A stretch of 64,000 nucleotides of DNA from an uncultured Phycisphaerales bacterium (lineage in GTDB: Bacteria; Planctomycetota; Phycisphaerae; Tepidisphaerales; Tepidisphaeraceae), in contig CAVWLP010000002.1 of the NCBI GenBank assembly GCA_963755915.1, positions 3,648,001 through 3,712,000 of the forward strand, given 5' to 3'. The notes below the pieces were generated by a model. The model made no database searches. It was not told the origin of the DNA and saw only the letters and a program-made list of their open reading frames with translations. The translations under genes and the position numbers were made by a program. Below are positions 1 to 64,000 of the stretch, piece by piece; positions within the stretch are counted from its first letter, which is position 1; the number at the start of each line of letters is the position of its first letter.

Positions 1-317
1 CGGGCGAGAATCGAGTCATCTTCGAGCTCTGGCGATTCTTCCCGCCGCGCTTCGGTCACTTCGCCGGGTGTGGCCATGCCCGGCATCGCGTAGTTCGTCG
101 GCTGAGCGATTGGCGAATCGGCCAACGGCAACGCGGCCCTCAGTTCAGCAAGCCCCTGACGGAAGTACCCCGACAAGGCCGTTGACCGTACTGGTAATGT
201 TGCTGCGCGTCCTTTCATTGAGCTTTGCAAAGGCCTTCCAAAACTTCACGGCGTTGTCCAAATCCGCGAGCCGCCGAGGGTCCCGTTCCAAACGCTCAGC
301 TTCCGTCAAACACGCCC

Positions 318-1109
318 AGCCTTGCCAAGGGCACTGCACTCAAAACCCTCAACGATATCGATGTCGCCTTCTACGTGAGTGCCGGCAAAACTCCCACTGC
401 CGAAGCCGACCTGCTCAAATGGCTCGCCGAACGACTCCGCGAAGCCTATCCCCAGATGAAGCCAGATCAGATTCAGCCAAATAATCATTCCGTGACGATC
501 AAGTTCGCGGTCAGCGGCTTGAATGTCGATGTGGTGCCGGTGCAATACGCCGGTGGTGCAGATGACCGCGGCTATCTCTTCGCGACCGACGGCGGCAAGC
601 CGGTACTCACTAGCATTCCGTTACACTTGAAGTTCATTCGCAAGCGGAAGGACCGGCAAAAGACGCATTTTGCCCAGATTGTGCGCCTGATCAAATGGTG
701 GGTGCGATTGCAGAAGACAAACGATGACGCGTTTCGCCTTAAGTCCTTCATGACCGAGATGATTGTCGCGCATGTTGCCGACGCGGGGGCGGACTACAGC
801 GACTATACGATCGCCATGGAGAAGGTGTTTACCTACATTGTGAAGTCACGGCTGAAGACGAGGATCTACTTCACAGACTATTACTCAGCCTCAAAACTGC
901 CCGGCCCGACCGGCAAGCCAATCGAAATCTTCGATCCGGTCAATGAGATCAACAATGTCGCGGCCATCTACGACGAGACGCATCGTCAAAAGATCGTTGC
1001 GGCAGCACAGCAGGCTCTGGAATCCATCTCCGAAGCGCGGTTTGCAACTACGCGTGGCCGTGCGGTCGAGTGCTGGCACGATGTTTTGGGGCCTTCTTTC
1101 CGAGGATAA
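318..1109 (+). pseudogene. CBASS cGAS/DncV-like nucleotidyltransferase (CD-NTase), apparently 5'-truncated
   Basis: SLAKGTALKTLNDIDV and VDVVPV pol-beta NTase motifs, followed by HORMA and TRIP13 genes. The Gly of the GS motif is replaced (TPSLAKGT) and no frame upstream of 318 resembles a CD-NTase N-terminus. Confidence 0.8.
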
Positions 1110-1113
1110 TCCG

Positions 1114-1623
1114 ATGAGTTACACGACGACCAAAACCACCACATTCACAATCACCAACGCACGCTACCTGGCGTCGAAGGTCGCCGCTGATATGCACCTT
1201 TGTGCGCAATATTACGGCAAGCCCTCCGAGCAAAATATCCGCGAATATGCCGAGGAACTGGCCCAATATATCAACGAGGGCTATCTCAGTGAGTACGAAT
1301 TCGGTTTTAAGAAGGACGACAAACGGCTCGTCACTTGGCGCTACAGAATAGACGCTAACGGACTGCTTACGACCGACGATCGGCCGGGAAAAATTGTCGC
1401 CTATGTCGATATCGCAGGAGCAACCTTTTTCAACTTCCTGACCCAGAGCAGCCGCTTCCTCAACCTGTCTTCCAACGACCAAGCCAAGTTCGAGGCGAGC
1501 CTGCCTGTCACGCGCACTTCCGGCCACGCGCCCTCTGATGGTAACGGCTACTGGACCAGTGACCGGAATTATTACTCGTCCGGCCAGGGACTTGGCCGGC
1601 AAACCTTTCAGCCACTGACATGA
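1114..1623 (+). CDS. cap7: Bacterial HORMA-domain protein (type III CBASS sensor)
   Basis: MSYTTTKTTTFTITNARYLASKVAADM N-terminus; position between CD-NTase and AAA ATPase; GAGG RBS upstream. Confidence 0.85.
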   Translation: MSYTTTKTTTFTITNARYLASKVAADMHLCAQYYGKPSEQNIREYAEELAQYINEGYLSEYEFGFKKDDKRLVTWRYRIDANGLLTTDDRPGKIVAYVDIAGATFFNFLTQSSRFLNLSSNDQAKFEASLPVTRTSGHAPSDGNGYWTSDRNYYSSGQGLGRQTFQPLT

Positions 1624-2960
1624 ATCAAGAACGCACAGGCATTTTCGAAGAGGTTCGCGAGTTTCCAGACCCCGCCGCGGCGCGACGTTTCGGGGCACTT
1701 GTCGGACTCAACCGCGTGAAGGACCGACTCCTCAAAGAGGCGAGGCTGTTGCTCGACCCGGAGAGTCTCACAGCGTGGAGCCAAAAGCACCACCACAAGA
1801 AAATCAGGATAACCGATTTCTTCTACGACAGACCGCCACTCTTTATCTTCGCCGGCGACGTTGGAACAGGGAAGACTGCATTGGCCGAGACATTCGGCGA
1901 TGCCGTCGCGCGTGAAGCCGACATTGGCGTCACCCTCTACGCCCTTAGCCTTAACGCTCGCGGGACCGGCGCGGTAGGTGAGATGACCAGTTTGATCTCC
2001 GCGGCGTTTACCGAAGTTCGCAATGCGGCAAGAAAAGCATCCGGTCGTGGAGGCAAGCATCGGTCTGGTATCGTGCTTCTTATCGATGAGGCCGATGGCG
2101 TGGCGCAGTCCCGCGAATCGGCGCAAATGCATCACGAGGATCGTGCTGGCGTGAACGCGCTCATCCGTGGCGTTGACGATCTTGCTAACGGCACCTTGCC
2201 CGCCATAGTTGTCTTGTGCACAAACCGCATCGAAGCCATCGACCCGGCGGTCCGCCGGCGAGCAGCCGCGACATTCATTTTCACCCGCCCCAATGACGAA
2301 CAGCGTCACGCCGTGCTCGACCCCGTCCTGGAAGAAGTTGGGTTTAGCAAGACGCAGATTCAGTCGATTGTGCACGCCACCGGCGCCACTATTCGAAGTC
2401 GCCATCAATACCCGTACTCCACTCATCTTCCGATGCTTGCCGACGTCCAACGGCTGGACGCGGCGCCAGTGTCGGACGAACGACGACTTCGCGAGTTCAA
2501 CCTTCGCGATGTCGAGGAATTCCGCAGCGCCTTGGATCTCGTAGGGGTCCTTTGCGCATCGGCGACGCACGTCGCCGCCTTTGCAATGGGCGGCTTGGCG
2601 TGCCTCGAATATATTACGAAAAAGGCAGGTGCCGATCACGCCACCGACCTAACTCCTTTTCGAAACAAGTTCCATGTTTTCGGGGGTCTGAATTGGAAGA
2701 CAGGGGGTACGGAAAACAAAGATCGCTTTGACACTTGGATCCGCAGCTTGTCACCCGGATCAACTGTCATCCTCTTCGATACCGGCCGGGTGGGAAACGC
2801 CGCAGGCCAGCTGTTAAATCGGATGTTCGCGCTGCGCAAGTCACCGAAGGGGCTACCCGATCAACTCACTGTGCACATTATCGTGCTTGGCGAGCGCAGC
2901 CGTCCTAATTGGCCCACCGTCTTTGCGTGCGAGGCCCGTTTGTTACACCTATATGCCTGA
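1620..2960 (+). CDS. cap6: TRIP13/Pch2-like AAA+ ATPase (CBASS); C-terminus replaced by unrelated sequence after about 2390
   Basis: Walker A GDVGTGKT, Walker B LLIDEAD, sensor TNR, DPAVRRR arginine finger; start overlaps the HORMA stop (ATGA). Confidence 0.8.
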   Translation: MNQERTGIFEEVREFPDPAAARRFGALVGLNRVKDRLLKEARLLLDPESLTAWSQKHHHKKIRITDFFYDRPPLFIFAGDVGTGKTALAETFGDAVAREADIGVTLYALSLNARGTGAVGEMTSLISAAFTEVRNAARKASGRGGKHRSGIVLLIDEADGVAQSRESAQMHHEDRAGVNALIRGVDDLANGTLPAIVVLCTNRIEAIDPAVRRRAAATFIFTRPNDEQRHAVLDPVLEEVGFSKTQIQSIVHATGATIRSRHQYPYSTHLPMLADVQRLDAAPVSDERRLREFNLRDVEEFRSALDLVGVLCASATHVAAFAMGGLACLEYITKKAGADHATDLTPFRNKFHVFGGLNWKTGGTENKDRFDTWIRSLSPGSTVILFDTGRVGNAAGQLLNRMFALRKSPKGLPDQLTVHIIVLGERSRPNWPTVFACEARLLHLYA

Positions 2961-3051
2961 TCAAACTTCCGTAAATCCGCCTTCTCACTGAACTAAGTGG
3001 TGTCCCACCTTTCCCGACTCATATTCGGGAAAATCGATAACAATTTTTTTC

Positions 3052-3114
3052 TTGCAAATCCACATACCGACGATAGTCTATAAACCGGTTTATTGATGAA
3101 ATAAATCGTTTTAT
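3052..3114 (+). promoter_or_regulatory. Putative sigma70 promoter with LacI-type operator palindrome
   Basis: TTGCAA (3052) -16 nt- TAGTCT (3074); perfect palindrome ATAAACCGGTTTAT at 3080-3093 and degenerate copy ATAAATCGTTTTAT at 3101-3114, directly before a LacI gene. Confidence 0.6.
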
Positions 3115-4134
3115 GAAAACGGCTGAAATTACCATCCGGCCCACCCTCGCAGATGTCGCAAGACGCCTGGGCGTCTCAAAATCAGCTGTCAGTCAGACCG
3201 TTAATTGGAAGCCGGGACGAACCACCACCATTAAAGAGGAGACCCGCCAGCGGATCCTTCGGACTGTTGAGGAAATGGGCTACCAGGCCAGTTGGCGCGG
3301 GCAAGTGCTCGCCATGCAGCGAAGTGAGGCCGTCGCGGTGGTCTATTCCGCGCCCCTCGGAGCCGTCCCGCGGGGCGTATATCTCGAGGTGGTTGATCAC
3401 ATCGAAATGCAGCTTGGCAAGTCCGGGCTTTGCCCGACCTTCGTTCACATCAAAGATCATTCCGAGCGATTCGATCGGCTCATGGGCGGCGCCCGTTTCG
3501 ACGGCTGCCTGAGCCTCGGTCTGCTTGCCCCTGAAGTGCTCGATGTGCTTCGCAAACATCAGGTCCCGACGGTTCTCATCAATTCCGAAGCCGACCAGAC
3601 TTGGACGCACGTCGATGTCGGGGACGAAAAGGGGACCGAGCTGGTGATGCAGCACTTTCTTTCGCTGGGTCACAAGCGTATCGCGTACAACGCCGGTCCC
3701 AATCCGCCGCTGCACCGCAGGCGCAAATCCGTTCGCAGACGTATCGCCGATGCATGCAGCGCGCCGGCCTGACGGCACGCGATCCATTCGTCGGCCCGGT
3801 CGACAAATTCGTGCAGCAGTTGATCAGCGATCCGAATCCGCCAACCGCCGTTTTGGTCTTCGACCATTGGGTGGCGGTTAAGCTCCTTCAGGAATTCTGG
3901 CGGAAGGGAATTCGCGTTCCCCACGACGTCAGCGTCGCGACATTCAACGATACATATCCCGTCAACGAAACGATTCCCCCATTGACGACCGTCGCACTTC
4001 CGGCGGAGCAGATGGCGCAGCATGCCGTTCGGCTATTGCTTGAGCGCATCGAGCTTCCGCAAACAGAGCCCGAGACGGTCGTCCTGGAGGAGAGCCTTAT
4101 CGTGCGCGAAAGCACGGCGAAACCCAAAGTGTAA
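3113..4134 (+). CDS. LacI-family transcriptional regulator (frameshift near 3710)
   Basis: PTLADVARRLGVSKSAVS HTH; GHKRIAY, VPHDVSVATFND, PPLTTV and LIVREST sugar-binding-domain motifs split over two frames. Confidence 0.9.
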
Positions 4135-4177
4135 GCGTTTCTCACCTCGGCAGAGGGTGTGAAACAGAGGAGGAAAA

Positions 4178-6079
4178 GTGCGTCTGAAAACAAAAATAGC
4201 GATCGCGAACGCAGCGACCCTGGCGATGGCCGCCGTCAGCAGGGGGCAGGTCATCGCCTCCTATAACTTTGGATCCGGCGGCACGTTCACCGCCGACGCG
4301 ACAACTTTGGCGGCGAACGTGACGGCCGGCGGGCTGGAGGACAGCGGCAATTTCGGAACGAACGATACGTTTTCCCCCGACACCGGCGTAGGCGGAGAAA
4401 GCGGGTGGTATTCCAACAATCCCAGCGGGAATTATCTCTCGGTCGCAAACGCGGGAAGCTCAACCGACAACGGCTATTGGGTGCAGGTGGACGTGACGGC
4501 GGCGGCGGGATACGTCATCAACCCGACAAGCTTTGAACTTTTCGGCGGGGCGGGGGGCAGCAGCGCGGTCCGAAGCGCGTACATCTTCGACAACGTTGAC
4601 GGCTACCCGACGAACATGGCGACGAGTGTTTCGAACAATTCTCCGCCGACGATCACCGGCGGCGATCTGCTGACGAGCGGAACTTTTACGGCCGTGCGCG
4701 GGACGGGCGGCACGCCGGCCATGAATGAAATCCAGGTCGCGAGCTTTCCGTCCGACGATCAGAATCTCACCTCCTTCACGGTTCGCGTCTATTTCGACAC
4801 GGAAGGGCTGGTGGGCAAGAACATTGATCTGGGGCAACTGGAGCTGGATGGTTCGGTCGTTTCTTCGGGGCCGGTGACACAGTCGACGTGGGTCACCAAT
4901 GGCTCGGGCGATTATAACAACCCGGCAAACTGGAGCAGCGGCGTTCCCAGCGGCGCCGGCGCGGAAGCCGATTTCCTCGGTGCGATCACGGCCAGTAACG
5001 TCGTCTACACAGACAGTTCCGTGACGCTGGGGAAGATCGTTTTCAATAATTCAAACTCGTATGAGCTTGACGGCGCGGTCGGGACGAATCTAACGCTTCA
5101 AAGTTCGTCGTCGGCCCTGGTGGATGTGCAGTCCGGCACACATGAGATCAATCTGCCGCTGGTTTTGGCCAGCAATACGACGTTCGAAACGGATTCCTCG
5201 ACGGCAAGTTTGGTCATCGCCAACCCGATGACCATTAATTCAGGCGTAACGCTGACGACCACCGGCAGCGGTACCGTGACGTATCAATCGATTGTCAACG
5301 TCGGGTCAAATGCTTCCATCGCATTCGCCAGCTCGACCTACGCGAACACGCTGAATCTGGCGGCCAATTCAACCGCCACGGTCAGCGCCCCGCTGGTGGA
5401 ATTAGACAATCTTTCCGACCTGGGAACGCTGAACGTCAAGAACAATGAGGTGCTGATCAACTACGCCGGCGGTTCCGACCCTATTGCCGCGGTCGCAGGC
5501 TATCTCAACAGTGGATTCAACAACGGCCACTGGAACGGCCCGGGCATTATTTCCACCAACGCGCAAACCCTCACCAACGGCCTGCGCTATGGCCTGGGTT
5601 GGGCCGACAGTGCGGATCATATTGTAGCCGGACTCAGCTCCGGTGAGATCGAGATCAAATACACGCTGCTCGGCGACGCCAACCTGGACGGAACCGTGAA
5701 CGGATCCGACTTCTCGATCCTTGCCGCGAACTTCGGACTGGGTCACACGAACTGGGACCAGGGGAATTTCCTTTACACTTCGTCCGTCAACGGATCTGAT
5801 TTTTCCGCCCTCGCCTCCAACTTCGGCCAGGGCGCATCCGGGGCGGGCGTGACGCCGGCGGACATCGCGGCCCTGGACGCATTCGCCGCGGCCAACGGCC
5901 TAACTGTCCCGACAGTCACGGCGGTTCCCGAACCCGTTTCGGGCGGGCTGCTTGCTCTGGGCGCCCTGGGCCTGCTGGGACGGCGGCGCCTGGGCGCGGC
6001 GCTTGCTCTGAATTCAAATCACACGGTTCACTTCCCACACAATGTTCAATTCACATCGGAGGAAAGAGTATGCGAGTGA
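4178..6079 (+). CDS. Secreted PEP-CTERM protein with dockerin-like domain
   Basis: Signal peptide; GDANLDGTVNGSDF dockerin-like repeats; VPEP + hydrophobic segment + RRR. Confidence 0.85.
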   Translation: MRLKTKIAIANAATLAMAAVSRGQVIASYNFGSGGTFTADATTLAANVTAGGLEDSGNFGTNDTFSPDTGVGGESGWYSNNPSGNYLSVANAGSSTDNGYWVQVDVTAAAGYVINPTSFELFGGAGGSSAVRSAYIFDNVDGYPTNMATSVSNNSPPTITGGDLLTSGTFTAVRGTGGTPAMNEIQVASFPSDDQNLTSFTVRVYFDTEGLVGKNIDLGQLELDGSVVSSGPVTQSTWVTNGSGDYNNPANWSSGVPSGAGAEADFLGAITASNVVYTDSSVTLGKIVFNNSNSYELDGAVGTNLTLQSSSSALVDVQSGTHEINLPLVLASNTTFETDSSTASLVIANPMTINSGVTLTTTGSGTVTYQSIVNVGSNASIAFASSTYANTLNLAANSTATVSAPLVELDNLSDLGTLNVKNNEVLINYAGGSDPIAAVAGYLNSGFNNGHWNGPGIISTNAQTLTNGLRYGLGWADSADHIVAGLSSGEIEIKYTLLGDANLDGTVNGSDFSILAANFGLGHTNWDQGNFLYTSSVNGSDFSALASNFGQGASGAGVTPADIAALDAFAAANGLTVPTVTAVPEPVSGGLLALGALGLLGRRRLGAALALNSNHTVHFPHNVQFTSEERVCE

Positions 6080-6855
6080 AATTGGCTTTAGCGCTGGTAT
6101 CGATCGTCGGCCTTGGAATGCCGCTGTGCACGAGAGGATCGGTTATCGCGGCGTACAACTTTGGCCCGAGCTCCACGAGCTTCACGTACGCCGCGACGAC
6201 GCTGGCGGCAAACGTGACGGCCAGCGGGCTTAATAGCGCCATAGGCGCCAACACGACCGAATCGACAAACGACGGCGTAAGTTTTTACGCGAGTCAACCG
6301 GGACCGAATGTTATGTCGGTCTCGCAATCGGGGAGCTCGACCGACAATGGATATTGGGTGCAGATGATCATCACCGCCGCGGCGGGCTACGTGATCGATC
6401 CATCAAGTTTTGAGCTGTTCGGCGGGGCGGGCGGAGGCACGACCGGCCAGCGCAGCGCGTACATTTTTGACGACAAGGACACGCCGGGATTTACGGGCGC
6501 ACCGAGCAATCTGAACCTGGCGACCAACGCCGGCGCCGGCCCGACGATCACGTCAAACGGCAATCCCTATTCACCGCTGGCCAGCGGAAGCTTCACGGCG
6601 ATCCGCAATACGAATGCAACGATGAATGAGATTCAGGTGGCCAGCTTTCCGTCGGACGACGTGAATCTGAGCGAGTTCACGGTTCGCGTCTATTTCGACA
6701 CGCAGGCGGGCGTAAGCAAAAACATCGACCTGGGGAAGCTCGAGCTGGATGGTTCGGTCGTGGCGGTGCCGGAGCCACAGTCGGTTGGGCTGGCGTTTCT
6801 GGCAGGGGCGATGGCGTGTGGAATTCGGCGCTGGCGGTCAACGCCGGTTGTCTGA
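6070..6855 (+). CDS. PEP-CTERM protein, paralog of the N-terminal domain of the upstream gene
   Basis: Signal peptide; C-terminal VPEP-TM-RR; shares STDNGYWVQ, SFELFGGAGG, MNEIQVASFPSDD and FTVRVYFDT with 4178..6079. Confidence 0.85.
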   Translation: MRVKLALALVSIVGLGMPLCTRGSVIAAYNFGPSSTSFTYAATTLAANVTASGLNSAIGANTTESTNDGVSFYASQPGPNVMSVSQSGSSTDNGYWVQMIITAAAGYVIDPSSFELFGGAGGGTTGQRSAYIFDDKDTPGFTGAPSNLNLATNAGAGPTITSNGNPYSPLASGSFTAIRNTNATMNEIQVASFPSDDVNLSEFTVRVYFDTQAGVSKNIDLGKLELDGSVVAVPEPQSVGLAFLAGAMACGIRRWRSTPVV

Positions 6856-6879
6856 GTCAAAGTTTTCACCCGGGACCTT

Positions 6880-7843
6880 ATGTCTTATCAAATTCCAATG
6901 AACGGCGATTCGCGCACGCAGTTTCCGGGGGCGCGTTTGACGCGTAGCGGATTCACGCTCGTCGAGCTTCTGGTTGTGATCGGAATCATCGCGGTTCTGG
7001 TCGGCATCCTGCTGCCGGCGCTGAGCCGCGCGGGAGCAGGCGAACACGACGCAGTGCCTGTCGAACCTGCGCCAGATCGGCACAGCCATCCAGAATTACG
7101 CCTCGGATTACCAGGCGTATCTCGTCCCCGGGCGATATGACTCACCGTCATACCCTGCCAGCAGTGTCGCCGAGCTGGAAAACTGGTGCACCATTCTGGT
7201 GAATGGAAAATATCTTCCCACACCCCCGCAGGCGCCTTCGCTGAACGGGGCATGGCAGGACACGTCGTATGGCGATTCGGTCTTCCGCTGCCCGGATGGT
7301 ATGAACAACCGCGGCGATATTTCCGGGATGAGTAACCCGCAGACGCCGATTGATCCGCTCGGCTCGCTTTTCACACGCCTGCAATCGGCGTCCACCGGCA
7401 CGCGCGTGGACACATGGTATGCCATCAACGGGTGGACCGCAACGTCAAACGCATCGGAAGTAAATGCATTCGCACGTTGGCCGTTTACGGACATGCCGGC
7501 GCCCATTTCCGGCTTGCAACAAAAGCTGCACAAGCTGACGGATTTCCGCAACAACGCGGAATTGGTGCTGGTGTTTGACGGCTACTACTGGGCCCAGCAG
7601 GACGCCGAAAACGTCAACTGCCGGCATAACAAATGGTCGCAGTGCAACCTGCTTATGGCCGACGGTCACGCGGCAACGATTGGCCTGGTCGATCTGACCG
7701 GCGGAATCACCGCGAACAAGATCACAACGGCGATGTACAATCCGGCCGGTAGCGCGCCAAGTGCGTATACCAGCGGTGTTGGCTCCTACCTCAAGACTTA
7801 TCAAAATGGCTTCCGTTTCATCCTCACGCCCAATGGTCCCTAG
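6880..7843 (+). CDS. Prepilin-type N-methylation / H-X9-DG (DUF1559-like) protein (frameshift near 7035)
   Basis: [26 protein letters not shown]-terminus; C-terminal [16 protein letters not shown] in the second frame. Confidence 0.85.
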
Positions 7844-9648
7844 CCGTAAAATCGCAGCGATGGTGGGGGGGGTGATGCTGTTGGCTGTTTGGGCCGCAGC
7901 ATTGCCCGCCGCCGCGATCTCATTGCCGCCGAATCAGCTTGTGTTGGGTCCGGGACTGGAGCTGTTTCATCTGGTCGGGCAAGACGCCGCCCAAACTCAG
8001 GCACAAATTGTCTTGGTGCAAGGGCAGCCATTTGATCGTGCCTGGAGGATAGAGGTTCGCGCACAGCCGCAGGCTGAATATCAAATCCAGCTTGTCGGGG
8101 CGATTCCAGAAAAGCTGAATCGCGGCGAAATCATCTGGCTGACGGCCTGGGCTCGATCGCCGCAAAATTCTCAGCCCGATCAACAGGGCCGAATCGGCCT
8201 CGTGCTGGAAGAACGTGTCGATCCATTCGACAAGATTCTGACCCGTCAATTCAGCGTCGGCGCCGACTGGCAGCGCCTGAGCGTCGCCGCCAGGCTCGCG
8301 CGCGATTTTCCCTCCGGCAGCCTGCACGTCTGTCTGCGCGTCGGATTCTTTCCGCAGACGATCGAGATCGGTGGCATCGAACTACGGCGTTTTGATCCCT
8401 CGATCGCCCTGTCGACTCTGCCTCAAACCCCGATGACCTATCCCGGCCGCGAGGTCGATGCCGCGTGGCGACGTCAGGCTCAAGAGCGGATCGATTCGAT
8501 TCGCAAATCGATGCTGAGCGTCCGAGTGACCGACGCCGCAGGCCAGCCCGTCAGCGGAGCGGCGGTCCACATCCGCATGCTCCGCCAGGCATTTGCCTTC
8601 GGAAGTGCTTACAGCGACGCGCGCTTCCCCGAAACCAGAGCCGAGACTTCCGACGACCTGGCATATCAGCAGCACTTCGCCGAACTTTTCAACACCGGCG
8701 TCGACGAGCAGGGCATGAAATGGCCGGATTGGGAAAACCCGGCGACGCGCGACGCGACGATGCGCGCTGCAATGGATGTGCGACCACGGCATCGACGTCC
8801 GAGGCCACAACCTGGTCTGGCCCGGCTGGCGACACCTTCCCGCCGATCTGCACGCGCAGGCCGGCGATCCCGGGGCGCTTCAGCTTCGCGTTGCCGCTCA
8901 TATTCGCGATATCGCCGGAAAACTTTCCGGCCAAGTGACCGAATGGGACGTTGTCAACGAGCCGTACCTGAACAACGACCTCCTGCATATTCTTGGCGTT
9001 AGCGCGATGGCCGACTGGTTTAAGTTCGCGCACCGGACCGACCCACTCGCCCAGCTCTACCTGAACGAAACCGACGTCCCCAATTCCCCGCCGCGCGATC
9101 GCCGTTACGATTTTCTCTACAACGAAATCCAGACACTCCAGCGCGAAGGCGCGCCCATCGGCGGAATCGGAATGCAGGCCCATTTCAGCGATGATTTGAT
9201 CGCACCGATGGACCTGCTGGCGATCTACGACCGTTTTGCGTCGCTGCAAATTCCAATCCGCATTACCGAACTCGACGTCGACAGCCAGGACGAACAATTG
9301 CAGGCCGACTATTTTCGCGATTTCCTGACGGCTTCCTTCAGCGATCCGGAAATCAACGGCATCATCCTCTGGGGATTCTGGCAAAAGCAGCATTGGCGGC
9401 CGGACGCGGCGCTATTCCGCAGCGACTGGAGCATCAAACCCAACGGCCAGGTCTGGAAGGACCTCGTCATGACCAAGTGGCGGACCAACACCGACGGCAC
9501 AAGCGGCGCTGACGGAGATTATGGCGTGCGGGCGTTTCTCGGCGAGTACTTGATTACGGTAACCGCCGAGGGGCGCACCTATTCGCAAAAAGTCCGGCTA
9601 CCCAGGGAAGGCTGCACGACTGACTTCAAGCTCGACAAAGCGGGTTGA
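7833..9648 (+). CDS. GH10 glycoside hydrolase (xylanase-like) with N-terminal CBM-like domain (frameshift near 8770)
   Basis: RGHNLVW, WDVVNEP (acid/base), GIGMQAH, ITELD (nucleophile), WGFW motifs. Confidence 0.88.
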
Positions 9649-9678
9649 TGGCGAGCTTCGCAGCGAGGGAGAGAATTT

Positions 9679-12374
9679 ATGTGGCGAAAATCTTCGAGCG
9701 AAAGTCGAGCCAAGCGGCGCACGGCGTCTTCTCTCGCCGAAATTCTCGAACCGCGCCTCCTTCTCTCCACGGTCACGGTGAACACCACAACGACCATACG
9801 AACTGTTCCGGCCGACATGATCGGGGTAAACACCGCCCCCTGGGATCCCGCCCTCAGTTCTTCGCAAACACTCAGCCTCTCCGAGGCAGCGGGATTAAAT
9901 GCCGTCCGCATCGGCGGAGGCTCAACCGCCGACAGGATCCATTTCAACTCAACCTCATATTACCTCGATCCAACTACCACCACTTCCAGCGCGACTCTGT
10001 CCAGTACTTCCATGTTCGGCCAGGGCGCGCTTTACGCGGCATCGCTGAACGCCACGGCAATCGTTACCGTCAATTACGGCGAAGGCAGCCCGCAGGAAGC
10101 CGCCGCACTTCTCTCCTATCTCGACGGCTCAACCACCAATACGACGAGCCTCGGCTCCGGCGAGCAATGGAACGTCAGCACCCAATCGTGGCAGATGGTG
10201 AATTGGCAAACCGTCGGTTACTGGGCAAGCCTGCGCGCCGCGGCGCCGTTGGCTCATGACGACGGTTTAAATTTTCTGCGCATCAACCACCCCGCTTCCT
10301 TCAACATTCAATATTGGGAGGTCGGCAACGAAGTTTACGGAAGCTGGGAAGCCGACGAGCACGGCGGAACCGGCGATTCGCTCCCTATGCCCGCCGGCGA
10401 AACGCCCAAGGCGCACGACCCGGCCACGCTCATCTCATTCGCCAAACAATTCGCAACACTGGCATCGCAGATCGCTCCCGGCATCCTGATCGGCTACGAC
10501 AGCCAGGCCGTCGACGGCAGCTATAACAACTGGATTGCCGCCACCCTTCAGCAGTGTGCTTCACAGGGATTTACCCCGGGCTTCATCGCTGACCATTACT
10601 ACACATCCGTCTCCCCCGGCAGCGAAAACGACGCGACTTTGCTGGGCATTTCCAACACGCCCACCAGCGGAAATACCTACGACTGGTCGCAGCGCGCCGA
10701 CGACTACGACAACCTGATAAACGAATATCTCGGCTCCGCCGGCAAAAACGTCCAGTTAATCGCCGACGAAGTAAACTCCATCCCCGACGACCCCGGCAAA
10801 CAAACCACCAGTCTCGTGAACGGCCTTTTCATCGCCGACGCCATCGGCAGCGCCCTGGAATCGACGGGTTCAAACGGCCTGCCAGGCTTTCAAGGCTTCT
10901 GGATCTGGGATCTGCACGACAGCGGATACAGCGGCAACGCCGGCTCCAGCCTCTATGGCTGGCGCAGCCAGGGCGATTACGGAATCATCGGCAGCGGAAC
11001 CGGCTACGCCCTCGGCGAACTCTCCCCCGATTACTTCGCCCTGCAACTGGCCTCAAAAATATTCAGCTCCGGCGGAACGCTGGTCTCCTCCAGCGAAGAC
11101 AACGAAACCGCCGTCGACACCTTCGCCGTCCTCGAACCCAATGGCCAGCTCGACCTGCTCGTGGTCAATAAGACCGATCCCCGCCTCAACGGCGACACCG
11201 CAACTCCGCCCAGCAATCTTCCCGATCCATCGCTGACCGAAACCTTCGATATCAACGGCTTCCTCGCCAATCCCCAGGCAACCATCTGGCAATACGGCGT
11301 CGCACAGGACGACGCGCAGGCAACGTCGCCAAATTTCACTTCTTCGCTGGCCAATTCGACGGTGACGCTCGCCCAGACCAACGGCAATTTCAGCCTGGTT
11401 CTGCCGGATTATTCCATGACCGTCATCCAGTTGACGCCTGTGGTCTTCGCCGCCCAGTCGGGCCCAACGCTCAACGTCAATTTGAACAATTTCTCGCCCA
11501 TAGCACTGGGGAGTTCCGGCAACAGCGTTACCGTCACCGAGGAGGGTCATCAACTCTCGTACACCGGGATCACGGCGATTGTTATCAACGGCTCAAGCAC
11601 GAACAACGTGCTCAATTTCAACGGCCCCCTCACCACTCCACTCACGTTCATCGGAAATGCGACGACGACGTTGAACGTCGTCAGCGGCGCCGTGAATTTC
11701 GCCAACACCACCTCGATCACGCTCGGAACATTGTCCATCGCGTCCGCCGCCAGCGCCGTCATGCCGACACAGACAGTTGCCGAGGCCCAGCTCGTGCTCA
11801 GCGCCTCTCGATTGCCCCCGGCGGCACGCTCGATCTGACGAACAACCAAATGTTGATCAATTACCCCAGCAGCGCCGACCCGATCGCCATCATCGTCGCC
11901 GATCTGGCGTCGGGGTACAACGCCGGGTCGTGGAACGGAACCGGCATCATTTCCTCAACCGCAGCCAATTCCAACTACGCCCTGGGTTATGCCGACTCTG
12001 CCGACGCCAACAATCCCGCGAATCTCCCCGCCAACCAGATCAAAGTCATGTTTACGCTTCTCGGCGACGCCAACCTCGACGGCGTGGTGAACGGCACCGA
12101 TTTCAGCATCCTCGCCGCCAATTTCGGTCTCGGCGTCACCAACTGGGACCAGGGCAACTTCCTCTACGGAAGTTCCGTCAACGGCTCCGATTTCAGCGCC
12201 CTTGCCGCCAACTTCGGCCAGGGCGACAGCATCGCGGCAACTTCCGCGGCCGCATCAACGTCCGCGACCACGACATTCTCAACCTCTTCCGATTCCACGC
12301 TCCTTGACGACCAAAGAGCCAACCCGCGCCCTGCTCATCGCGGGCACCAATCGATCGGACGGTTGGATAAGTGA
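9679..12374 (+). CDS. LEPR-XLL exported clan-A glycoside hydrolase (GH51/GH44-like) with dockerin-like tail (frameshift near 11800)
   Basis: EILEPRLLLS; YWEVGNEVYGSWE; C-terminal TLLGDANLDG..NGTDF..NWDQGNF in ORF 11850..12374. Confidence 0.7.
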
Positions 12375-12496
12375 AACGCTTTTTATCCACGTCGCTTTTG
12401 GCATCCCTGGTCTGCGCGGCCGCAGCGATTTTGATTTCCGATCCGTCCCGCGCGCATCTTCGCTTACACTTCGCACAAATTAATCGCGAGGAAACG

Positions 12497-13924
12497 ATGT
12501 CGCCCTCCACGCTTTCCAAATCGCCGGGAATTGCCCTCCTTTTGGCGGGCTTCGTGTTGCTCGGGACAGCGGCAGTACGCGCCCAGGAAGCAATGACGAT
12601 CACTCCAAAGCCCTCCTCTGCCCAAAGGCCAATATCCCCTGATTTTCTGGGCTTAAGCTTTGAAACCCAGCTCGTCCTCCCCACCTCCGACGGCATCCGA
12701 TACTTCCGCCCCGAGAACGAGACTCTGATCGCGCTCTTCAAAACCCTCGGCATCAAACACCTCCGCATCGGCGGCAACACCTCCGACAACCCCGCAATCG
12801 CGATCCCCGGAAACTCCGACATCGACAGCCTCTTCGCCTTCGCCCATGCGGCCGGCGTGAAAGTAATCTACACGGTTCGCCTAAAAGGCCAGACCGACGC
12901 AACCACCGACATTCCGATTGTCAAATACATTCAAGATCGCTACGCCCGCGATCTCGATTGCTTCGCCCTCGGCAATGAGCCGAGCATCTACTTCACGCAG
13001 TATCCCGATTACAAAAAGCTCTGGGCGAAGATGACCGACCAGATCATCGCCGCCGTTCCACAGGCCGTCTTCTGTGGGCCCAATACGGATCGACCTCACG
13101 AATGGGCCGCTCAATTCGCCCATGATTTTCGCGCCGGTGGCCGGGTGAAGGAGATCAACATGCACGCTTACGTAGGCCTCAGCGCCAGAGACGTGACGGA
13201 TGTCGCCGCCGCTCGCGACAAAATGCTTTCCCCCGCGTGGGTGAAGCTCTACCAGGGCATCTACGACGATTTCGTCCCGCAAGTCGCCGACGAAAAATTA
13301 TCCTACCGCATCGAGGAGACCAACAGTTTCTTCAATGGGGGCAGAGAAGGCGTGAGCGACACGTTTGCCGCGGCGTTGTGGGCGCTGGACTATCTGCATT
13401 GGTGGTCGCGCCACGGGGCGGCGGGAGTCAATTTCCATACCGGCGATAGAGTCGCCGCGGGGCAGGAGTCGACTCCGTGCCGCTATGCGGCGTATGTCTC
13501 CACCACGAAGGGCTACGACGTTCACCCCGTCGGCTACGCCATCAAGGCATTCGACTTGGCCGCCCACGGCTCAATGATCGATCTGGATTGCCAATGCGCG
13601 CCCGACCTCAACGTCACCGCCTACGGCGAGGTGGATTCCGACGGTACGTTGTTCTTAACGATCATCAACAAGGAGCATGGCGCCCAAGGGCGCGATGTGG
13701 CCGTCACCATCAACGCCGGCAATACCTACACGCACGGCGAAGTTCAGTTCCTCGCCAATGCCAGCCACGATATCGCAGACAAGACCGGAATCACGCTCGG
13801 TAGCGCGCCGATCGGCAAAGATGCCTCATGGGCAGGCATATGGTGCTCCTTACAAGCCCCCTCTCAAGCCGGACGGTTCCATATCACAGTTCCCGCGGCA
13901 ACCGCGGCCATCATAAAATATTGA
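12497..13924 (+). CDS. GH79-like glycoside hydrolase (beta-glucuronidase/heparanase family)
   Basis: FLGLSFE, LRIGGNTSD, LGNEP, IEETNS, GVSDTFAAALWALDY, GVNFH; signal peptide. Confidence 0.8.
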   Translation: MSPSTLSKSPGIALLLAGFVLLGTAAVRAQEAMTITPKPSSAQRPISPDFLGLSFETQLVLPTSDGIRYFRPENETLIALFKTLGIKHLRIGGNTSDNPAIAIPGNSDIDSLFAFAHAAGVKVIYTVRLKGQTDATTDIPIVKYIQDRYARDLDCFALGNEPSIYFTQYPDYKKLWAKMTDQIIAAVPQAVFCGPNTDRPHEWAAQFAHDFRAGGRVKEINMHAYVGLSARDVTDVAAARDKMLSPAWVKLYQGIYDDFVPQVADEKLSYRIEETNSFFNGGREGVSDTFAAALWALDYLHWWSRHGAAGVNFHTGDRVAAGQESTPCRYAAYVSTTKGYDVHPVGYAIKAFDLAAHGSMIDLDCQCAPDLNVTAYGEVDSDGTLFLTIINKEHGAQGRDVAVTINAGNTYTHGEVQFLANASHDIADKTGITLGSAPIGKDASWAGIWCSLQAPSQAGRFHITVPAATAAIIKY

Positions 13925-14779
13925 CTGGTCTCTGGAAGTCCACTTGGGGAAATCATCAGCCATTTCACAAAGGGCGTTGAGCAGCCAATCCAAACAATTG
14001 TTAAGGCCAGCGCCTCCCGAAGTTACAGGATCGCCCAGAAAACGCGATAGCGGCTTTGGCGCGTCATAGTTCGTCCCGCACGAAAGCACGAGCGGAACCC
14101 TATCTTTTTTTTCGCTGATTGACGGCTCTCGCAGACGAGTCATTCGTATAGACGAAATCATCGACGTGCTGCAGGCCAGGCATCTTCTGGCGGTTCTCGA
14201 TTTCACACGCGATGCTTCGATTGGTTCAGAATCCCGTATTCAGTATCTTTCAAACTGAGTATCGACGCCTCATATTGAGGGCTCACAAGGTCGAGAGGGT
14301 CAGCGTCTCGGCCATTATATGTTGGAACAACACGACAATTATTTGAACAACCGGCGACTCCGTTGGCAGGTCAACGATTTCGCGTTGGAACACTTAGCGC
14401 ACCAGGTCGCTTCCAATTGGAAGATCGAATCGCCGGTGATCGGGTTCATGAGGGGCGGGCGGCAAAGACCCTCGTCCCCATCTCGACGGCTTGAGATTGC
14501 GCGTTTTCCACTCCTCCGGCAGCCACCGGGGCGCGGCGCCTTTCGCTAGTTATCGGCACTGTAGTTTTTGAGCCGCACCATATTTCTCCGCACCGCAACC
14601 CCGCCTAACCAATCAAATCGCAGACGAATTAAGTCACGCTTCCACCTGGCCTTTACAGTTCCTGATCCACAGCAGATTTCGCAAGTTCATTCAAAAAAGG
14701 GACCAGCTCTTTTCGCCGATAGTTAAGTGGGCGTCTTTGGGAACGGGCCTCCGGCAGATTTCCGCGTCTTTTTTAAAAA

Positions 14780-17700
14780 ATGGCGTCTCCATTCAACGCA
14801 AGACAATCTCTCGCAACGCGCACCAGCGCGTCGAATGCTCCGCGCCAAGGCCTCCGAGGCGTGCCGCTTTGTAGAAAAATCCTTTGGTGGCAAGCCCAAT
14901 TTATATTTGAATGGCTTGAACCCAGGAATTTTCTAAGCGGCAGTGGAGTGGCCGGGGGCGATGCGCCCGCCTCCCAGAACCCCGCGTTTTTCCAGTCCAG
15001 CCCTTCGCCCACCGTCGCCGTTGCCGCCGCCGCCTTTCCGTCCACGGTTTCTGGTATCACCGCGAATCTCAGTGTCCTTGGCGCTGACGTCAATGGCGAA
15101 GCCAGCCTGACCTATACGTGGGCGACGACCGGCTCACCCCCGGCTCTCGTCGCCTTCAGCGCCAACGGCACCAACGCCTCCAAGGACGTCACAGCGACCT
15201 TCTCCCGCGCCGGTGATTACACTTTCCAAGTCACCATCACCGACACGCAAGGCGCTTCCACGACCTCCAGCGTGAACGTGACCGTTGATCAAACCGCCAA
15301 TTCCATTGCTATCGCGCCGACCACCTCCACGCTCAACGTGAATCAGCAGCAGCAGTTCTCCGCTTCCGAATACGACCAGTTCGGCCAACTGATGGCCCAG
15401 CAGCCCTCCTTCTCATGGACCCTGGCTTCCGGCGATGGTTCGATCACCACAGCCGGTCTCTACACTGCCCCCCTGACGGTCGGTTCGGCGCAAATCGTCG
15501 CCTCCGCGGGTTCGCTCAGTGCCTCGGCGTCAGTGACCATTCAAAACACCGGACCGCAGATCACTCAAGCCGCCGCCGCTTCCCCTTCCCCGGTCACCGG
15601 CACATCCACCACGCTGTCCGTCGCCGCGACCGACGACGCCGGCGCCGCAAATCTCATCTACCAATGGTCGGTCCTCTCAAAACCAACGGGTGTTCAATCG
15701 CCGCTGTTCAGCGTCAACGGCACCAACGCCGCCGTATCCACCGTCGCCATCTTCTTCGCAGCCGGGACATACGAACTCCAGGCCACCGTTACCGATTCCG
15801 TGGGCCTTTCGGCCACAAGCGACGTCACCATTCAGGTCGACCAGACCCTTACCAGCATCCACATCGCACCCCCCTCAACCATGTCCACGAGAAGCACCCA
15901 GCAACTCTCCGCCGCGGAACTCGATCAATTCGGCAACGCCATGGCCACCCAACCCACTCTCACCTGGTCTCTTTCCGGTGGAGGTTCTGTCTCTTCCTCC
16001 GGCCTGTATACGTCTTCATCCTCCACTGGCACCCCAACCGTCACCGTATCAGCCAGTGGAGTCAGCGGCTCGACGACGATATCCGTCGTCGGCTCCAAGG
16101 CCATCACCGCCTCGCCCGCAACCGTCACCGGCACGCAAACCTCACTCACGGCCGTCGGTGTCACCGGCCTCCTTGCCTCCTATTCCTGGACCGTCACCGC
16201 CAAGCCGGGCGGCGCCACCACTCCGACGCTCAATGTTGCCTCCGGAGGTGAGTCCGCGACCGCTACTTTCTTCCAGGCCGGAAACTACACGGTCGAATTC
16301 CAGTGCAGTTCGCTGTTGGGCCTTCTTGGTACCACCACCCTGACGATCAACATAACCGTTGACCAAACACTGACCGCGGTTCTGGTCACTCCTTCTTCCG
16401 CCACCATGAACGTCAGCGGCTCTCAGCAGTTCGCCGCTACGGCGTACGATCAATTCGGCAAGGTCATGGCTACGCAGCCGACGTTCCATTGGGGCCTGAC
16501 GGCTGGCTCCGGAACACTCTCCTCCACCGGCGACTACACCGCGCCCGCCGCCGCAACCAGCGCCACAATCACCGCCAGCGCCAGCGGTGTTTCCAGCTCC
16601 GCCGATGTTGTCGTCAACGCGGCCAGACCCACCGTGGCGAGCGCTGCCAACAGTTCTCCCACCTCGCCCGCCGCTCCGGGTTCAGTCAATCTCAATGTCC
16701 TGGGCTCCGACCCGGGCGGGGAAAGCAATCTCACCTACACCTGGTCCGTCATCGGCACGCCGCCCGGAGCCGTCGATTTCTCTGCCAACGGCGCTAACTC
16801 CGCCCAAAACACCATCGCCGGCGTTTCCGCGCCGGGAACCTACGATTTCCTTGCCACCATCACCAACGCCGCCGGAAATTCGGTCACAAGCTCTGTTGCC
16901 GTCACGTTTACCTCAGCCTCCAATCAGCCTCCGACGGTGTCCGTGCCGTCTGCGCAGCAGACGAATGAAAACGCGACGCTCACTTTCTCCCCCGCCAATT
17001 CAAACGCAATCACCATAAACAACATTGCAAACACAACCGAGCAAGTCACTCTCACCGCGGTCAACGGGCTGCTCACTCTTGGTTCCACCACAGGCCTGAC
17101 CTTCACGGTCGGCACAGGGTCTAACGATTCGGTGCTGACGTTCCAGGGCTCGCCCAGCGAAATCAACGCCGCGCTAAGCGGCCTTACCTTCGCTCCTACC
17201 CCAAACGATTTTGGATACGCGGGCATTCAAATCTCCGCCACCGCCGGCTCCAGCGCTGCGACGATCGCTAACATACCTATCAACATCGAACAAGTCGCCC
17301 AGCCGCCAACCGTCGCGACTGCCGCGCAGGCCTCCCCATCCCCGGTGACCGGAACGTCCACCACTCTCACCGCCCTCGGCGCGGACGCCGAATATGGACC
17401 CTCCGGCCTCACCTACGTCTGGTCGGTCCTCACTAAACCCGCCGGCGCCGCCAACCCCAGCTTCAGCCTCAACGGCTCCAACGATGCCCAGAGCACCGTC
17501 GCCACGTTCGGCGGCGCCGGCAATTACACATTGCAAGTGACGATTACCGACCCCGGCGGCCTCTCTGTCACCAGCTCCGTCTCCGTCACTGTGGATCAAA
17601 CCCTCACCGGCATTTCCGTCTCGCCCGCCAACACGGCCTCGGCCGTCGGCGGTACCCAGCAATACTTCGGCGTCGCACTCGACCAGTTCGGCAACGCGAT

Positions 17701-20647
17701 GGCCGCTCAGCCAACGCTGGACTGGTCCTGCGATGTCGGCTCGATCAGTTCGACGGGTTTATATACCGCCCCGGTAACCCCAACCACGGACACAATTTTC
17801 GCCAGCAGCAGCGGAGTGACCGGATCGACCACCGTTTCCGTCGTCTCCGCGGGAACGGCCGTGGCCTCACCGGGCGTTGTGACAGGAACCTACACGACGC
17901 TCTCCGTCCTCGGCGGCGCTACCAGCGGCGTTACCTACACCTGGTCCGCCATCACTCTGCCCTCCGGCGCCTTAAACCCATCCTACAGCGCAAACTTCTC
18001 GTCCGCCGCTCAAACTACGATCGCAACCTTCTCTCACGCCGGCGACTACACCTTCGAGGTCGCCATCAACGATGGTTCGATCACCTATCAAACGGTCTCG
18101 GTAATCGTTCAGCAGACCGTTACGTCGATCTCCGTCTCTCCCTCCATGGCGAGCCTCGACGAAAACGCGCAGCAGCACTTCTCCGCGGTCGCATACGATC
18201 AGTTCGGCAATCCCATCGCCTCGCCAGGACCGTTCGCCTGGAGGGTCTCATCCGGCGGCGGGGCCATCGACGGCTCCGGTCTCTACACCGCGCCCGGCGC
18301 GGGCGCGGGAAGCGTCACGATCGCCGCCGCCATCGGCACCGTCTCTGGCGGTGCTTCCATCACCGTCATCGACGCTCCGCCTACCGTTGCCACACCCGCG
18401 GCCGCATCAAGTTCCACCGTCACCACAACCTCCACCCTCCTTTCCGTTCTCGGCGCCGACGATGGAGGCGAATCCAATCTCACCTACACCTGGGCCACTG
18501 ACGGCACACCTCCTGCCCCCGTCACCTTCTCCCTCAACGGAAACAACTCTGCCAAAGACACCATCGCCACCTTCTCCAAGGCCGGCACATACGAATTTCG
18601 GGTGACCATCGCAGATATTGAAGGCCTTACGACGACGTCTTCTGTTACCGTCATTGTCAACCAAACCGTCACTACACTGGGAATCGCGCCTCCCCAGATC
18701 TCGCTGCATCTCAATGCCCAGAGCCAATTCTCCGCCACCGGTGAGGATCAATTCGGCAACCCAATGGCCACGATGCCCGCATTGAATTGGTCGGTCGCAT
18801 CGGGCGGCGGTTCCATCAACTCCGCCGGCCTTTACACCGCACCAAGCTCCCCCGGCATCGCCACCATATCCGTCAGCGGTGGTTCGGCTTCGCAAGTCGC
18901 TGATGTCACGATCTTCAACGCCCCTCCCTCCGTGGCCGTTGCCGCCGCCGCTTCTCCGACAATGGTGGACGGCACCACCACCAATCTGAGCGTCCTGGGC
19001 GCCGACGACGGTGGTCAAGCCAATCTCACCTATACCTGGACCACCGAAGGCAACCCACCAGCTCCCGTCCTCTTCTCACGGAACAGTACAAACGCCGCCC
19101 AAAGCGTCATGGCCACGTTCTCTGCCCCCGGCACCTACCAATTCCTGGTCACGATCGTTGACGCCGAGGGCGCGTCCACCATCAGCTCCGTCACGGTCCA
19201 GGTGATTCCGACGTATTCCGGAATTGACGTCTCACCGTCCGGCTCGGCCCTTCAGCGCGCTCAATCCGAACAGTTTTCCGCGGTTGCCGTTAACCAGTTT
19301 GGCAATCCCATGGCCACGCAGCCCATCTTCACGTGGTCGACGCTTGCCAACGTCGGCACAATTTCGGCCGCTGGGCTCTACACCGCCCCCAACGCCGGCG
19401 CGGGCAACGCCACCATCATCGCCACGGCCGGCAACATCAGCGGCTCCGCCTCCGCCAGCTTGCTTGATGATCTCGCTGTTTCCGTTCCCCCAAGCCAGTC
19501 GACCGCTCCCACCCTGCCCCTGGTCTTCTCCACCGCCGATCCGATTTTTGTTACCGACACCGACGCCGCCACCCAATCCGTTCCCCTTACGCTTACCCTT
19601 TCTGGAACCGGCGGCGTAATCTCTCTCTCAGAGCTCAACGGCCTTTCCCTCTCAGCCGGAACGGGGACTAACGATATTACCGTCAGCGTTACCGGCACGC
19701 TCGCGGCCATCAATGCCTCTCTCCAGGGCCTGAAATTCACGCCCGATCCCGGTTTCGCCGGCGACGCTACCCTCGCTGTCACCATTAACGAGATTTCCGT
19801 ATCCGCCTCGTCGCCGATGCGCTCGGTCAACATTTACGTCCAGGAGGCCGCGACTACCTCCACGTCAACAACCTCTTCCATCTTTTCACCAGGCGCCTCC
19901 TCCGACTCCGAAAACTCCATCCTCACTGGCATTCTTGACGGTCCGCTTACAACCACGGGCGATTCCACGCCCACGACCTCCCAGACAACTTCGACCGACT
20001 CCACCTCCGTTATTTCCCAGGATGCGATCACCGCGTCCGACACGATATTCCCCGATCCAACACCTTCCCCCGACGCACCATCTCCCGAAGCTGTCGCCCC
20101 GCCCGCAGCCCCGGCCGAATCTGCTGCCAAACCCGCTCCAACCGTCGCCGCTGTCGCCAGCGTCGTTACCGCGCCCAAACCCTCGGCTCCAGCCAATTCG
20201 GCTAGCGCCAACCCATTCGCTACCGCCTCTTCCATCCCCGATGAGCAGGTCCGAACCGTTCCCGATCAGGTTTTCACTTTCCTCGATCCGCAGAGTCCCA
20301 TGCTCAAAAACCTCGACGAAATGAAGACCGACATGGCTTCCGAGAAAGCCCTCAAGGTTACCGCCGGTTCCGCATCCGTCGTCTCTTTTAGCGCCTCCGC
20401 CGCCTATCTCATCTGGATGCTTCGCGGCGGATCGCTGCTCAGCAGCCTCCTTTCAGTTTTCCCAGCATGGAAATCGATGGACCCAATCCCCGTCCTCGAT
20501 AGCTTCGAAAAATCACGCAAAAAGCGCAAACCCCAGGCCGGCGACAATGATTCCATCGAATCCCTCGTCGAGAATTCTAACCAGGCCGCTCAAAACTCTG
20601 GCACTTTCAAACACTCCGACACCGATGACATGGAACCAACGTCATGA
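14780..20647 (+). CDS. Giant LEPR-XLL surface protein with tandem PKD/Ig-like repeats and C-terminal membrane anchor
   Basis: FEWLEPRNFLS; seven (D/N)QFG-marked Thr/Ser-rich repeat units; Pro/Ala/Ser linker; hydrophobic YLIWMLRGGSLLSSLLSVFPAWKSMDP tail. Confidence 0.8.
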   Translation: MASPFNARQSLATRTSASNAPRQGLRGVPLCRKILWWQAQFIFEWLEPRNFLSGSGVAGGDAPASQNPAFFQSSPSPTVAVAAAAFPSTVSGITANLSVLGADVNGEASLTYTWATTGSPPALVAFSANGTNASKDVTATFSRAGDYTFQVTITDTQGASTTSSVNVTVDQTANSIAIAPTTSTLNVNQQQQFSASEYDQFGQLMAQQPSFSWTLASGDGSITTAGLYTAPLTVGSAQIVASAGSLSASASVTIQNTGPQITQAAAASPSPVTGTSTTLSVAATDDAGAANLIYQWSVLSKPTGVQSPLFSVNGTNAAVSTVAIFFAAGTYELQATVTDSVGLSATSDVTIQVDQTLTSIHIAPPSTMSTRSTQQLSAAELDQFGNAMATQPTLTWSLSGGGSVSSSGLYTSSSSTGTPTVTVSASGVSGSTTISVVGSKAITASPATVTGTQTSLTAVGVTGLLASYSWTVTAKPGGATTPTLNVASGGESATATFFQAGNYTVEFQCSSLLGLLGTTTLTINITVDQTLTAVLVTPSSATMNVSGSQQFAATAYDQFGKVMATQPTFHWGLTAGSGTLSSTGDYTAPAAATSATITASASGVSSSADVVVNAARPTVASAANSSPTSPAAPGSVNLNVLGSDPGGESNLTYTWSVIGTPPGAVDFSANGANSAQNTIAGVSAPGTYDFLATITNAAGNSVTSSVAVTFTSASNQPPTVSVPSAQQTNENATLTFSPANSNAITINNIANTTEQVTLTAVNGLLTLGSTTGLTFTVGTGSNDSVLTFQGSPSEINAALSGLTFAPTPNDFGYAGIQISATAGSSAATIANIPINIEQVAQPPTVATAAQASPSPVTGTSTTLTALGADAEYGPSGLTYVWSVLTKPAGAANPSFSLNGSNDAQSTVATFGGAGNYTLQVTITDPGGLSVTSSVSVTVDQTLTGISVSPANTASAVGGTQQYFGVALDQFGNAMAAQPTLDWSCDVGSISSTGLYTAPVTPTTDTIFASSSGVTGSTTVSVVSAGTAVASPGVVTGTYTTLSVLGGATSGVTYTWSAITLPSGALNPSYSANFSSAAQTTIATFSHAGDYTFEVAINDGSITYQTVSVIVQQTVTSISVSPSMASLDENAQQHFSAVAYDQFGNPIASPGPFAWRVSSGGGAIDGSGLYTAPGAGAGSVTIAAAIGTVSGGASITVIDAPPTVATPAAASSSTVTTTSTLLSVLGADDGGESNLTYTWATDGTPPAPVTFSLNGNNSAKDTIATFSKAGTYEFRVTIADIEGLTTTSSVTVIVNQTVTTLGIAPPQISLHLNAQSQFSATGEDQFGNPMATMPALNWSVASGGGSINSAGLYTAPSSPGIATISVSGGSASQVADVTIFNAPPSVAVAAAASPTMVDGTTTNLSVLGADDGGQANLTYTWTTEGNPPAPVLFSRNSTNAAQSVMATFSAPGTYQFLVTIVDAEGASTISSVTVQVIPTYSGIDVSPSGSALQRAQSEQFSAVAVNQFGNPMATQPIFTWSTLANVGTISAAGLYTAPNAGAGNATIIATAGNISGSASASLLDDLAVSVPPSQSTAPTLPLVFSTADPIFVTDTDAATQSVPLTLTLSGTGGVISLSELNGLSLSAGTGTNDITVSVTGTLAAINASLQGLKFTPDPGFAGDATLAVTINEISVSASSPMRSVNIYVQEAATTSTSTTSSIFSPGASSDSENSILTGILDGPLTTTGDSTPTTSQTTSTDSTSVISQDAITASDTIFPDPTPSPDAPSPEAVAPPAAPAESAAKPAPTVAAVASVVTAPKPSAPANSASANPFATASSIPDEQVRTVPDQVFTFLDPQSPMLKNLDEMKTDMASEKALKVTAGSASVVSFSASAAYLIWMLRGGSLLSSLLSVFPAWKSMDPIPVLDSFEKSRKKRKPQAGDNDSIESLVENSNQAAQNSGTFKHSDTDDMEPTS

Positions 20648-23156
20648 ACCGAATACCTGTACGCATTAAAATCGTTTTCGGCCTTCAGTTGCTCCTCATT
20701 AGCGCCATCGCGCTGGCTATTGCGCTGGGCTTTGTTCCCAATCCGCAGGCCGCCACCATGGCAGGGCGCGCCACGCTTGCCGAAACCATCGCCGTCAACG
20801 CGTCCGCATTTGTCTCACGAAGGGACATGGCAGGTCTTGATGCCGTTCTCCGCGCCGTTGCTCAGCGCAATCCTGACATCCTTTCGCTGGGCCTGCGGAA
20901 ATCCGATGGCTTCCTCATCATTGACGTCGGCAATCACGCCGCCTACTGGCCGAAATCCTCCGACGAGGCCTCGCGCGTTTTGGTCCCCATCTTTGCCCAG
21001 AAGAGCCAGTGGGGATCCATGGAAATCCGCTTTCAGTCTCTGAAATATTCCGGCCCCTTTGGATTCATCTTCTCGCCCTATACGAAGATGATCCTCTTCA
21101 TCTCCGTCGCCAGCCTTGCCTCCTTCCTGATTTACCTCAAGCGCACGCTCCAGCATCTCGATCCCTCCAAGGTAGTTCCTCCCCATGTCCGCGCTGCGCT
21201 GGATACGCTCGCGGAGGGGCTTCTCATTGTCGATCAGCAGGGCCGGATCGCCCTGGCCAACCGAACTTTCGCCGCCGTGGTCGGCTCCGACGCCGACAAG
21301 CTCATGGGCGCTCGCGCCGCGCAGTTCGATTGGAAGCATAACATGCCGAGCGCCGACCCGTCCGCACCCATCGACCTCCCCTGGGCCGCCGCCGTCCGCG
21401 ACAACCAGGCCCAGCGCAACCAAACCCTCCGTCTCGTCGATGCCGCCGGCGTCAACCGCACCTTCATCGTCAACTGCTCCCCCGTCGCCGGCGCGCGCGG
21501 CAAGGCCCGCGGCGCACTCGCCAGCTTCGAGGATGTCACACCCCTCGTCGAAAAGGAAATTGAGCTGCGCAAATCCAAAGAGATGGCCGACGAAGCCAAC
21601 CGCGCAAAAAGCGAATTTCTCGCCCGCATGAGCCACGAAATCCGAACCCCCATGAATGCCATCCTCGGATTCACGGATGTGCTTCGACGCGGCTACGAAG
21701 ACAGCGAAGCCGAACGCCTCGAATTCCTCAACACCATTCACTCCAGCGGACAGCACCTCCTTGAGCTCATCAATGACATCCTCGATCTTTCCAAGATCGA
21801 ATCCGGCAAGCTCGAAATCGAACTTACGCGCTGCTCACCCAACCAGATCATCTCCGAGATCGTCGCCGTCCTGGGAATTCGCGCCCAGGACAAGGGCATC
21901 GACCTCTCCTTCGCCTGGGTTGGTCCCTCTCCCGCCACCGTCCTGACCGATCCCACACGCTTCCGCCAGGTTCTCACCAACCTCGTCGGAAATTCCATCA
22001 AATTCACCGAAAAAGGCGGCGTACGTCTGCTCGCGCGGCTCGACCGCTCGAACCCGCGCCCATGCCTAGTCGTCGACGTGATCGACACCGGCATCGGCAT
22101 GAAGCCCGAATCCCTGAAACGTATTTTCGACCCCTTCACACAGGCCGACAACTCCATCACCCGCCGATTCGGCGGCACCGGGCTGGGCCTCTCTATTAGT
22201 CGTCAGTGTGCCACCGCGCTTGGCGGTGGGCTCACCGTGCAAAGTGAGTATGGCAAGGGCAGCACGTTCACGCTAACCATCGACGCCGGTCTGCTCGAAC
22301 CCATTGAATTTTTCGACCCCGTGGAAGAAAAATCCGCCAAGGCCAAATCCGCCCCCGCGCCGGCGGTCGTTCGTCTCAATCCCGCGCGGATCCTCGTCGT
22401 CGAGGACGGCACAAGCAACCAGAGGCTCATCACTATCGTCCTTCAACGCGCCGGGGTCACTGTCGAACTCGCCAATAATGGTCAAATCGGCTACGACAAA
22501 GCCACCACCGGTCAATATGACGTCATCCTCATGGACATGCAGATGTCCGTGATGGACGGCTTCACCGCAGCCCGCCGTCTGCGCGAAAACGGCTGCAAAC
22601 TCCCCATTATCGCCCTGACGGCCAATGCCATGAAAGGTGAAGAGGAAAATGCCGCGCCGCCGGATGCTCCGGTTATCTCAGCAAACCGATCGACGTCGAC
22701 CTCCTTTTGCGAACCCTGGCCAATCTGGTCGGCACCGCCTCTTCCGATGCCCCCGCTCCACAGCCCAGGCCCATCGCTTCAGCACCTTCAGCCGCGCCGC
22801 AAACAACTCCTCCCAACCTCCTGGTTCTTCAGTCCACCCTTCCCATCGAAGATCCCGATTTTCTCGAAATCGTGCAGGAATTCGCCGACCGCCTTCGCGA
22901 TCAGATCGCCGAAATGCAAAAGGCCTGGGAAAAAAAGGAATTGTCCCAGCTTGCCTCGCTGGCGCACTGGCTTAAAGGCTCCGGCGGCACCGCCGGATTC
23001 AATGCCTTCACCAATCCCGCGGCCAGGCTCGAAAAGCTCGCAAAGGAAAATCGCGTCGATCAAATCCCCGCCGCTCTCGCCGACGTCCAGGACCTCGGCC
23101 GCCGCGTCGTTCGGCCCCAGCCCAAACCCGTCACCGCCGGCGGAGCACAGTCATGA
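20644..23156 (+). CDS. Membrane hybrid histidine kinase (TM-PAS-HisKA-HATPase-REC-HPt; frameshift near 22655)
   Basis: FLARMSHEIRTPMNAI, GNSIKFT, GGTGLGL, ILMDMQM; HPt AHWLKGSGG in ORF 22707..23156. Confidence 0.9.
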
Positions 23157-24345
23157 ACTTTATCCCCGCTTCGATTAGCTCCACCTTGCTTTCCCGTTCG
23201 GAGTCCAGTCCACCCGAGGTCGCCCGCGAGCACGCACGCTTCCTCGACGCCCGGCTCATGATCGTCGACGACGAGCCGATCAACGTCAAGGTAGTCCGCA
23301 AGTATCTCCAAGGCGCCGGCTATAAGAATTTCGTCTCCACCTCCGACTCCACTCAGGCCATGAACCTCCTCCGTAGCGAGCAGCCCGACGCCGTCCTGCT
23401 CGACATCATGATGCCCCAGGTCAATGGCCTGGAGATCCTCAAATGGATCCGCGAAGACGCGACCTTTCGCCATACGCCGGTGCTCATTCTCACCGCCTCC
23501 ACTGACGCCCCAACCAAGCTCGCCGCTCTCGAATCCGGCGCCACCGACTTTCTCGCCAAGCCCGTCGATCCCCACGAGCTTCTTCCTCGCCTCCGCAACG
23601 TCCTGACCGTAAAGGCCCATCAGGACTATCTCGCCGGCTATTCCGTCAAGCTGGAACGCGAAGTCCAGAAACGCACGGCTGAAGTCGAAATGTCGCGACT
23701 GCGCGTCATTCAATGCCTCGCGGCGCCGGCGAATATCGCGACGACACGACCGGCCGTCACGTCATCCGCGTCGGACGCTGTGCCGCCGTCGTCGCGTCTG
23801 AGCTCGGCTACTCCAATCAGCAATCCGCTATGCTCGAACTTGCCGCCCAGCTTCACGACATCGGTAAAATCGGCATCCCCGACGCGATCCTCCTCAAGCC
23901 GGCAAAACTCACCCCCGAAGAAACCGCCGTCATGCGCAAGCATTGCGAGTATGGCAAAGCCATCATCGAACCCACCAGCGCCAGCGAAGCCGAGCTTGCG
24001 CGAAAATACGCCGACCTCGGCGTCATCGCAAATCAGTCCGTCGATTCCCCCGTCCTTCGCATGGCCGCCGATATCGCCATCAGTCATCACGAACGAGTCG
24101 ACGGCTCCGGCTATCCCTTCGGACTCCGCGGCGATTCCATTCCCCTGGAAGGTCGCATCACCGCCCTGGTTGACGTGTTCGACGCTCTGCACAGTCCCCG
24201 ACCCTACAAACCTGCCTACCACACAGAAAAATGCCTGGAAATCATTAACTCGGGCCGAGGCAAAGAATTCGACGAAGCCGTCCTTGACGTCTTCTTTACC
24301 CGAATTGATGACATCGAATCTGTATACAAAGAGAACGCCGACTGA
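23153..24345 (+). CDS. Response regulator with HD-GYP phosphodiesterase domain (RpfG-like; frameshift near 23725)
   Basis: REC motifs IVDDE and LLDIMMP; LHDIGKIG, HHERVDGSGYP, DVFDAL, RPYK. Confidence 0.9.
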
Positions 24346-24609
24346 AAAGGCCCCGGTGCCTTCGGGCTCGCTCTGACCATCCTCCGACCCCGGGGAAATT
24401 GATGGGCGATACCGGATTCGCGCATGACGAAAACATCCCGAAAAACCAATAGACGCGCACCGAGGCGACGCAGAATCCCGTGCATTTTTGCCTACGGCGC
24501 CGGGACCAGCACCTCCGGCGTTAATTCTGGTTCTGACCCCTTCAGTACAAAAGGTTACAGTCCGCAACAAGCTGGGGGGGTTTGGGTGGGATGAGGTACG
24601 GGTTCGCGC

Positions 24610-24636
24610 GATATCAATGATATCAATGATATCAAA
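24610..24636. repeat. Three tandem 9-mers GATATCAAT
   Basis: gatatcaat-gatatcaat-gatatcaaa in the intergenic region. Confidence 0.8.
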
Positions 24637-24720
24637 ACGGGAAGGGGACAATCGAAATTTGAGCCGTCGATATTGCGACATACAACAGTCGTGGGGCAGA
24701 CCCGTCCCGGATCGGAGCGT

Positions 24721-27700
24721 CTAGGCCGGCGCGAGGGTGTCGAAGGTTTCGAGGATTAGGGAGGCGGCCGAGGATTCCGTCAGCGTTGGGGAATCGTCTT
24801 CGACCATTCCGCTGAAAGTTGAGAGGATGTAGGCGGCTTCGTCGCGGGAGATTCCGTAGAGGTGGAAATAGGCGGCGTCGAGTTCGGCGCGAAGCTGGGC
24901 AGCTCGGGGTCTTTCCATTTGTGGACCCCTTCCTTGAAGCCGGCGGCTTCGGCGAGGGGCCGCATGTCGTCGGCAGTGCAGGTCATTTTCAAAACGCGAT
25001 CGGAAATCCATTTTTCGAGGGTTTGTTTCTTGTCCCAGGGGCAGCGGTCTTCATAGGCGTCGGGAGGGAAAATCGGGAGCTGCTCGACAATAAAAAAATT
25101 CATGTGGATGTGTGGGATCTTCCGTTTGGCAACGAAATCCAATGGGATACTGTTTAGGTTAGCCAGCAAGCAGCATTGCAGCCTTATCCGGATTACAGGA
25201 TCGAACCTAATGAACGGTGCGGTGTTAGTCACTGCTACGGTCGGGATGAACGTAGCCAGCATTGTGCGGTCGTCGGTTGCACGGGTGACGTCTCGAAACG
25301 CCAGAAGTGCCGGCGGTTTCAAATCGCCGAGGCGATCATAAACGATGCCAGATTGGACCCACCAGCGGGGCTGGGCAACAAACTCAGGGTTCTGATGCTC
25401 AACCAGGGTGCTCTGATCAGTTTGTCCTTGGTTGACCCAATTTTCCTTCCGGATAAACACACTTCCGAAACGGTGGTCATAAGGGCGAAACATTTTCGCC
25501 TCGTAGAGTGGAAGGTAGTCGACTTTGCCCTTTTTCCAATGGTTCCCAATGGGTTTTGCGCCGCGCTTTTTGAGATCGGCCGGTGATAGAAAATGCTCGG
25601 CATCGTTGGTCTGGTGAAACATTGCAAGAAATCGCACTCCCCACGGATTTCCGCCGGATTTTCTCCTTTCGTCTATCAGAATCGGGACGCGTTTATATAT
25701 CGCTTTGGTCATTTCGGCGTCACGCCCGTTGCTGAAAATGGGACAAGTCATCGTGTTAGGATTCAGTAGGGCCAGATCCTTGCGCGAGAGCCGCACATGA
25801 CGGTGTTTCTCGGTCAGATCCGTAATATCGTGCGCGAAGAAAACAAAATCGGCATCAGGTGTTTTGTGATTGGCGCCTCCAAGAAGGAGTATCGAGAATT
25901 TGAAGGAGCGGTGTACGTCGCGAAAGATGGGTTTCGTGTTTTCGAAATCGTAAAGGGCAATAAGGGATTCCGTCTCGGTCAGATTATTGAAAAAGAATTT
26001 CGTCGTGTCCTCGGTGGCAATTCCGGACGGGACGAGTAACCCGACGCGGCCGGTAGCACGAACGATTTTTCTAGCGAGTTCCGCGAAGACCATGTAGGTG
26101 TTTATGTCGCCGCGGCCGGTAAGGGGGAAATGGCCGCTGGTTCGGACGTGGTCGAGGGTGCGATCGGCGGAGTCCTTGGCCTGAACATAGCTCTGATAGA
26201 GGGTTGGATTTTCCGATTCGAGGGTTGTGATGAGTTTTCGGCGTTCTGCGGCGCTGACGGCGCTGGCGATTTGAGGGGCGGCGAAGGCGAAGAATTCCCG
26301 CTCCTGCAGTTTCATTCGCTCCCATGGAGGGTTACCGATGACGCAGTCGAAGCCGCTTCCACCGGGGCGTTTGAAGATCAGGGGGAACGCTTTTTCCCAC
26401 TCCATGGCACGGGGATGGACGGCAGGGTCGGTAACGAGGCTGTTGCCGCAAACGATGTTGCCGGCGAGGTTGGCGAGCGTTCTGCCGCGGCGGGCGGAGC
26501 GAATCCACAGGGCGAGTTGGGTAATCTCGACGGCTTCGGGCGACACGTCAACGCCGAACAGGTTTTCGCTCAATATCATTTCGGAAACAGCGTCGGCCCA
26601 GGTGGATGCCGGCTGGCCGGTGTGATGGACAAGATTCTTCACGACGGCGCCATACTGCTCGTAGGCGGCAATAAGGAATGCTCCGCTGCCGCAGGCAGGA
26701 TCGACAACCGCAATTTGGCGAAGGGCGGCGAGGCATTGACGCCAATATTCAGCAAAGACGCCTGAGGGCGGCGTGCGGAGGGATTCATTGGGATCGACGC
26801 CTTGCTCTTTAGCGAGGGCGGCAAAGCGCTCGTCGATAAGCGGCTGGATGGTGTGGGCGGCGATGAAGGACGTAAATTCGGGCGGGGTATAATAGATGCC
26901 GAAGCGTTTTCGCTCGGCGCTTTTGGGCATGACGGGGAAGCGATCGGGGTCGGGGGTGAAGAAGGCCTTTGTGGCACGGAGCTTTTCGATTTCGCTGACG
27001 GATTTTTCGAAGATATGCCCGAGCACGTCGACGTTTACGTCGTCGCGAAAATCATATTTGCCGATTTCCTGGAAGATAGAGGTCCAGCTATCTTCGAGGT
27101 TGAGGTCGTCCACGTCCGGGTCGTGGGCGAAAAGGCCGCCGTTGTATCCGGTGGTCAGGTCGAGGTTGGGATGCCCCTTGTCGATGGCGTAGAAGGTGTC
27201 GAGGAAAGCGCGCCAGCGGGGGTTTGTCGCTCTGGCCAGAGGGGGTGCGCTTTTCCAGGTGGAGTCAATAAGCTTGGCGGGAAGAAGGCCGCGGTCTTGG
27301 CAGAAGGCTATGAAGATGATGCGGTCAAGAAGTTTCTGAGCGGCGCAGGGCCTGGTCGTGGGATTTGCCATGGTTGGCGATGAGTTCCTGGATGAGGCGG
27401 ATGCGCTGCTCGTTGTAATAGTTGTAAAGCTGGTCGCCGACTTCGCGCTGGCGCGTGTCTGTCCGCTGGATGAGTTCGAGTGCGCGTGGGATTTTGACAA
27501 TATGGTTGGCGAGCAGCCCACCGCGTTCGAACAGGACGTAGAAGCGGGCGAATTCTTGCGGGTCTCGAAGCTTCTGTAGCTCAAACTGCTCGAATACGCG
27601 CTGGGTTTTGTCGCGGTGGTAGAGCCGGATGGAGACAAAGTTGGAGACGATTCCCCACGGACAATCAGGAAGATTATACAGGTAGTCCCAGCACTGCTGG

Positions 27701-28158
27701 ACTGGGGTACGGCCATTGAATTTGTCGTGGTCAAGATCGGTGGAAGAGTCCTTTAATTCGATGACGGCGCGGATGGTTCGGGGCTCTACGGGGGGAAATC
27801 CGCCGAGTACCCCATCGGGGGTGCCGATTCCTGCGATGAAGAAGCTCTTTTCATATTGGTAGGATGAGGGGCTGGTTGTGCTGCTGGAATAGCGCAAGGC
27901 TTGCCCGAAGACCTCCTGTCGAAAGGCCTCGTCGAGGGAAGTTTCTTTTTTGGCGAGGTGCCCATTCGATTCAAGATCGGCCCACCGGAGGAGGATTTTA
28001 TGCGCGGCCTCGACACTGGGACCCTGGTTGATCGGTTTTGCCGCCTCTTCGTTGAGGTAGAGAGGGAGGATCAGCGGACGGTGGCTGGTTGGGGCAGTTC
28101 TCCGGAAGAGTTGTCCGGAATCCTGCTTCGGTGGGGCTTGCGGTTTGGGATTCTTCAT
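24721..28158 (-). CDS. Type IIG (Eco57I-like) fused restriction endonuclease / N6-adenine methyltransferase (frameshifts near 27350 and 24900)
   Basis: N-terminal PDGVLG...VIELK nuclease motif; GIYYTP, DPACGSGAFL (motif I), GNPPW (motif IV); C-terminal LRAELDAAYFHLYG. Confidence 0.88.
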
Positions 28159-28370
28159 CGCCGTTGCCCAGCGGGTGCCGGGCGGGAGCATCTTGGCGGA
28201 TTTTGAGTGAGGTTACAACCCTCGGTACGAGCGCAGCTTTGGGGCTGTGTTTTGCAGAAGAAGGAGAGGGGCGCTGCGCGAGAGAGTAGAGCAGTGGTAA
28301 GTAGAGCAGTAGAGGAATATGGGGGGGCTTTGCGGGGGGCGCTTTGCGAGGAAGCTGAAGTTATGTCTAA

Positions 28371-28405
28371 CGTGTCCGGCAGGACTCGAACCTGCAACCC
28401 TCGGT
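28371..28405 (-). other. Orphan tRNA 3' half (Arg/Lys-like); possible attachment-site remnant
   Basis: Minus strand ACCGA-GGGTT-GCAGG TTCGAGT CCTGC-CGGACAC-G = anticodon 3' strand, variable loop, T arm and acceptor 3' strand; no D arm or 5' half upstream. Confidence 0.7.
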
Positions 28406-28442
28406 ACTCATTCCGAGGGAGTGCCAGGGTACGATCATGGGA

Positions 28443-28955
28443 TCACCCCATCATCTTTCGAGCCAGGGTCGATTGAATCAGATTGGCGCGTTCGAGGTCC
28501 ACGTTGGTTTTGAGAATTGTGCCGCCCAGGCCCTGCAAGTGGTCGAAGATCGCGCTGGGGTTTTCGGCGACTTCCAGGACCAGCAGGGCTGAAGTTCCTG
28601 GCCGGATCATGGAGGCGATATCCTGCTTGAACGTCTCATCAATGCCCAGAGAGTTCGAACCATCCGGGGCGACGGAATCCATCATCCGGGTCAGGGCGTC
28701 ATCGCTCAACATCGGCACGGCCAGCGCGAAACCAGCCAAAAGGCCCAGCGTTCCGTTGCCCAGAAGATGATGGCGGGCCGAGAATGGGTTGCCGTTGAAG
28801 GTTAGGGAGCCGTCCGGCGACCTGACGATGATTGCGATGTCGAGCAGCCGCAGGTATTGCTGCGGACCGGCGAGAGCGACGATGACGTCGCGGGTGCGCT
28901 GGGCGCGAGTGACATCGTCATATCCAACTGCCCAAAGGTGTGCCGAGGTTGCCAT
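28443..28955 (-). CDS. DUF1269-like membrane protein
   Basis: GIDETFKQDIASMIRPGTSALLVL...GGTILKTN motif; central hydrophobic Gly-rich segment. Confidence 0.7.
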   Translation of the reverse strand: MATSAHLWAVGYDDVTRAQRTRDVIVALAGPQQYLRLLDIAIIVRSPDGSLTFNGNPFSARHHLLGNGTLGLLAGFALAVPMLSDDALTRMMDSVAPDGSNSLGIDETFKQDIASMIRPGTSALLVLEVAENPSAIFDHLQGLGGTILKTNVDLERANLIQSTLARKMMG

Positions 28956-28991
28956 GGTGATGCCCTGGCTGGTGACTCCTACTGCGGACTT

Positions 28992-30344
28992 CTAATTGTG
29001 TGACCCGACTGCCGCGGCCGTGGGTTGGGGTGGGGCGGGTAAATCGGGCGGATGTTCGGGTGATGCCTGGACCGGTTCGACTGGGCACTGGTTTATGATA
29101 AGCCGCGAGCCGCGGCCGTTTGTGAAGTAGGACCATATCCACTGCACAAATACGCTGTATCGCAGGTTTCGCTGGGCGAGATAGAGGATGTGGATGGTGG
29201 CCCAGGCCTGCCAGGCGAGGAAGCCGCTGAGCTGGACTTTGCCGGATTGGAGGACGGCATATCCCTTGCCGATGACGGCCATGTTTCCTTTGTCGAAATA
29301 GCGGAATGGTTTTGGGGCGGGTTTGCCGTCCAGGCGTCGGCGAATGAGCTTGCCGACGTATTTTCCCTGCTGCATGGCGACCTGGGCGACGCCGGGGAGG
29401 GGTTTGCCGTCCTGCATCATGGAGGCGGTGTCGCCGATGACGAAAATTTCTGGATGACCGGGAACGGAGACATCTTCGTTGACGAGTACGCGGCCGGCGC
29501 GGTCGGTGGGGACGCCGAGCCATTTTCCCGCGGGGGAAGGGGTGACGCCGGCGGTCCAGATGACGGTTTTGCCGGAGATCCGCTCGCCGGCGGTGACGAT
29601 GCCATCGGCATCGATCTGATCGACGCTTTGGCCAAGGCGGACGTCGACGCCGAGGTTTTCCAGCCGCTTTTTCGCCTTGGCGGACAAGTGCTCGGAAAAG
29701 GTGCCCAGAACGCGGGTGCCCCTGTCGACCAGGACGATTCGTGTGCTCGTGGGATCGACACGGCGGAATTCCGATTTCAGCGTGCTGCGGACCAGAGCGG
29801 CGATGGCGGCCGCCATTTCAACGCCGGTGGGTCCGGCACCGACGAGAATGAAGGTGAGAAGTTCCTGGTGCCGCTTGGGGTCCTCCTCTGCCTCGGCTTG
29901 TTCGAATGCTTTGAGGATTCGATTGTGCACCGATTCTGCATCGGCAAGGGTTTTCAATCCGGGGGCGAATTGGGCGAACTCGTTATGGCCGAAGTAACTG
30001 TGGCTGGCGCCGGTGGCGAGGATGAGATAGTCGTAGCTCACGCGAACGCCCTCGCGGTCGGAGGAATTGGCGATGATGCAGCGCTGCTGCGTGTCTACGC
30101 CGGTCACTTCGCCCAGGATAACGGTGGTGTTCGGCTGCTTGCCGAGGATGACGCGAAGGGGCGATCCGATCTGAGTCGGGGCCAATATGGATGTGGCGAC
30201 CTGGTAGAGGAGGGGTTGAAACACGTGATGGTTGTTTTGATCGAACAAGGCGATTTTGGCCGGTGCTTTGCGCAGGGCCTTGGCGGCCTCGAGTCCGCCG
30301 AAGCCTCCGCCGACGATGACGATTTCTGGTATGCGATCAGTCAT
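28992..30344 (-). CDS. ndh: Type II NADH:quinone oxidoreductase
   Basis: IVGGGFGG, FQPLLYQVAT, VGAGPTGVEMA, WTAGV, IGD, AQVAMQQG, DKGNMAVIG. Confidence 0.9.
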   Translation of the reverse strand: MTDRIPEIVIVGGGFGGLEAAKALRKAPAKIALFDQNNHHVFQPLLYQVATSILAPTQIGSPLRVILGKQPNTTVILGEVTGVDTQQRCIIANSSDREGVRVSYDYLILATGASHSYFGHNEFAQFAPGLKTLADAESVHNRILKAFEQAEAEEDPKRHQELLTFILVGAGPTGVEMAAAIAALVRSTLKSEFRRVDPTSTRIVLVDRGTRVLGTFSEHLSAKAKKRLENLGVDVRLGQSVDQIDADGIVTAGERISGKTVIWTAGVTPSPAGKWLGVPTDRAGRVLVNEDVSVPGHPEIFVIGDTASMMQDGKPLPGVAQVAMQQGKYVGKLIRRRLDGKPAPKPFRYFDKGNMAVIGKGYAVLQSGKVQLSGFLAWQAWATIHILYLAQRNLRYSVFVQWIWSYFTNGRGSRLIINQCPVEPVQASPEHPPDLPAPPQPTAAAVGSHN

Positions 30345-30527
30345 GTTTCTCCTCGTTTGGTAAGCGGGAGATGGTGGACTTGCTCAGGTTGCTTAGATCG
30401 GTGGCAATTTCGCGCAGAGCGCTTTGGATGCCTTTGACTGCGGCGGTAATGACCCATTTGGGAATATGATCGAGCCGAGTATTTGTGCCGCGAGAATGGG
30501 TTGCATGCTGTTGCATCGAACACCGCG

Positions 30528-32141
30528 TCAACGAGTGCTTTGCACCACCCAGCGAATCCCGGAGGCGATGGCGCGGCCGCGGGCAAAGAAAATCACCATA
30601 AACAGGGCGGCTGCACCGATGAGTGCCTGGTAGGCAAAAGTGTCGGCGAAGGAGTTTACTACTGATTGCATCAGGAGCCGGCCGTGGAGGATTCCCATCG
30701 AGGCGGCTTCGGCTTGAGCATGAGGGAAGCCGGTCGATTGAAAGGCGGCGGCGCCTTGTCGAAGAGCATCCTGGGCGGTGAGGTTATATAGATTAATGTT
30801 CTCTCCCAATCGGCCCGACCAGAAGCTGCGGCGCTGATCGACGAGGATGGTGAGGATGGCGATTCCCCAGCTTCCGCCAAGCTGGCGCTGGCATAAATAC
30901 AATTCCATTCCTTCGCCGATCAGGACATTTGGAACTTGGCTGTTGATGAGGGTTGAGATGGGTCCGATCTGCCAGCCGCCGCCGAAACCGGTGAGAGCGA
31001 GCGGGAGATACATCTCCTCGTCGGAGAGGTTGGTTGTGAGGCGGAAAGTCCAGACGAGCATTCCGGCCATAAAAATTGCCGCCCCGACGCCGAGCGCGGC
31101 TCGGAAGCCAAGTCGCTTCATGAGCAGAGCGCCGGCGACCAGGCCAACGGTGAACCAGATCGCGTTGACCGTCTGGAGCTTGCCGGTTCCGTAGGCGGAG
31201 TGATGTTGAACATTGCGAAGAAATTGCGGAACGAAATACATCTGGCCGAAAAGCATCATTCCGAGCATGAGCACGTAGATGGATCCCAGGACGAAGTTGC
31301 GGCTGCCGTAGGTTTTGAGGCTGATGATCGGATCGTGATTAGACGGGTGACGTTCCCACCAGATGAAAAGGGGCAGACATGTGGCGGCGAGAATGGTTAG
31401 CGTGACGATCAGCGGATCGGAAAACCAGTCGTCGCGTTCGCCGCGGCTGAGGACAATCTGCATCGATGCGAGCCAGCCGACGAGAAGCAGGAGGCCCGGA
31501 ATATCCAGGGGCACGCGGGATCGGGCTGCCTTAACGTCAGGAAAAAAGGCGATGGCCATGACCAGCGCGGCCAGCGCGAGGGGCACGTTCAGGAAAAAGA
31601 TATATCGCCAGCTATACCATTCGGTCAGGAAGCCGCCGATAAAAGCCCCGGAGGTTCGGGCAAGAATAATCACGCCGAAGGCTAGGACGAAAAGAGCTTT
31701 CAGGCGAGCCTTGCCGTCGTAGACTCGGGTGATTGCCGTCTGGGCTCGGGTCAGGAAGTTTCCACCGGCGAAGCCCATGAATCCACGGAACACCAGCATC
31801 TGGGCCAGCGTGTGGCTCATTCCGCAGCCGATCGACGAGCACATGAAGAGGACGATGGCGCCGATCATCCAGCGTCGATATCCGATCTTGTCCGCGGTCC
31901 AGTTGCTGAGAACCAGGCCGATCAGGAAGCAGACGGTATAGGTTGTGATGATCCAGCCTCCCTCGTCGAACGAGGCGGCGAGATCGCCCTGGATGTCAGG
32001 CAGCGCAACGCCGACGGCGTAGCTGGTGAGAAATTCCATCGAAGTAACGAGGGTGACGACCAAGACGATCGCCAGTTTGACGGTGCGGTCGATTGCGGGC
32101 GAGTAGGTCGTCGGAAAGAGTGGGGAGCTTACGGCAGTCAT
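30528..32141 (-). CDS. emrB: DHA2 (EmrB/QacA) MFS efflux transporter
   Basis: About 14 TM segments; VALPDIQGDL, WRYIFFLNVP, SRGERDDWFSD. Confidence 0.85.
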   Translation of the reverse strand: MTAVSSPLFPTTYSPAIDRTVKLAIVLVVTLVTSMEFLTSYAVGVALPDIQGDLAASFDEGGWIITTYTVCFLIGLVLSNWTADKIGYRRWMIGAIVLFMCSSIGCGMSHTLAQMLVFRGFMGFAGGNFLTRAQTAITRVYDGKARLKALFVLAFGVIILARTSGAFIGGFLTEWYSWRYIFFLNVPLALAALVMAIAFFPDVKAARSRVPLDIPGLLLLVGWLASMQIVLSRGERDDWFSDPLIVTLTILAATCLPLFIWWERHPSNHDPIISLKTYGSRNFVLGSIYVLMLGMMLFGQMYFVPQFLRNVQHHSAYGTGKLQTVNAIWFTVGLVAGALLMKRLGFRAALGVGAAIFMAGMLVWTFRLTTNLSDEEMYLPLALTGFGGGWQIGPISTLINSQVPNVLIGEGMELYLCQRQLGGSWGIAILTILVDQRRSFWSGRLGENINLYNLTAQDALRQGAAAFQSTGFPHAQAEAASMGILHGRLLMQSVVNSFADTFAYQALIGAAALFMVIFFARGRAIASGIRWVVQSTR

Positions 32142-33598
32142 GTCTGGGAGTTCTCCCAACCGCCGCCCAGGGCTTTGTAGAGCGCGACCAGGTCGGTTGA
32201 GACGGTTTGTGTCGCCTGGGCGAGCGCGTCTTGAGACGCATAAAGATTCCGCTGCACCTCGAGGACATCGAGGAGATCAATGATTCCATTGGAATATTCA
32301 GCCTGGGCGATCCGTAGTGCGCGCTGGTTTTCCGCGACCAGGGTGCTCAGGGAATCGCGCCGCGCCTGATCCTGCGAATAGGCGACCAGAGCGCTATCGA
32401 CGTCCTGAAGCGCTTGCAGGATCGTGGCCTCATACGCGTTGATTGCCGCCAGAACCTGTGCCTTGGCGCGATCGACGTTGGCGCGGCGTTTCCCGCCGTC
32501 GAAGATCGTCCAGTCGGCGAATGGCCCGGCATCGTAGAAACCGCTGCTGGGATCGTGCTGGCTGAAAAGCTGGCTGGCCTTGCGGCTTTCGACACCGGCG
32601 GCCCCGCCGAGAACCAGGTGCGGAAACATATCGCTCGTTGCGACGCCTTGCACGGCGGTCGCGGCGGCCAAAAGACGCTCGGCTTCCATAACATCGGGAC
32701 GGCGCTTCAGCAATTCGGAAGGCAATCCAACCGGCACTTCCGGGGGGACAGGTGGAATCGGCGCGGCGGTTAGAAGTTCGGAGGTCAATGCCGGCGGATC
32801 TTCGCCCATCAGAACCGATAGAGCGTAAATCGTCTGGCGGATGCCGGCTTCCAGCGGAGGGATGCCCGATTCGGTGGCGTCGACCTGAGCGCTGGCGCGA
32901 ACGAGATCGAAAGTCGGCGTCAGGCCGTTTTTGAGGCGTTTTTGTACGATAGCGAGCGTTCGCTGCTGGTCGGCGAGATTCTCATTGGCAATTTCGAGCC
33001 GGGCCTGCAATGCCCGCAGCGAAATATATTGATTCGCGACCTCTCCAAGGAGTATCACCTGGACGCCCCGGCGCTCGTCTTCGGTCGCTTCGGCGGTGGC
33101 TCCGGCGGCTTCAATTGTTCTGCGAACCCCTCCGAAGAGATCGACTTCGTAATTTGCGGTGAGTCCAAGGTGATAGAAGCTGCTGTCGATGCCGGGCAAT
33201 TCCCAGGGAACGCCAAAGCCGGCGCCGGGTCCATGAGTCTGGAAAAAGGCTGCGCTGAGGTCAATCGTGGGGTAAAGCTCTGATTGCGCGACACGTTCCA
33301 CGGCGCGGGCTTCGAGCACTCTAGCGGCGGCAATCTTCAATTCGTGATTCGCACCGAGCGACCGGGAGACCAGGGAGGTCAATTCCGCATCGTTGAACTT
33401 TGTCCACCAGTCGACCCAGGCCGCGTGCTGCATATCGGCGACAGAGCTTGGATTGGTCGTCGGGCGGGTCGTGGTTTCGAATTTCTCTGGAACGGGGGTG
33501 TTGGGAGCATGATATTTCGGCCCCACTTCGCAGCCCGTGCCGAGAAGAAGAGGCAGCGCCATAAAGAAACAATGGCGAATGCGAATCAGGAGCTTCAT
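32138..33598 (-). CDS. Outer-membrane efflux lipoprotein (NodT/OprM family)
   Basis: Lipobox LGTGC; WWTKFND, YEVDLFG, GLPSELLKRRPDV, LYKALGGGW. Confidence 0.9.
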   Translation of the reverse strand: MKLLIRIRHCFFMALPLLLGTGCEVGPKYHAPNTPVPEKFETTTRPTTNPSSVADMQHAAWVDWWTKFNDAELTSLVSRSLGANHELKIAAARVLEARAVERVAQSELYPTIDLSAAFFQTHGPGAGFGVPWELPGIDSSFYHLGLTANYEVDLFGGVRRTIEAAGATAEATEDERRGVQVILLGEVANQYISLRALQARLEIANENLADQQRTLAIVQKRLKNGLTPTFDLVRASAQVDATESGIPPLEAGIRQTIYALSVLMGEDPPALTSELLTAAPIPPVPPEVPVGLPSELLKRRPDVMEAERLLAAATAVQGVATSDMFPHLVLGGAAGVESRKASQLFSQHDPSSGFYDAGPFADWTIFDGGKRRANVDRAKAQVLAAINAYEATILQALQDVDSALVAYSQDQARRDSLSTLVAENQRALRIAQAEYSNGIIDLLDVLEVQRNLYASQDALAQATQTVSTDLVALYKALGGGWENSQT

Positions 33599-34737
33599 GG
33601 ATGCTCCGGCTGGCCCGACGTATCGACTGTGGCTTCGACCGACATTCCCTGAGCCAGGCTATTTAGACCCGGTTGTTGCGGCTCGAACACGATTTTCACC
33701 GGCAAGCGCTGGACGACTTTCACCCAGTTCCCGGTCGCGTTCTCCGGAGGCAGCAATTCAAATCGCGAGCCGGTGCCGGCCTGCAGGCTTTGGACTTGCG
33801 CCCGGAGTCGCAGATCGGGAAAGGCATCGACGTGCACATCAACATTCTGCCCCACCACCATGTGCTGCAATTGCACTTCCTTGAAATTGGCGATCACCCA
33901 CACATCGTCCGGAACGATCGAGAGGAGCGGCTGTCCCGCCGACACAAAATCACCCGCCTCCACATTCCTGTTGGTGACACGGCCTGAATAGGGGGCGATC
34001 ACCTTTGTGTATTGGAGTTGAAGCTGGGCGAAATGAAGTTCCGCCACCGCGGCGGCAACGCCGGATTCCGCCGTCCCGACGTTGGTTCCGGCGACATTGA
34101 ATTGCGCCTTGGCCGCAGCGAGTTTTTTCGCAGCGGCCTCGACCTGATCATTGGCGGCGTCGGCCGAGTCTTTGGAAGTTTCCAACTGCTGCTCCGAGAC
34201 ACCGTCGGTTCCCATGGCCGCATAGCGGCGATAGTCGGACTGGGTGCGATTTGCATCTGTTCGAGCGGCGTCGAGGGCGGCTTGAGCTTCGCCGACGGCG
34301 GCGTCGGCGCTCAGCACGGCGGCCCTGGCTTCCTCCACGTCGCTCTTTGCCGCCGCCAGCGCGGCCGCGGCCTGATCGACTTTCGCCTGGAAGTCCGCGG
34401 GGTCGATTTCAAGCAAAGTGTCGCCGGCCTTTACGGGCGTGTTGTCGTCGACATAGAGGTGCAGCACGGGGCCTGAAACGCGCGGGCTGATTCGAATGAC
34501 TCGCCCCTCGATGTAAGCGTCACTCGTCGACTGAAGACTGCCGCCGTATACGACGAAGGAAACGGTCGCCGCCGCGATGATCGCCAGCAGGACGATGACA
34601 ACGATTAAAATCCAGGGACGGCGGCCTTTGGGAGCGCTCACCACTTCCTGGGCCTGAGGCCCGATACGAGAGACGTGAGCCCCAGGCTGCGTATTGACGG
34701 CTTCGTTGGAATGGGATTGATCTGGCGGGGTAGTCAT
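33595..34737 (-). CDS. emrA: HlyD/EmrA membrane fusion protein
   Basis: N-terminal TM; STSDAYIEG, ANFKE, LLPPENATGNWVKVVQRLPV. Confidence 0.88.
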   Translation of the reverse strand: MTTPPDQSHSNEAVNTQPGAHVSRIGPQAQEVVSAPKGRRPWILIVVIVLLAIIAAATVSFVVYGGSLQSTSDAYIEGRVIRISPRVSGPVLHLYVDDNTPVKAGDTLLEIDPADFQAKVDQAAAALAAAKSDVEEARAAVLSADAAVGEAQAALDAARTDANRTQSDYRRYAAMGTDGVSEQQLETSKDSADAANDQVEAAAKKLAAAKAQFNVAGTNVGTAESGVAAAVAELHFAQLQLQYTKVIAPYSGRVTNRNVEAGDFVSAGQPLLSIVPDDVWVIANFKEVQLQHMVVGQNVDVHVDAFPDLRLRAQVQSLQAGTGSRFELLPPENATGNWVKVVQRLPVKIVFEPQQPGLNSLAQGMSVEATVDTSGQPEHP

Positions 34738-34781
34738 TTTTAAACGCGAGCTCCTTGCCAAGGCGCTGATAACCTCACAGT

Positions 34782-34992
34782 TCAGGTAAGCGGCGGCAGC
34801 TTCCGCAGCTTTCGTTGCAGTGTCCGCCGATGCAGGCCCAGACGACGCGCAGGATTCGGAAACATTTCCTCGACAGTCCTGCAAGATCAGTTGGATGTAA
34901 CCCCACTCGAGGCGCCCAAGGGAACAAAAATGCGAGCCCTTGGGCTTTGACACGCTCTTCAACCACAACAAAGATTCGTCGTCGATTGGCAT
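34782..34992 (-). pseudogene. Stand-alone RegA/PrrA-type Fis HTH ORF (no receiver domain; one frameshift)
   Basis: SLGRLEWGYIQLILQDCRGNVSES, then after one extra T, ARRLGLHRRTLQRKLRK-stop, matching the RegA C-terminal signature. Confidence 0.7.
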
Positions 34993-35265
34993 TTGATAAA
35001 TCCTTTCCTGAACGGAACAACGAGCCACTCACTAAGCGGAGGGCGCTCCCAATCTCATAGGCACGAGTTTGCAGTGGGGCCACACGGCTTTGGAACAATT
35101 TTGAGAGATTGTTTGAGATGACAACGTGTTTGAAATGCCAACATATTTGCATTTCCGGTGGTGCGTCTGTTAGCAATGCCAACGATTTGTTTGGCTGTCC
35201 GCACTGTCCGCTTATTGGGTGTGGATAGACGATTCCGCGCTTGCCTCGCGCCAGGAGTTTTGCTT

Positions 35266-36258
35266 ATGCCGTGGGACTTGTGCACACCGCCCGGAAGCAA
35301 GGCCATCCTGGCCTCTGTGCTGGTCCCCGTCTTGGAGCCGGCGTCGCCCAACGCAGCGACGATTCGCAGCATCTTCTTCGTCGTTCTGCTGATTTCCCTC
35401 GCGATATTTGTAATCGTGGTCACCCTGATCGGCACGTCGCTGGTGCGTTTTCGTTCCACCGGCGGAGAGTTGCCCAAACAGGCGTTCGGAAGCCATATCG
35501 CCGAAATATTCTGGACGCTGCCCCCGATAATCATCGTTTTGAGCCTCGGCGTGGCGTCGGCGAAGCTCATCTATTCGATCAGCGTCACGCCCCTCCAACT
35601 GGCATCCCCATCAATGCCGGCTGATCTTGTCGTAGTGGGCCACCAGTGGTGGTGGGAAGTTCGCTATCCCCGGGCGGGGGCGGTCACGGCAAACGAAATT
35701 CATGTCCCGATCGGCAAAAAGCTCTGCGTGCAGGTCGACTCGGCCGACGTGATTCACTCCTTCTGGTTGCCACAGCTCGGACCCAAAATCGACATGGTGC
35801 CGGGCCAGCACAATTTTCTATGGCTCGAAGCCGATCAGGCGGGAACTTACGACGGCGCCTGCTCTGAATTCTGCGGGGACCAGCACGCATGGATGCGATT
35901 CATTGTCGTTGCCGAGCCCGAGGCCCAGTATCAGGCCTGGCTCGACCAGCAGGCCAGGCCGGCCCAAATACCCGGGGACGCGCTCGCTCTGGCCGGGAGA
36001 AGCTTTGTCGTCTCCCAGACGTGCCTGAACTGCCACGAAATCCGTGGGACCAATGGCGGGGTCGCAGCCGGTCCGGACCTCACGCATGTTGCCTCGCGCC
36101 GTCAACTGGGCGGCGGCGTGTTGGAAAACACGCCACAGACTCTGGAGCAGTGGCTATCAAACCCTCAGCAATTTAAGCCGGGGTGCTTGATGCCAAATTT
36201 CACCATGAATGAAGAAGAGCTCCGGCAAGTGACCGCATATCTGGAGACCCTGCGATGA
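35266..36258 (+). CDS. ctaC: Cytochrome c oxidase subunit II with fused cytochrome c (caa3 type)
   Basis: GHQWWW, DVIHSFW, CuA site CSEFCGDQHAWM, heme c CLNCH; CCAGGAG RBS. Confidence 0.92.
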   Translation: MPWDLCTPPGSKAILASVLVPVLEPASPNAATIRSIFFVVLLISLAIFVIVVTLIGTSLVRFRSTGGELPKQAFGSHIAEIFWTLPPIIIVLSLGVASAKLIYSISVTPLQLASPSMPADLVVVGHQWWWEVRYPRAGAVTANEIHVPIGKKLCVQVDSADVIHSFWLPQLGPKIDMVPGQHNFLWLEADQAGTYDGACSEFCGDQHAWMRFIVVAEPEAQYQAWLDQQARPAQIPGDALALAGRSFVVSQTCLNCHEIRGTNGGVAAGPDLTHVASRRQLGGGVLENTPQTLEQWLSNPQQFKPGCLMPNFTMNEEELRQVTAYLETLR

Positions 36259-38476
36259 GCATCGAATCTTTACCCCAGTCAGGGCTCCTCGACGAGGAAG
36301 ATAAGGATCGTTCACCCCTGCTCGAGTGGTTCAGCTCCGTGGACCACAAGCAGATTGGAATCCTCTACATCTGCACGGCCCTGTTTTTCCTTCTGACCGG
36401 CGGCCTCGAAGCCGTCGTGATGCGGATACAGCTCATCATACCGAACAACACCTTCGTCGGCCCTCAACTGTTCAACCAGCTTTTCACAATGCACGGCACC
36501 ACGATGGTCTTCCTCGTCGGAATGCCCCTGATCACAGGTTTTGCCAACTACCTGGTTCCGCTCATGATCGGCGCGTCAGATGTCGCATTCCCCCGACTTA
36601 ACGCCTTCGGATTCTGGCTCGTTCCCCTCGGCGGCATCCTCTTGCATTACAGCTTTCTGACCGGCTCCGCGCCCAACGCGGGGTGGTTCAGCTACGCCCC
36701 GCTCAGCGAGAAAGCCTACACGTCGCTTCAAGGCGTCGATTACTGGCTGATTGCCCTTCTTGTGCTGGGGATTGGGTCGGTCAGCTCGGCAATCAATCTG
36801 ATCGCCACAATCATTGTCTGCCGCGCCCGGGGATGAGCATCCAGCGAGTGCCGCTCTTCGTCTGGATGATGCTCATCACCTCGATCCTGATCATCCTGGC
36901 GATTCCGGCGCTGAACAGCGGTCTGGTTCTGTTGCTGATCGATCGAACCCTCGGGGCGGCGTTTTTTGAGCCCAGCCGCGGCGGAAACAGCCTGCTCTGG
37001 CAGCATTTCTTCTGGATTTTCGGGCACCCCGAGGTTTACATCCTGGCGATCCCGGCCTTCGGGATGATCTCGGAAGTCATTCCCGTCTTTGCCCGCAGGC
37101 CGATCTACGGCTACGAATTTGTGGCGGCATCCACGATTGCGATCGGAATCCTTAGCATGGGCGTTTGGGCACACCACATGTTCGTCGTGGGAATGTCCCC
37201 CATCTACAACACATTCTTCTCCATTGGGTCTCTCATGATAGCGGTTCCAACCGGCGTCAAAGTGCTCAACTGGACGGCAACTCTGTGGCGAGGATCAATC
37301 GTTTTGACGACCTCCATGTGCTTCGCTATCGCCTTCCTCATCCAATTTGTGATTGGCGGACTGACCGGCGTCATGTTCGCCGTCGCTCCCATCGACTGGC
37401 AGCTTACCCAGACCTATTTCGTCGTCGCCCATTTCCATTATGTCCTGTTCGGTGGAACCATATTCGGCCTCTTTGCCGGTGGTTTTTACTGGTTTCCAAA
37501 AATGACCGGCCGAATGCTCGACGAGCGGCTCGGGAAAATCACCTTCTGGTTGATGGTGGTTGGTTTCAACATGACGTTTTTCGTGCAGCATTTTCTGGGA
37601 ATGATGGGGATGCCGCGGCGAACCTACACCTACGGCGATCACCCCGGCTGGCAACTGCTGAACGCGATCTCCACCGTCGGCGCGTTCATCATGAGCCTGG
37701 GCGTGTTTGTCTTTCTCTGGAATGTCGTCCGAAGCCTGCGGGACGGAAAAGTGGCTGGAGACAATCCCTGGGACGCCTTCACGCTCGAATGGGCCACTAC
37801 ATCGCCGCCGAGTAAGGAAAACTTCGAGTACATTCCACCGATCAAAAGCCGCCGCCCGGTGTGGGATTTCAATCATCCCGAATTGGCCGATTGGAAGACA
37901 TCAAAAACGCCCGAAGATCACCGCGCTCCCCACAGCACCGCGAAATTGGCCGCGGGGACTTTCATTGTTTCGGAAGCGATGTTCTTTCTGCTGCTGATCG
38001 CGGCATTCATCACGTTCAATCATTTGACGGGGGCCACATCGAGGAAGGCACTCGACGTCGGACGTAGCGCCCTCTTCACCTTTTTCCTCCTGGCCAGCAG
38101 CGTAACGCTTTCGCAAGCCGAGCACGCTCTGCGAAACTCGCAAAGGCGGCAATTTCTCGGCTGGCTGGGCATCACGCTTTCGCTGGGCTTCATCTTCCTG
38201 GTGAATCAGGCGTGCGAATATGCAAGCCTGCTGCACAATGGCATCACCATCAGCAGCAGTCTTTTCGGCTCGACATTCTTTACCCTCACCGGTTTCCACG
38301 GCCTTCACGTTTTCGGCGGGCTGATCGTGCTCGCAGCCATGTTCATTCTGGGAAAAACGGATCGCCTCACCGCCCGCCAGGCTGATGTCTTCACAGCGGT
38401 CGGATACTACTGGCATTTCGTCGATCTCGTCTGGATCGTCGTATTCAGCGTCGTTTATCTAGGGGTGCTGACATGA
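36255..38476 (+). CDS. ctaD: Heme-copper oxidase A1 subunit I fused to a subunit III-like domain (frameshift near 36830)
   Basis: DHKQIG, TMHGT, FGHPEVY, WAHHM, VAHFHY; in-frame continuation into SEAMFF, FFTLTGFHGLHV, YWHFVD. Confidence 0.9.
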
Positions 38477-39279
38477 TGACAACTCTCGATCTGCTCACCC
38501 AGCTCTGGATTTGGCGATCGCCCGCGTGGTGGATCGCAATCGCAGCCGCCGGTATCTATGGCATCGCCGTCGCTCGGAATCACATTTCGATCGGGCATAT
38601 CACTATTTTCGTCGCATCGCTCCTGACGTTTTTGATCGCCATGGTCTCCCCCATTGCCGGCCTCGCGACTCGATATCTCTTCTCCGCCCACATGGCCCAG
38701 CATCTGCTGCTGCTGTTGATCGTTCCCCTTTTCGCCGTGTTGGCTTTGCCAAAATCCCGCGGCCAAAGCTCTCTGGCGCCCGCGATCCAGCGAGTTATCC
38801 CGGCCGCCTGGCTGGCAGGCGTCGGCGCCATGTGGTTCTGGCACATCCCCGCGATGTGTTCGGCATCCATGCGCAGCCCGACGATCTTTGGCCTCGAGCA
38901 AGCTTCTTTGCTGGTCGCCGGCACCGCGTTCTGGTGGCCGATTTTTTCGCCAAACATTCAGCATCGATTGCAAACGCCCCAGGCGGCGATCTATCTCTTC
39001 AGCGGCTGCCTCGGATGCACGCTCCTCGGCATTTACATCACCTTCTCGCCGATCTCGGTCTGTCCCCTCTATAACTCGCCGACAGGCTCACTCCAGATTC
39101 TGCAACTGATCCATAACCAGTGGGGAATCAATCACGAAATGGATCAACAGCTCGGCGGCCTGCTGATGTGGGTGCCGGCTTGCATGGTCTACCTCTGCGC
39201 GATCCTGGCCAGGCTTTCGTCGTGGTATCGACCCTCGGACCAGGCCCACCCTGATTCGCCGCCCCTTGTTACGGAGTAA
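38473..39279 (+). CDS. ctaG: caa3 oxidase assembly factor (CtaG family)
   Basis: LFSAHMAQHLLL, WFWHIP, DQQLGGLLMWVP. Confidence 0.85.
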   Translation: MMTTLDLLTQLWIWRSPAWWIAIAAAGIYGIAVARNHISIGHITIFVASLLTFLIAMVSPIAGLATRYLFSAHMAQHLLLLLIVPLFAVLALPKSRGQSSLAPAIQRVIPAAWLAGVGAMWFWHIPAMCSASMRSPTIFGLEQASLLVAGTAFWWPIFSPNIQHRLQTPQAAIYLFSGCLGCTLLGIYITFSPISVCPLYNSPTGSLQILQLIHNQWGINHEMDQQLGGLLMWVPACMVYLCAILARLSSWYRPSDQAHPDSPPLVTE

Positions 39280-39284
39280 AACGC

Positions 39285-39506
39285 ATGACGTCCGAATCAA
39301 ATCTGGAGAAACAGGCTGAGTCGCGAGCGCCGCATAAGCCAAAAGCGCCGCAGCCGACTTACGCCCCCTTCATGCTCGCCCTCGGTGTCACCATGGTCTT
39401 CTGGGGTCTGGCTACTTCGCCCATCATGTCCGCTGTCGGCTTCGTTGTATTGGCCTGCGCGCTCGGGACCTGGATCAGCGAAATCGCCGCCGATTGGAGA
39501 ACCTGA
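39285..39506 (+). CDS. Small two-TM protein, probable oxidase accessory subunit
   Basis: PQPTYAP followed by two hydrophobic helices and WISE; within the operon. Confidence 0.6.
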   Translation: MTSESNLEKQAESRAPHKPKAPQPTYAPFMLALGVTMVFWGLATSPIMSAVGFVVLACALGTWISEIAADWRT

Positions 39507-39508
39507 AT

Positions 39509-40045
39509 ATGGATGAGGAATCAAACAACCCTGCGAATGGATCCGAGGCCGATCCGGAAATCAATCGGCGGAAGTTTTTCTTGTCCGTCACCGCCGCCGC
39601 CGGAAGCGCCATGGCTCTTCTGATCAGTGTCCCGGTCGTTGGATTTGTGCTGGCCCCGATGGTCCTTAGTCCCAGGGAGGACTGGCGAGGTGTCGGGAGC
39701 CTGGACTCCTTCAAAATTGGAGAAACGGTGAAGGTTGATTTCACCGATCCTTCGCCACTCCCTTGGTCCGGAATCACCGCGAAGACTGCGGCATGGCTCC
39801 GACGCACGGGGGACACCGAATTTGTCGCCTTCAGCATGAATTGCCGGCATCTCGGTTGCCCGGTGCGCTGGGTTCCTGGAGCTAAACTTTTCATGTGCCC
39901 CTGCCATGGCGGCGTTTACTACGAAGACGGATCCGTCGCCGCCGGCCCGCCCCCCGAGCCGCTCGCACGCTACCAGGTTCGAGTAAACAACGGTCAGGTC
40001 GAAATCGAAACCAGCGCGATTCCGCTGACAACGTTCAAGTCGTAA
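39509..40045 (+). CDS. Rieske iron-sulfur subunit of a quinol:cytochrome c reductase
   Basis: Tat-like NRRKFF + TM; CRHLGC and CPCHG. Confidence 0.92.
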   Translation: MDEESNNPANGSEADPEINRRKFFLSVTAAAGSAMALLISVPVVGFVLAPMVLSPREDWRGVGSLDSFKIGETVKVDFTDPSPLPWSGITAKTAAWLRRTGDTEFVAFSMNCRHLGCPVRWVPGAKLFMCPCHGGVYYEDGSVAAGPPPEPLARYQVRVNNGQVEIETSAIPLTTFKS

Positions 40046-40064
40046 CTTTTGGAGGCGCCCCGAC

Positions 40065-41519
40065 GTGTTCAAATTTCTTGCCGCATCATGGCGATACATC
40101 GACGACAGAATCGGTGTATCCGAGTTGGTCGGCCCGATGATGAAGCACCTCGCCCCCCGCGACGCACGCTGGTGGTACGTCTTCGGCAGCGCCGCACTCT
40201 GCTGCTTCATCCTTCAAGTCATCACCGGAATCGGCCTGGCACTTTCCTATGTCCCGTCCGGCGGACAGGCCTTCCAAAGCCTTAAATACATCACCGATCA
40301 GGCCCCCCTTGGCAGCGTGCTCCGCGGAATGCATTTCTTCGGCGCATCCGCCATGATCCTGATCATCGGCATGCACATGGTCCAGGTCTACCTTCACGGC
40401 GCGTACAAATATCCGCGCGAGATGAACTGGATGAGCGGCGTGGTTTTGCTCCTGTTCACGCTGGCGATGGGCTTCACAGGCCAACTTTTGAGATGGGACG
40501 CCAACGGCGTCTGGTCCGCAGTTGTCGGCGCCGAGCAGGCGGCACGCGTGCCCGTCATCGGCCCATTCATCGCCCATGCGATTCTCGCCGGCGATACCAT
40601 CGGCGGCGCTACCCTTACGCGCTTCTTCGTGCTGCACGTCTTCATCTTTCCCGCTTTCCTGTTTGCCGGCGTTGGCCTCCACATGTGGCTCATTCTTCGC
40701 CACGGGATCAGCGAAATGCCCAAGCCGGGCGAACCGGTGGTTCCCGCGACCTACAAGAAAGATTACGAAGCCCGGCTGCAGAAGTCCGGCGTGCCGTTCT
40801 TCCCAAATGCGATTTGGCGCGATGCCGTCGCTTCCCTGGTGGTCGTGGTGGGGATTGTCGCCTGCGCTGTCATTTTGGGCCCCCCAACCCTGGTTACCCC
40901 TCCCGATCCGACCACTCTCAATGTGAATCCCGCGCCGGACTGGTATTTCCTCTTTTACTTTGCAATTCTGTCCATGCTGCCCGCGAACCTGGAAACCTGG
41001 GTCATCCTCGGCGGTCCGCCGGTCGTGCTCCTCATCCTGATGTTTTTCCCCTTATTCTTCAACAAGGGAGAGCGCACCCCATCCCGGCGGCCCTGGGCGA
41101 TCGCCATCGTCTTTTTCGTAGTTACGTCCATCATGATTCTGACGATTTACGGTGCGAAATCCCCCTGGTCGCCTGATTTCGCCGCGATTCCATTGGGTCA
41201 GAACATACCCGCCGTGCCCAAGTCGCACTCATTAGGCGCCCAAGTCTTTTTCGACAAGGGATGTATTTATTGCCACGAAGTGGACGGCGACGGCGGCCAT
41301 AGAGGGCCGGATCTTTCCACCGTCGGAGAACGCCTGACAGACGATGAATTGATCATCCGCATAAACAACGGCGGACACAACATGCCGGCATTTGCCGGAA
41401 GAATAACGCATGATGAACTATCGGCCCTTGTCGCCTTCCTCGCAGCGCAGGGAAGGAAACCCTCGCTACCGCCCTCGCAAACCCAAAACATTACCGCGGC
41501 AGGCAGTGTTCATGACTGA
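40065..41519 (+). CDS. Cytochrome b with fused C-terminal cytochrome c
   Basis: WYVFGS, RGMHFFGAS, YKYPREMNW, TRFFVLH, PDWY (PEWY variant), CIYCH. Confidence 0.92.
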   Translation: MFKFLAASWRYIDDRIGVSELVGPMMKHLAPRDARWWYVFGSAALCCFILQVITGIGLALSYVPSGGQAFQSLKYITDQAPLGSVLRGMHFFGASAMILIIGMHMVQVYLHGAYKYPREMNWMSGVVLLLFTLAMGFTGQLLRWDANGVWSAVVGAEQAARVPVIGPFIAHAILAGDTIGGATLTRFFVLHVFIFPAFLFAGVGLHMWLILRHGISEMPKPGEPVVPATYKKDYEARLQKSGVPFFPNAIWRDAVASLVVVVGIVACAVILGPPTLVTPPDPTTLNVNPAPDWYFLFYFAILSMLPANLETWVILGGPPVVLLILMFFPLFFNKGERTPSRRPWAIAIVFFVVTSIMILTIYGAKSPWSPDFAAIPLGQNIPAVPKSHSLGAQVFFDKGCIYCHEVDGDGGHRGPDLSTVGERLTDDELIIRINNGGHNMPAFAGRITHDELSALVAFLAAQGRKPSLPPSQTQNITAAGSVHD

Positions 41520-42169
41520 GCCACGCGAATATCGCAGCCCAATGAACCCAGCCCCGCAAAACAGGCCGGAGACCGTCCCCAACTTCTCCCCGTGTAGCCG
41601 CCGTGCTTGCACGGCGCTTTCCCGCCAACACCTCAAGGCCGCACCGAACGTCACCAGGGAAGCCATGTGCTACAGCAGCGGAACCGCCTGTGACATACGA
41701 GTCGCCGCATCCTCTCGTCACACAAACCATTACCGAAAATACTCATCCTTCTTTGTTCGATGTAAATCGGGTCGTTTCCCTGCAATAGATGTGCCCAAAC
41801 GCAAGGCATAGCCCTCGACCTTCGTCCGCTCCACCCCCAAATTATTTTTTAAAAAAATCCGCCGATTTCCTAAAATAGGTACAAAACGTACACCTTTTGG
41901 ACCTATATATAGATGCACCTTATCACCAGTCCATTTTCTCCAGCACTCTTGCCCGAATGTTCAAACTCGGCGAGGGGAAAAAAAATTCCATCGTTGAATC
42001 CCGGGCGTTTCCGGGCATTTTCGGACATGCCCTCCGCAAAACGACCCCTAAGGGGTCGCCGAAGGCGACGCAGACGCTACATCTGAAGTGAAACTGCTCT
42101 AGATCTTCTCGTCCTGGCTTTTTTCGATGATTTCGACGAACCGCTTGCATCATCGGCAGCGCCACCGCC

Positions 42170-43903
42170 TTAAACCATTCCGCGAATGTTGTCCTTGGCC
42201 AGCTCCAGAACCTGGTCCGTGCGGTGGTCCAAAACCATCCGAGTCATAGCCAACGCGAATCCTTTTGCTTCTTCGTAGGTTGCCTTCGGCGGTTTCGCCA
42301 TCGCATCCGGATCGGTGGTGATGTCCAGCAGCGCTGGTCCCGGATGTGCAAAGGCACGTTCAATTGCCGGGGCGACGTCTGCCTTCTTCTCAACCCGTTG
42401 CGCGTGGAAACCAATGGCTTTTGCGATGGCGCTGAAATCCGGATTGTGCATTTCCGTGCCCCAGAAAGGATATCCGCCGACCATCTGTTCCAGTCGAACC
42501 ATCCCCAGCGTCGAGTTGTTGAACACAATGATCTTGATGGGGAGTTTTTGGGAAACGATGGTCAGCAGATCGCCCATGAGCATGGAAAGACCGCCGTCGC
42601 CGCAGAAGGCGACGACCTGGCGCTTCGGGAAAGCCATCTGCGCGCCGATCGCGTCGGGCATCGCGTTGGCCATCGTCCCGTGATTGAACGAAAGCAATAC
42701 TCGTTGCCCGCGTTTCATCCGCAGATGTTGCGCTGCCCAGACGGTGGACATTCCGGTGTCCACGGTAACGATCGCGTCGGGCGCGCAAAGGCGGTTTACG
42801 CAATCCGCCACCTGCTCAGGACGGAGTTTGCCTTCGGATCCTCCATGCTCGACATAGGCGTTGATGTGCTCCATGGCACTCGCGTGGCTGGCGAGCACTT
42901 CATCCAGAAAGGCTCGATCTCCGCCGCGCGGTTTAATCCGCGGAATCAGCGCATCCAGCGTCTCGGCGGTGTGGCCACAAAGCCCCAGTGTTGCCGGGAC
43001 GCGCCGCCCCAAGTGCGTAGGGTCGCTGTCGACCTGGACGATTTTCGGCTTCTTTGGCATGAAATCGACGTACGGAAAATCCGTTCCGAGCATGATCAAA
43101 ACGTCGCATCGATCCAGTCCATGCTGCAAACCTCCCCAACCCAGCAGGCCGGTCATTCCGACGCAATTGGGATTCTCGGCCTCAAGCACGTCCTTTCCAC
43201 GATAGGAAAATCCGATGGGGGCATTGAGCTTTTGTGAAAGTGCCAAAACCTGATCGCGCGCCCCGGCACCCATCGCCGCCGAAAATCAAAGGACGCTTCG
43301 CTGAGTTGATGATTTGGGCCAGCTTGTCGAGGTCGCTGTCCGTCGGTCGAATCCGCGGAAGCTCGGTGCAAAACGGATGCGCCGGTATATCGACTGCCGC
43401 GGATTGCGCCAGCGTATCTCCGGGAATGCAAACCAAACCAACGCCGCGCTTGGTGATTGCAAACTGAATCGCCAGCCTGCTCATGGTCGCGGCCTGGACC
43501 GCCGTATACGCCGCTTCGCAATAGTGGCTGCAATCCCGGAAAATTCTCTCCGGATGCGTTTCCTGAAAATACTCCGTGCCGAGAAATCGCGACGGCACCT
43601 GCCCGGCGATCGCAAAAACCGACGCCCTGTTCCGATGGGAATTGTATAGCCCCTGGATCAGGTGCAGGTTCCCGGGCCGCACGATCCGGCACACGCCGCG
43701 ATTTGCCCGCTCAAAAGGGAATCGGCGCCGGCCGCGAACGCGGCGACTTCCTCGTTTCGACAATGCACCCAGCGAAGTTTTCCCTCGGTCCTGCGAATCG
43801 CGTCCACGATCGGATTGATCGAATCACCGACCACGCCATAAACGCGCTGAATGCCGGCATCGATCATCATTTCCGCGACCTGGTCTGCTGCTGTCGTTGG
43901 CAT
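42170..43903 (-). CDS. poxB: Pyruvate:quinone oxidoreductase / pyruvate oxidase (TPP enzyme; frameshifts near 43270 and 43700)
   Basis: YGVVGDSINP, RNEEVAAFAAGA, GSCGPG, YFQETHP, SFNHGTMANAMP, GDGGLSMLMGD...NN. Confidence 0.88.
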
Positions 43904-43980
43904 GAGGTCTCCTTGGGTGAACATCCTCTAAGCGGAGCATGGGGACAAACTGCTTGTCGCAACGCCCGCGGTCATACTTT

Positions 43981-44967
43981 TCAAAGCGCAAGCTGGGGGA
44001 CAAATTCGGTGGGAATGTTGGCACTGGCAACGGCCTCCCCGTCCCATCCATCTTGCGAGTCCAGTTGCTCCAGGAGGCTGTCGACCAGCTCTTCAACCTG
44101 CTCGGCGCTGGGGCGATCGCGCACGCCGAACCCCGCTGCGCGCTTCAGTTTGATCAGAGACTCGCGGGAAACATTGACTGCGCCGGGGGCGTCATCCCAA
44201 TCAATTCGCAGGTCCTTATGAAAACGAATCTGCATTTCCCGCCCCAGCACCGACAACACGATATTGCCCGACAGTTCCAGCCGAACGTCCGGATCAAGCA
44301 TCGAATCCTCCACCGCAATAATTCTCATCCCGCGTTTGCGCACCCATTCCTTTTTCAGGTTCAGCAGAAGTTCAACGATCTCCTCGCTCGAAAACCCCTG
44401 GTAAGGCGTCAGCCGCCTCGGCAGCCGAAGCAGATCACCCATCGGCATCAGATAGTCGATATTTTCACACCCATCGCTGAGCATTTGGTCCCGCTCGCGC
44501 TCGATGGCTTCGTGCCACTGTTCCGCGACGATCTCGCTGGCCCCATTTACCATCGAATTGACGAGATTCGCCACCAGCGCACCGTCCGGCAAAGCTTGAA
44601 ACGGCAGGATGGACGTCAGCGAAAGCGAATGAAGCTTGCGCCGCCGAAATTCGTCGCACTTTTCCACGATCGTTTCCGCCTCATCGAATCGCGGATCCCA
44701 GATGTTTCGCGGACGCGCTTCCAGTCGGGCGCCGTCGATCAGATAGTCCATGGGCACCCCCAGCACGCCGGCGATCCGCGGGATGAAGTGAGCGGCAATT
44801 CCTTTATCGATCCGGTTGATGAAATTGCAGAGGCTCGGCCGGTTCCATCCGATTCGCTTTGCCAGACTGCTCTGGGTCAGAGAACAGGATGGGCTGCCGA
44901 GCAGACCGCTGATTCGTTCAGCCACGCAATCGTAAAATGCAACGTCTTCGTCGGTAATGCGTCTCAT
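43981..44967 (-). CDS. XRE-type HTH protein with uncharacterised C-terminal domain
   Basis: TQSSLAKRIGWNRPSLCNFIN...IAGVLGVPMDYL; GGAGG RBS. Confidence 0.65.
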   Translation of the reverse strand: MRRITDEDVAFYDCVAERISGLLGSPSCSLTQSSLAKRIGWNRPSLCNFINRIDKGIAAHFIPRIAGVLGVPMDYLIDGARLEARPRNIWDPRFDEAETIVEKCDEFRRRKLHSLSLTSILPFQALPDGALVANLVNSMVNGASEIVAEQWHEAIERERDQMLSDGCENIDYLMPMGDLLRLPRRLTPYQGFSSEEIVELLLNLKKEWVRKRGMRIIAVEDSMLDPDVRLELSGNIVLSVLGREMQIRFHKDLRIDWDDAPGAVNVSRESLIKLKRAAGFGVRDRPSAEQVEELVDSLLEQLDSQDGWDGEAVASANIPTEFVPQLAL

Positions 44968-45012
44968 AGAACCTCCCGGTTCATTTGGAACAGGGTTTTT
45001 GAGGATTTAACG

Positions 45013-45450
45013 TCACGACTTTCGCAGTTCTCCCTCTGCCAGCACGCGAGCGCTCAGCGATTCCATCGCCGCGATCAGTGCATCGTCGATCGCCTCGTTG
45101 GCATCCAGGATCGCCGCCAGCGCGTAGTTCTCCGCTTCCGTCGCATATTGCCGAAGTTTTTCTCTCTGTCCGGTTTTCTTCCAATCCTCAACCCTCTCCT
45201 TCGCATTCGCCAGCGCACGTTTAACTTTCGAATTCACGCGTTCGCGTTCCTTCTGGAATTGGCTGCTGCGAGCCGCTGTACGAGTCCGAACCTGCTCCAA
45301 CTTCGCCTCGACGGCCCAATTGGCGTGCTGGCCGCCACTGGTAAACGCATTGCGCGCGTCCGTGATCTGACGGATCATCTCCGCCAGCCGATCGTCGATG
45401 CATCGGCCAAGCTGTTCGGGTCTCTCATTCATCGTGGCTCCCGTGGGCAT
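45013..45450 (-). CDS. Hypothetical alpha-helical / coiled-coil protein
   Basis: Ala/Glu/Arg-rich ORF co-oriented with its neighbours. Confidence 0.55.
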   Translation of the reverse strand: MPTGATMNERPEQLGRCIDDRLAEMIRQITDARNAFTSGGQHANWAVEAKLEQVRTRTAARSSQFQKERERVNSKVKRALANAKERVEDWKKTGQREKLRQYATEAENYALAAILDANEAIDDALIAAMESLSARVLAEGELRKS

Positions 45451-45476
45451 AGCTTGCAGACTCCGCGGTTCCTAAA

Positions 45477-45491
45477 ACAATTGCGGTGCCA
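45477..45491 (-). promoter_or_regulatory. Candidate sigma54 -24/-12 promoter
   Basis: Minus strand TGGCAC-CGCAA-TTGT (consensus TGGCAC-N5-TTGC, one mismatch), just downstream of a GAFTGA activator gene. Confidence 0.5.
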
Positions 45492-45629
45492 ATGACCTCT
45501 CGCCCGTCGCGGGATCGCGTAAATCACGTTTACAAAAGGAGCTAAGCTCTTATCCGGTTGAGGGAGGTACGATCTGGTGGGAAGTCCCTGCTGCCGCGAT
45601 ATGGGCATATTGCCCAAATATGGGCAGCA

Positions 45630-48581
45630 TCATCCGGGGCGATCGATGCTCAGCTTGCGCATGCGCCCCTGAAGTGTGGTGCGATTCATCCCCAATCGCT
45701 CGGCCGCTCCACCCTTGCCGCTGATTTTCCACTTTGTCTGTTCCAGGACGTTCAGAATATGCCGGCGTTCCACGTCGGCCAAAGTCGTTTCGCCGCTCTC
45801 CCCCGGCTTCGACGCTTGAGCAGTGCCCGCGACAGCCATCGGCAATTCAACTTCCAACGATCTGCCCCGGCTGATGATCATCCCGCGCTCGATCACATTG
45901 CGCAGCTCGCGAATATTTCCCGGCCAGTCATACTGCTGAAGCGCCGTCATCGTCTTCTGGGGAATCGAACTGATTTTTTTCGCCATCAATTTTGAGAATT
46001 CCCGAACAAATGCTTCGACCAGGCGCGGAATATCCTCGCGCCGATTTCGCAGCGGCGGGACCGCGATGGGAAATACGTTCAAGCGGTAAAAAAGATCGCT
46101 CCGGAATTTGCCCGCTCTGATCGCTTCTTCCAGATTCCGATTGGTTGCAGCTACAACCCGCACGTCTGAACGAAGTGTCTTGTTTCCTCCCACGCGTTCG
46201 AACTCCCGCTCCTGAAGCACGCGCAGAAGCGCGACTTGCGTCTCTTCCGGAAGCTCCCCGATCTCATCCAGAAAGAGCGTTCCGCCCGCGGCCATCTCAA
46301 AGCGCCCCTCGCGCCTTTGCGTGGCCCCCGTAAACGCCCCTTTTTCATGTCCGAACAATTCCGATGCGATCAGCGACGGCGCGATCGCCGCGCAGTTCAC
46401 TCGTATAAACGCGCGACCCGCCCGGCGAGACCTTTTGTGTATCGCCCGCGCAACCAGCTCCTTTCCCGTTCCGGTTTCACCCGTAATCAGCACCGTGGAA
46501 TCGGTCGGCGCAACCTTCACCACGCCTTCAAGGACCTTCTTCAAAGACTTCGATGAGCCGACGATCTCTTCAAACATCGATGCCTGATCGATCTCTTCTT
46601 TCAACGCCACGTTTTCGCGATACAACTCATCCTTGAGCTTCTTGATTTCTTCGTACGCTTCCTCCATCGCCTTCCTGGCGCGGTGCTGCTCCGTTACGTC
46701 CATGAGTGACCCAACGCATTCCAAGTCTTTGGTAGGACTCTCCTCCAAAACCTGCATGACTACGTGAAGGTTCTTGATTGACCCATCCGGCAGAACAATT
46801 CGGTATTCGAGATCCGGAGCGATTCGCTCTTGCGTTATACGAGCAAGCGCCCGGTTTGTGATCTCAAGATCCTCGGGATGCATGCGCTGCATAATCCAGG
46901 CTATCGTGGGTTTGAAGCTGAATGGTTCATATCCGTAAATCCTGAACATCTCCTCCGACCAGATGATCTCCCCGGTCGTGAGATTTAACGCGAAGCTACC
47001 GGTGTGGTTGAGCGACTGAGCCGTCGCCAGGTATGCTTGCCGGCGGCGCAATGCCTCCTCGGCGGCCTTCCGCTTGGTGATGTCAACCACGATGGCCGCA
47101 TACAAAGAACCGGACTCTCCTGCCGACGGAAGCCGCGTCGCATAGCATTCGACCCAGACATCGCTGCCGTTCCTGCGGCGATATCGTTTCTCGTAATAAG
47201 CAGACTCCCGGCGATTTTCGCGAATGTCCCTGTAAATCGCTTCCGACGTCTGAACGTCTTCCGGATGCGTGTACTCGCGCGGATGCATCGTTCGAAGTTC
47301 GCTCTCCGTATATCCCACCATTTTCTGATACGCCTCGTTCGCCGAGACGAAGCGAATGTTCTCGTCGATCAAAACGATACCCACAGCCGAATTCGCAAAC
47401 ACCGCTCGCCACTGCGATTCGCTCTTGCGCAGTGCCGTCGTTAACTGCTCTTGCTCAGTCACATCTATCCCGGTTCCCACAAATCCCCGGCCGCTGGGTC
47501 CCCGGACACCGACGCACCGAACATGCCGAATCGCTCCATCCGGCCGCACAATCCGCTTCGTAAAGTCAAATCCCCGTGGCTCGGACAGCATCTTTTGAAT
47601 TGTTTGCGCCACGAAATCCCGGTCTTCAGGATGCACAAGCGCCAGGTATTCCGCGATATTCGGCGCCTTACGGCCCGGATCCAGTCCGTGTATCTCAAAC
47701 AATTGCGACGACCAATACTCAAAGCCGGTAGAGTTGAAAGCCCAGCTCCCGCTGTGTGCCAGTCGTTGCCCCTGCGAAAGGTAGAACTCGGCCTGCCGGC
47801 GCTCTTCAATGTCGATGCTCGAACCGAACCATTTCACGATCCGGCCGGCCTCGTCGCGAAGCGGCAGTTTCCGATGCAAAACCCAGCGATATTGCCCGTC
47901 AAAACGGCGCACTCGAGATTCGCACTCAAGCGCATTCCCCGACGCGAGGCTCGACCGCCACAGCCTTACCAGTTCGTCGACATCGTCGGGATGGATCTTC
48001 GACATCCAATTCCAACCCTCGATTTCTTGCAGTTGAACCCCCAGATAATCCAGCCAGCCCCGGTTGAAGTAATCCAGGTGTCCGTCAGGCCTGCCGGTAT
48101 GGAGCAGAGCGGGCGTGGTATCGGCCACCAGGCGAATGCTTCGCTCCGCTCGCTTTTGGTCCTCGATGTCGATGGCGGACCCATACCACCTGGTGATTCT
48201 TCCCTTACCATCGCGAATCGGGGCTTCACGGTGCAGTAAAACGCGATATTCGCCATCGGTGCGCCGTACGCGCCCTTCGCTCTCGAAAGGCTCACCGCTG
48301 GCAATTGCCGCGCGCCATTTCGCCAGAAAAACGCCGGCGTCGTCCGGATGAATTCTTTGCGTCCATTTCCATCCGCACACCTCTTCATACGGCGCCCCGA
48401 GAAACGTCAGCCAGCCCTGATTGAAGTAATCGATATACCCATCCGCCCTGGCGCTGTGCAGAAGTGCCGGTGCAGCTTCCACTAAGGCGCGGAAAGAGTC
48501 TTCCTCATTCGAACGAACCTGATCCATGCCGGGCGGCGGTGGTTCGAATGACGGGTATGGTTGTAAGTCGCTTGTGGCCAC
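45630..48581 (-). CDS. Sigma54-dependent activator with multiple PAS domains (FhlA/NtrC-like)
   Basis: About five PAS/PAC repeats (IHPDD, VHPED); GETGTGKE, GAFTGA, LFLDEIGE, WPGNIREL; Fis HTH. Confidence 0.92.
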   Translation of the reverse strand: MATSDLQPYPSFEPPPPGMDQVRSNEEDSFRALVEAAPALLHSARADGYIDYFNQGWLTFLGAPYEEVCGWKWTQRIHPDDAGVFLAKWRAAIASGEPFESEGRVRRTDGEYRVLLHREAPIRDGKGRITRWYGSAIDIEDQKRAERSIRLVADTTPALLHTGRPDGHLDYFNRGWLDYLGVQLQEIEGWNWMSKIHPDDVDELVRLWRSSLASGNALECESRVRRFDGQYRWVLHRKLPLRDEAGRIVKWFGSSIDIEERRQAEFYLSQGQRLAHSGSWAFNSTGFEYWSSQLFEIHGLDPGRKAPNIAEYLALVHPEDRDFVAQTIQKMLSEPRGFDFTKRIVRPDGAIRHVRCVGVRGPSGRGFVGTGIDVTEQEQLTTALRKSESQWRAVFANSAVGIVLIDENIRFVSANEAYQKMVGYTESELRTMHPREYTHPEDVQTSEAIYRDIRENRRESAYYEKRYRRRNGSDVWVECYATRLPSAGESGSLYAAIVVDITKRKAAEEALRRRQAYLATAQSLNHTGSFALNLTTGEIIWSEEMFRIYGYEPFSFKPTIAWIMQRMHPEDLEITNRALARITQERIAPDLEYRIVLPDGSIKNLHVVMQVLEESPTKDLECVGSLMDVTEQHRARKAMEEAYEEIKKLKDELYRENVALKEEIDQASMFEEIVGSSKSLKKVLEGVVKVAPTDSTVLITGETGTGKELVARAIHKRSRRAGRAFIRVNCAAIAPSLIASELFGHEKGAFTGATQRREGRFEMAAGGTLFLDEIGELPEETQVALLRVLQEREFERVGGNKTLRSDVRVVAATNRNLEEAIRAGKFRSDLFYRLNVFPIAVPPLRNRREDIPRLVEAFVREFSKLMAKKISSIPQKTMTALQQYDWPGNIRELRNVIERGMIISRGRSLEVELPMAVAGTAQASKPGESGETTLADVERRHILNVLEQTKWKISGKGGAAERLGMNRTTLQGRMRKLSIDRPG

Positions 48582-48648
48582 GTTCGATCCCGCGCTACGA
48601 TTTCGACATCATCCGGCTTCATCGACTAAAGTCAATTTGTTGTCGTTA

Positions 48649-48891
48649 TTAGTCCCCAATCATCAAATAGCTGGCGGGCACCTTGAGTGATTTTGCCGCT
48701 CTTACCAGCAAATGGGTCGGAATCGTCTGCGTCTTCCGATTGAGAAAATTGAGCAGGCTTGAACGACCCCAGCCGATATCCCCAGCCAGTGTAGCGATGG
48801 TGGAGCCCCGATGTGAATCTTCAATGAGATCGCGGATGCGCTCCGCGATTCCGTCGTAGAAAGCAAGGTCCTCTTTGCTTAGCCGTCCCAA
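48649..48891 (-). CDS. Small XRE-type HTH protein, paralog of the N-terminus of 43981..44967
   Basis: EDLAFYDGIAERI...IGWGRSSLLNFLNR versus EDVAFYDCVAERI...IGWNRPSLCNFINR; start uncertain. Confidence 0.6.
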   Translation of the reverse strand: MGRLSKEDLAFYDGIAERIRDLIEDSHRGSTIATLAGDIGWGRSSLLNFLNRKTQTIPTHLLVRAAKSLKVPASYLMIGD

Positions 48892-49113
48892 GATGCCGTC
48901 TTGATTGAAGTGACTTCTTATGCACTGAAACGATTGGGCACCCAAGCCGGACATGGCGAATGTTGGCAATCCCAACTCGATTCCTTCCCACCTGTTCACT
49001 CTTTTTTCGATCGCAATCTCAATGGCAAGCAACCGAACAAGAATTGTTGTCAATGCCATCATTTTTGAAGGTCGGCAAGCTTGGTCGCTCAATCCGAACT
49101 ATGGTTGATTGAA

Positions 49114-49602
49114 ATGACATCGGACATATTCAGCTTTATCAGCGCTTCCACGGCGCTGATCGCCACGATCGCGGGCCCATATGTGGCGGTGAAAACCGCC
49201 CGCAACCAGATCAAAGCCAGCCTGATTTCCACGAACCGCGCAAGATGGATCGAATCGATGCGAGATCTCGTGGCTTGCGCCATTTCACATTGGACCGGGG
49301 TCATGTATTTGCGCGCAGGCTTGCATAACCGCGACGCCGTTACAATTGCCACAAACTCGGCCCTTTTAAGCCGCATTGAAGGCGGACTTCTAACCAACAG
49401 CAAAATCCGTCTCATGCTCAATCCGAACGAAGCGGAAAGCCAACACTTAATGAAAACCCTCGACGCCGTCGTCGCCTGCCTGCGCTCGGCAGAGGATCAG
49501 GCCACCGTTGAATCGCAGATGCGCGCTCATCTCGACGAAGTCATTCGAATTAGTCAGGCGATTCTCAAAGTCGAATGGATTCGCGTTAAGCTGGGAGATT
49601 GA
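49114..49602 (+). CDS. Hypothetical protein with N-terminal TM
   Basis: Hydrophobic N-terminus followed by a helical body (NRARWIESMRDL, IRLMLNPNE). Confidence 0.55.
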   Translation: MTSDIFSFISASTALIATIAGPYVAVKTARNQIKASLISTNRARWIESMRDLVACAISHWTGVMYLRAGLHNRDAVTIATNSALLSRIEGGLLTNSKIRLMLNPNEAESQHLMKTLDAVVACLRSAEDQATVESQMRAHLDEVIRISQAILKVEWIRVKLGD

Positions 49603-49747
49603 GCCAGTCCCCGATCCCGCTTCCCGGTCAGCGTAACACACATCAAACCCCACCCGAAAAACCGGGCATTCGGCGGCCGATTATGATAAATACTTGCTGG
49701 GCGCTGGGTCGCCGGTTGGCGCACCCTAAAAACGCTAGGAGCAGGCG

Positions 49748-50767
49748 ATGGTTACGAGCGGCAGTTCTGCAACGTCTAAACCCCCCTATCAAGGGAAGCC
49801 CGTTGGGTTTACGCTTGTAGAGCTTCTGGTTGTTATTGGAATCATTGCGATTCTTCTCGGCCTGTTGCTGCCCGTTATTGCCAAGGCCCGCGAGCAGGCC
49901 AACCAGGTCAAATGCATGGCCAATTTGCGCACAATTGGACACGCCATAGCGATGTATGCCTCAGACAACGGCGGTTATCTGCCGTTTGGATTTGTACAGG
50001 TCGGAGAGACCATCGGAAATGGCGGCGTCACCTACTCCGATGTCAGCAATCCAACCGGTGACAAGTCAGATTACGTAGACTGGACCATCCTCATCACCCA
50101 CGAGCTTAGCTCAATAGCGGGCACCAGCAGTCTGAACAACCAGACGACCAGCTCCACCAATCCGGGAGTTCGAGGCTATTTCATTTGTCCCACCGCGCCC
50201 GTCTCGACAGTGAACTGCGATTTTTCAGACTACTCCTGTCACCCCAGGCTTATGCCGGATTTGGGAACGCCCGATTACCTGAATCAGGTCCCCGTCAGCA
50301 GGACCAACCCCGGCTATCTCCCTTATCTAAAGCCCTACAAGCTGGCGCAAATACAACGATCGACCGAAATCGCATTGATCTTCGATGCCTCGGTGGCGTC
50401 TCAATACGGGGCCTTTAACGTCGCGTCGGTTGCCTTTGCGATTGATAATGGAAACGTCTACAACACCCATACAACCTGTCTTTCGGATCAATACGGTTCA
50501 ACGTACAACTCCCAGATGATCGATTCCGGCCAGCCGATTGACCCCTACGCCGGGAAAGAGCCGGCAACGCCCGTCCCCAGCGACTTGAACGCCGACACCA
50601 CCGACAACTGGGGAAACATCCGCTTTCGGCATCTCGGAGAAACCGCGGCCAACGCCCTGATGGTCGACGGCCACGTCGAGGTGTTCCATTTCAATCCGCA
50701 TGAGCCCGCGACGAGCATGACCGACCTGTTGCGAAAGAACATCAACGTCAACCTTTCGACCCCGTAA
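49748..50767 (+). CDS. Prepilin-type N-methylation / H-X9-DG (DUF1559-like) protein
   Basis: [49 protein letters not shown]. Confidence 0.9.
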
Positions 50768-50912
50768 CATGCTCCCGCCGGTTAGCGAATCCCGGCAAGC
50801 GTCTTTCGCTACAAAACCAGCCCATCGGTAGAAATCTCGATTTTTCGCTTGATTTTTCGAATTTATGTGAAACAATTCATGGTCTCAAGACGTTTAGTCG
50901 ATGGAGAAAGCT

Positions 50913-50996
50913 ATGCGGCAACATTGGTATCCAGAAAATATGAGTGAGACAGCCAAACGATGCGGGTCATTCCGCCTCGATTTGGCCAATTTATAA
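50913..50996 (+). CDS. Putative leader peptide MRQHWYPENMSETAKRCGSFRLDLANL
   Basis: GGAG at 50903-50906, ATG 50913, TAA 50994-50996; followed directly by alternative hairpins and the tRNA array. Confidence 0.5.
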   Translation: MRQHWYPENMSETAKRCGSFRLDLANL

Positions 50997-51095
50997 ACTC
51001 CCTGCCGCGTCGGCCGGGAGTTCTTCCCGGCTGAAAGTAATCAACACTTAAATCCGGGACGCAATTGGAAATACAGCCGGGCGCTTGTTGCGTCC
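50996..51095 (+). promoter_or_regulatory. Attenuator-like set of mutually exclusive hairpins
   Basis: 50996-51007/51011-51022 competes with 51011-51020/51024-51033; CCCGGCTG (51026) also matches CAGCCGGG (51074), which lies inside GGACGCAA/TTGCGTCC (51057/51088). Confidence 0.5.
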
Positions 51096-51151
51096 TGCTG
51101 CCAAACAAGAGAGGTCCGCGGAATAACCCCGCGCTGATCCAATCTCGGTTC

Positions 51152-51226
51152 GCGCCTGTAGCTCAATTGGCAAGCAGCGCCGCGCTTACATCGCGGAGGT
51201 TGCTGGTTCAAGTCCAGCCTGGCGCA
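51152..51226 (+). tRNA. tRNA-Val(TAC)
   Basis: Anticodon arm CCGCG-CT TAC AT-CGCGG; T loop TTCAAGT; one acceptor mismatch. Confidence 0.85.
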
Positions 51227-51271
51227 TGAAAGGACAAAGGCCGTGAAAACGCCTGGAAAATCAGGCCTTTT

Positions 51272-51343
51272 ACGCTGTTAGCTCAGAGGCAGAGCACCCG
51301 CCCGATAAGCGGGAGGCCGGAGAGTCGAGACCTCCACGGCGTA
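51272..51343 (+). tRNA. tRNA-Ile(GAT), degenerate T arm
   Basis: CCCGC-CC GAT AA-GCGGG; T arm reads GGAGAGTCGAGACCTCC. Confidence 0.7.
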
Positions 51344-51354
51344 CTGAAAATCTC

Positions 51355-51429
51355 GCACTGGTAGCTCAATCGGATCAGAGCTCCGGTCTACGAAACCGGA
51401 GGTTGAAGGTTCGAATCCTTCCCAGTGCA
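51355..51429 (+). tRNA. tRNA-Arg(ACG)
   Basis: CCGGT-CT ACG AA-ACCGG; canonical arms. Confidence 0.95.
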
Positions 51430-51488
51430 CTGGTGTCGTAAGTGATTGTATCTAATTACGATGTATTTGTGGTTGCTGATAAGGTTTC

Positions 51489-51560
51489 GCACTCGTAGCT
51501 CAACGGCGGAGCCACCGGCTCTTAACCGGTGGGTTGCAGGTTCGAATCCTGCCGGGTGCA
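51489..51560 (+). tRNA. tRNA-Lys(CTT)
   Basis: ACCGG-CT CTT AA-CCGGT. Confidence 0.93.
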
Positions 51561-51614
51561 TGAAAGGAGAATGTCAGATGAATCGGTTCAGGAGAAAACG
51601 GTGCAAATAATTCC

Positions 51615-51689
51615 GCACCGGTAGCTCAACGGAATCAGAGCAACCCTCTTCTAAAGGGTCGGCTGGGGGTTCGAATCCCTCCCGGTGCA
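51615..51689 (+). tRNA. tRNA-Arg(TCT)
   Basis: ACCCT-CT TCT AA-AGGGT. Confidence 0.93.
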
Positions 51690-51701
51690 TGCGGACAGTG
51701 C

Positions 51702-51773
51702 GCACCGGTAGCTCAATGGCAGAGCCGCCGCCTTTTAAGCGGAACCATGCAGGTTCGATTCCTGCCCGGTGCA
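51702..51773 (+). tRNA. tRNA-Lys(TTT)
   Basis: CCGC-CT TTT AA-GCGG. Confidence 0.9.
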
Positions 51774-51789
51774 TGAAGAGAAAAGTTTC

Positions 51790-51864
51790 GGTTCAGTAGC
51801 CCAACCGGCAGAGGCGCCTGACTCAGAATCAGACTTAGTGCAGGTTCGAATCCTGCCTGGACCA
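51790..51864 (+). tRNA. tRNA-Leu(CAG), short variable loop
   Basis: CTGA-CT CAG AA-TCAG; only about 6 nt before the T arm. Confidence 0.85.
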
Positions 51865-51873
51865 TAGAAAAAA

Positions 51874-52111
51874 GTTGCGGTAGCTCAATCGGATTGGCTC
51901 TGTCTCATGAATCATCGCGCGGCCAGACGAAGTGGATTTCGTCCTCGGGCAAGGAGCGACGACGAGCAGTATTGAACGGAAATACGGCGAGGAGGAGCGA
52001 CGCCGGCCGAGGACGAAAGACACGAGTCGGGCCCGCGAGGATTCATGAGACAGAGCCGAGAGCGCGGCTCTCCGAAGGCCGAGGTTGAAGGTTCGATCCC
52101 TTCCCGCGACG
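51874..52111 (+). tRNA. tRNA-Arg(CCG) with ~164-nt hairpin inserted in the D loop
   Basis: GTTGCGG-TA-GCTC-AATCGGAT [51895-52058] A-GAGC-G-CGGCT-CT CCG AA-GGCCG-AGGTT-GAAGG TTCGATC CCTTC-CCGCGAC-G. Confidence 0.85.
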
Positions 52112-52126
52112 TGAAAGAAAAACATT

Positions 52127-52198
52127 GGGCCCGTCGTCTAACGGGAAGACTCCTGGCCTGCAACCAGGAAATGAGGGTTCGATTCCCTCCGGCGTCCA
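52127..52198 (+). tRNA. tRNA-Ala(TGC)
   Basis: CCTGG-CC TGC AA-CCAGG; G3:U70 present; one bulged C in the acceptor stem. Confidence 0.85.
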
Positions 52199-52205
52199 TC
52201 GGATT

Positions 52206-52279
52206 GCTTCGGTAGCCCAACCGGAAGAGGCGCGTGATCGAGGTTCACGTCAGTGCAGGTTCGAGTCCTGCCCGGAGCA
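52206..52279 (+). tRNA. tRNA-Leu(GAG), short variable loop
   Basis: CGTGA-TC GAG GT-TCACG; variable loop TCAGT. Confidence 0.85.
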
Positions 52280-52292
52280 CTGAAAGCGTTTC

Positions 52293-52366
52293 GCCGCGGT
52301 AGCCCAATGGCAGAGGCGGTGGTCTCAAGAACCGTTTGTGTGTGGGTTCAAATCCCACCCGCGGCA
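52293..52366 (+). tRNA. tRNA-Leu(CAA), short variable loop
   Basis: GTGGT-CT CAA GA-ACCGT; variable loop about 6 nt. Confidence 0.85.
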
Positions 52367-52426
52367 TGAAAGGAGAATCCGATGAGTAGCGGCTCATCAC
52401 AAAAAAATAGCGAAGACTCCGATTGC

Positions 52427-52510
52427 GGAGGGTTGGCCGAACGGTAAGGCATCCGTCTCGAAAACGGACATGGCGCACGCGCCTTGGGGGTTCGAATCCC
52501 TCACCCTCCT
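52427..52510 (+). tRNA. tRNA-Ser(CGA)
   Basis: TCCGT-CT CGA AA-ACGGA; long variable arm. Confidence 0.9.
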
Positions 52511-52563
52511 TCCGACTCGCGCAGAGCGCTCGGCCTGCCGTGAGCGAGCGCAGCGAGTCGAAC

Positions 52564-52652
52564 GGAGGGTTGGCAGAGTGGCCTAACGCGCCGGGTTGCT
52601 AACTCGGAAGGCTTTGAAAAGGGCCTCGAAGGTTCGAATCCTTCACCCTCCG
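52564..52652 (+). tRNA. tRNA-Ser(GCT)
   Basis: CCGGG-TT GCT AA-CTCGG; long variable arm. Confidence 0.92.
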
Positions 52653-52719
52653 CTGGATTTTGGGCGGTACGAAAATGGTTCGTCCCGCGAAGTGTTCTTT
52701 GACAATCAGGTGGCGTATT

Positions 52720-52792
52720 GCCGTCATAGCTCAGCGGAATGAGCGTCCGGTTGTCAACCGGAAGGCCATGGGTTCAACCCCCATTGACGGCG
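52720..52792 (+). tRNA. tRNA-Asp(GTC)
   Basis: TCCGG-TT GTC AA-CCGGA. Confidence 0.88.
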
Positions 52793-52797
52793 TTTTT

Positions 52798-52868
52798 GTG
52801 GATTCAGCTCCAAGGTAGAGCGGGGGCCTGAAGAGCCCCAGGGCTTGGTTCGATTCCAGGAGTCCACA
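52798..52868 (+). tRNA. tRNA-Phe(GAA)
   Basis: GGGGC-CT GAA GA-GCCCC. Confidence 0.88.
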
Positions 52869-52878
52869 TTGAAGCGAT

Positions 52879-52949
52879 GCGTCGGTAGTTCAGCGGTCGA
52901 ACACCGCTATGCCAATGCGGAGGCCCGGGTTCTATTCCCGGCCGGCGCA
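52879..52949 (+). tRNA. tRNA-Gly(GCC)
   Basis: CCGC-TAT GCC AAT-GCGG; T loop TTCTATT. Confidence 0.8.
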
Positions 52950-52962
52950 CTGAGATTGACGA

Positions 52963-53034
52963 GCAGTGATAACTCAGCCGGGAGAGTGCCGGTCTTCCAA
53001 ACCGGAGACGTGGGTTCGAATCCCGCTCACTGCA
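52963..53034 (+). tRNA. tRNA-Gly(TCC)
   Basis: CCGGT-CT TCC AA-ACCGG. Confidence 0.9.
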
Positions 53035-53049
53035 TAATGCGAGTTTGAT

Positions 53050-53122
53050 GCCGTGGTAGCTCAAAGGGTAGAGCGGTCGTCTCGTAAACGACAGATCGCC
53101 GGTTCGATCCCGGCCCGCGGCT
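53050..53122 (+). tRNA. tRNA-Thr(CGT)
   Basis: GTCGT-CT CGT AA-ACGAC. Confidence 0.93.
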
Positions 53123-53136
53123 CTTAGGGATATTCT

Positions 53137-53210
53137 GGGTGCGTAGCTCAATGGCGGAGCAGGGGCCTCATAAGCCCAAGGTTGTTGGTTCGAATCCAAC
53201 CGTTCACCCA
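53137..53210 (+). tRNA. tRNA-Met or Ile2 (CAT)
   Basis: GGGC-CT CAT AA-GCCC; two extra nt in the acceptor 3' strand. Confidence 0.8.
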
Positions 53211-53227
53211 TTTTTAGAAACTTTTAT

Positions 53228-53300
53228 ACAGGGATAGTTCAATCGGTAGAACGCTCGGCTCTGAACCGGGTTGCTGGAGGTTCGAATCCTTCTCCCTGAA
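53228..53300 (+). tRNA. tRNA-Gln(CTG)
   Basis: CTCGG-CT CTG AA-CCGGG; unpaired 1:72. Confidence 0.88.
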
Positions 53301-53301
53301 C

Positions 53302-53374
53302 TGAGCCGTAGTTCAATCGGTAGCAATGCCGGTCTTTGAATCCGGCGATCGTGGTTCGAATCCACGCGGCTCAA
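53302..53374 (+). tRNA. tRNA-Gln(TTG)
   Basis: CCGG-TCT TTG AAT-CCGG; U1:A72. Confidence 0.85.
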
Positions 53375-53384
53375 ATACCTTAAT

Positions 53385-53458
53385 ACCTTCGTGGTGGAAT
53401 TGGTACCACACTCGGTTGTTACCCGATGAGATTGCAGGTTCGAATCCTGCCGAAGGTG
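53385..53458 (+). tRNA. tRNA-Asn(GTT)
   Basis: TCGG-TT GTT AC-CCGA; G73. Confidence 0.85.
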
Positions 53459-53460
53459 TT

Positions 53461-53570
53461 AGCGGAGCGAGACGCTCCGCTAGAAGGTAGAAAGTAGAGA
53501 GTAGAAAGTAGACTGAAATCCCGTCTTCCCTACTTTGTACTTTCTACTCTCAACTTTCTCGCGCAGCGCC
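53461..53570. repeat. Palindromic intergenic element with AGTAGA-type repeats
   Basis: AGCGGAGCG-AGA-CGCTCCGCT, then purine-rich arm 53482-53511 complementary to pyrimidine arm 53530-53559; right end matches 28270-28289 in reverse complement. Confidence 0.6.
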
Positions 53571-53642
53571 GCTCTCGTCGTCTAATGGTCAGGATAACCG
53601 GCCTTCAACCGGAGAGTGTGGGTTCGATTCCCTCCGGGAGCA
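53571..53642 (+). tRNA. tRNA-Glu(TTC)
   Basis: CCGG-CC TTC AA-CCGG; D arm GTCT AATGGTC AGGAT. Confidence 0.82.
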
Positions 53643-53656
53643 CTGCAAGTTCAATT

Positions 53657-53730
53657 CAGCGTGTGGCGAAGCTTGGCATCGCGCGTGCCTCGGGCGCACG
53701 AGATCGAAGGTTCGAATCCTTCCACGCTGA
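53657..53730 (+). tRNA. tRNA-Pro(CGG)
   Basis: CGTGC-CT CGG GC-GCACG; C1:G72, A73. Confidence 0.93.
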
Positions 53731-53740
53731 CTGTTTTAGC

Positions 53741-53825
53741 GCGTAGGTCGCATAACTGGCATTGCAGCGGGCTGTAACCCCGCCGACCCAACGGGTTTTT
53801 GGGGGTTCAAATCCCTCCCTACGCA
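53741..53825 (+). tRNA. tRNA-Tyr(GTA)
   Basis: GCGGG-CT GTA AC-CCCGC; long variable arm. Confidence 0.92.
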
Positions 53826-53846
53826 TTGCGGCCAGAGGCCGCGAAC

Positions 53847-53919
53847 GCGCCGGCTGTTCCAGCGGTGGAACGCCCGCCTCCAAATCGGGAAACGGCAGGT
53901 TCGATCCCTGCCCGGCGCT
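53847..53919 (+). tRNA. tRNA-Trp(CCA)
   Basis: CCCG-CCT CCA AAT-CGGG; atypical positions 8-9 and discriminator. Confidence 0.78.
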
Positions 53920-53929
53920 GAAACTTTTT

Positions 53930-54001
53930 GAGGATGTGGCCGAATGGCAAGGCGCGGGTCTGCAAAGCCTGCTGATGCTGGTTCGAATCCAGTCATCCTC
54001 T
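53930..54001 (+). tRNA. tRNA-Cys(GCA)
   Basis: CGGGT-CT GCA AA-GCCTG; U73. Confidence 0.9.
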
Positions 54002-54003
54002 TT

Positions 54004-54078
54004 GTGGCCGTAGCTCAACTGGATCAGAGCACCGGGATGTGGCCCCGGTCGTTGTGAGTTCAAATCTCACCGGTCACC
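54004..54078 (+). tRNA. tRNA-His(GTG), no encoded G-1
   Basis: CCGGG-AT GTG GC-CCCGG; C73; T at position -1. Confidence 0.9.
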
Positions 54079-54124
54079 CTGAAAAAATACGCCCCCTGTT
54101 GTCGGTTTGTGAAAGGAGTTTGAG

Positions 54125-54385
54125 ATGACGCGTGCAACGCAATTTGACGTTTTGCCGGCCGATGTCGGCGCCGCAAGCGTTGCGGTGATTCACGTTCGGT
54201 TTGCCGGACAAAGCTTTGACGTTCCGCTGGCGAGCCTGGATGTCGGCGTCCAAAGCGCTGACGGCGCCATCAGGGCAGCCGTGGCCAACTGGCTGAGAGT
54301 GTCGCCGGCCCGTCTGGAGGCCTATGTGATCGACCGCCATGCCAACGGCAATCTGACGATTCGTCCCGAAGCGGTTTTCGGATGA
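54125..54385 (+). CDS. Small Gly-terminated protein, candidate ubiquitin/ThiS-like modifier
   Basis: AAGGAG RBS; 86 aa; strand-strand-helix-strand pattern (VIHVRFAGQSFDVPL...IRAAVANWL...NLTIRPEAVFG-stop); ThiF gene in the same unit. Confidence 0.7.
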   Translation: MTRATQFDVLPADVGAASVAVIHVRFAGQSFDVPLASLDVGVQSADGAIRAAVANWLRVSPARLEAYVIDRHANGNLTIRPEAVFG

Positions 54386-54397
54386 ATCGTGTTGCCG

Positions 54398-54564
54398 TGC
54401 CGCGGCCGGGACGCCGGGATCGCACCCAACGCCAGAAGCTTACAAACAAGGTTGGCACGGCGGGCAACCGCTGTGCCAGGGGTGCGAATCCCCCCAGAGG
54501 TCCTGGTTAGGACCGCAACAGATGCTTTTGTGACTCGTGCGATCGCGGCGTCCCGGCCGCGGCA
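54398..54564 (+). ncRNA. Y-RNA-like ncRNA unit 1
   Basis: Long closing stem TGCCGCGGCCGGGACGCCG..GATCGCAC / GTGCGATC..CGGCGTCCCGGCCGCGGCA; CCAACG-N4-AAGC-TTACAAAC ... GCTT-TTGTGACTC; T-arm-like GGGG TGCGAAT CCCC. Confidence 0.75.
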
Positions 54565-54589
54565 AAATTCAGGAGTTTTATGGATCGAG

Positions 54590-54772
54590 ATCGGCCGCCT
54601 GCGAATTGCGGCCCGCGCCCAACGATTGGAGCATACAAACTGGTTGCTTGTGGGGATCATTTTCCCGCAATGAAGGTTCGAATCCTTCCACCCCGTCTTT
54701 GAAGAACTGTGCGGGGTGCGAAAATATTTGCTCCCGCAACTTGCGCGAACCGCAATTCGCCGGCGATCCGAT
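54590..54772 (+). ncRNA. Y-RNA-like ncRNA unit 2
   Basis: Stem GCGAATTGCGG / CCGCAATTCGC; CCAACG-N4-GAGC-ATACAAAC ... GCTC-CCGCAACTT; T arm GAAGG TTCGAAT CCTTC followed by closed acceptor-like stem CACCCCG/CGGGGTG. Confidence 0.78.
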
Positions 54773-54805
54773 TGGAACTTAATCACGGAGACGCCGCCAA
54801 AACAT

Positions 54806-54969
54806 TCTGCAGTACACGCCGTACCCAACGGCGCGAGCATACAAACGTTGCTAACGTAGAGGTTACGGGTTCGAGTCCCGTCAGGCCAGCTTTCAATCAT
54901 TCGGGCCTGTAGCTCAATGGTAGAGCGCTAAAAAGTGGCTCATGCGACTTGTATGGCGTGTTCTGCGGA
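54806..54969 (+). ncRNA. Y-RNA-like (YrlA-architecture) ncRNA unit 3
   Basis: Closing stem and shared motif; T arm ACGGG TTCGAGT CCCGT, closed acceptor CAGGCC..GGCCTG, TA, D arm GCTC AATGGTA GAGC (T arm before D arm). Confidence 0.85.
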
Positions 54970-54987
54970 TTTTATGAAAGGAAGAGA

Positions 54988-55163
54988 TCGATTCGCCGAT
55001 GCCGCGCCTGCACCCAACGGCAGGAGCATACAAACTTGCGGGTTCGAATCCCGCCATTTGCGAATGCAAATGACGTCCATTTGGAAGGACACCTGACTCA
55101 CAATCAGGCGTTTAACAACGCACAGCTCGTGTGACTTGTGCGGGCGCGGCGCCGGTGAATCGA
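54988..55163 (+). ncRNA. Y-RNA-like ncRNA unit 4 containing a complete permuted cloverleaf (anticodon-like CAC)
   Basis: Closing stem and shared motif; T arm GCGGG TTCGAAT CCCGC, acceptor CATTTGC-GAAT-GCAAATG, D arm GTCC ATTTGGAA GGAC, anticodon arm CCTGA-CT CAC AA-TCAGG. Confidence 0.85.
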
Positions 55164-55185
55164 CTTGACGGAAAGGAGCAGCACC

Positions 55186-56835
55186 ATGACGAACATGAAC
55201 GCACACCTCACGACCGAACAGGACGCACGTCTCCGGCTGCTGAACACGCTGCTGACGACGCCGCACCGCAAGCTCCAGAAAGTTCACCCGGTGCATGAAG
55301 AAATCGCGGCCAACGATCCGCGCTTCTACGTGCGCCTCGCTTCCTGGTACTTCGACCACGGCGACGTTCGCGACCACAAGGAAATGTTCGTGGTTTCGCT
55401 GGTTTTGAGCGATTTCGAAGGACACCGCGACGTTGGATTGGCCCTGCTGCGCCAGCTCCCGCCGTACGAAGTGGGGCGGGTGCTGGACTTCATCAACGGC
55501 CGCAAGACAACCCGTAAGGTGATCGTGCGCACTCGCAAGGCGCGCAAGGACCGCGCGGCTGCGAAGGCTCAGCCGGGCCTGATCAATCGAATCGCGCGCC
55601 TGGTGACGGGAAACGCCGCGGAATCGGCGGAAGCCGGGCCGACCGAAGCAGCGCCGGCGCCGGAAATCAAGCTGGTGACGGAAACCTTCGGGCTCTTCCG
55701 CAACCCGCCGCGCTCGCTACGGACGGAAATCGTCCGCTACCTGCGTGAACGCGAAGCCGACGGCGAATGGTTCGACAGCACCGTGCTCGTTGCCCGCAAG
55801 GCGATCAAGCGGCTGTACGCGCTGAACCACGTGAAGCCGGGTGATCGCGCCCAGCGGATCCTCTTCGACGAAGATCCGCCGGCCGGCAGCCGGATTTACG
55901 CTTTGCGCAAGCTCGCCGCCGCAACCACGCCGGCGGAGCAGGCGCAGGCGATTATCGACAACGCGATTCCGTATCGAGTCGCCCAGTCGGTCGTCAAGCA
56001 GATGACGCCGACGATTCTGCTGGCCCTGATCGAGCGGATGAGCCCTCAGGAACTGATTAACAACGTCGCCTCGCTGACGAAGCGCGGCGCGATGGACAAT
56101 CCGGACCTGAAGGCGTTGATCGACCAGAAGCTTGAGCAGGCCCAAACGGCCCAGCGGGTTAGCGGGCTCAAGGCGCAGAAGGCGATTGAGTCGGCCGGCG
56201 CAACGGTGTCGCCGGACGTGAAGGCGAAGCTCGAAAGCGTCGCCGACGCGCAGATCAAGGCTAAGGGCCGGATCGACCGTCCCACGGCGCTGCTCATCGA
56301 CAAGTCGGGCTCGATGTCGCTGGCGATTGAACTCGGCAAGCGCATCGGCGCCCTGATTTCCGCGATCTGCCGCGCGGAGCTCTTCGTCTACGCGTTCGAC
56401 ACGATGGCTTACCCCATCGAGCGCGGCGGCGACGACCTTGCTTCGTGGGAAAAGGCGCTGGTTGGCATCAAGGCCGGCGGCGGAACGAGCTGCGGAGTCG
56501 CCGTCGAGGCGATGCGCATCCGCAAGCAGTACGTCGAGCAGATCATTCTCGTCACCGACGAGGGTGAAAACACGGCGCCGCTGTTTGTGCCCACGCTGCA
56601 GAAGTACCGGGAAACGGTCAAGGCCGTTCCCAACATCTGCATCGTTCGCGTCCCGCGCAGCGTGACGACGGTTGAGTCGAATTGCCGCGCGGCTGGTTTG
56701 ATGGTCGATGTGTTCCAGTTCGCCGGCGACTACTACTCGCTGCCGAACCTGGCGCCGCTCCTGAGCAAGCCGAGCAAGCTCGAATTGCTCATGGAGATCC
56801 TGGAGTACCCTCTGCCGAAGCGGAGGTCGGCGTAA
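55186..56835 (+). CDS. Ro60/TROVE-like helical protein with C-terminal vWA domain
   Basis: AAAGGAG RBS; basic helical N-terminal region (DPRFYVRLASWY, MSPQELINNVASL); MIDAS residues LLIDKSGSM, GGTS, ILVTDEGEN; adjacent to Y-like RNAs. Confidence 0.75.
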   Translation: MTNMNAHLTTEQDARLRLLNTLLTTPHRKLQKVHPVHEEIAANDPRFYVRLASWYFDHGDVRDHKEMFVVSLVLSDFEGHRDVGLALLRQLPPYEVGRVLDFINGRKTTRKVIVRTRKARKDRAAAKAQPGLINRIARLVTGNAAESAEAGPTEAAPAPEIKLVTETFGLFRNPPRSLRTEIVRYLREREADGEWFDSTVLVARKAIKRLYALNHVKPGDRAQRILFDEDPPAGSRIYALRKLAAATTPAEQAQAIIDNAIPYRVAQSVVKQMTPTILLALIERMSPQELINNVASLTKRGAMDNPDLKALIDQKLEQAQTAQRVSGLKAQKAIESAGATVSPDVKAKLESVADAQIKAKGRIDRPTALLIDKSGSMSLAIELGKRIGALISAICRAELFVYAFDTMAYPIERGGDDLASWEKALVGIKAGGGTSCGVAVEAMRIRKQYVEQIILVTDEGENTAPLFVPTLQKYRETVKAVPNICIVRVPRSVTTVESNCRAAGLMVDVFQFAGDYYSLPNLAPLLSKPSKLELLMEILEYPLPKRRSA

Positions 56836-56838
56836 TTC

Positions 56839-56871
56839 AGCGGCGCGGCTCAAAAAGCCCGCGCCGCTTTT
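56839..56871 (+). terminator. Intrinsic-terminator-like hairpin
   Basis: AGCGGCGCGGCT-CAAAA-AGCCCGCGCCGCT-TTT right after the vWA stop; U tract is short. Confidence 0.5.
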
Positions 56872-56884
56872 GGAAGGTCGTTAT

Positions 56885-57586
56885 ATGCGCTCGGACATGG
56901 CCAAAGTAATCGTGGAACGGCCCCGCAGAGGCGGCGGAATCCGTTATCCGCGCAGTCACCCGGATTCCCATCGATTGGACATCGAGGATTTCCGCAGTCG
57001 CCAGGGCATGCGCCGGCCGTGGCTCAGTTCCCACGCAAAGGGATTGAATGAAAACCTCGCGCCCCTGGAGCGCTATCTGCGAACCCACGTGGGCCGCCCG
57101 TGGGATGACATTTACAGCGAGATTTGCGAGCACATGAATCGCAATTCCGCCGTTCAACTGCACATCTGGCAGCACCTAATGCAATTTGTCTGCAGAGATG
57201 TTTATGTCACGCTCGGTTTGGTCAAGCCGTCATGGTGGCACGGCGCGGGAAGGTTTTATGTCGACCCGAGCACGGGAATATTGCGCGAAAATCTGTTCAG
57301 GTGGCGCTACCGGCGGCCCGAACCGAAGCCCGATCCAAACCGCGTTCCAGCGAGCGAGGATATCGAATATCGGCGAATTGAGGGCATCTGGTATGAATTG
57401 CGCTTGGCGCCGATTCCGAAGTTTCGCATCGGCTACGACTTCGCGATCAGAAAACATCTGACCGAAATCAGCGACGATCTCCTTCACAAGTTTTACGACC
57501 GACAGGTTTACGCCGCGAGGAAACGCCAATTGAACAAGAAAGAAATCAGAAAACTTGGACTGACAACGGCAGGGACAAAATCTTGA
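56885..57586 (+). CDS. Arg/aromatic-rich hypothetical protein
   Basis: MRSDMAKVIVERPR...LNENLAPLERYL..VGRPWDDIYSEIC...FYVDPSTGIL...KRQLNKKE; overlaps the next start codon. Confidence 0.7.
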   Translation: MRSDMAKVIVERPRRGGGIRYPRSHPDSHRLDIEDFRSRQGMRRPWLSSHAKGLNENLAPLERYLRTHVGRPWDDIYSEICEHMNRNSAVQLHIWQHLMQFVCRDVYVTLGLVKPSWWHGAGRFYVDPSTGILRENLFRWRYRRPEPKPDPNRVPASEDIEYRRIEGIWYELRLAPIPKFRIGYDFAIRKHLTEISDDLLHKFYDRQVYAARKRQLNKKEIRKLGLTTAGTKS

Positions 57587-58440
57587 AAAAGGAACTTCTT
57601 CAAACTCTTAAGAATCTTGCTGCCGCGGAGAATGCGTTCGTCGACATCGAATTCCTCGCCCCGGTCCTGCGCGGCTCCGGCGTCGCGGTAAAAATTGCCG
57701 GGGTCCGCTGCAACGTCGCGATTGATCCGCCCGATTTCCAGGGCTGGGGTGTCTTTCGCGCCGATTCCCTGACGAGCGCCGCTTTGCTTCGCGAAGCGAC
57801 CCCCACGCAGCGGCGAAACTATCTGCGTCTGCTTCCCTCGGTCCGCCTAATCGTTTGTGGCGGAAAGGCGAGCACTGCGATGGCCCTTCCCGCCAATCCC
57901 TCGGACACGCGCTTCTATTTTGCGGGACCGGTCTTTGTGCAGCTTTGCCCGAAAATCGATTTGTTCACGACGATAATGTGCCGGTTCTATGCCGCTCAAT
58001 TTTGGTTCGACAGTCTGGATTCGCGCACTGATCCCGCCGCCGCAGCGTACTTGCGGCGTGAACTGACGAACATGACCGAACCGAAAAATCTTTCCCGTAG
58101 GGGCGTAACCCGTGGCGAGCGATTCGCCTACGCCTTTGAATTTTCGCGCCGCGCCAGCGCAATTCTCGCCGACCGGCGGCATCGCGCCGACGTCCGCCTA
58201 AAGCAGGCGCTGGCCCATGCCGGCGCCATCCTGACCGATTTTTCCGAAGACCACGATTTGTTTCGCGTCGCTTATTTGGTCGACGGCCGCCGTCATCTGA
58301 GCAACGTGCGCAAGGACGATCTCACAGTTCAATCCGCCGGCATTTGCCTCGCCGGCCAGGACCGGAATTTCGATCTCGCGAGCCTGGTAGGAGTCCTTCG
58401 CGAGGGCGATTCCATGTCCAGATTTCCCCGCCGGCGGTAA
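57583..58440 (+). CDS. Hypothetical protein with C-terminal GICL motif (candidate divergent E2/UBC-like)
   Basis: DLTVQSAGICLAGQDRNFDLASLVGVLRE immediately upstream of the ThiF gene. Confidence 0.6.
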   Translation: MKKELLQTLKNLAAAENAFVDIEFLAPVLRGSGVAVKIAGVRCNVAIDPPDFQGWGVFRADSLTSAALLREATPTQRRNYLRLLPSVRLIVCGGKASTAMALPANPSDTRFYFAGPVFVQLCPKIDLFTTIMCRFYAAQFWFDSLDSRTDPAAAAYLRRELTNMTEPKNLSRRGVTRGERFAYAFEFSRRASAILADRRHRADVRLKQALAHAGAILTDFSEDHDLFRVAYLVDGRRHLSNVRKDDLTVQSAGICLAGQDRNFDLASLVGVLREGDSMSRFPRRR

Positions 58441-58460
58441 TCTGATTTCGAGGACGCTAC

Positions 58461-59114
58461 ATGCCCGGAGCCTTCCATCACGAATCCCTCTACCGCGGCC
58501 CCGAAGCGCTTGCGCGGCTGGCGTCGCTGCGCATCACCCTCTGCGGCGCCGGCGCGATCGGTTCGAACCTGGCCGACAACCTCGTCCGCCAGGGCGCGGC
58601 GAAACTGCGCGTCATCGACGACGACCGCGTCGAGCAGCACAACATTTCCACGCAAATCTACGGCGAATCAGATGTAGGCGTCTGGAAGGTCGAAGCCTTG
58701 CGGAACCATCTTTTCCGCGCCTGCGGCATCGAAATTGACGCCGTGCGGAAAAGACTCACCGCGCAAAACGCCGGATCGCTTCTGAAAGATGCCGATCTGG
58801 TTATCGATGCGCTCGACAATTCGCAGTCGCGCCAGATCGTGCAAGACCATGCGCGAGCAACCAATGTCCCGTGCATTCACATCGGCCTGTACGAAGACTA
58901 CTGCGAATCGATTTGGGACGAGCAATACCGCGTGCCCGCGGATCGTGCGAATCAGCATGACGTTTGCGATTATCCGCTGGCCCGGAACCTGGTACTGCTC
59001 GCTGTCGCGATTGCGTCAGAAACGATCGTGAAATGGCCCGCCACCGGCGAGCGTGCGAATCTCTCCGCGACGCTCAAAGATTTTGCGGTCAGGCCCCTGG
59101 TGCAGCGGGTTTGA
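58461..59114 (+). CDS. ThiF/MoeB/E1-family adenylyltransferase
   Basis: LCGAGAIGS, IDDDRVEQHNISTQ, KVEAL, VIDALDN; no CxxC zinc pairs; lone Cys in DVCDYP. Confidence 0.9.
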   Translation: MPGAFHHESLYRGPEALARLASLRITLCGAGAIGSNLADNLVRQGAAKLRVIDDDRVEQHNISTQIYGESDVGVWKVEALRNHLFRACGIEIDAVRKRLTAQNAGSLLKDADLVIDALDNSQSRQIVQDHARATNVPCIHIGLYEDYCESIWDEQYRVPADRANQHDVCDYPLARNLVLLAVAIASETIVKWPATGERANLSATLKDFAVRPLVQRV

Positions 59115-59123
59115 AACTGCTGA

Positions 59124-61207
59124 TCACTTCCCCGCCAATTGCGCAACCGCAGCGATAAGCTGCTGCGGCTCCACAGGCTTCGTGAGGTGCATCTGAAATC
59201 CCGCAGTGAGCGCGAATCCGGTCCTCCTCGCGCATAAGCAGTCAGCGCGATCGCCGGCGTATTCCCTCCGCTGGCGGCCGGAAGCTGCCGAAGCATCTGG
59301 ATCATCTGAAATCCATCTTCTCCCGGCATTGCGATATCGCTCACCAGCACGTGCGGCATGCATTTCCCCATGCATTCCATCGCTTCGCGAACCGAACTCG
59401 CCGCCGTGACCATCGCCTCCGCACGCGACAGAATTTCGCGAACCAGCTCGAGCGCATCGGGCTCATCATCGATAACGAGAACCTTCTTTCCCGATAGCTT
59501 GATGCCATTGACGGTATGAGGGGCATTGTTTTTCGGTGCGACGGCCGGCACGGAAGGCGCTTTGTGAAATGGCGACGTCGGCAGTGTCACGGTAAATGTG
59601 GCCCCACTTCCCAGCCCCGAACTGTGCGCCGCCACGCTTCCGCCATGCAGCTCGACGATATGCCGCACGATCGTCAGCCCGATGCCAAGCCCCCCGTGCG
59701 ATCGGGTCATCGTATTGTCCGCCTGGCGAAACCGGTCGAACACAAACGGCAGAAACGCGCCGTCAATTCCCTGCCCCGTATCCGCGATCTGAATCTGCGC
59801 GTGATGATTCACGGACTCGAGGCTCACGTGCACCTGCCCCTGCGGCGGCGTAAACTTCACCGCGTTCGCCAGCAGGTTCCACACCACCTGCTGGAGCCGG
59901 TCAGGGTCGCCGGAAATCTTCGCGCTTGCGCCCAATTCCACTTCCAGTTGGATATTCTTCGCGTCGGCCGCGGGCCGGATCGCGTCAACCGCCGACTGAA
60001 CGATCAGCTCCAGCGGCACATCCGCCATTTGCAGCCGCATCTTCCCCGAGCTGACGCGCGAAACGTCCAGCAAATCCTCAATCAATTTCGTCTGCGCCTT
60101 CACGTTCCGCTCGATGACGTCCAGGCCATGCGCGGCGTCATCAGGCAGTTTCTCGGTGCGCAAAATCTGAGTCCACCCGACGATCGCATTCAGCGGCGTC
60201 CGCAATTCGTGCGACAACGTCGCCAGAAATTCGTCCTTAATGCGATTGGCTTCGCGCTCTTGCGCAAAAATAATGTTCTGAATCGCGATCGAGGTGATCT
60301 GGGCAAGCTGCACAAGGATCGCCTCATCGTCGCTGGAAAACGAGTCCTTGCCGCGGTCCATCAGCAGAATCAGGCCGAGATTCTTGCCGTCGCGACCGCT
60401 CAGCGGCGCCGCCAGCAGCCCGCCCCGCGTCGTCGGCAGCTCCAGCTTGCGAATTATCTCCCAGTCCGGATGCTCGCGCAGCTCCGATTCGCTGAGCCGT
60501 ATCGCGATCGGCGATTGTGCGATGATCGTACCGGCCACGGGCTCAAGCTTGATCGGCCGGTTGCGCCACTGCGAGAAACGGTCCGAAAATGCCGCCGCCG
60601 CGCGGATCGGAGACGGCCGGTGCGTTTGCAATGGATCGGCCAGTATCAGCGAGCCGCAGAAATGGCTCCCGATCAGTTCCCGCGCATAGTCGGTAACCGC
60701 CCGGATCATCTGCTCCACCGACGGTGCGCTGTTAATGGCGATCGACGCGGTCGAGAGCATCTGAAGCTGCCCCGCTCGCCGGCGCAATGCTTCGCTCTGC
60801 CGCCGGGTTTGCGCCGTCATCTGGTAAAGCGAAACGAAAACCCCCACCTTGCTTCGCAAAACTTCCGGCGCAAACGGCGCGGTGAGGTAGTCGACCGCGC
60901 CGAGGCTGTATCCCTTGGCCACCAGCGGGTCATCCCCGAACGCCGTGATAAAGATGATCGGAATGTGCTGCGAGCTTGGGCGTTGCCGAATCAGCTCCGC
61001 GGTTTCAAACCCATCCATCCCCGGCATGTTCACGTCGAGAAGGATGACCGCAAAGTCTTCGTTGAGCAGGCATCGCAGCGCATCACGCCCGGTGTAGGCC
61101 CGAACGATCCGCTGGTCCAGGTCCTGTAGAACCGCTTCCAGCGCCAGGAGATTCTCAGGCTTGTCATCCACGATCAGGATGTTCGCCGGTGCGCCCGCTT
61201 CAGTCAT
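59124..61207 (-). CDS. Hybrid kinase REC-GAF-HisKA-HATPase-REC (frameshift near 59228)
   Basis: [41 protein letters not shown]-terminal AGFQMHLTKPV in a second frame. Confidence 0.9.
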
Positions 61208-61228
61208 GATCTTCTTCCGTTGTTCTGA

Positions 61229-64000
61229 CTAACGGTGCAGCCACAGCCTCAGCAAACCGAGCAGATGCGGCGTATCGACGGGCTTGGAAATATAATCCGA
61301 AGCCCCGGCTTCGATGCATTTCTCCCGGTCACCTTTCATCGCCTTCGCCGTCAGCGCGATGATCGGCAGGGCCCTGAATTTCGAAAGCTTCCGGATCGCA
61401 CGCATTGTGTCATATCCGTCCATGTCCGGCATCATAATGTCCATCAACACCAAGTCTATGTCGGGCGTGTGCTGCAAAAGCTCAATCGCCGCCCGGCCCG
61501 TCTCCGCCGAAACCACCTGCACCTGGTAGGGCTCAAGGATGCTGGTCATCGCGAAGATGTTTCGCACGTCGTCGTCGACCACAAGAACCTTCTTCCCCGC
61601 CAAAACCGATTCCGCCTGATGGAGATTGTTCAGAACCTGTCGGCGCTGATCGGTCATCTGCGCTACCGGCCTGTGCAGGAAGAGCGACACCGCGTCAAAC
61701 AACCGCTCCGGTGATCGCACGTCGCGCACCGCGCTCGTCTGCGCAAGCCGCTTGATGTGCAATTCCTCTTTACGCGTGTGCGACGCGGCCGAGTAAAGCA
61801 GGATCGGCAGATCCGCAAGTTTCGTCTGCTCGCGAATATCGTCGATCAGATCGAGCGATTTCGCGTCGGGCAGGTTCCATCCAAGCACCATCAGGTCGTA
61901 TTGGCCTTCGTTCAGTTCTTTGAGAGCGGCCGCACCATCGCCGACGGTGGCAACCTGCACATCCGGCCCGCCGATCAGCTCCATCAGTCCAGGGACTTCC
62001 GATTCTTCAGAAATCGCCAGGAGAAGCCGGCGGGTTGTTCCGGCCTGTCCGGCGCGGGAAATGTGCGCGAAAGCGTCGTCGAGCGATTCCTTGTTGCGGA
62101 TCGGCTTGGTCAGCACGCCAATCGCCCCCATGCGGAGCCCGCGGCCGCGTTCCTCATCTGTTGTGATGATGTGCACGGGAATGTGCCGTGTCACCAGATC
62201 ATCCTTCAGGCGGTCGAGCACGCGCCACCCGTCGATGTCAGGAAGGTTGATGTCGAGAGTGATGGCATGGGGCGAGATTTCCCGGGCCAGCGAAATCGCC
62301 GAGGCGCCGCGCGATGTCACCACGGCTTTCATTTGCCGTTCGTGGGCCATTTCAACCAGGATTCGCGCAAAGCTCGGATCGTTCTCGACAACCAGCAGCA
62401 CCTGGTCTCCGAGTCCAATCGATCCCGCGTCGTCGCCAAACTCCTCGACTTGCTGTGCCGGAGCCGATTCCACCGGCGCCAGCACGTCCGATTGCGCCGG
62501 CTCCGGTAGGGCGGTCGGCGCCGTTTCGCGCGGCGGGGCTTCCGCCGTCCGGCGAGCCGGTTTGAGCGGAACATACGCCTGCGGCAGGTAGAGCGTGAAC
62601 GTGCTCCCCACTCCCGGAACGCTGGTGAGCCGAATCTCGCCACCCAGCAACTGCGCCAGCTCGCGGCTGATCGCCAGACCCAATCCGGTCCCGCCGTATT
62701 TTCGGCTCGTGCTTCCGTCCGCCTGCTGGAAGGCCTCGAAAATAATCGCCTGCTTCTCCGCCGGAATACCGATTCCCGTATCCTTGACCGAGAACGTGAC
62801 GACCGACTTGGCCCGGTTGAGACTCTGGTTCTCCGAATTCCAGCCGCTCGTGGCCGTGCCGATTTCGAGCGTAACCGCGCCCTTTTCCGTGAACTTGAAC
62901 GCGTTGGACAGAAGATTCTTGAGAATCTGCTGCAGCCGCTTGGCGTCGGTATGCACGCCGCGCGGCAGCGCCGCGTCCGTTGCCACCCCAAACTCCAGTT
63001 TCTTCGCCTCGGCCACGTGGCGGAACGTGCGGTCGACGAAATCCTGAATGTCACGGAAGTTGGCGTCCCCGATATCGAGGATGACCGTCCCCGATTCGAT
63101 CTTCGAGAGATCCAGAATATCGTTGATCAGCCCCAGCAGATCGTTGCCGGCCGAATGAATCGTCCGCGAGAATTCCACCTGCCGGTCCGTCAGGTTCCCT
63201 TCCGAATTCTTTGATAGCTGGTCGGAAAGGATGAGCAAACTGTTCAGCGGCGTACGCAGCTCGTGCGACATGTTCGCCAAAAATTCGCTCTTATATTTCG
63301 AAGTCAGGGCAAGCTGCTTCGCCTTTTCTTCCAGCGCCTGCCTGGCCTGCTCCACTTCCTTGTTCTTCCGTTCCACTTCCACGTTCTGCTGCGCCAGCAG
63401 CTTGGCCTTGTCTTCCAGCTCGGCGTTGGTCTGCTGCAACTCTTCCTGCTGGCTCTGAAGCTCGCGCCAGAGACTGAGACTGCTTCAGCAGGTCTTCGGT
63501 TCTCATGTTCGCTTCGATGGTATTGAGCACGATGCCGATCGATTCCGTGAGCTGATCGAGGAATGTTTCGTGCGTCGGATTAAACCGGTCGAAGCTGGCA
63601 AGCTCCATGACCGCTTTCACATCCCCTTCGAACACGATCGGCAGCACGATAATGTTCAGCGGCCTTGCTTCACCGAGGCCCGACGTAATCTGGATATAGT
63701 TGCTCGGCACATTGGAGAGCAGAATCTTCTGCTTTTCTAACGCACACTGCCCGACCAGTCCTTCGCCCAGCTTGAATCGGTTGTCGATGTTCTTGCGTTC
63801 TTTGTACGCGTAGCTCGCCAGCAATTTGAGATACGGCTCGTCCGCCTTCTGCGAGCTGTCCATCATGTAAAACACCGCCTGCTGCGCCGAAACCACTGGT
63901 GCAAGCTCCGACAGAATCAGCCTGCCGACGGTCAGCAGATCCTTCTGCCCCTGAAGCATTCGGCTGAACTTGGCGAGATTCGTCTTGAGCCAGTCCTGCT
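61229..64000 (-). CDS. Large hybrid histidine kinase (GAF-HisKA-HATPase-3xREC); 5' end outside window; frameshift near 63465
   Basis: [43 protein letters not shown]; three receiver domains. Confidence 0.9.

What the first reader, a model, noticed from the sequence alone, without database searches (positions are those of the whole stretch)
54398..55163. Four tandem ncRNAs with a shared covarying motif (CCAACG-N4-RAGC-WTACAAAC ... GCTY-NN-GYRACTY)
Seen: four 164-183 nt units, each closed by a long stem of different sequence, followed by an invariant internal loop. Pairings are compensatory: AAGC/GCTT in unit 1 versus GAGC/GCTC in units 2-4, and GCAC/GTGC, GCGC/GCGC, GTAC/GTAT at the stem top. 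Known: Y RNAs are a Ro-binding terminal stem plus an effector module. This loop differs from the metazoan GGUCCGA/UUGACU bulged helix apart from a GACU-like 3' strand. Inference: a divergent Y-RNA family recognised by the downstream vWA protein.
Basis: partly seen in the sequence, partly recalled or inferred. Interest (0 to 1): 0.9.

Follow-up and report, generated by a model that had tools for sequence, protein, structure and literature searches.

The report
Four Y RNAs beside divergent Ro60
Four tandem small RNAs with tRNA-like bodies sit just upstream of a very divergent Ro60-type RNA-binding protein in a planctomycete, and they define a conserved, previously unmodelled branch of the bacterial Y RNA family that is also carried by huge phages.

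Summary
Four units on the + strand (54398-54565, 54583-54773, 54806-54969, 54988-55163) each have a long terminal stem, an invariant CCAACG / GYRACUY internal loop, a RAGC/GCUY helix, UACAAAC and a tRNA-like body.

The downstream 549-aa protein has no Pfam TROVE hit. Its AlphaFold model matches 11 Ro60/Rsr structures over its full length.

A covariance model built from 54 related units finds 144 copies, all on the gene's strand. They lie upstream in 50 of 54 loci with enough flank. Covariation is strong (0.476 against 0.195 shuffled).

Rfam YrlA hits unit 3 below threshold (50.7 bits, cut-off 69). The known GNCGAA motif is absent. Classical TROVE loci of the same phylum carry YrlA above threshold but not this closure.

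Verdict: these are Y RNAs of the YrlA kind with a different protein-binding module, matched to a divergent Ro60 clade. That is a new variant of a known kind. Binding and expression are inferred, not shown.

The RNAs belong to a conserved cassette: an accessory tRNA array, a ubiquitin-like ORF ending in Gly, the Y RNAs, Ro60-like, an OB-fold/Cys protein and a ThiF-type E1. Huge phages carry the same cassette.

The parts
54398..54565 (+). Unit 1. About 27-bp terminal stem; CCAACG at 54426, AAGC at 54436, UACAAAC at 54441. Module: long hairpin, T-arm-like hairpin (GGGG UGCGAAU CCCC, 54479-54493) and a further hairpin; no D arm. GCUU at 54524, GUGACUC at 54530.
   Evidence: model R1 73.6 bits, E 4.4e-15
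54583..54773 (+). Unit 2. Long terminal stem; CCAACG at 54619, GAGC at 54629, UACAAAC at 54634. Module: hairpin, T arm (GAAGG UUCGAAU CCUUC, 54672-54688) and a long closed stem; no D arm. GCUC at 54730, GCAACUU at 54736.
   Evidence: R1 75.7 bits
54806..54969 (+). Unit 3. CCAACG at 54825, UACAAAC at 54840. Module in the classical YrlA order: small hairpin, T arm (54865-54881), closed acceptor-like stem, D arm (UAGCUCAAUGGUAGAGCG). GCUC at 54938, GCGACUU at 54944.
   Evidence: Rfam YrlA 54838-54958, 50.7 bits, model 1-114; R1 128.4 bits
54988..55163 (+). Unit 4. CCAACG at 55014, UACAAAC at 55029. Module is a permuted complete tRNA: T arm (55038-55054), closed acceptor-like stem, D-like arm, anticodon-like arm (CCUGA CUCACAA UCAGG) and an extra hairpin. 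GCUC at 55125, GUGACUU at 55131. The unit ends 7 nt before the Shine-Dalgarno sequence of the next gene.
   Evidence: (YrlA partial, 24.6 bits); R1 85.1 bits; the same class occurs in L011, L032 and L035
55186..56835 (+). Ro60/Rsr-like protein, 549 aa: a helical-repeat ring followed by a vWA domain with a DxSGS MIDAS motif. It is too divergent for Pfam TROVE.
   Evidence: homologues reach PF25045 vWA_Ro60 at 27.1 and 28.7 bits, cut-off 27.7
54125..54385 (+). Small conserved ORF (86 aa, conserved core about 70 aa) that ends ...RPEAVFG-stop. It is a ubiquitin-like or sulfur-carrier-like partner of the E1.
   Evidence: found in 39 of 59 loci; C-terminal FG in 38 of 39; complex model with the E1 scores ipSAE 0.87 against best control 0.00
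51152..54079 (+). Accessory array of 26 tRNA genes by ARAGORN. Rfam adds 51272-51343.
   Evidence: Every anticodon is also present elsewhere among the 57 other tRNAs. Identity to the same-anticodon copy elsewhere is 54-79%.
57583..58440 (+). Conserved 285-aa cassette protein of unknown family. It has an OB-fold-like barrel (residues about 84-152) and an invariant Cys in a GICL.G.D motif.
   Evidence: found in 40 of 59 loci; alignment A3; model pLDDT 88; only weak fold matches
58461..59114 (+). ThiF/MoeB-type E1 adenylation domain, 217 aa.
   Evidence: Pfam ThiF E 1.4e-30; found in 35 of 59 loci
56870..57586 (+). 238-aa ORF inserted between the Ro60-like gene and p285. It is not part of the conserved cassette.
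   Evidence: found in 2 of 59 loci; no Pfam hit

Best explanation
The four units are non-coding Y RNAs of the bacterial YrlA kind. Each has two parts.

(i) A protein-binding closure, made of the paired 5' and 3' ends, an asymmetric internal loop with invariant CCAACG on the 5' strand and RACUY on the 3' strand, a short variable helix, a RAGC/GCUY helix and single-stranded UACAAAC.

(ii) A tRNA-mimicking body that differs between the four units: T arm only, T arm + acceptor-like stem + D arm, or a permuted complete tRNA with an anticodon-like arm.

The closure is most likely the docking site for the Ro60-like ring protein encoded 23 nt downstream. The tRNA-like bodies would then tether that protein to different tRNA-recognising partners or gate its cavity, as Y RNAs do for Rsr and PNPase in Deinococcus, Salmonella and Thermus phage phiLo.

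The units are probably cut out of one transcript that also carries the tRNA array, the small ORF and the Ro60-like gene.

Shown here: the structure, the covariation, the conservation, the synteny, the Ro60 fold of the protein, and the match between RNA closure type and protein clade. Inferred: transcription, processing, binding and function.
For: Motif and folds: 4 matches against 0.00 expected; stable stems.

Conservation: the strict motif lies upstream on the gene's strand in 34 of 59 related loci and 0 times on the opposite strand.

Model R1: 212 hits at E<=0.01 over the window plus 59 loci, all on the + strand. At E<=1e-6 there are 144 hits. Of 54 loci with at least 400 nt upstream, 50 have at least one hit, with 1-6 copies.

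Covariation on the 54 seed units: 89.5% of cells paired against 75.9% shuffled, score 0.461 against 0.200 (0 of 500 shuffles), slid controls 0.081-0.165. The R/Y pair of RAGC/GCUY is GC 21, AU 18, GU 15 and unpaired 0.

Covariation on all 144 hits: 93.7% against 78.8%; 18 of 20 pairs have changes on both sides; score 0.476 against 0.195; slid controls 0.058-0.143.

In the 90 hits outside the seed the signature CC.A.C ... AGC.UACA.AC ... GCU ... ACU is kept in 72-90 of 90 rows per position.

Protein: the AF2 model has pLDDT 69. Foldseek ranks human, Xenopus, Deinococcus and phage phiLo Ro60 at places 1-12, with E 6.7e-11 to 4.2e-8 and about 520-560 aligned columns. phmmer matches phiLo Ro60 at E 0.006 across the MIDAS motif.

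YrlA likeness: unit 3 scores 50.7 bits on the full Rfam model.

Specificity: classical TROVE loci of the same phylum carry YrlA at 70.9-78.9 bits, which is at or above the cut-off, in 4 loci. R1 gives those loci only 22-40 bits, mostly over the tRNA-like part. The window's units score 73.6-128.4 bits with R1.

Precedent, read in Chen et al. 2014 (PMC4201824, section 4 parts 1-2): Y RNAs lie within 4 kb of rsr on the same strand, come two or more per species, carry T and D arms, and are co-transcribed with a tRNA in Deinococcus. Passages of PMC12135203 describe phage phiLo Ro60 binding two upstream Yrl RNAs.
Against: No transcript, RNA end or binding datum exists.

Four loci with a homologous protein (53-57% identity class) gave no R1 hit even with filters off: L006, L029, L056 and L068. 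L019 had none at E<=1e-6.

The protein model is only moderately confident (pLDDT 69, TM 0.35-0.47).

The defining 5' motif of known bacterial Y RNAs, GNCGAAN0-1G, is absent from all four units. No unit reaches the Rfam cut-off.

The seed alignment was picked with a regular expression, which fixes some columns. The A4 alignment is fitted to the model's structure, which leans the pair counts towards that structure.

The cassette holds another candidate RNA binder, the OB-fold protein, so the closure could serve it instead.
Confidence: 0.8

Rival explanations
1. The units are cis-acting parts of a long operon transcript. They would be processing or stability signals, or autoregulatory operator sites where the Ro60-like protein binds its own mRNA leader, and not free trans-acting RNAs.
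For: The gaps are tight: 12 nt after the small ORF's stop, about 18-32 nt between units, and unit 4 ends 7 nt before the ribosome-binding site of the Ro60-like gene. No sigma-70-like promoter or terminator was found on the + strand between the elements. The last unit lies a median of roughly 100 nt from the gene start across loci.
Against: Copy number varies from 1 to 6, and copies with different bodies are conserved as classes across orders. In 12 loci, units with the same closure lie downstream of the gene, 13 in all. tRNA-like bodies with T and D arms are not needed for an operator. Known Y RNAs are also made from polycistronic precursors and still act in trans (PMC4201824, section 4 part 2). 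The promoter scan does not cover planctomycete promoters.
Confidence: 0.08
2. The closure is recognised by another cassette protein and not by Ro60-like. One candidate is the 285-aa OB-fold/Cys protein. Another is that the RNAs and the array tRNAs are substrates of a modification pathway fed by the Ubl/E1 pair as a sulfur carrier, in the manner of TtuB/TtuC or Urm1/Uba4 (those pathways are recalled, not tested).
For: p285 co-occurs in 40 of 59 loci and the E1 in 35 of 59, and in 6 and 4 of 8 phage loci. The p285 model has an OB-like barrel; the best fold hits are S17, S1 and cold-shock type RNA binders at Z 7.2 or less and Foldseek E 9.8e-4 or weaker. The Ubl tail is modelled in the E1 nucleotide loop (ipSAE 0.87 against best control 0.00; the mark was reached by 116 of 157 solved complexes and 2 of 215 mismatched pairs; runs agree in at least 88% of contacts; partner pLDDT at least 91). 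This pair resembles solved ThiF-ThiS and MoeB-MoaD complexes, so the pass may come from memory.
Against: The fold matches of p285 are in the range that unrelated models also reach (note). No PP-loop or rhodanese domain was found in any cassette protein. The RNAs abut the Ro60-like gene, not p285. The general rule that Y RNAs sit beside their Ro60 fits without extra assumptions.
Confidence: 0.1
3. The units are decayed or rearranged tRNA genes at the end of the tRNA array and have no function of their own.
For: They follow an array of 26 tRNA genes directly and contain T- and D-arm sequences.
Against: ARAGORN calls no tRNA in 54080-55400. The non-tRNA closure is the most conserved part and covaries. 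The units are kept in loci without any tRNA array: 11 of the 20 loci tested have fewer than 4 tRNAs upstream.
Confidence: 0.02

Closest known systems
YrlA, the bacterial tRNA-like Y RNA (Rfam RF02553; Chen et al. 2014, PMC4201824)
   Same: It lies next to and on the strand of a Ro60-type gene, in two or more copies. It has a terminal stem plus internal loop. Its tRNA-like body runs T arm, closed acceptor-like stem, D arm (units 3 and 4). A conserved N-U-A-C at the start of the body corresponds to the YUAY at the start of the V loop named in the paper. The Rfam consensus also has A-C-U-U-G before the 3' stem strand, as here.
   Different: The 5' GNCGAAN0-1G motif is replaced by CCAACG. ACAAAC is invariant. 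Scores stay under the Rfam cut-off (50.7 and 24.6 bits against 69). Units 1 and 2 lack a D arm. Unit 4 adds an anticodon-like arm. The partner protein belongs to a clade that Pfam TROVE does not detect.
Metazoan Y RNAs (Rfam RF00019) with Ro60
   Same: The general plan is shared: paired termini with a conserved interrupted helix for Ro60 plus a variable effector part. The Ro60 fold of the partner is shared too.
   Different: There was no RF00019 match at E<=10. Metazoan Y RNAs have no tRNA-like body.
Deinococcus radiodurans Yrn1/Yrn2 and Thermus phage phiLo Yrl1/Yrl2 with their Ro60 (PMC4201824; PMC12135203, passages)
   Same: Several Y RNAs lie upstream of the Ro60 gene. Co-transcription with a tRNA occurs in Deinococcus. 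Phages carry such pairs. phiLo Ro60 is the nearest solved sequence relative (E 0.006).
   Different: Those RNAs use the CGAA-type motif. No Ubl/E1/p285 genes are reported with them in the passages I saw.
ThiS-ThiF / MoaD-MoeB type Ubl-E1 pairs (for the cassette, not for the RNAs)
   Same: A small protein with a C-terminal Gly is paired with a ThiF-family adenylation domain.
   Different: The small protein matches no Pfam or NCBIfam model. The pair is linked to Ro60-like, Y RNAs and tRNA arrays, not to thiamine or molybdopterin genes.

Membership tests
Rfam RF02553 YrlA | Reaches the curated gathering score (69 bits) | tested here: not met
   Unit 3 scores 50.7 bits and unit 4 24.6 bits. Units 1 and 2 have no hit at E<=10. 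Positive control: classical loci of the same phylum reach 70.9-78.9 bits.
Rfam RF02553 YrlA | Encoded within about 4 kb of a Ro60 orthologue, on the same strand (PMC4201824) | tested here: met
   Unit 4 ends 23 nt before the ATG at 55186. The protein is Ro60-like by fold. The same arrangement holds in 50 of 54 loci.
Rfam RF02553 YrlA | tRNA-like domain with T arm, closed acceptor-like stem and D arm in that order | tested here: met
   Met for units 3 and 4 (alignments). Units 1 and 2 have the T arm and the following closed stem but no D arm.
Rfam RF02553 YrlA | GNCGAAN0-1G motif near the 5' end, the proposed Rsr contact | tested here: not met
   The pattern is absent from all 4 units. It occurs 5' of ACAAAC in only 3 of 144 model hits.
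Y RNA in the functional sense (a Ro60-bound ncRNA) | Stable RNA bound by the Ro60 protein | not testable with these tools
   No RNA run was listed. Binding cannot be modelled here.
Rfam RF00019 metazoan Y_RNA | Match to the family model / conserved bulged helix | tested here: not met
   RF00019 is not among the 14 matches at E<=10 in 54080-55250.
Ro60 / TROVE protein family (partner gene) | Pfam PF05731 TROVE match | tested here: not met
   No hit at E<=10. No hit in the six-frame genome search.
Ro60 / TROVE protein family (partner gene) | Ring of helical repeats followed by a vWA domain with a MIDAS motif | tested here: met
   Foldseek ranks Ro60/Rsr entries at places 1-12, E down to 6.7e-11, about 520-560 aligned columns. 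DxSGS aligns with phiLo Ro60. Homologues hit PF25045 vWA_Ro60 at 27.1 and 28.7 bits. The model has pLDDT 69, so the ring geometry itself is not certain.

The most novel reading that the evidence does not exclude
The Y RNAs are one part of a mobile, tRNA-centred cassette shared by Planctomycetota and huge phages. Its parts are a complete accessory tRNA set, a ubiquitin-like protein with its E1, an OB-fold cysteine protein, and a deeply divergent Ro60.

The Y RNAs of this Ro60 range from T-arm stubs through permuted tRNAs to complete embedded tRNAs with encoded CCA. In this reading the Ro60-like ring docks on a leader-trailer helix and so chaperones, guards or triages tRNAs or tRNA decoys during phage-host conflict over the tRNA pool. 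The Ubl/E1 arm would mark or modify the particle or its RNA.

That would be the first link between a Ro60 RNP and a ubiquitin-like system in prokaryotes.
Probability: 0.3. Interest if true: 0.85.

Novelty: new variant of a known kind. Interest (0 to 1): 0.62.

Why it matters
Ro60 and its Y RNAs are a conserved RNA quality-control particle and a human autoantigen. Bacterial work so far rests on one RNA-binding motif (GNCGAA) and on proteins that carry the Pfam TROVE signature.

This locus shows a large second lineage. At least 2761 proteins scored E<=0.001 in the metagenome search, and 669 stretches of species genomes encode a relative. Both Pfam TROVE and the Rfam gathering cut-off miss it. 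Its closure motif differs, so it offers a natural experiment on how Ro60 rings read their RNAs.

Several distinct tRNA-like bodies sit on one common docking module, and whole tRNAs are embedded in the phage versions. This makes the long-standing question of what the tRNA mimicry is for directly testable.

The fixed neighbourhood, a Ubl/E1 pair and accessory tRNA arrays also present on huge phages, points to an unexplored role in tRNA-centred conflict.

Tried and rejected
1. Expression. No RNA holder was listed for 54380-55400.

2. Whole-phylum RNA search. R1 at E<=1e-6 hit 2 of 151 genomes. The first look scored only 19 of about 300-2100 candidates per genome, so the count is not a census. One of the two hits (G137) proved to be a classical YrlA-type RNA beside RtcB-RtcA, without the CCAACG closure.

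3. Alternative pairing of UACAA with the 3' UUGUA. I rejected it by reading the alignment. UACAAAC never varies, while the 3' GUAC changes to GUGC, GCGC or GCAC together with the 5' stem.

4. A third helix. A 3-bp helix between the loop and RAGC (columns 19-21 with 236-238) is only partly supported: 12 and 19 of 54 rows are unpaired at the outer pairs.

5. AAAC/GUUU pairing in the D-arm class. GUUU is present in many Pirellulales and Isosphaerales rows but not in unit 3 or other rows with an A-run at that place. It is untestable by covariation.

6. Overlapping ORFs on either strand. None of the 6 had a Pfam hit at E<=0.001.

7. The protein-atlas look-ups for p285 and the small ORF returned only unnamed clusters.

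8. PADLOC. Only the E1 matched, to E1-E2 models; the other four proteins scanned (the Ro60-like protein, the small ORF, p238 and p285) had no match at E<=0.01.

9. The promoter and terminator scan was uninformative: 2 and 9 sites, no more than in shuffles.

10. Literature. Searches found nothing on Ro60 in Planctomycetes or on TROVE with ThiF or a ubiquitin-like protein. Burroughs and Aravind 2016 (PMC5062991) and Sim et al. 2020 (PMC10870794) are not held. They may describe such neighbourhoods, so 'not in print' is not claimed. I did not open the supplements of Chen 2014, which list the species.
Full report
**Observation**

The region 54398-55163 holds four head-to-tail units on the + strand. 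The 22-nt signature CCAACG-N4-RAGC-N-TACAAAC starts at 54426, 54619, 54825 and 55014. None is expected by chance: 0.00 in 100 dinucleotide-preserving shuffles, even with one mismatch allowed. The 6.6-Mb genome has no further copy on either strand.

The 3' partner GCTY-NN-GYRACTY follows 98-113 nt later. Each unit is closed by a long stem whose sequence differs between units. The minimum free energies are -113.5, -87.3, -70.0 and -91.9 kcal/mol. The flanks form 27, 26, 20 and 29 pairs.

My unit limits are 54398-54565, 54583-54773, 54806-54969 and 54988-55163.

Each unit carries a tRNA T-arm-like hairpin.

- Unit 3 has the order small hairpin, T arm, closed acceptor-like stem, D arm. This is the architecture of bacterial YrlA.
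- Rfam's YrlA model aligns to unit 3 end to end at 50.7 bits (cut-off 69, E 3.7e-10). It aligns to the T/acceptor/D part of unit 4 at 24.6 bits.
- No family reaches its gathering score in the units, and metazoan Y_RNA does not appear at E<=10.
- Unit 4 adds a 5-bp/7-nt anticodon-like arm (CCUGA CUCACAA UCAGG) and is in effect a permuted complete tRNA. The same class occurs in three other loci. There the loop keeps U at position 2 and A at position 6, and the stem changes in a compensatory way (read).
- Units 1 and 2 have a T arm and a closed stem but no D arm.

**The neighbour gene**

The ORF 55186-56835 (549 aa) has no Pfam or NCBIfam family. The genome gives no TROVE match in six frames; its completeness estimate is 81%.

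phmmer against PDB sequences finds only the Ro60 of Thermus phage phiLo, at E 0.006. The alignment runs across the vWA MIDAS motif.

An AlphaFold2 model built from 20 homologues has pLDDT 69. Foldseek puts human, Xenopus, Deinococcus and phiLo Ro60/Rsr at ranks 1-12, with E 6.7e-11 to 4.2e-8 and about 520-560 aligned columns. Isolated vWA domains follow only after these. Two homologues touch Pfam's vWA_Ro60 model at 27.1 and 28.7 bits (cut-off 27.7).

The gene therefore encodes a Ro60-type ring-plus-vWA protein at about 12-15% identity to solved ones.

**Relatives**

The protein has at least 2761 relatives at E<=0.001 among the 8000 candidates scored. Where a source names them, the name is 'hypothetical protein'. 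The 59 loci kept come from Tepidisphaerales, Phycisphaerales, Gemmatales, Isosphaeraceae, Pirellulales and Planctomycetaceae, plus one Thermoflexales record.

The strict RNA motif lies upstream on the gene's strand in 34 of the 59 loci. It never lies on the other strand.

**Covariation**

I aligned 54 distinct units that had both motifs (A2).

| Measure | A2, 54 seed units | A4, 144 model hits |
|---|---|---|
| Cells paired | 89.5% (shuffled 75.9%) | 93.7% (shuffled 78.8%) |
| Pairs with changes on both sides | 16 of 24 | 18 of 20 |
| Covariation score | 0.461 (shuffled 0.200; 0 of 500 reach it) | 0.476 (shuffled 0.195) |
| Slid controls | 0.081-0.165 | 0.058-0.143 |

Telling pairs in A2:

- The second and third pairs from the stem top are UA 36 / CG 17 / other 1, and AU 43 / GC 9 / UA 1 / other 1.
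- The R:Y pair of RAGC/GCUY is GC 21 / AU 18 / GU 15, with no mismatch.
- A T-stem pair is CG 23 / UA 16 / GC 4 / AU 3.

Caveats: the seed was chosen by a pattern that fixes several columns. The sequences are related, so the shuffle counts are not probabilities.

**Covariance model**

R1 has 160 positions and 20 pairs. It finds 212 matches at E<=0.01 in the window plus the 59 loci, every one on the + strand. The partial matches are tRNA genes.

At E<=1e-6 there are 144 matches; L045 was left out as a duplicate of L042. In the 90 matches that were not seed rows the signature persists as CC-R-A-C-S ... RAGC-N-UACAAAC ... GCUY ... R-ACU-Y-G.

Loci with at least 400 nt upstream number 54, the window included. 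Five loci with shorter flanks (L014, L030, L037, L041, L051) and L045 were dropped. Of the 54, 50 have at least one unit upstream. The copy numbers are:

| Copies upstream | 0 | 1 | 2 | 3 | 4 | 5 | 6 |
|---|---|---|---|---|---|---|---|
| Loci | 4 | 11 | 13 | 15 | 7 | 3 | 1 |

Four loci stay empty even with filters off: L006, L029, L056 and L068.

Thirteen matches in 12 loci lie downstream of the gene. The 13 short matches that I folded, most of them from downstream of the gene, are about 80-145 nt. Most keep the closure with CCGACC or CCAACC and GAACUU, and all but one have no tRNA-like body.

**Specificity**

Pfam TROVE matches 9 of 151 sampled genomes of the phylum. Beside those classical genes, Rfam YrlA reaches its cut-off in 4 loci (70.9-78.9 bits), with further copies at 42-67.5 bits. 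R1 scores them only 22-40 bits, mostly over the tRNA-like positions. The window's four units score 73.6-128.4 bits with R1.

The known 5' motif GNCGAAN0-1G (Chen et al. 2014, section 4 read) is absent from the four units. It occurs 5' of ACAAAC in 3 of 144 hits.

The closure type therefore follows the protein clade. That is what one expects if the closure is the protein's docking site. It is the strongest indirect argument for binding, but binding itself was not tested.

**Mechanism**

By analogy with the systems described in PMC4201824 (section 4) and PMC12135203 (passages), the closure most likely docks on the outer face of the Ro60-like ring. The tRNA-like bodies would recruit tRNA-recognising partners or gate the cavity. 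The different bodies would give one protein several specificities.

The tight spacing suggests one precursor that is processed. That spacing is 12 nt after the small ORF, about 18-32 nt between units, and 7 nt before the Shine-Dalgarno sequence. Deinococcus Yrn2-tRNA-Yrn1 and Mycobacterium smegmatis YrlA-YrlB are made in this way (PMC4201824). All of this is inference.

**Context: a conserved cassette**

tblastn over the 59 loci gives the following.

| Gene | Window coordinates | Loci with a match (of 59) |
|---|---|---|
| Small ORF | 54125-54385 | 39 |
| p285 | 57583-58440 | 40 |
| ThiF-type E1 | 58461-59114 | 35 |
| 238-aa ORF | 56870-57586 | 2 |

- The small ORF ends ...RPEAVFG-stop in 38 of 39 cases.
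- A complex model of residues 18-86 with two E1 copies scores ipSAE 0.87 against a best control of 0.00. The mark was reached by 116 of 157 solved complexes and 2 of 215 mismatched pairs. The runs agree in at least 88% of contacts, and the partner's pLDDT is at least 91.
- In that model the tail residues 80-86 touch E1 residues 29 and 31-34, the GxGxxG loop. The pair resembles solved ThiF-ThiS and MoeB-MoaD complexes, so the pass may reflect that likeness.
- p285 models well (pLDDT 88) but has only weak fold matches. These are to OB-fold RNA binders: Foldseek E 9.8e-4 at best, VIA Z 7.2 or less over residues 84-152. It has an invariant cysteine.

**Context: the tRNA array**

Upstream of the cassette lie 26 tRNA genes. 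The genome has 83 tRNA genes in all, and each anticodon of the array is also present among the other 57. The array copies are only 54-79% identical to their counterparts. The array is therefore an accessory set.

Arrays of 4-17 tRNAs precede the cassette in 9 of 20 loci tested. In five of them (L010, L011, L022, L032, L035) the end of the array follows much the same gene order as in the window and closes, as there, with Trp-Cys-His (Cys-His in L035).

**Context: phage carriage**

The protein is also encoded on a 595-kb 'uncultured phage' record at 52% identity. It is on seven IMG/VR contigs of 37-390 kb as well.

In these 8 loci tblastn finds the Ro60-like gene in 8, the small ORF in 6, p285 in 6 and the E1 in 4. 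R1 finds 32 matches at E<=0.001, all on the + strand.

Nine ARAGORN tRNAs lie inside R1 matches. There the body is an unpermuted complete tRNA whose acceptor 5' strand begins in the ACAAAC motif. NCCA is encoded after the 3' strand in 4 of 9.

**Comparison and novelty**

These RNAs work like YrlA-type Y RNAs and share three of that family's four defining features. They fail the curated score and lack the defining 5' motif. I therefore file them as a new variant of a known kind, not as members of RF02553. The partner protein is a Ro60 by fold but lies outside Pfam TROVE.

I found no paper on this lineage or on a Ro60-Ubl/E1 neighbourhood. Two likely sources could not be read. Novelty of the cassette is therefore stated with that reserve.

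**Verdict**

Confidence that these are Ro60-like-bound Y RNAs is 0.8. Interest is 0.62.

Noticed in passing
window 51152-54079: An accessory array of 26 tRNA genes (27 with Rfam's 51272-51343). Every anticodon is duplicated among the 57 tRNAs elsewhere in the genome. Identity to those copies is only 54-79%, and no CCA is encoded in 25 of 26. Similar arrays precede the cassette in 9 of 20 related loci.
   Followed up: partly
window 54125-54385 and 58461-59114: A small conserved ORF ends in ...RPEAVFG-stop (38 of 39 orthologues). A 217-aa ThiF-type E1 flanks the Ro60-like/Y RNA block in most loci. A complex model puts the tail in the E1 nucleotide loop (ipSAE 0.87 against best control 0.00). This pair resembles solved ThiF-ThiS complexes, so the pass may come from memory.
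   Followed up: partly
window 57583-58440: A conserved 285-aa protein with no family. It has a confident model (pLDDT 88), an OB-like barrel and an invariant Cys in GICL.G.D. It is present in 40 of 59 loci and 6 of 8 phage loci. Its function is unknown.
   Followed up: partly
L076 (LR756511.1, 595-kb uncultured phage) and L069-L075 (IMG/VR contigs of 37-390 kb): The same cassette is carried by huge phages. In 9 cases the Y-RNA closure encloses a complete, unpermuted tRNA whose acceptor stem starts in the ACAAAC motif. NCCA is encoded in 4 of the 9.
   Followed up: partly
e.g. L012 4546-4649, L025 4573-4677, L043 4577-4678, L010 4568-4685: Short RNAs of about 100 nt lie just downstream of the Ro60-like gene in several loci. 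They have the same closure (CCGACC or CCAACC ... GAACUU) but no tRNA-like body, which recalls YrlB. The window has none; the 238-aa ORF sits at that place instead.
   Followed up: partly
L067 (G137:C11) 1480-1635: A classical YrlA-type RNA in another planctomycete lies directly upstream of RtcB-RtcA and after a HEPN AbiU2-like gene. No Ro60 gene is present in the 8 kb read.
   Followed up: partly
window 58970-61207 (- strand): A hybrid histidine kinase with two receiver-domain matches and a GAF domain converges on the end of the cassette. On the other side lies a DUF1559 / N-terminal-methylation protein (49748-50767). The island of about 8 kb therefore sits between ordinary planctomycete genes.
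   Followed up: no

Follow-up and report, generated by a model that had tools for sequence, protein, structure and literature searches.

The question raised by this locus is why RNAs resembling bacterial Y RNAs should contain tRNA arms in rearranged order, among them what looks like an anticodon arm. The window, that is the whole 64,000-nucleotide stretch of Phycisphaerales DNA analysed here, carries on its + strand, in this order, a tRNA array, a small ORF ending in Gly, an RNA scaffold repeated four times (units 1 to 4, together spanning 54398-55156), a 549-aa ORF, two ORFs lacking Pfam matches and a ThiF-family gene (Table 1). The first-pass annotation had read units 3 and 4 as differently permuted tRNA mimics. 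Contigs from three runs of one study, possibly of the source sample, are identical to units 3 and 4 wherever they cover them; one (X1) covers 54676-55212 and two others (X2 and X3) cover parts of unit 4, all without differences. The DNA contigs of those runs contain neither joints nor changes over the locus, and promoter and terminator scans gave matches at chance level only. Within the array, a tRNA gene with a GAT loop at 51272-51343 (Rfam, 51.2 bits) was overlooked by ARAGORN, a tRNA-like gene at 51874-52111 has its D loop interrupted by a long hairpin, and long hairpin-like spacers at 53461-53560 and 52496-52562, possibly repeats or small mobile elements, separate array tRNAs. The host RtcB gene (G000:C2:2203413-2204747) lies ~1.5 Mb from the Y-like RNA locus.

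Table 1. Features of the locus, with position in the window, strand and support
tRNA array, long	51152..54079	+	26 ARAGORN calls
Small Gly-ended ORF	54125..54385	+	No Pfam match; relatives at 67/80 loci of the Ro-like gene
Unit 1, common scaffold with hairpin, T-like arm and second hairpin	54398..54564	+	Fold z -9.1
Unit 2, common scaffold with hairpin, T arm and acceptor-like stem, no D arm	54596..54765	+	Sequence; fold z -5.3
Unit 3, YrlA-type RNA	54806..54969	+	Rfam YrlA, 50.7 bits; fold z -4.8; ends inferred
Unit 3, lower anticodon stem ACG/CGT (ACG 54845-47), loop TTGCTAA (54848-54; triplet 54850-54852), 3' strand CGTAG (54855-59)	54845..54859	+	Sequence; split-stem test
Unit 3, variable region AGGTT (54860-64), T arm (54865-81), 6-bp acceptor (54882-87 with 54904-09) with 16-nt loop, TA, D arm (54912-26), then G	54860..54926	+	Rfam alignment
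Unit 3, CTA, predicted upper anticodon stem with TAG (54857-59)	54928..54930	+	Register also pairs in relatives
Unit 4, Y-like RNA, long terminal stem and four-arm tRNA body	54995..55156	+	Fold z -5.9; family consensus; ends inferred from predicted stem
Unit 4, scaffold 5' side: GCACCCAAC, second stem, ATACAAAC linker	55010..55035	+	Repeated in all four units
Unit 4, T arm	55038..55054	+	Sequence; pair probabilities 0.99-1.0
Unit 4, acceptor stem, 7 bp (55055-61 with 55066-72), GAAT closing, no CCA	55055..55072	+	Sequence; fold
Unit 4, D arm, 4 bp, GG in loop	55075..55090	+	Sequence; fold
Unit 4, anticodon arm, 5 bp, loop CTCACAA (triplet 55099-55101)	55092..55108	+	32/44 relatives; covariation
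Unit 4, scaffold 3' side GACTTG	55133..55138	+	ACT[CT] in 39/44 relatives; ACUUG in Rfam YrlA consensus
Divergent Ro60-fold gene (helical ring and vWA), likely partner	55186..56835	+	AlphaFold, Foldseek, phmmer
ThiF/E1-like gene	58461..59114	+	Pfam ThiF, E 1e-30; relatives at 43/80 Ro-like loci

The protein encoded by the 549-aa ORF is, on the strength of its predicted structure, the likely partner of the Y-like RNAs. Foldseek matches ranked 1-11 for its AlphaFold model (pLDDT 83.9) are all Ro60 chains (E 9e-11 to 2e-8, TM 0.52-0.62 for the predicted model), and phmmer relates it weakly to the Ro60 of Thermus phage phiLo (E 0.005-0.006), the nearest solved relative by sequence (PDB 9kop, 9l5y). 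No Pfam family, TROVE (PF05731) included, and no NCBIfam family matched the protein, and the TROVE profile found no match anywhere in the host genome. At least 2,761 relatives of the protein exist, the closest named ones in Phycisphaerae and other Planctomycetota; a search of 12 genomes of the same genus (59-93% complete) did not find the gene, and genome searches gave few homologs, in three of 61 relatives and three of 401 genomes of a class sample. At 80 loci of the Ro-like gene in named genomes, the scaffold motif is present at 70, with two or more copies at 62 (reversed control, 2); the ORF at 57583 recurs at 52, and at least three tRNAs lie within 5 kb at 12. All four units are encoded within 4 kb of the Ro60-fold gene and on the same strand, and each is predicted to form the long end-to-end stem with a bulged helix expected of a Y RNA, with the MFE fold of unit 2 differing in detail from the layout read from its sequence. 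The GNCGAA(N)G motif of the Ro site is absent from all four units, which carry CCCAA, and GNCGAA occurs in one of the 44 relatives of unit 4 described below; because of this replacement, the proposed binding to a Ro60 ring rests on fold and linkage. In the scaffold of unit 4, GCACCCAAC is the likely candidate for the Ro-binding strand.

The body carried by unit 4 is a complete four-arm tRNA in rotated order, opened in the variable loop. The acceptor stem is separated from the D arm by AC, and a single A precedes the anticodon arm, CCTGA-CTCACAA-TCAGG. The predicted fold is a cloverleaf on a long stem (-79.1 kcal/mol; none of 200 shuffles as good), in which the five anticodon-stem pairs have probabilities of 0.24, 0.98, 0.99, 0.99 and 0.90. 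Two features depart from the tRNA core, A at position 8 and U15:U48; relatives of unit 4 have U8 in 39 of 44, A14 in 41 and R15:Y48 in 40. An additional variable stem between AAAC of the scaffold and GTTT behind the anticodon arm was considered and rejected, its pairing probability in unit 4 being 0 and GTTT occurring in 4/44 relatives. The 3' end of the unit lies ~30 nt upstream of the Ro60-fold ORF.

Conservation of the anticodon arm was assessed in relatives harvested from metagenome contigs with a pattern (TACAAAC, 1-5 bases, T arm) that is blind to everything 3' of it, including the anticodon arm. The harvest covered 120 of an estimated 160 stretches, with full flanks for 80. It gave 121 pattern matches, 106 of them distinct, and five incomplete ones were dropped; the remaining 101 comprised 41 ordinary tRNA tails, 16 without an acceptor-plus-D parse and 44 non-tRNA sequences with acceptor and D arm. 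An ARAGORN filter separated tRNAs from Y-like matches, an earlier filter on terminal-duplex energy having passed real tRNAs. One of the 16 unparsed matches (L141) has the unit-4 layout by eye and was excluded, and two doubtful ones (L086, L137) were kept in the 44.

A 5-bp stem with a 7-nt loop stands one base 3' of the D arm in 32 of the 44 relatives (mean 0.35 and maximum 3 over 1000 shuffles), and in 37 when loops of 6-9 nt are counted, five having a perfect stem with a loop of 6, 8 or 9 nt. Y32 occurs in 27 of these 32 loops, U33 in 31, R37 in 29 and A38 in 25, the features of a U-turn-type anticodon loop. An unfitted MAFFT alignment of 45 rows was made from 42 of the 44, without L086 and L137, together with unit 4 of the window, L004 and L008, and RNAalifold predicts all four arms (T, acceptor, D, anticodon) from it. 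Pairing of the anticodon stem reaches 90% in this alignment, compared with 54.8% when shuffled and 24-41% when slid, controls that ignore kinship (the 32 relatives form 24 clusters at 75% identity, with a median pair identity of 56%), and all five of its pairs show double, compensatory changes. Viral contigs yielded 35 matches, 30 of them distinct (26 tRNAs, one unparsed and three with acceptor and D arm), and all three of the last group have the anticodon arm. The arm seen in unit 4 at first pass is thus borne out by the predicted fold, the relatives and covariation. Three relatives with a perfect stem (L004:4770-4905, L183 and L095) cannot display a triplet in the usual way because their anticodon-type loop has 6 nt.

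The Ro-like gene lies in the available flank of 11/44 unit-4 relatives, or of six out of 18 when only flanks reaching 1 kb or further downstream are considered; Pfam TROVE was found in none of the 51 flanking ORFs searched (of 71). Because of these counts, some unit-4 relatives may serve other partners. Six RNAs of this type (L088, L090, L095, L128, L138, L148) use another version of the scaffold (GCGACCTA ... CTTTCGC-like) and have no Ro-like match in their available flank; their partner may be another protein.

Unit 3 is opened elsewhere. Because ACG, 5' of the loop, and CT(A), 3' of the D arm, each pair with CGTAG, the anticodon stem is rebuilt from both sides; its completion by CTA is an addition to the first-pass reading. 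CGTAG occupies positions 39-43 in tRNA numbering, of which 39-41 face ACG and 43-42(41) face CT(A). On this layout the tRNA body is opened within the anticodon stem, on its 5' strand, with the Y-RNA handle exiting at ~28/29. The case for unit 3 is a comparative one because the energy model disfavours its cloverleaf (-62.1 kcal/mol when constrained, 7.9 kcal/mol less stable than the predicted minimum of -70.0), with probabilities of ~0.1 for the lower anticodon pairs. The unit matches the whole of the Rfam YrlA model (E 3e-10), and unit 4 matches model positions 29-81 only (24.6 bits); both fall below the 69-bit Rfam gathering score of this family.

For comparison with unit 3, non-tRNA sequences with acceptor and D arm and with the scaffold motif at least 12 bases 5' of the T arm were collected, giving 68 units and, after clustering at 70%, 37 representatives. 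A split stem, defined as at least two pairs on each side and five in total with the variable region fixed at 5 nt, is present in 11 of the 37 (mean 0.86 and maximum 6 over 5000 permutations). In twelve, the Salmonella-like form, both strands of the stem lie on the 3' side and there is no anticodon-like loop; the remainder fit neither description. Among the 68 units, the 22 with a split stem have U33 in 20, R37 in 20 and A38 in 21, and carry 15 triplets. Both layouts occur together at ten loci of the Ro-like gene besides the window, and the claim that the cloverleaf had been opened at two different points is upheld by sequence and by the relatives.

These observations bear on the possibility that the arms are leftovers of a tandem-tRNA origin, as in the dimeric-tRNA model, in which different pieces were kept, only the elbow matters and the anticodon arm merely stabilises the RNA. 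Taking the T arm from one tRNA and the D arm from the next would yield both layouts (10.1101/312249, accessible sections), the 12 unit-3-type RNAs without a loop are in keeping with this scenario, and units 1 and 2 bear other payloads. The position of the arm, its 7-nt loop and U33 nevertheless persist at a median identity of 56% with compensatory changes, which is more than a generic hairpin would need, and this leftover reading is quite unlikely.

If the arm is kept, the triplet is not. Among the 32 unit-4-layout arms there are 19 different triplets, none of them CAC, and only two of ten close pairs of relatives share a triplet. GCT recurs in one of 21 other split-stem units (L023). Any special significance of the CAC and GCT loops therefore fails the conservation check suggested at first pass, and a codon-specific role for them is ruled out by this lack of conservation together with the host genome's own tRNA-Val(CAC) and two tRNA-Ser(GCT) genes. 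Val(CAC) is indeed missing among the 26 ARAGORN calls of the adjacent array, as had been observed; this gap needs no filling because the gene is present elsewhere in the host genome.

It is also hard to regard units 3 and 4 as precursors of true tRNA-Ser(GCT) and tRNA-Val(CAC) that would pass through a circular form on the way to the mature tRNA, the route taken in algae and archaea. The rearranged bodies do pass ARAGORN under these two names, yet the test is too lenient for the arm, accepting 42 of the 44 relatives but also 524 of 880 shuffled-arm controls (60%). Serine tRNAs carry a long variable arm, which is missing from unit 3. The best identities of the two bodies to host tRNAs are 68% and 60%, in both cases to tRNAs of other acceptors, the host already has both tRNAs, and triplets found in relatives include stop-reading ones. 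A conserved anticodon matched to its tRNA body, as a working permuted tRNA would have, was found in neither the units nor their relatives. Known junctions, moreover, need a splicing endonuclease (PMC3978253), which the accessible text of 10.1101/312249 describes as not reported in bacteria. The precursor role suggested at first pass is, on these grounds, scarcely credible.

Loss of the triplet with retention of the loop could also be expected of a decoy or sensor, in which anticodon nucleases would cut or bind the Ro-held mimic instead of real tRNAs and the triplet would track the local nucleases. The canonical loop architecture is retained in relatives, the triplet differs in eight of ten close pairs, and the authors of PMC8421152 speculate, in the accessible text, that the tRNAs of such arrays act as a sponge for toxin RNases. 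Triplets of unit-3-type loops show a lean towards ordinary anticodons, 20/22 being among the 44 that count as ordinary in the host (P 0.001 against a shuffle mean of 16.2, with related rows), although counting distinct triplets gives 13/15, which is not significant (P 0.11). This lean is a hint that would fit a decoy or a recent tRNA origin better than shape alone. Unit-4-type triplets, by contrast, include stop-reading and A34 kinds, with 24/32 ordinary against 23.9 in column shuffles, so that the eight outside the ordinary set are what chance gives; five of the 44 relatives cap a perfect stem with a loop of 6, 8 or 9 nt, and the real tRNAs of the array would already do as decoys. A decoy function appears rather unlikely for these reasons.

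A further possibility concerns the acceptor stem. RNase P might open the acceptor loop and CCA might then be added, giving a chargeable two-piece tRNA in which the Ro handle is a giant variable arm. The acceptor of unit 4 has 7 bp, N73+CCA is encoded in the acceptor-closing loop of 9/44 unit-4-type relatives (L090, L102, L107, L119, L122, L127, L128, L147, L155; 0.7 expected) as against 0/37 unit-3-type ones, and these nine are candidates for RNase P processing on the evidence of their sequence. Precedents are the YrlA of M. smegmatis, which is cut by RNase P and receives CCA (PMC4201824), and the permuted two-piece tmRNA (PMC3978253), as described in the accessible sections of both papers. 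However, the loop of unit 4 has 4 nt and lacks CCA, the acceptor of unit 3 has 6 bp, the closing loop at the 7-bp register is 4 nt or shorter in 21/44 relatives, and an encoded CCA may be a relic of an origin from tandem tRNA genes. Processing into a chargeable two-piece molecule is improbable. Units 3 and 4 are likely to be unchargeable, and only likely because RNase P does cut the closed 7-bp acceptor of M. smegmatis YrlA (PMC4201824, accessible sections).

The reading favoured here, on balance a probable one, is that the units would be shape adaptors, tethered to Ro60, that address tRNA-binding machinery under translation stress; it is favoured because the arm and the shape of its loop are kept while the triplet drifts. 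The long terminal stem would dock on the adjoining predicted Ro60-fold ring. The payload, a circularly permuted tRNA body, would offer readers of tRNA shape an uncharged L-shaped surface with an anticodon arm, and the points at which the handle exits (the variable loop and the upper 5' anticodon strand) would spare both the elbow and the anticodon loop. What selection would maintain is the arm together with a loop of U-turn type (Y32, U33, R37, A38), and not the triplet. Upon translation damage, an expressed RNA of this kind might bring the Ro60-like ring to the ribosome or to enzymes of tRNA repair, modification or decay, acting alongside the spare-tRNA array. A role as tRNA mimic on a Y-RNA scaffold, as first proposed, is thus supported, as far as sequence comparison goes, by conservation and covariation of the unit-4 arm, the split stems of unit 3 and the Ro60 fold. 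Weighing against the shape-adaptor reading are the replaced Ro-site motif, the minority of unit-4 relatives with a Ro-like gene in their flank, A8 and U15:U48 in unit 4, the energy of the unit-3 cloverleaf, the lean of unit-3-type loops towards ordinary anticodons, the kinship among relatives and the distance to RtcB. Published accounts, in the sections accessible, agree with individual elements of this reading: Y RNAs tether Ro60 to effectors (PMC4201824), YrlA adopts the tRNA L-shape (10.1101/312249) and long tRNA arrays are induced by translation stress (PMC8421152).

A broader version would hold that complete tRNAs tethered to Ro60 are widespread in bacteria and phages, with the anticodon loop as a swappable bait or reader, the N-CCA members opened at the acceptor and charged, the Y-RNA handle serving as a giant variable arm, and the Ro60 ring, accompanied by E1-type modification genes, carried to the ribosome or to anticodon nucleases; taken as a whole, this is unlikely. 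What the bacterial tRNA-like domain binds is an open question in the accessible parts of the Y-RNA papers. Those papers describe YrlA as lacking an anticodon loop and for that reason locate the effector at the elbow. At this one locus, Y RNAs carry the complete surface of a tRNA and differ in where it is opened. RNAs of this kind, missed at the Rfam threshold, accompany a clade of the Ro60 fold that Pfam TROVE does not match and that has at least 2,761 relatives.

Several known systems share parts of this arrangement. The array is similar to L-arrays and the Anabaena trn operon in its ~26 tandem tRNA genes and its patchy occurrence among relatives (PMC8421152, accessible sections), and the main text of that paper contains no mention of TROVE, Ro60 or Y RNA. 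In phage phiLo, Yrl1 and Yrl2 lie upstream of the Ro60 gene, as here, but use CGAA (PMC12135203, accessible sections); the words anticodon, tRNA-like and permut- are not present in the main text of that article. In common with the permuted tRNA genes of algae and archaea, the units have the 3' half first, an acceptor closed by a short loop and a complete cloverleaf. The permuted genes mature at BHB junctions at 20/21, 37/38, 50/51 or 59/60, whereas the openings here, at ~28/29 and in the variable loop, differ from these four and lead into the conserved Y-RNA stem (PMC3978253, accessible sections for all these points). The Ro60-bound Yrn1 of Deinococcus radiodurans has a modelled 5-bp anticodon-like arm, but with a 6-nt loop, a doubtful D arm and the T and D arms in the opposite order, the anticodon arm lying between them; this opposite order rules out unit 4 as a copy of the Yrn1 layout (PMC4201824, accessible sections).

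The closest relative is YrlA (RF02553), described as having T arm, closed acceptor and D arm and as lacking an anticodon loop (PMC4201824 and 10.1101/312249, accessible sections). Units 3 and 4 share this order of arms and the tRNA-invariant bases (unit 4 deviating at 8 and 15), and the units also share with YrlA a YUAY-like linker, 3' ACUUG and the placement of several RNAs in a row upstream of a Ro60-fold gene. They differ from YrlA in the change of CGAA to CCAA and in a partner protein outside Pfam TROVE. The contrast with YrlA drawn in the first-pass annotation was overstated for unit 3, since published seed members share its loop: by eye, the unit-3 layout is present in the YrlA seed rows of M. 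smegmatis, Streptosporangium, Gordonia and phage ET08 (PMC4201824, supplementary text 2). The M. smegmatis row reads CCA-CTTCTAA-TGG, followed by AA that pairs with TT 3' of the D arm. Such an arm already bears the name 'V' stem-loop in YrlA (PMC4201824), and the word anticodon is absent from the text, figures apart, of the five supplementary files of that paper. Unit 3 is therefore nearly a YrlA, and what is new is the reading of the V stem-loop as an in-register anticodon loop, a reading that also applies to the YrlA of M. smegmatis, which is tractable as a model; swaps of loop, triplet and handle position would make testable what the tRNA-like domain binds. For unit 4 the contrast stands, with a full anticodon arm 3' of the D arm and the handle on the variable loop rather than on the anticodon stem. 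By eye, none of 11 YrlA seed rows has this layout (PMC4201824, supplementary text 2), and a search of titles and abstracts, with most subscription papers outside it, returned no Y RNA with the T-acceptor-D-anticodon order. Unit 4 is new as a Y RNA whose payload is a whole tRNA with its opening in the variable loop.
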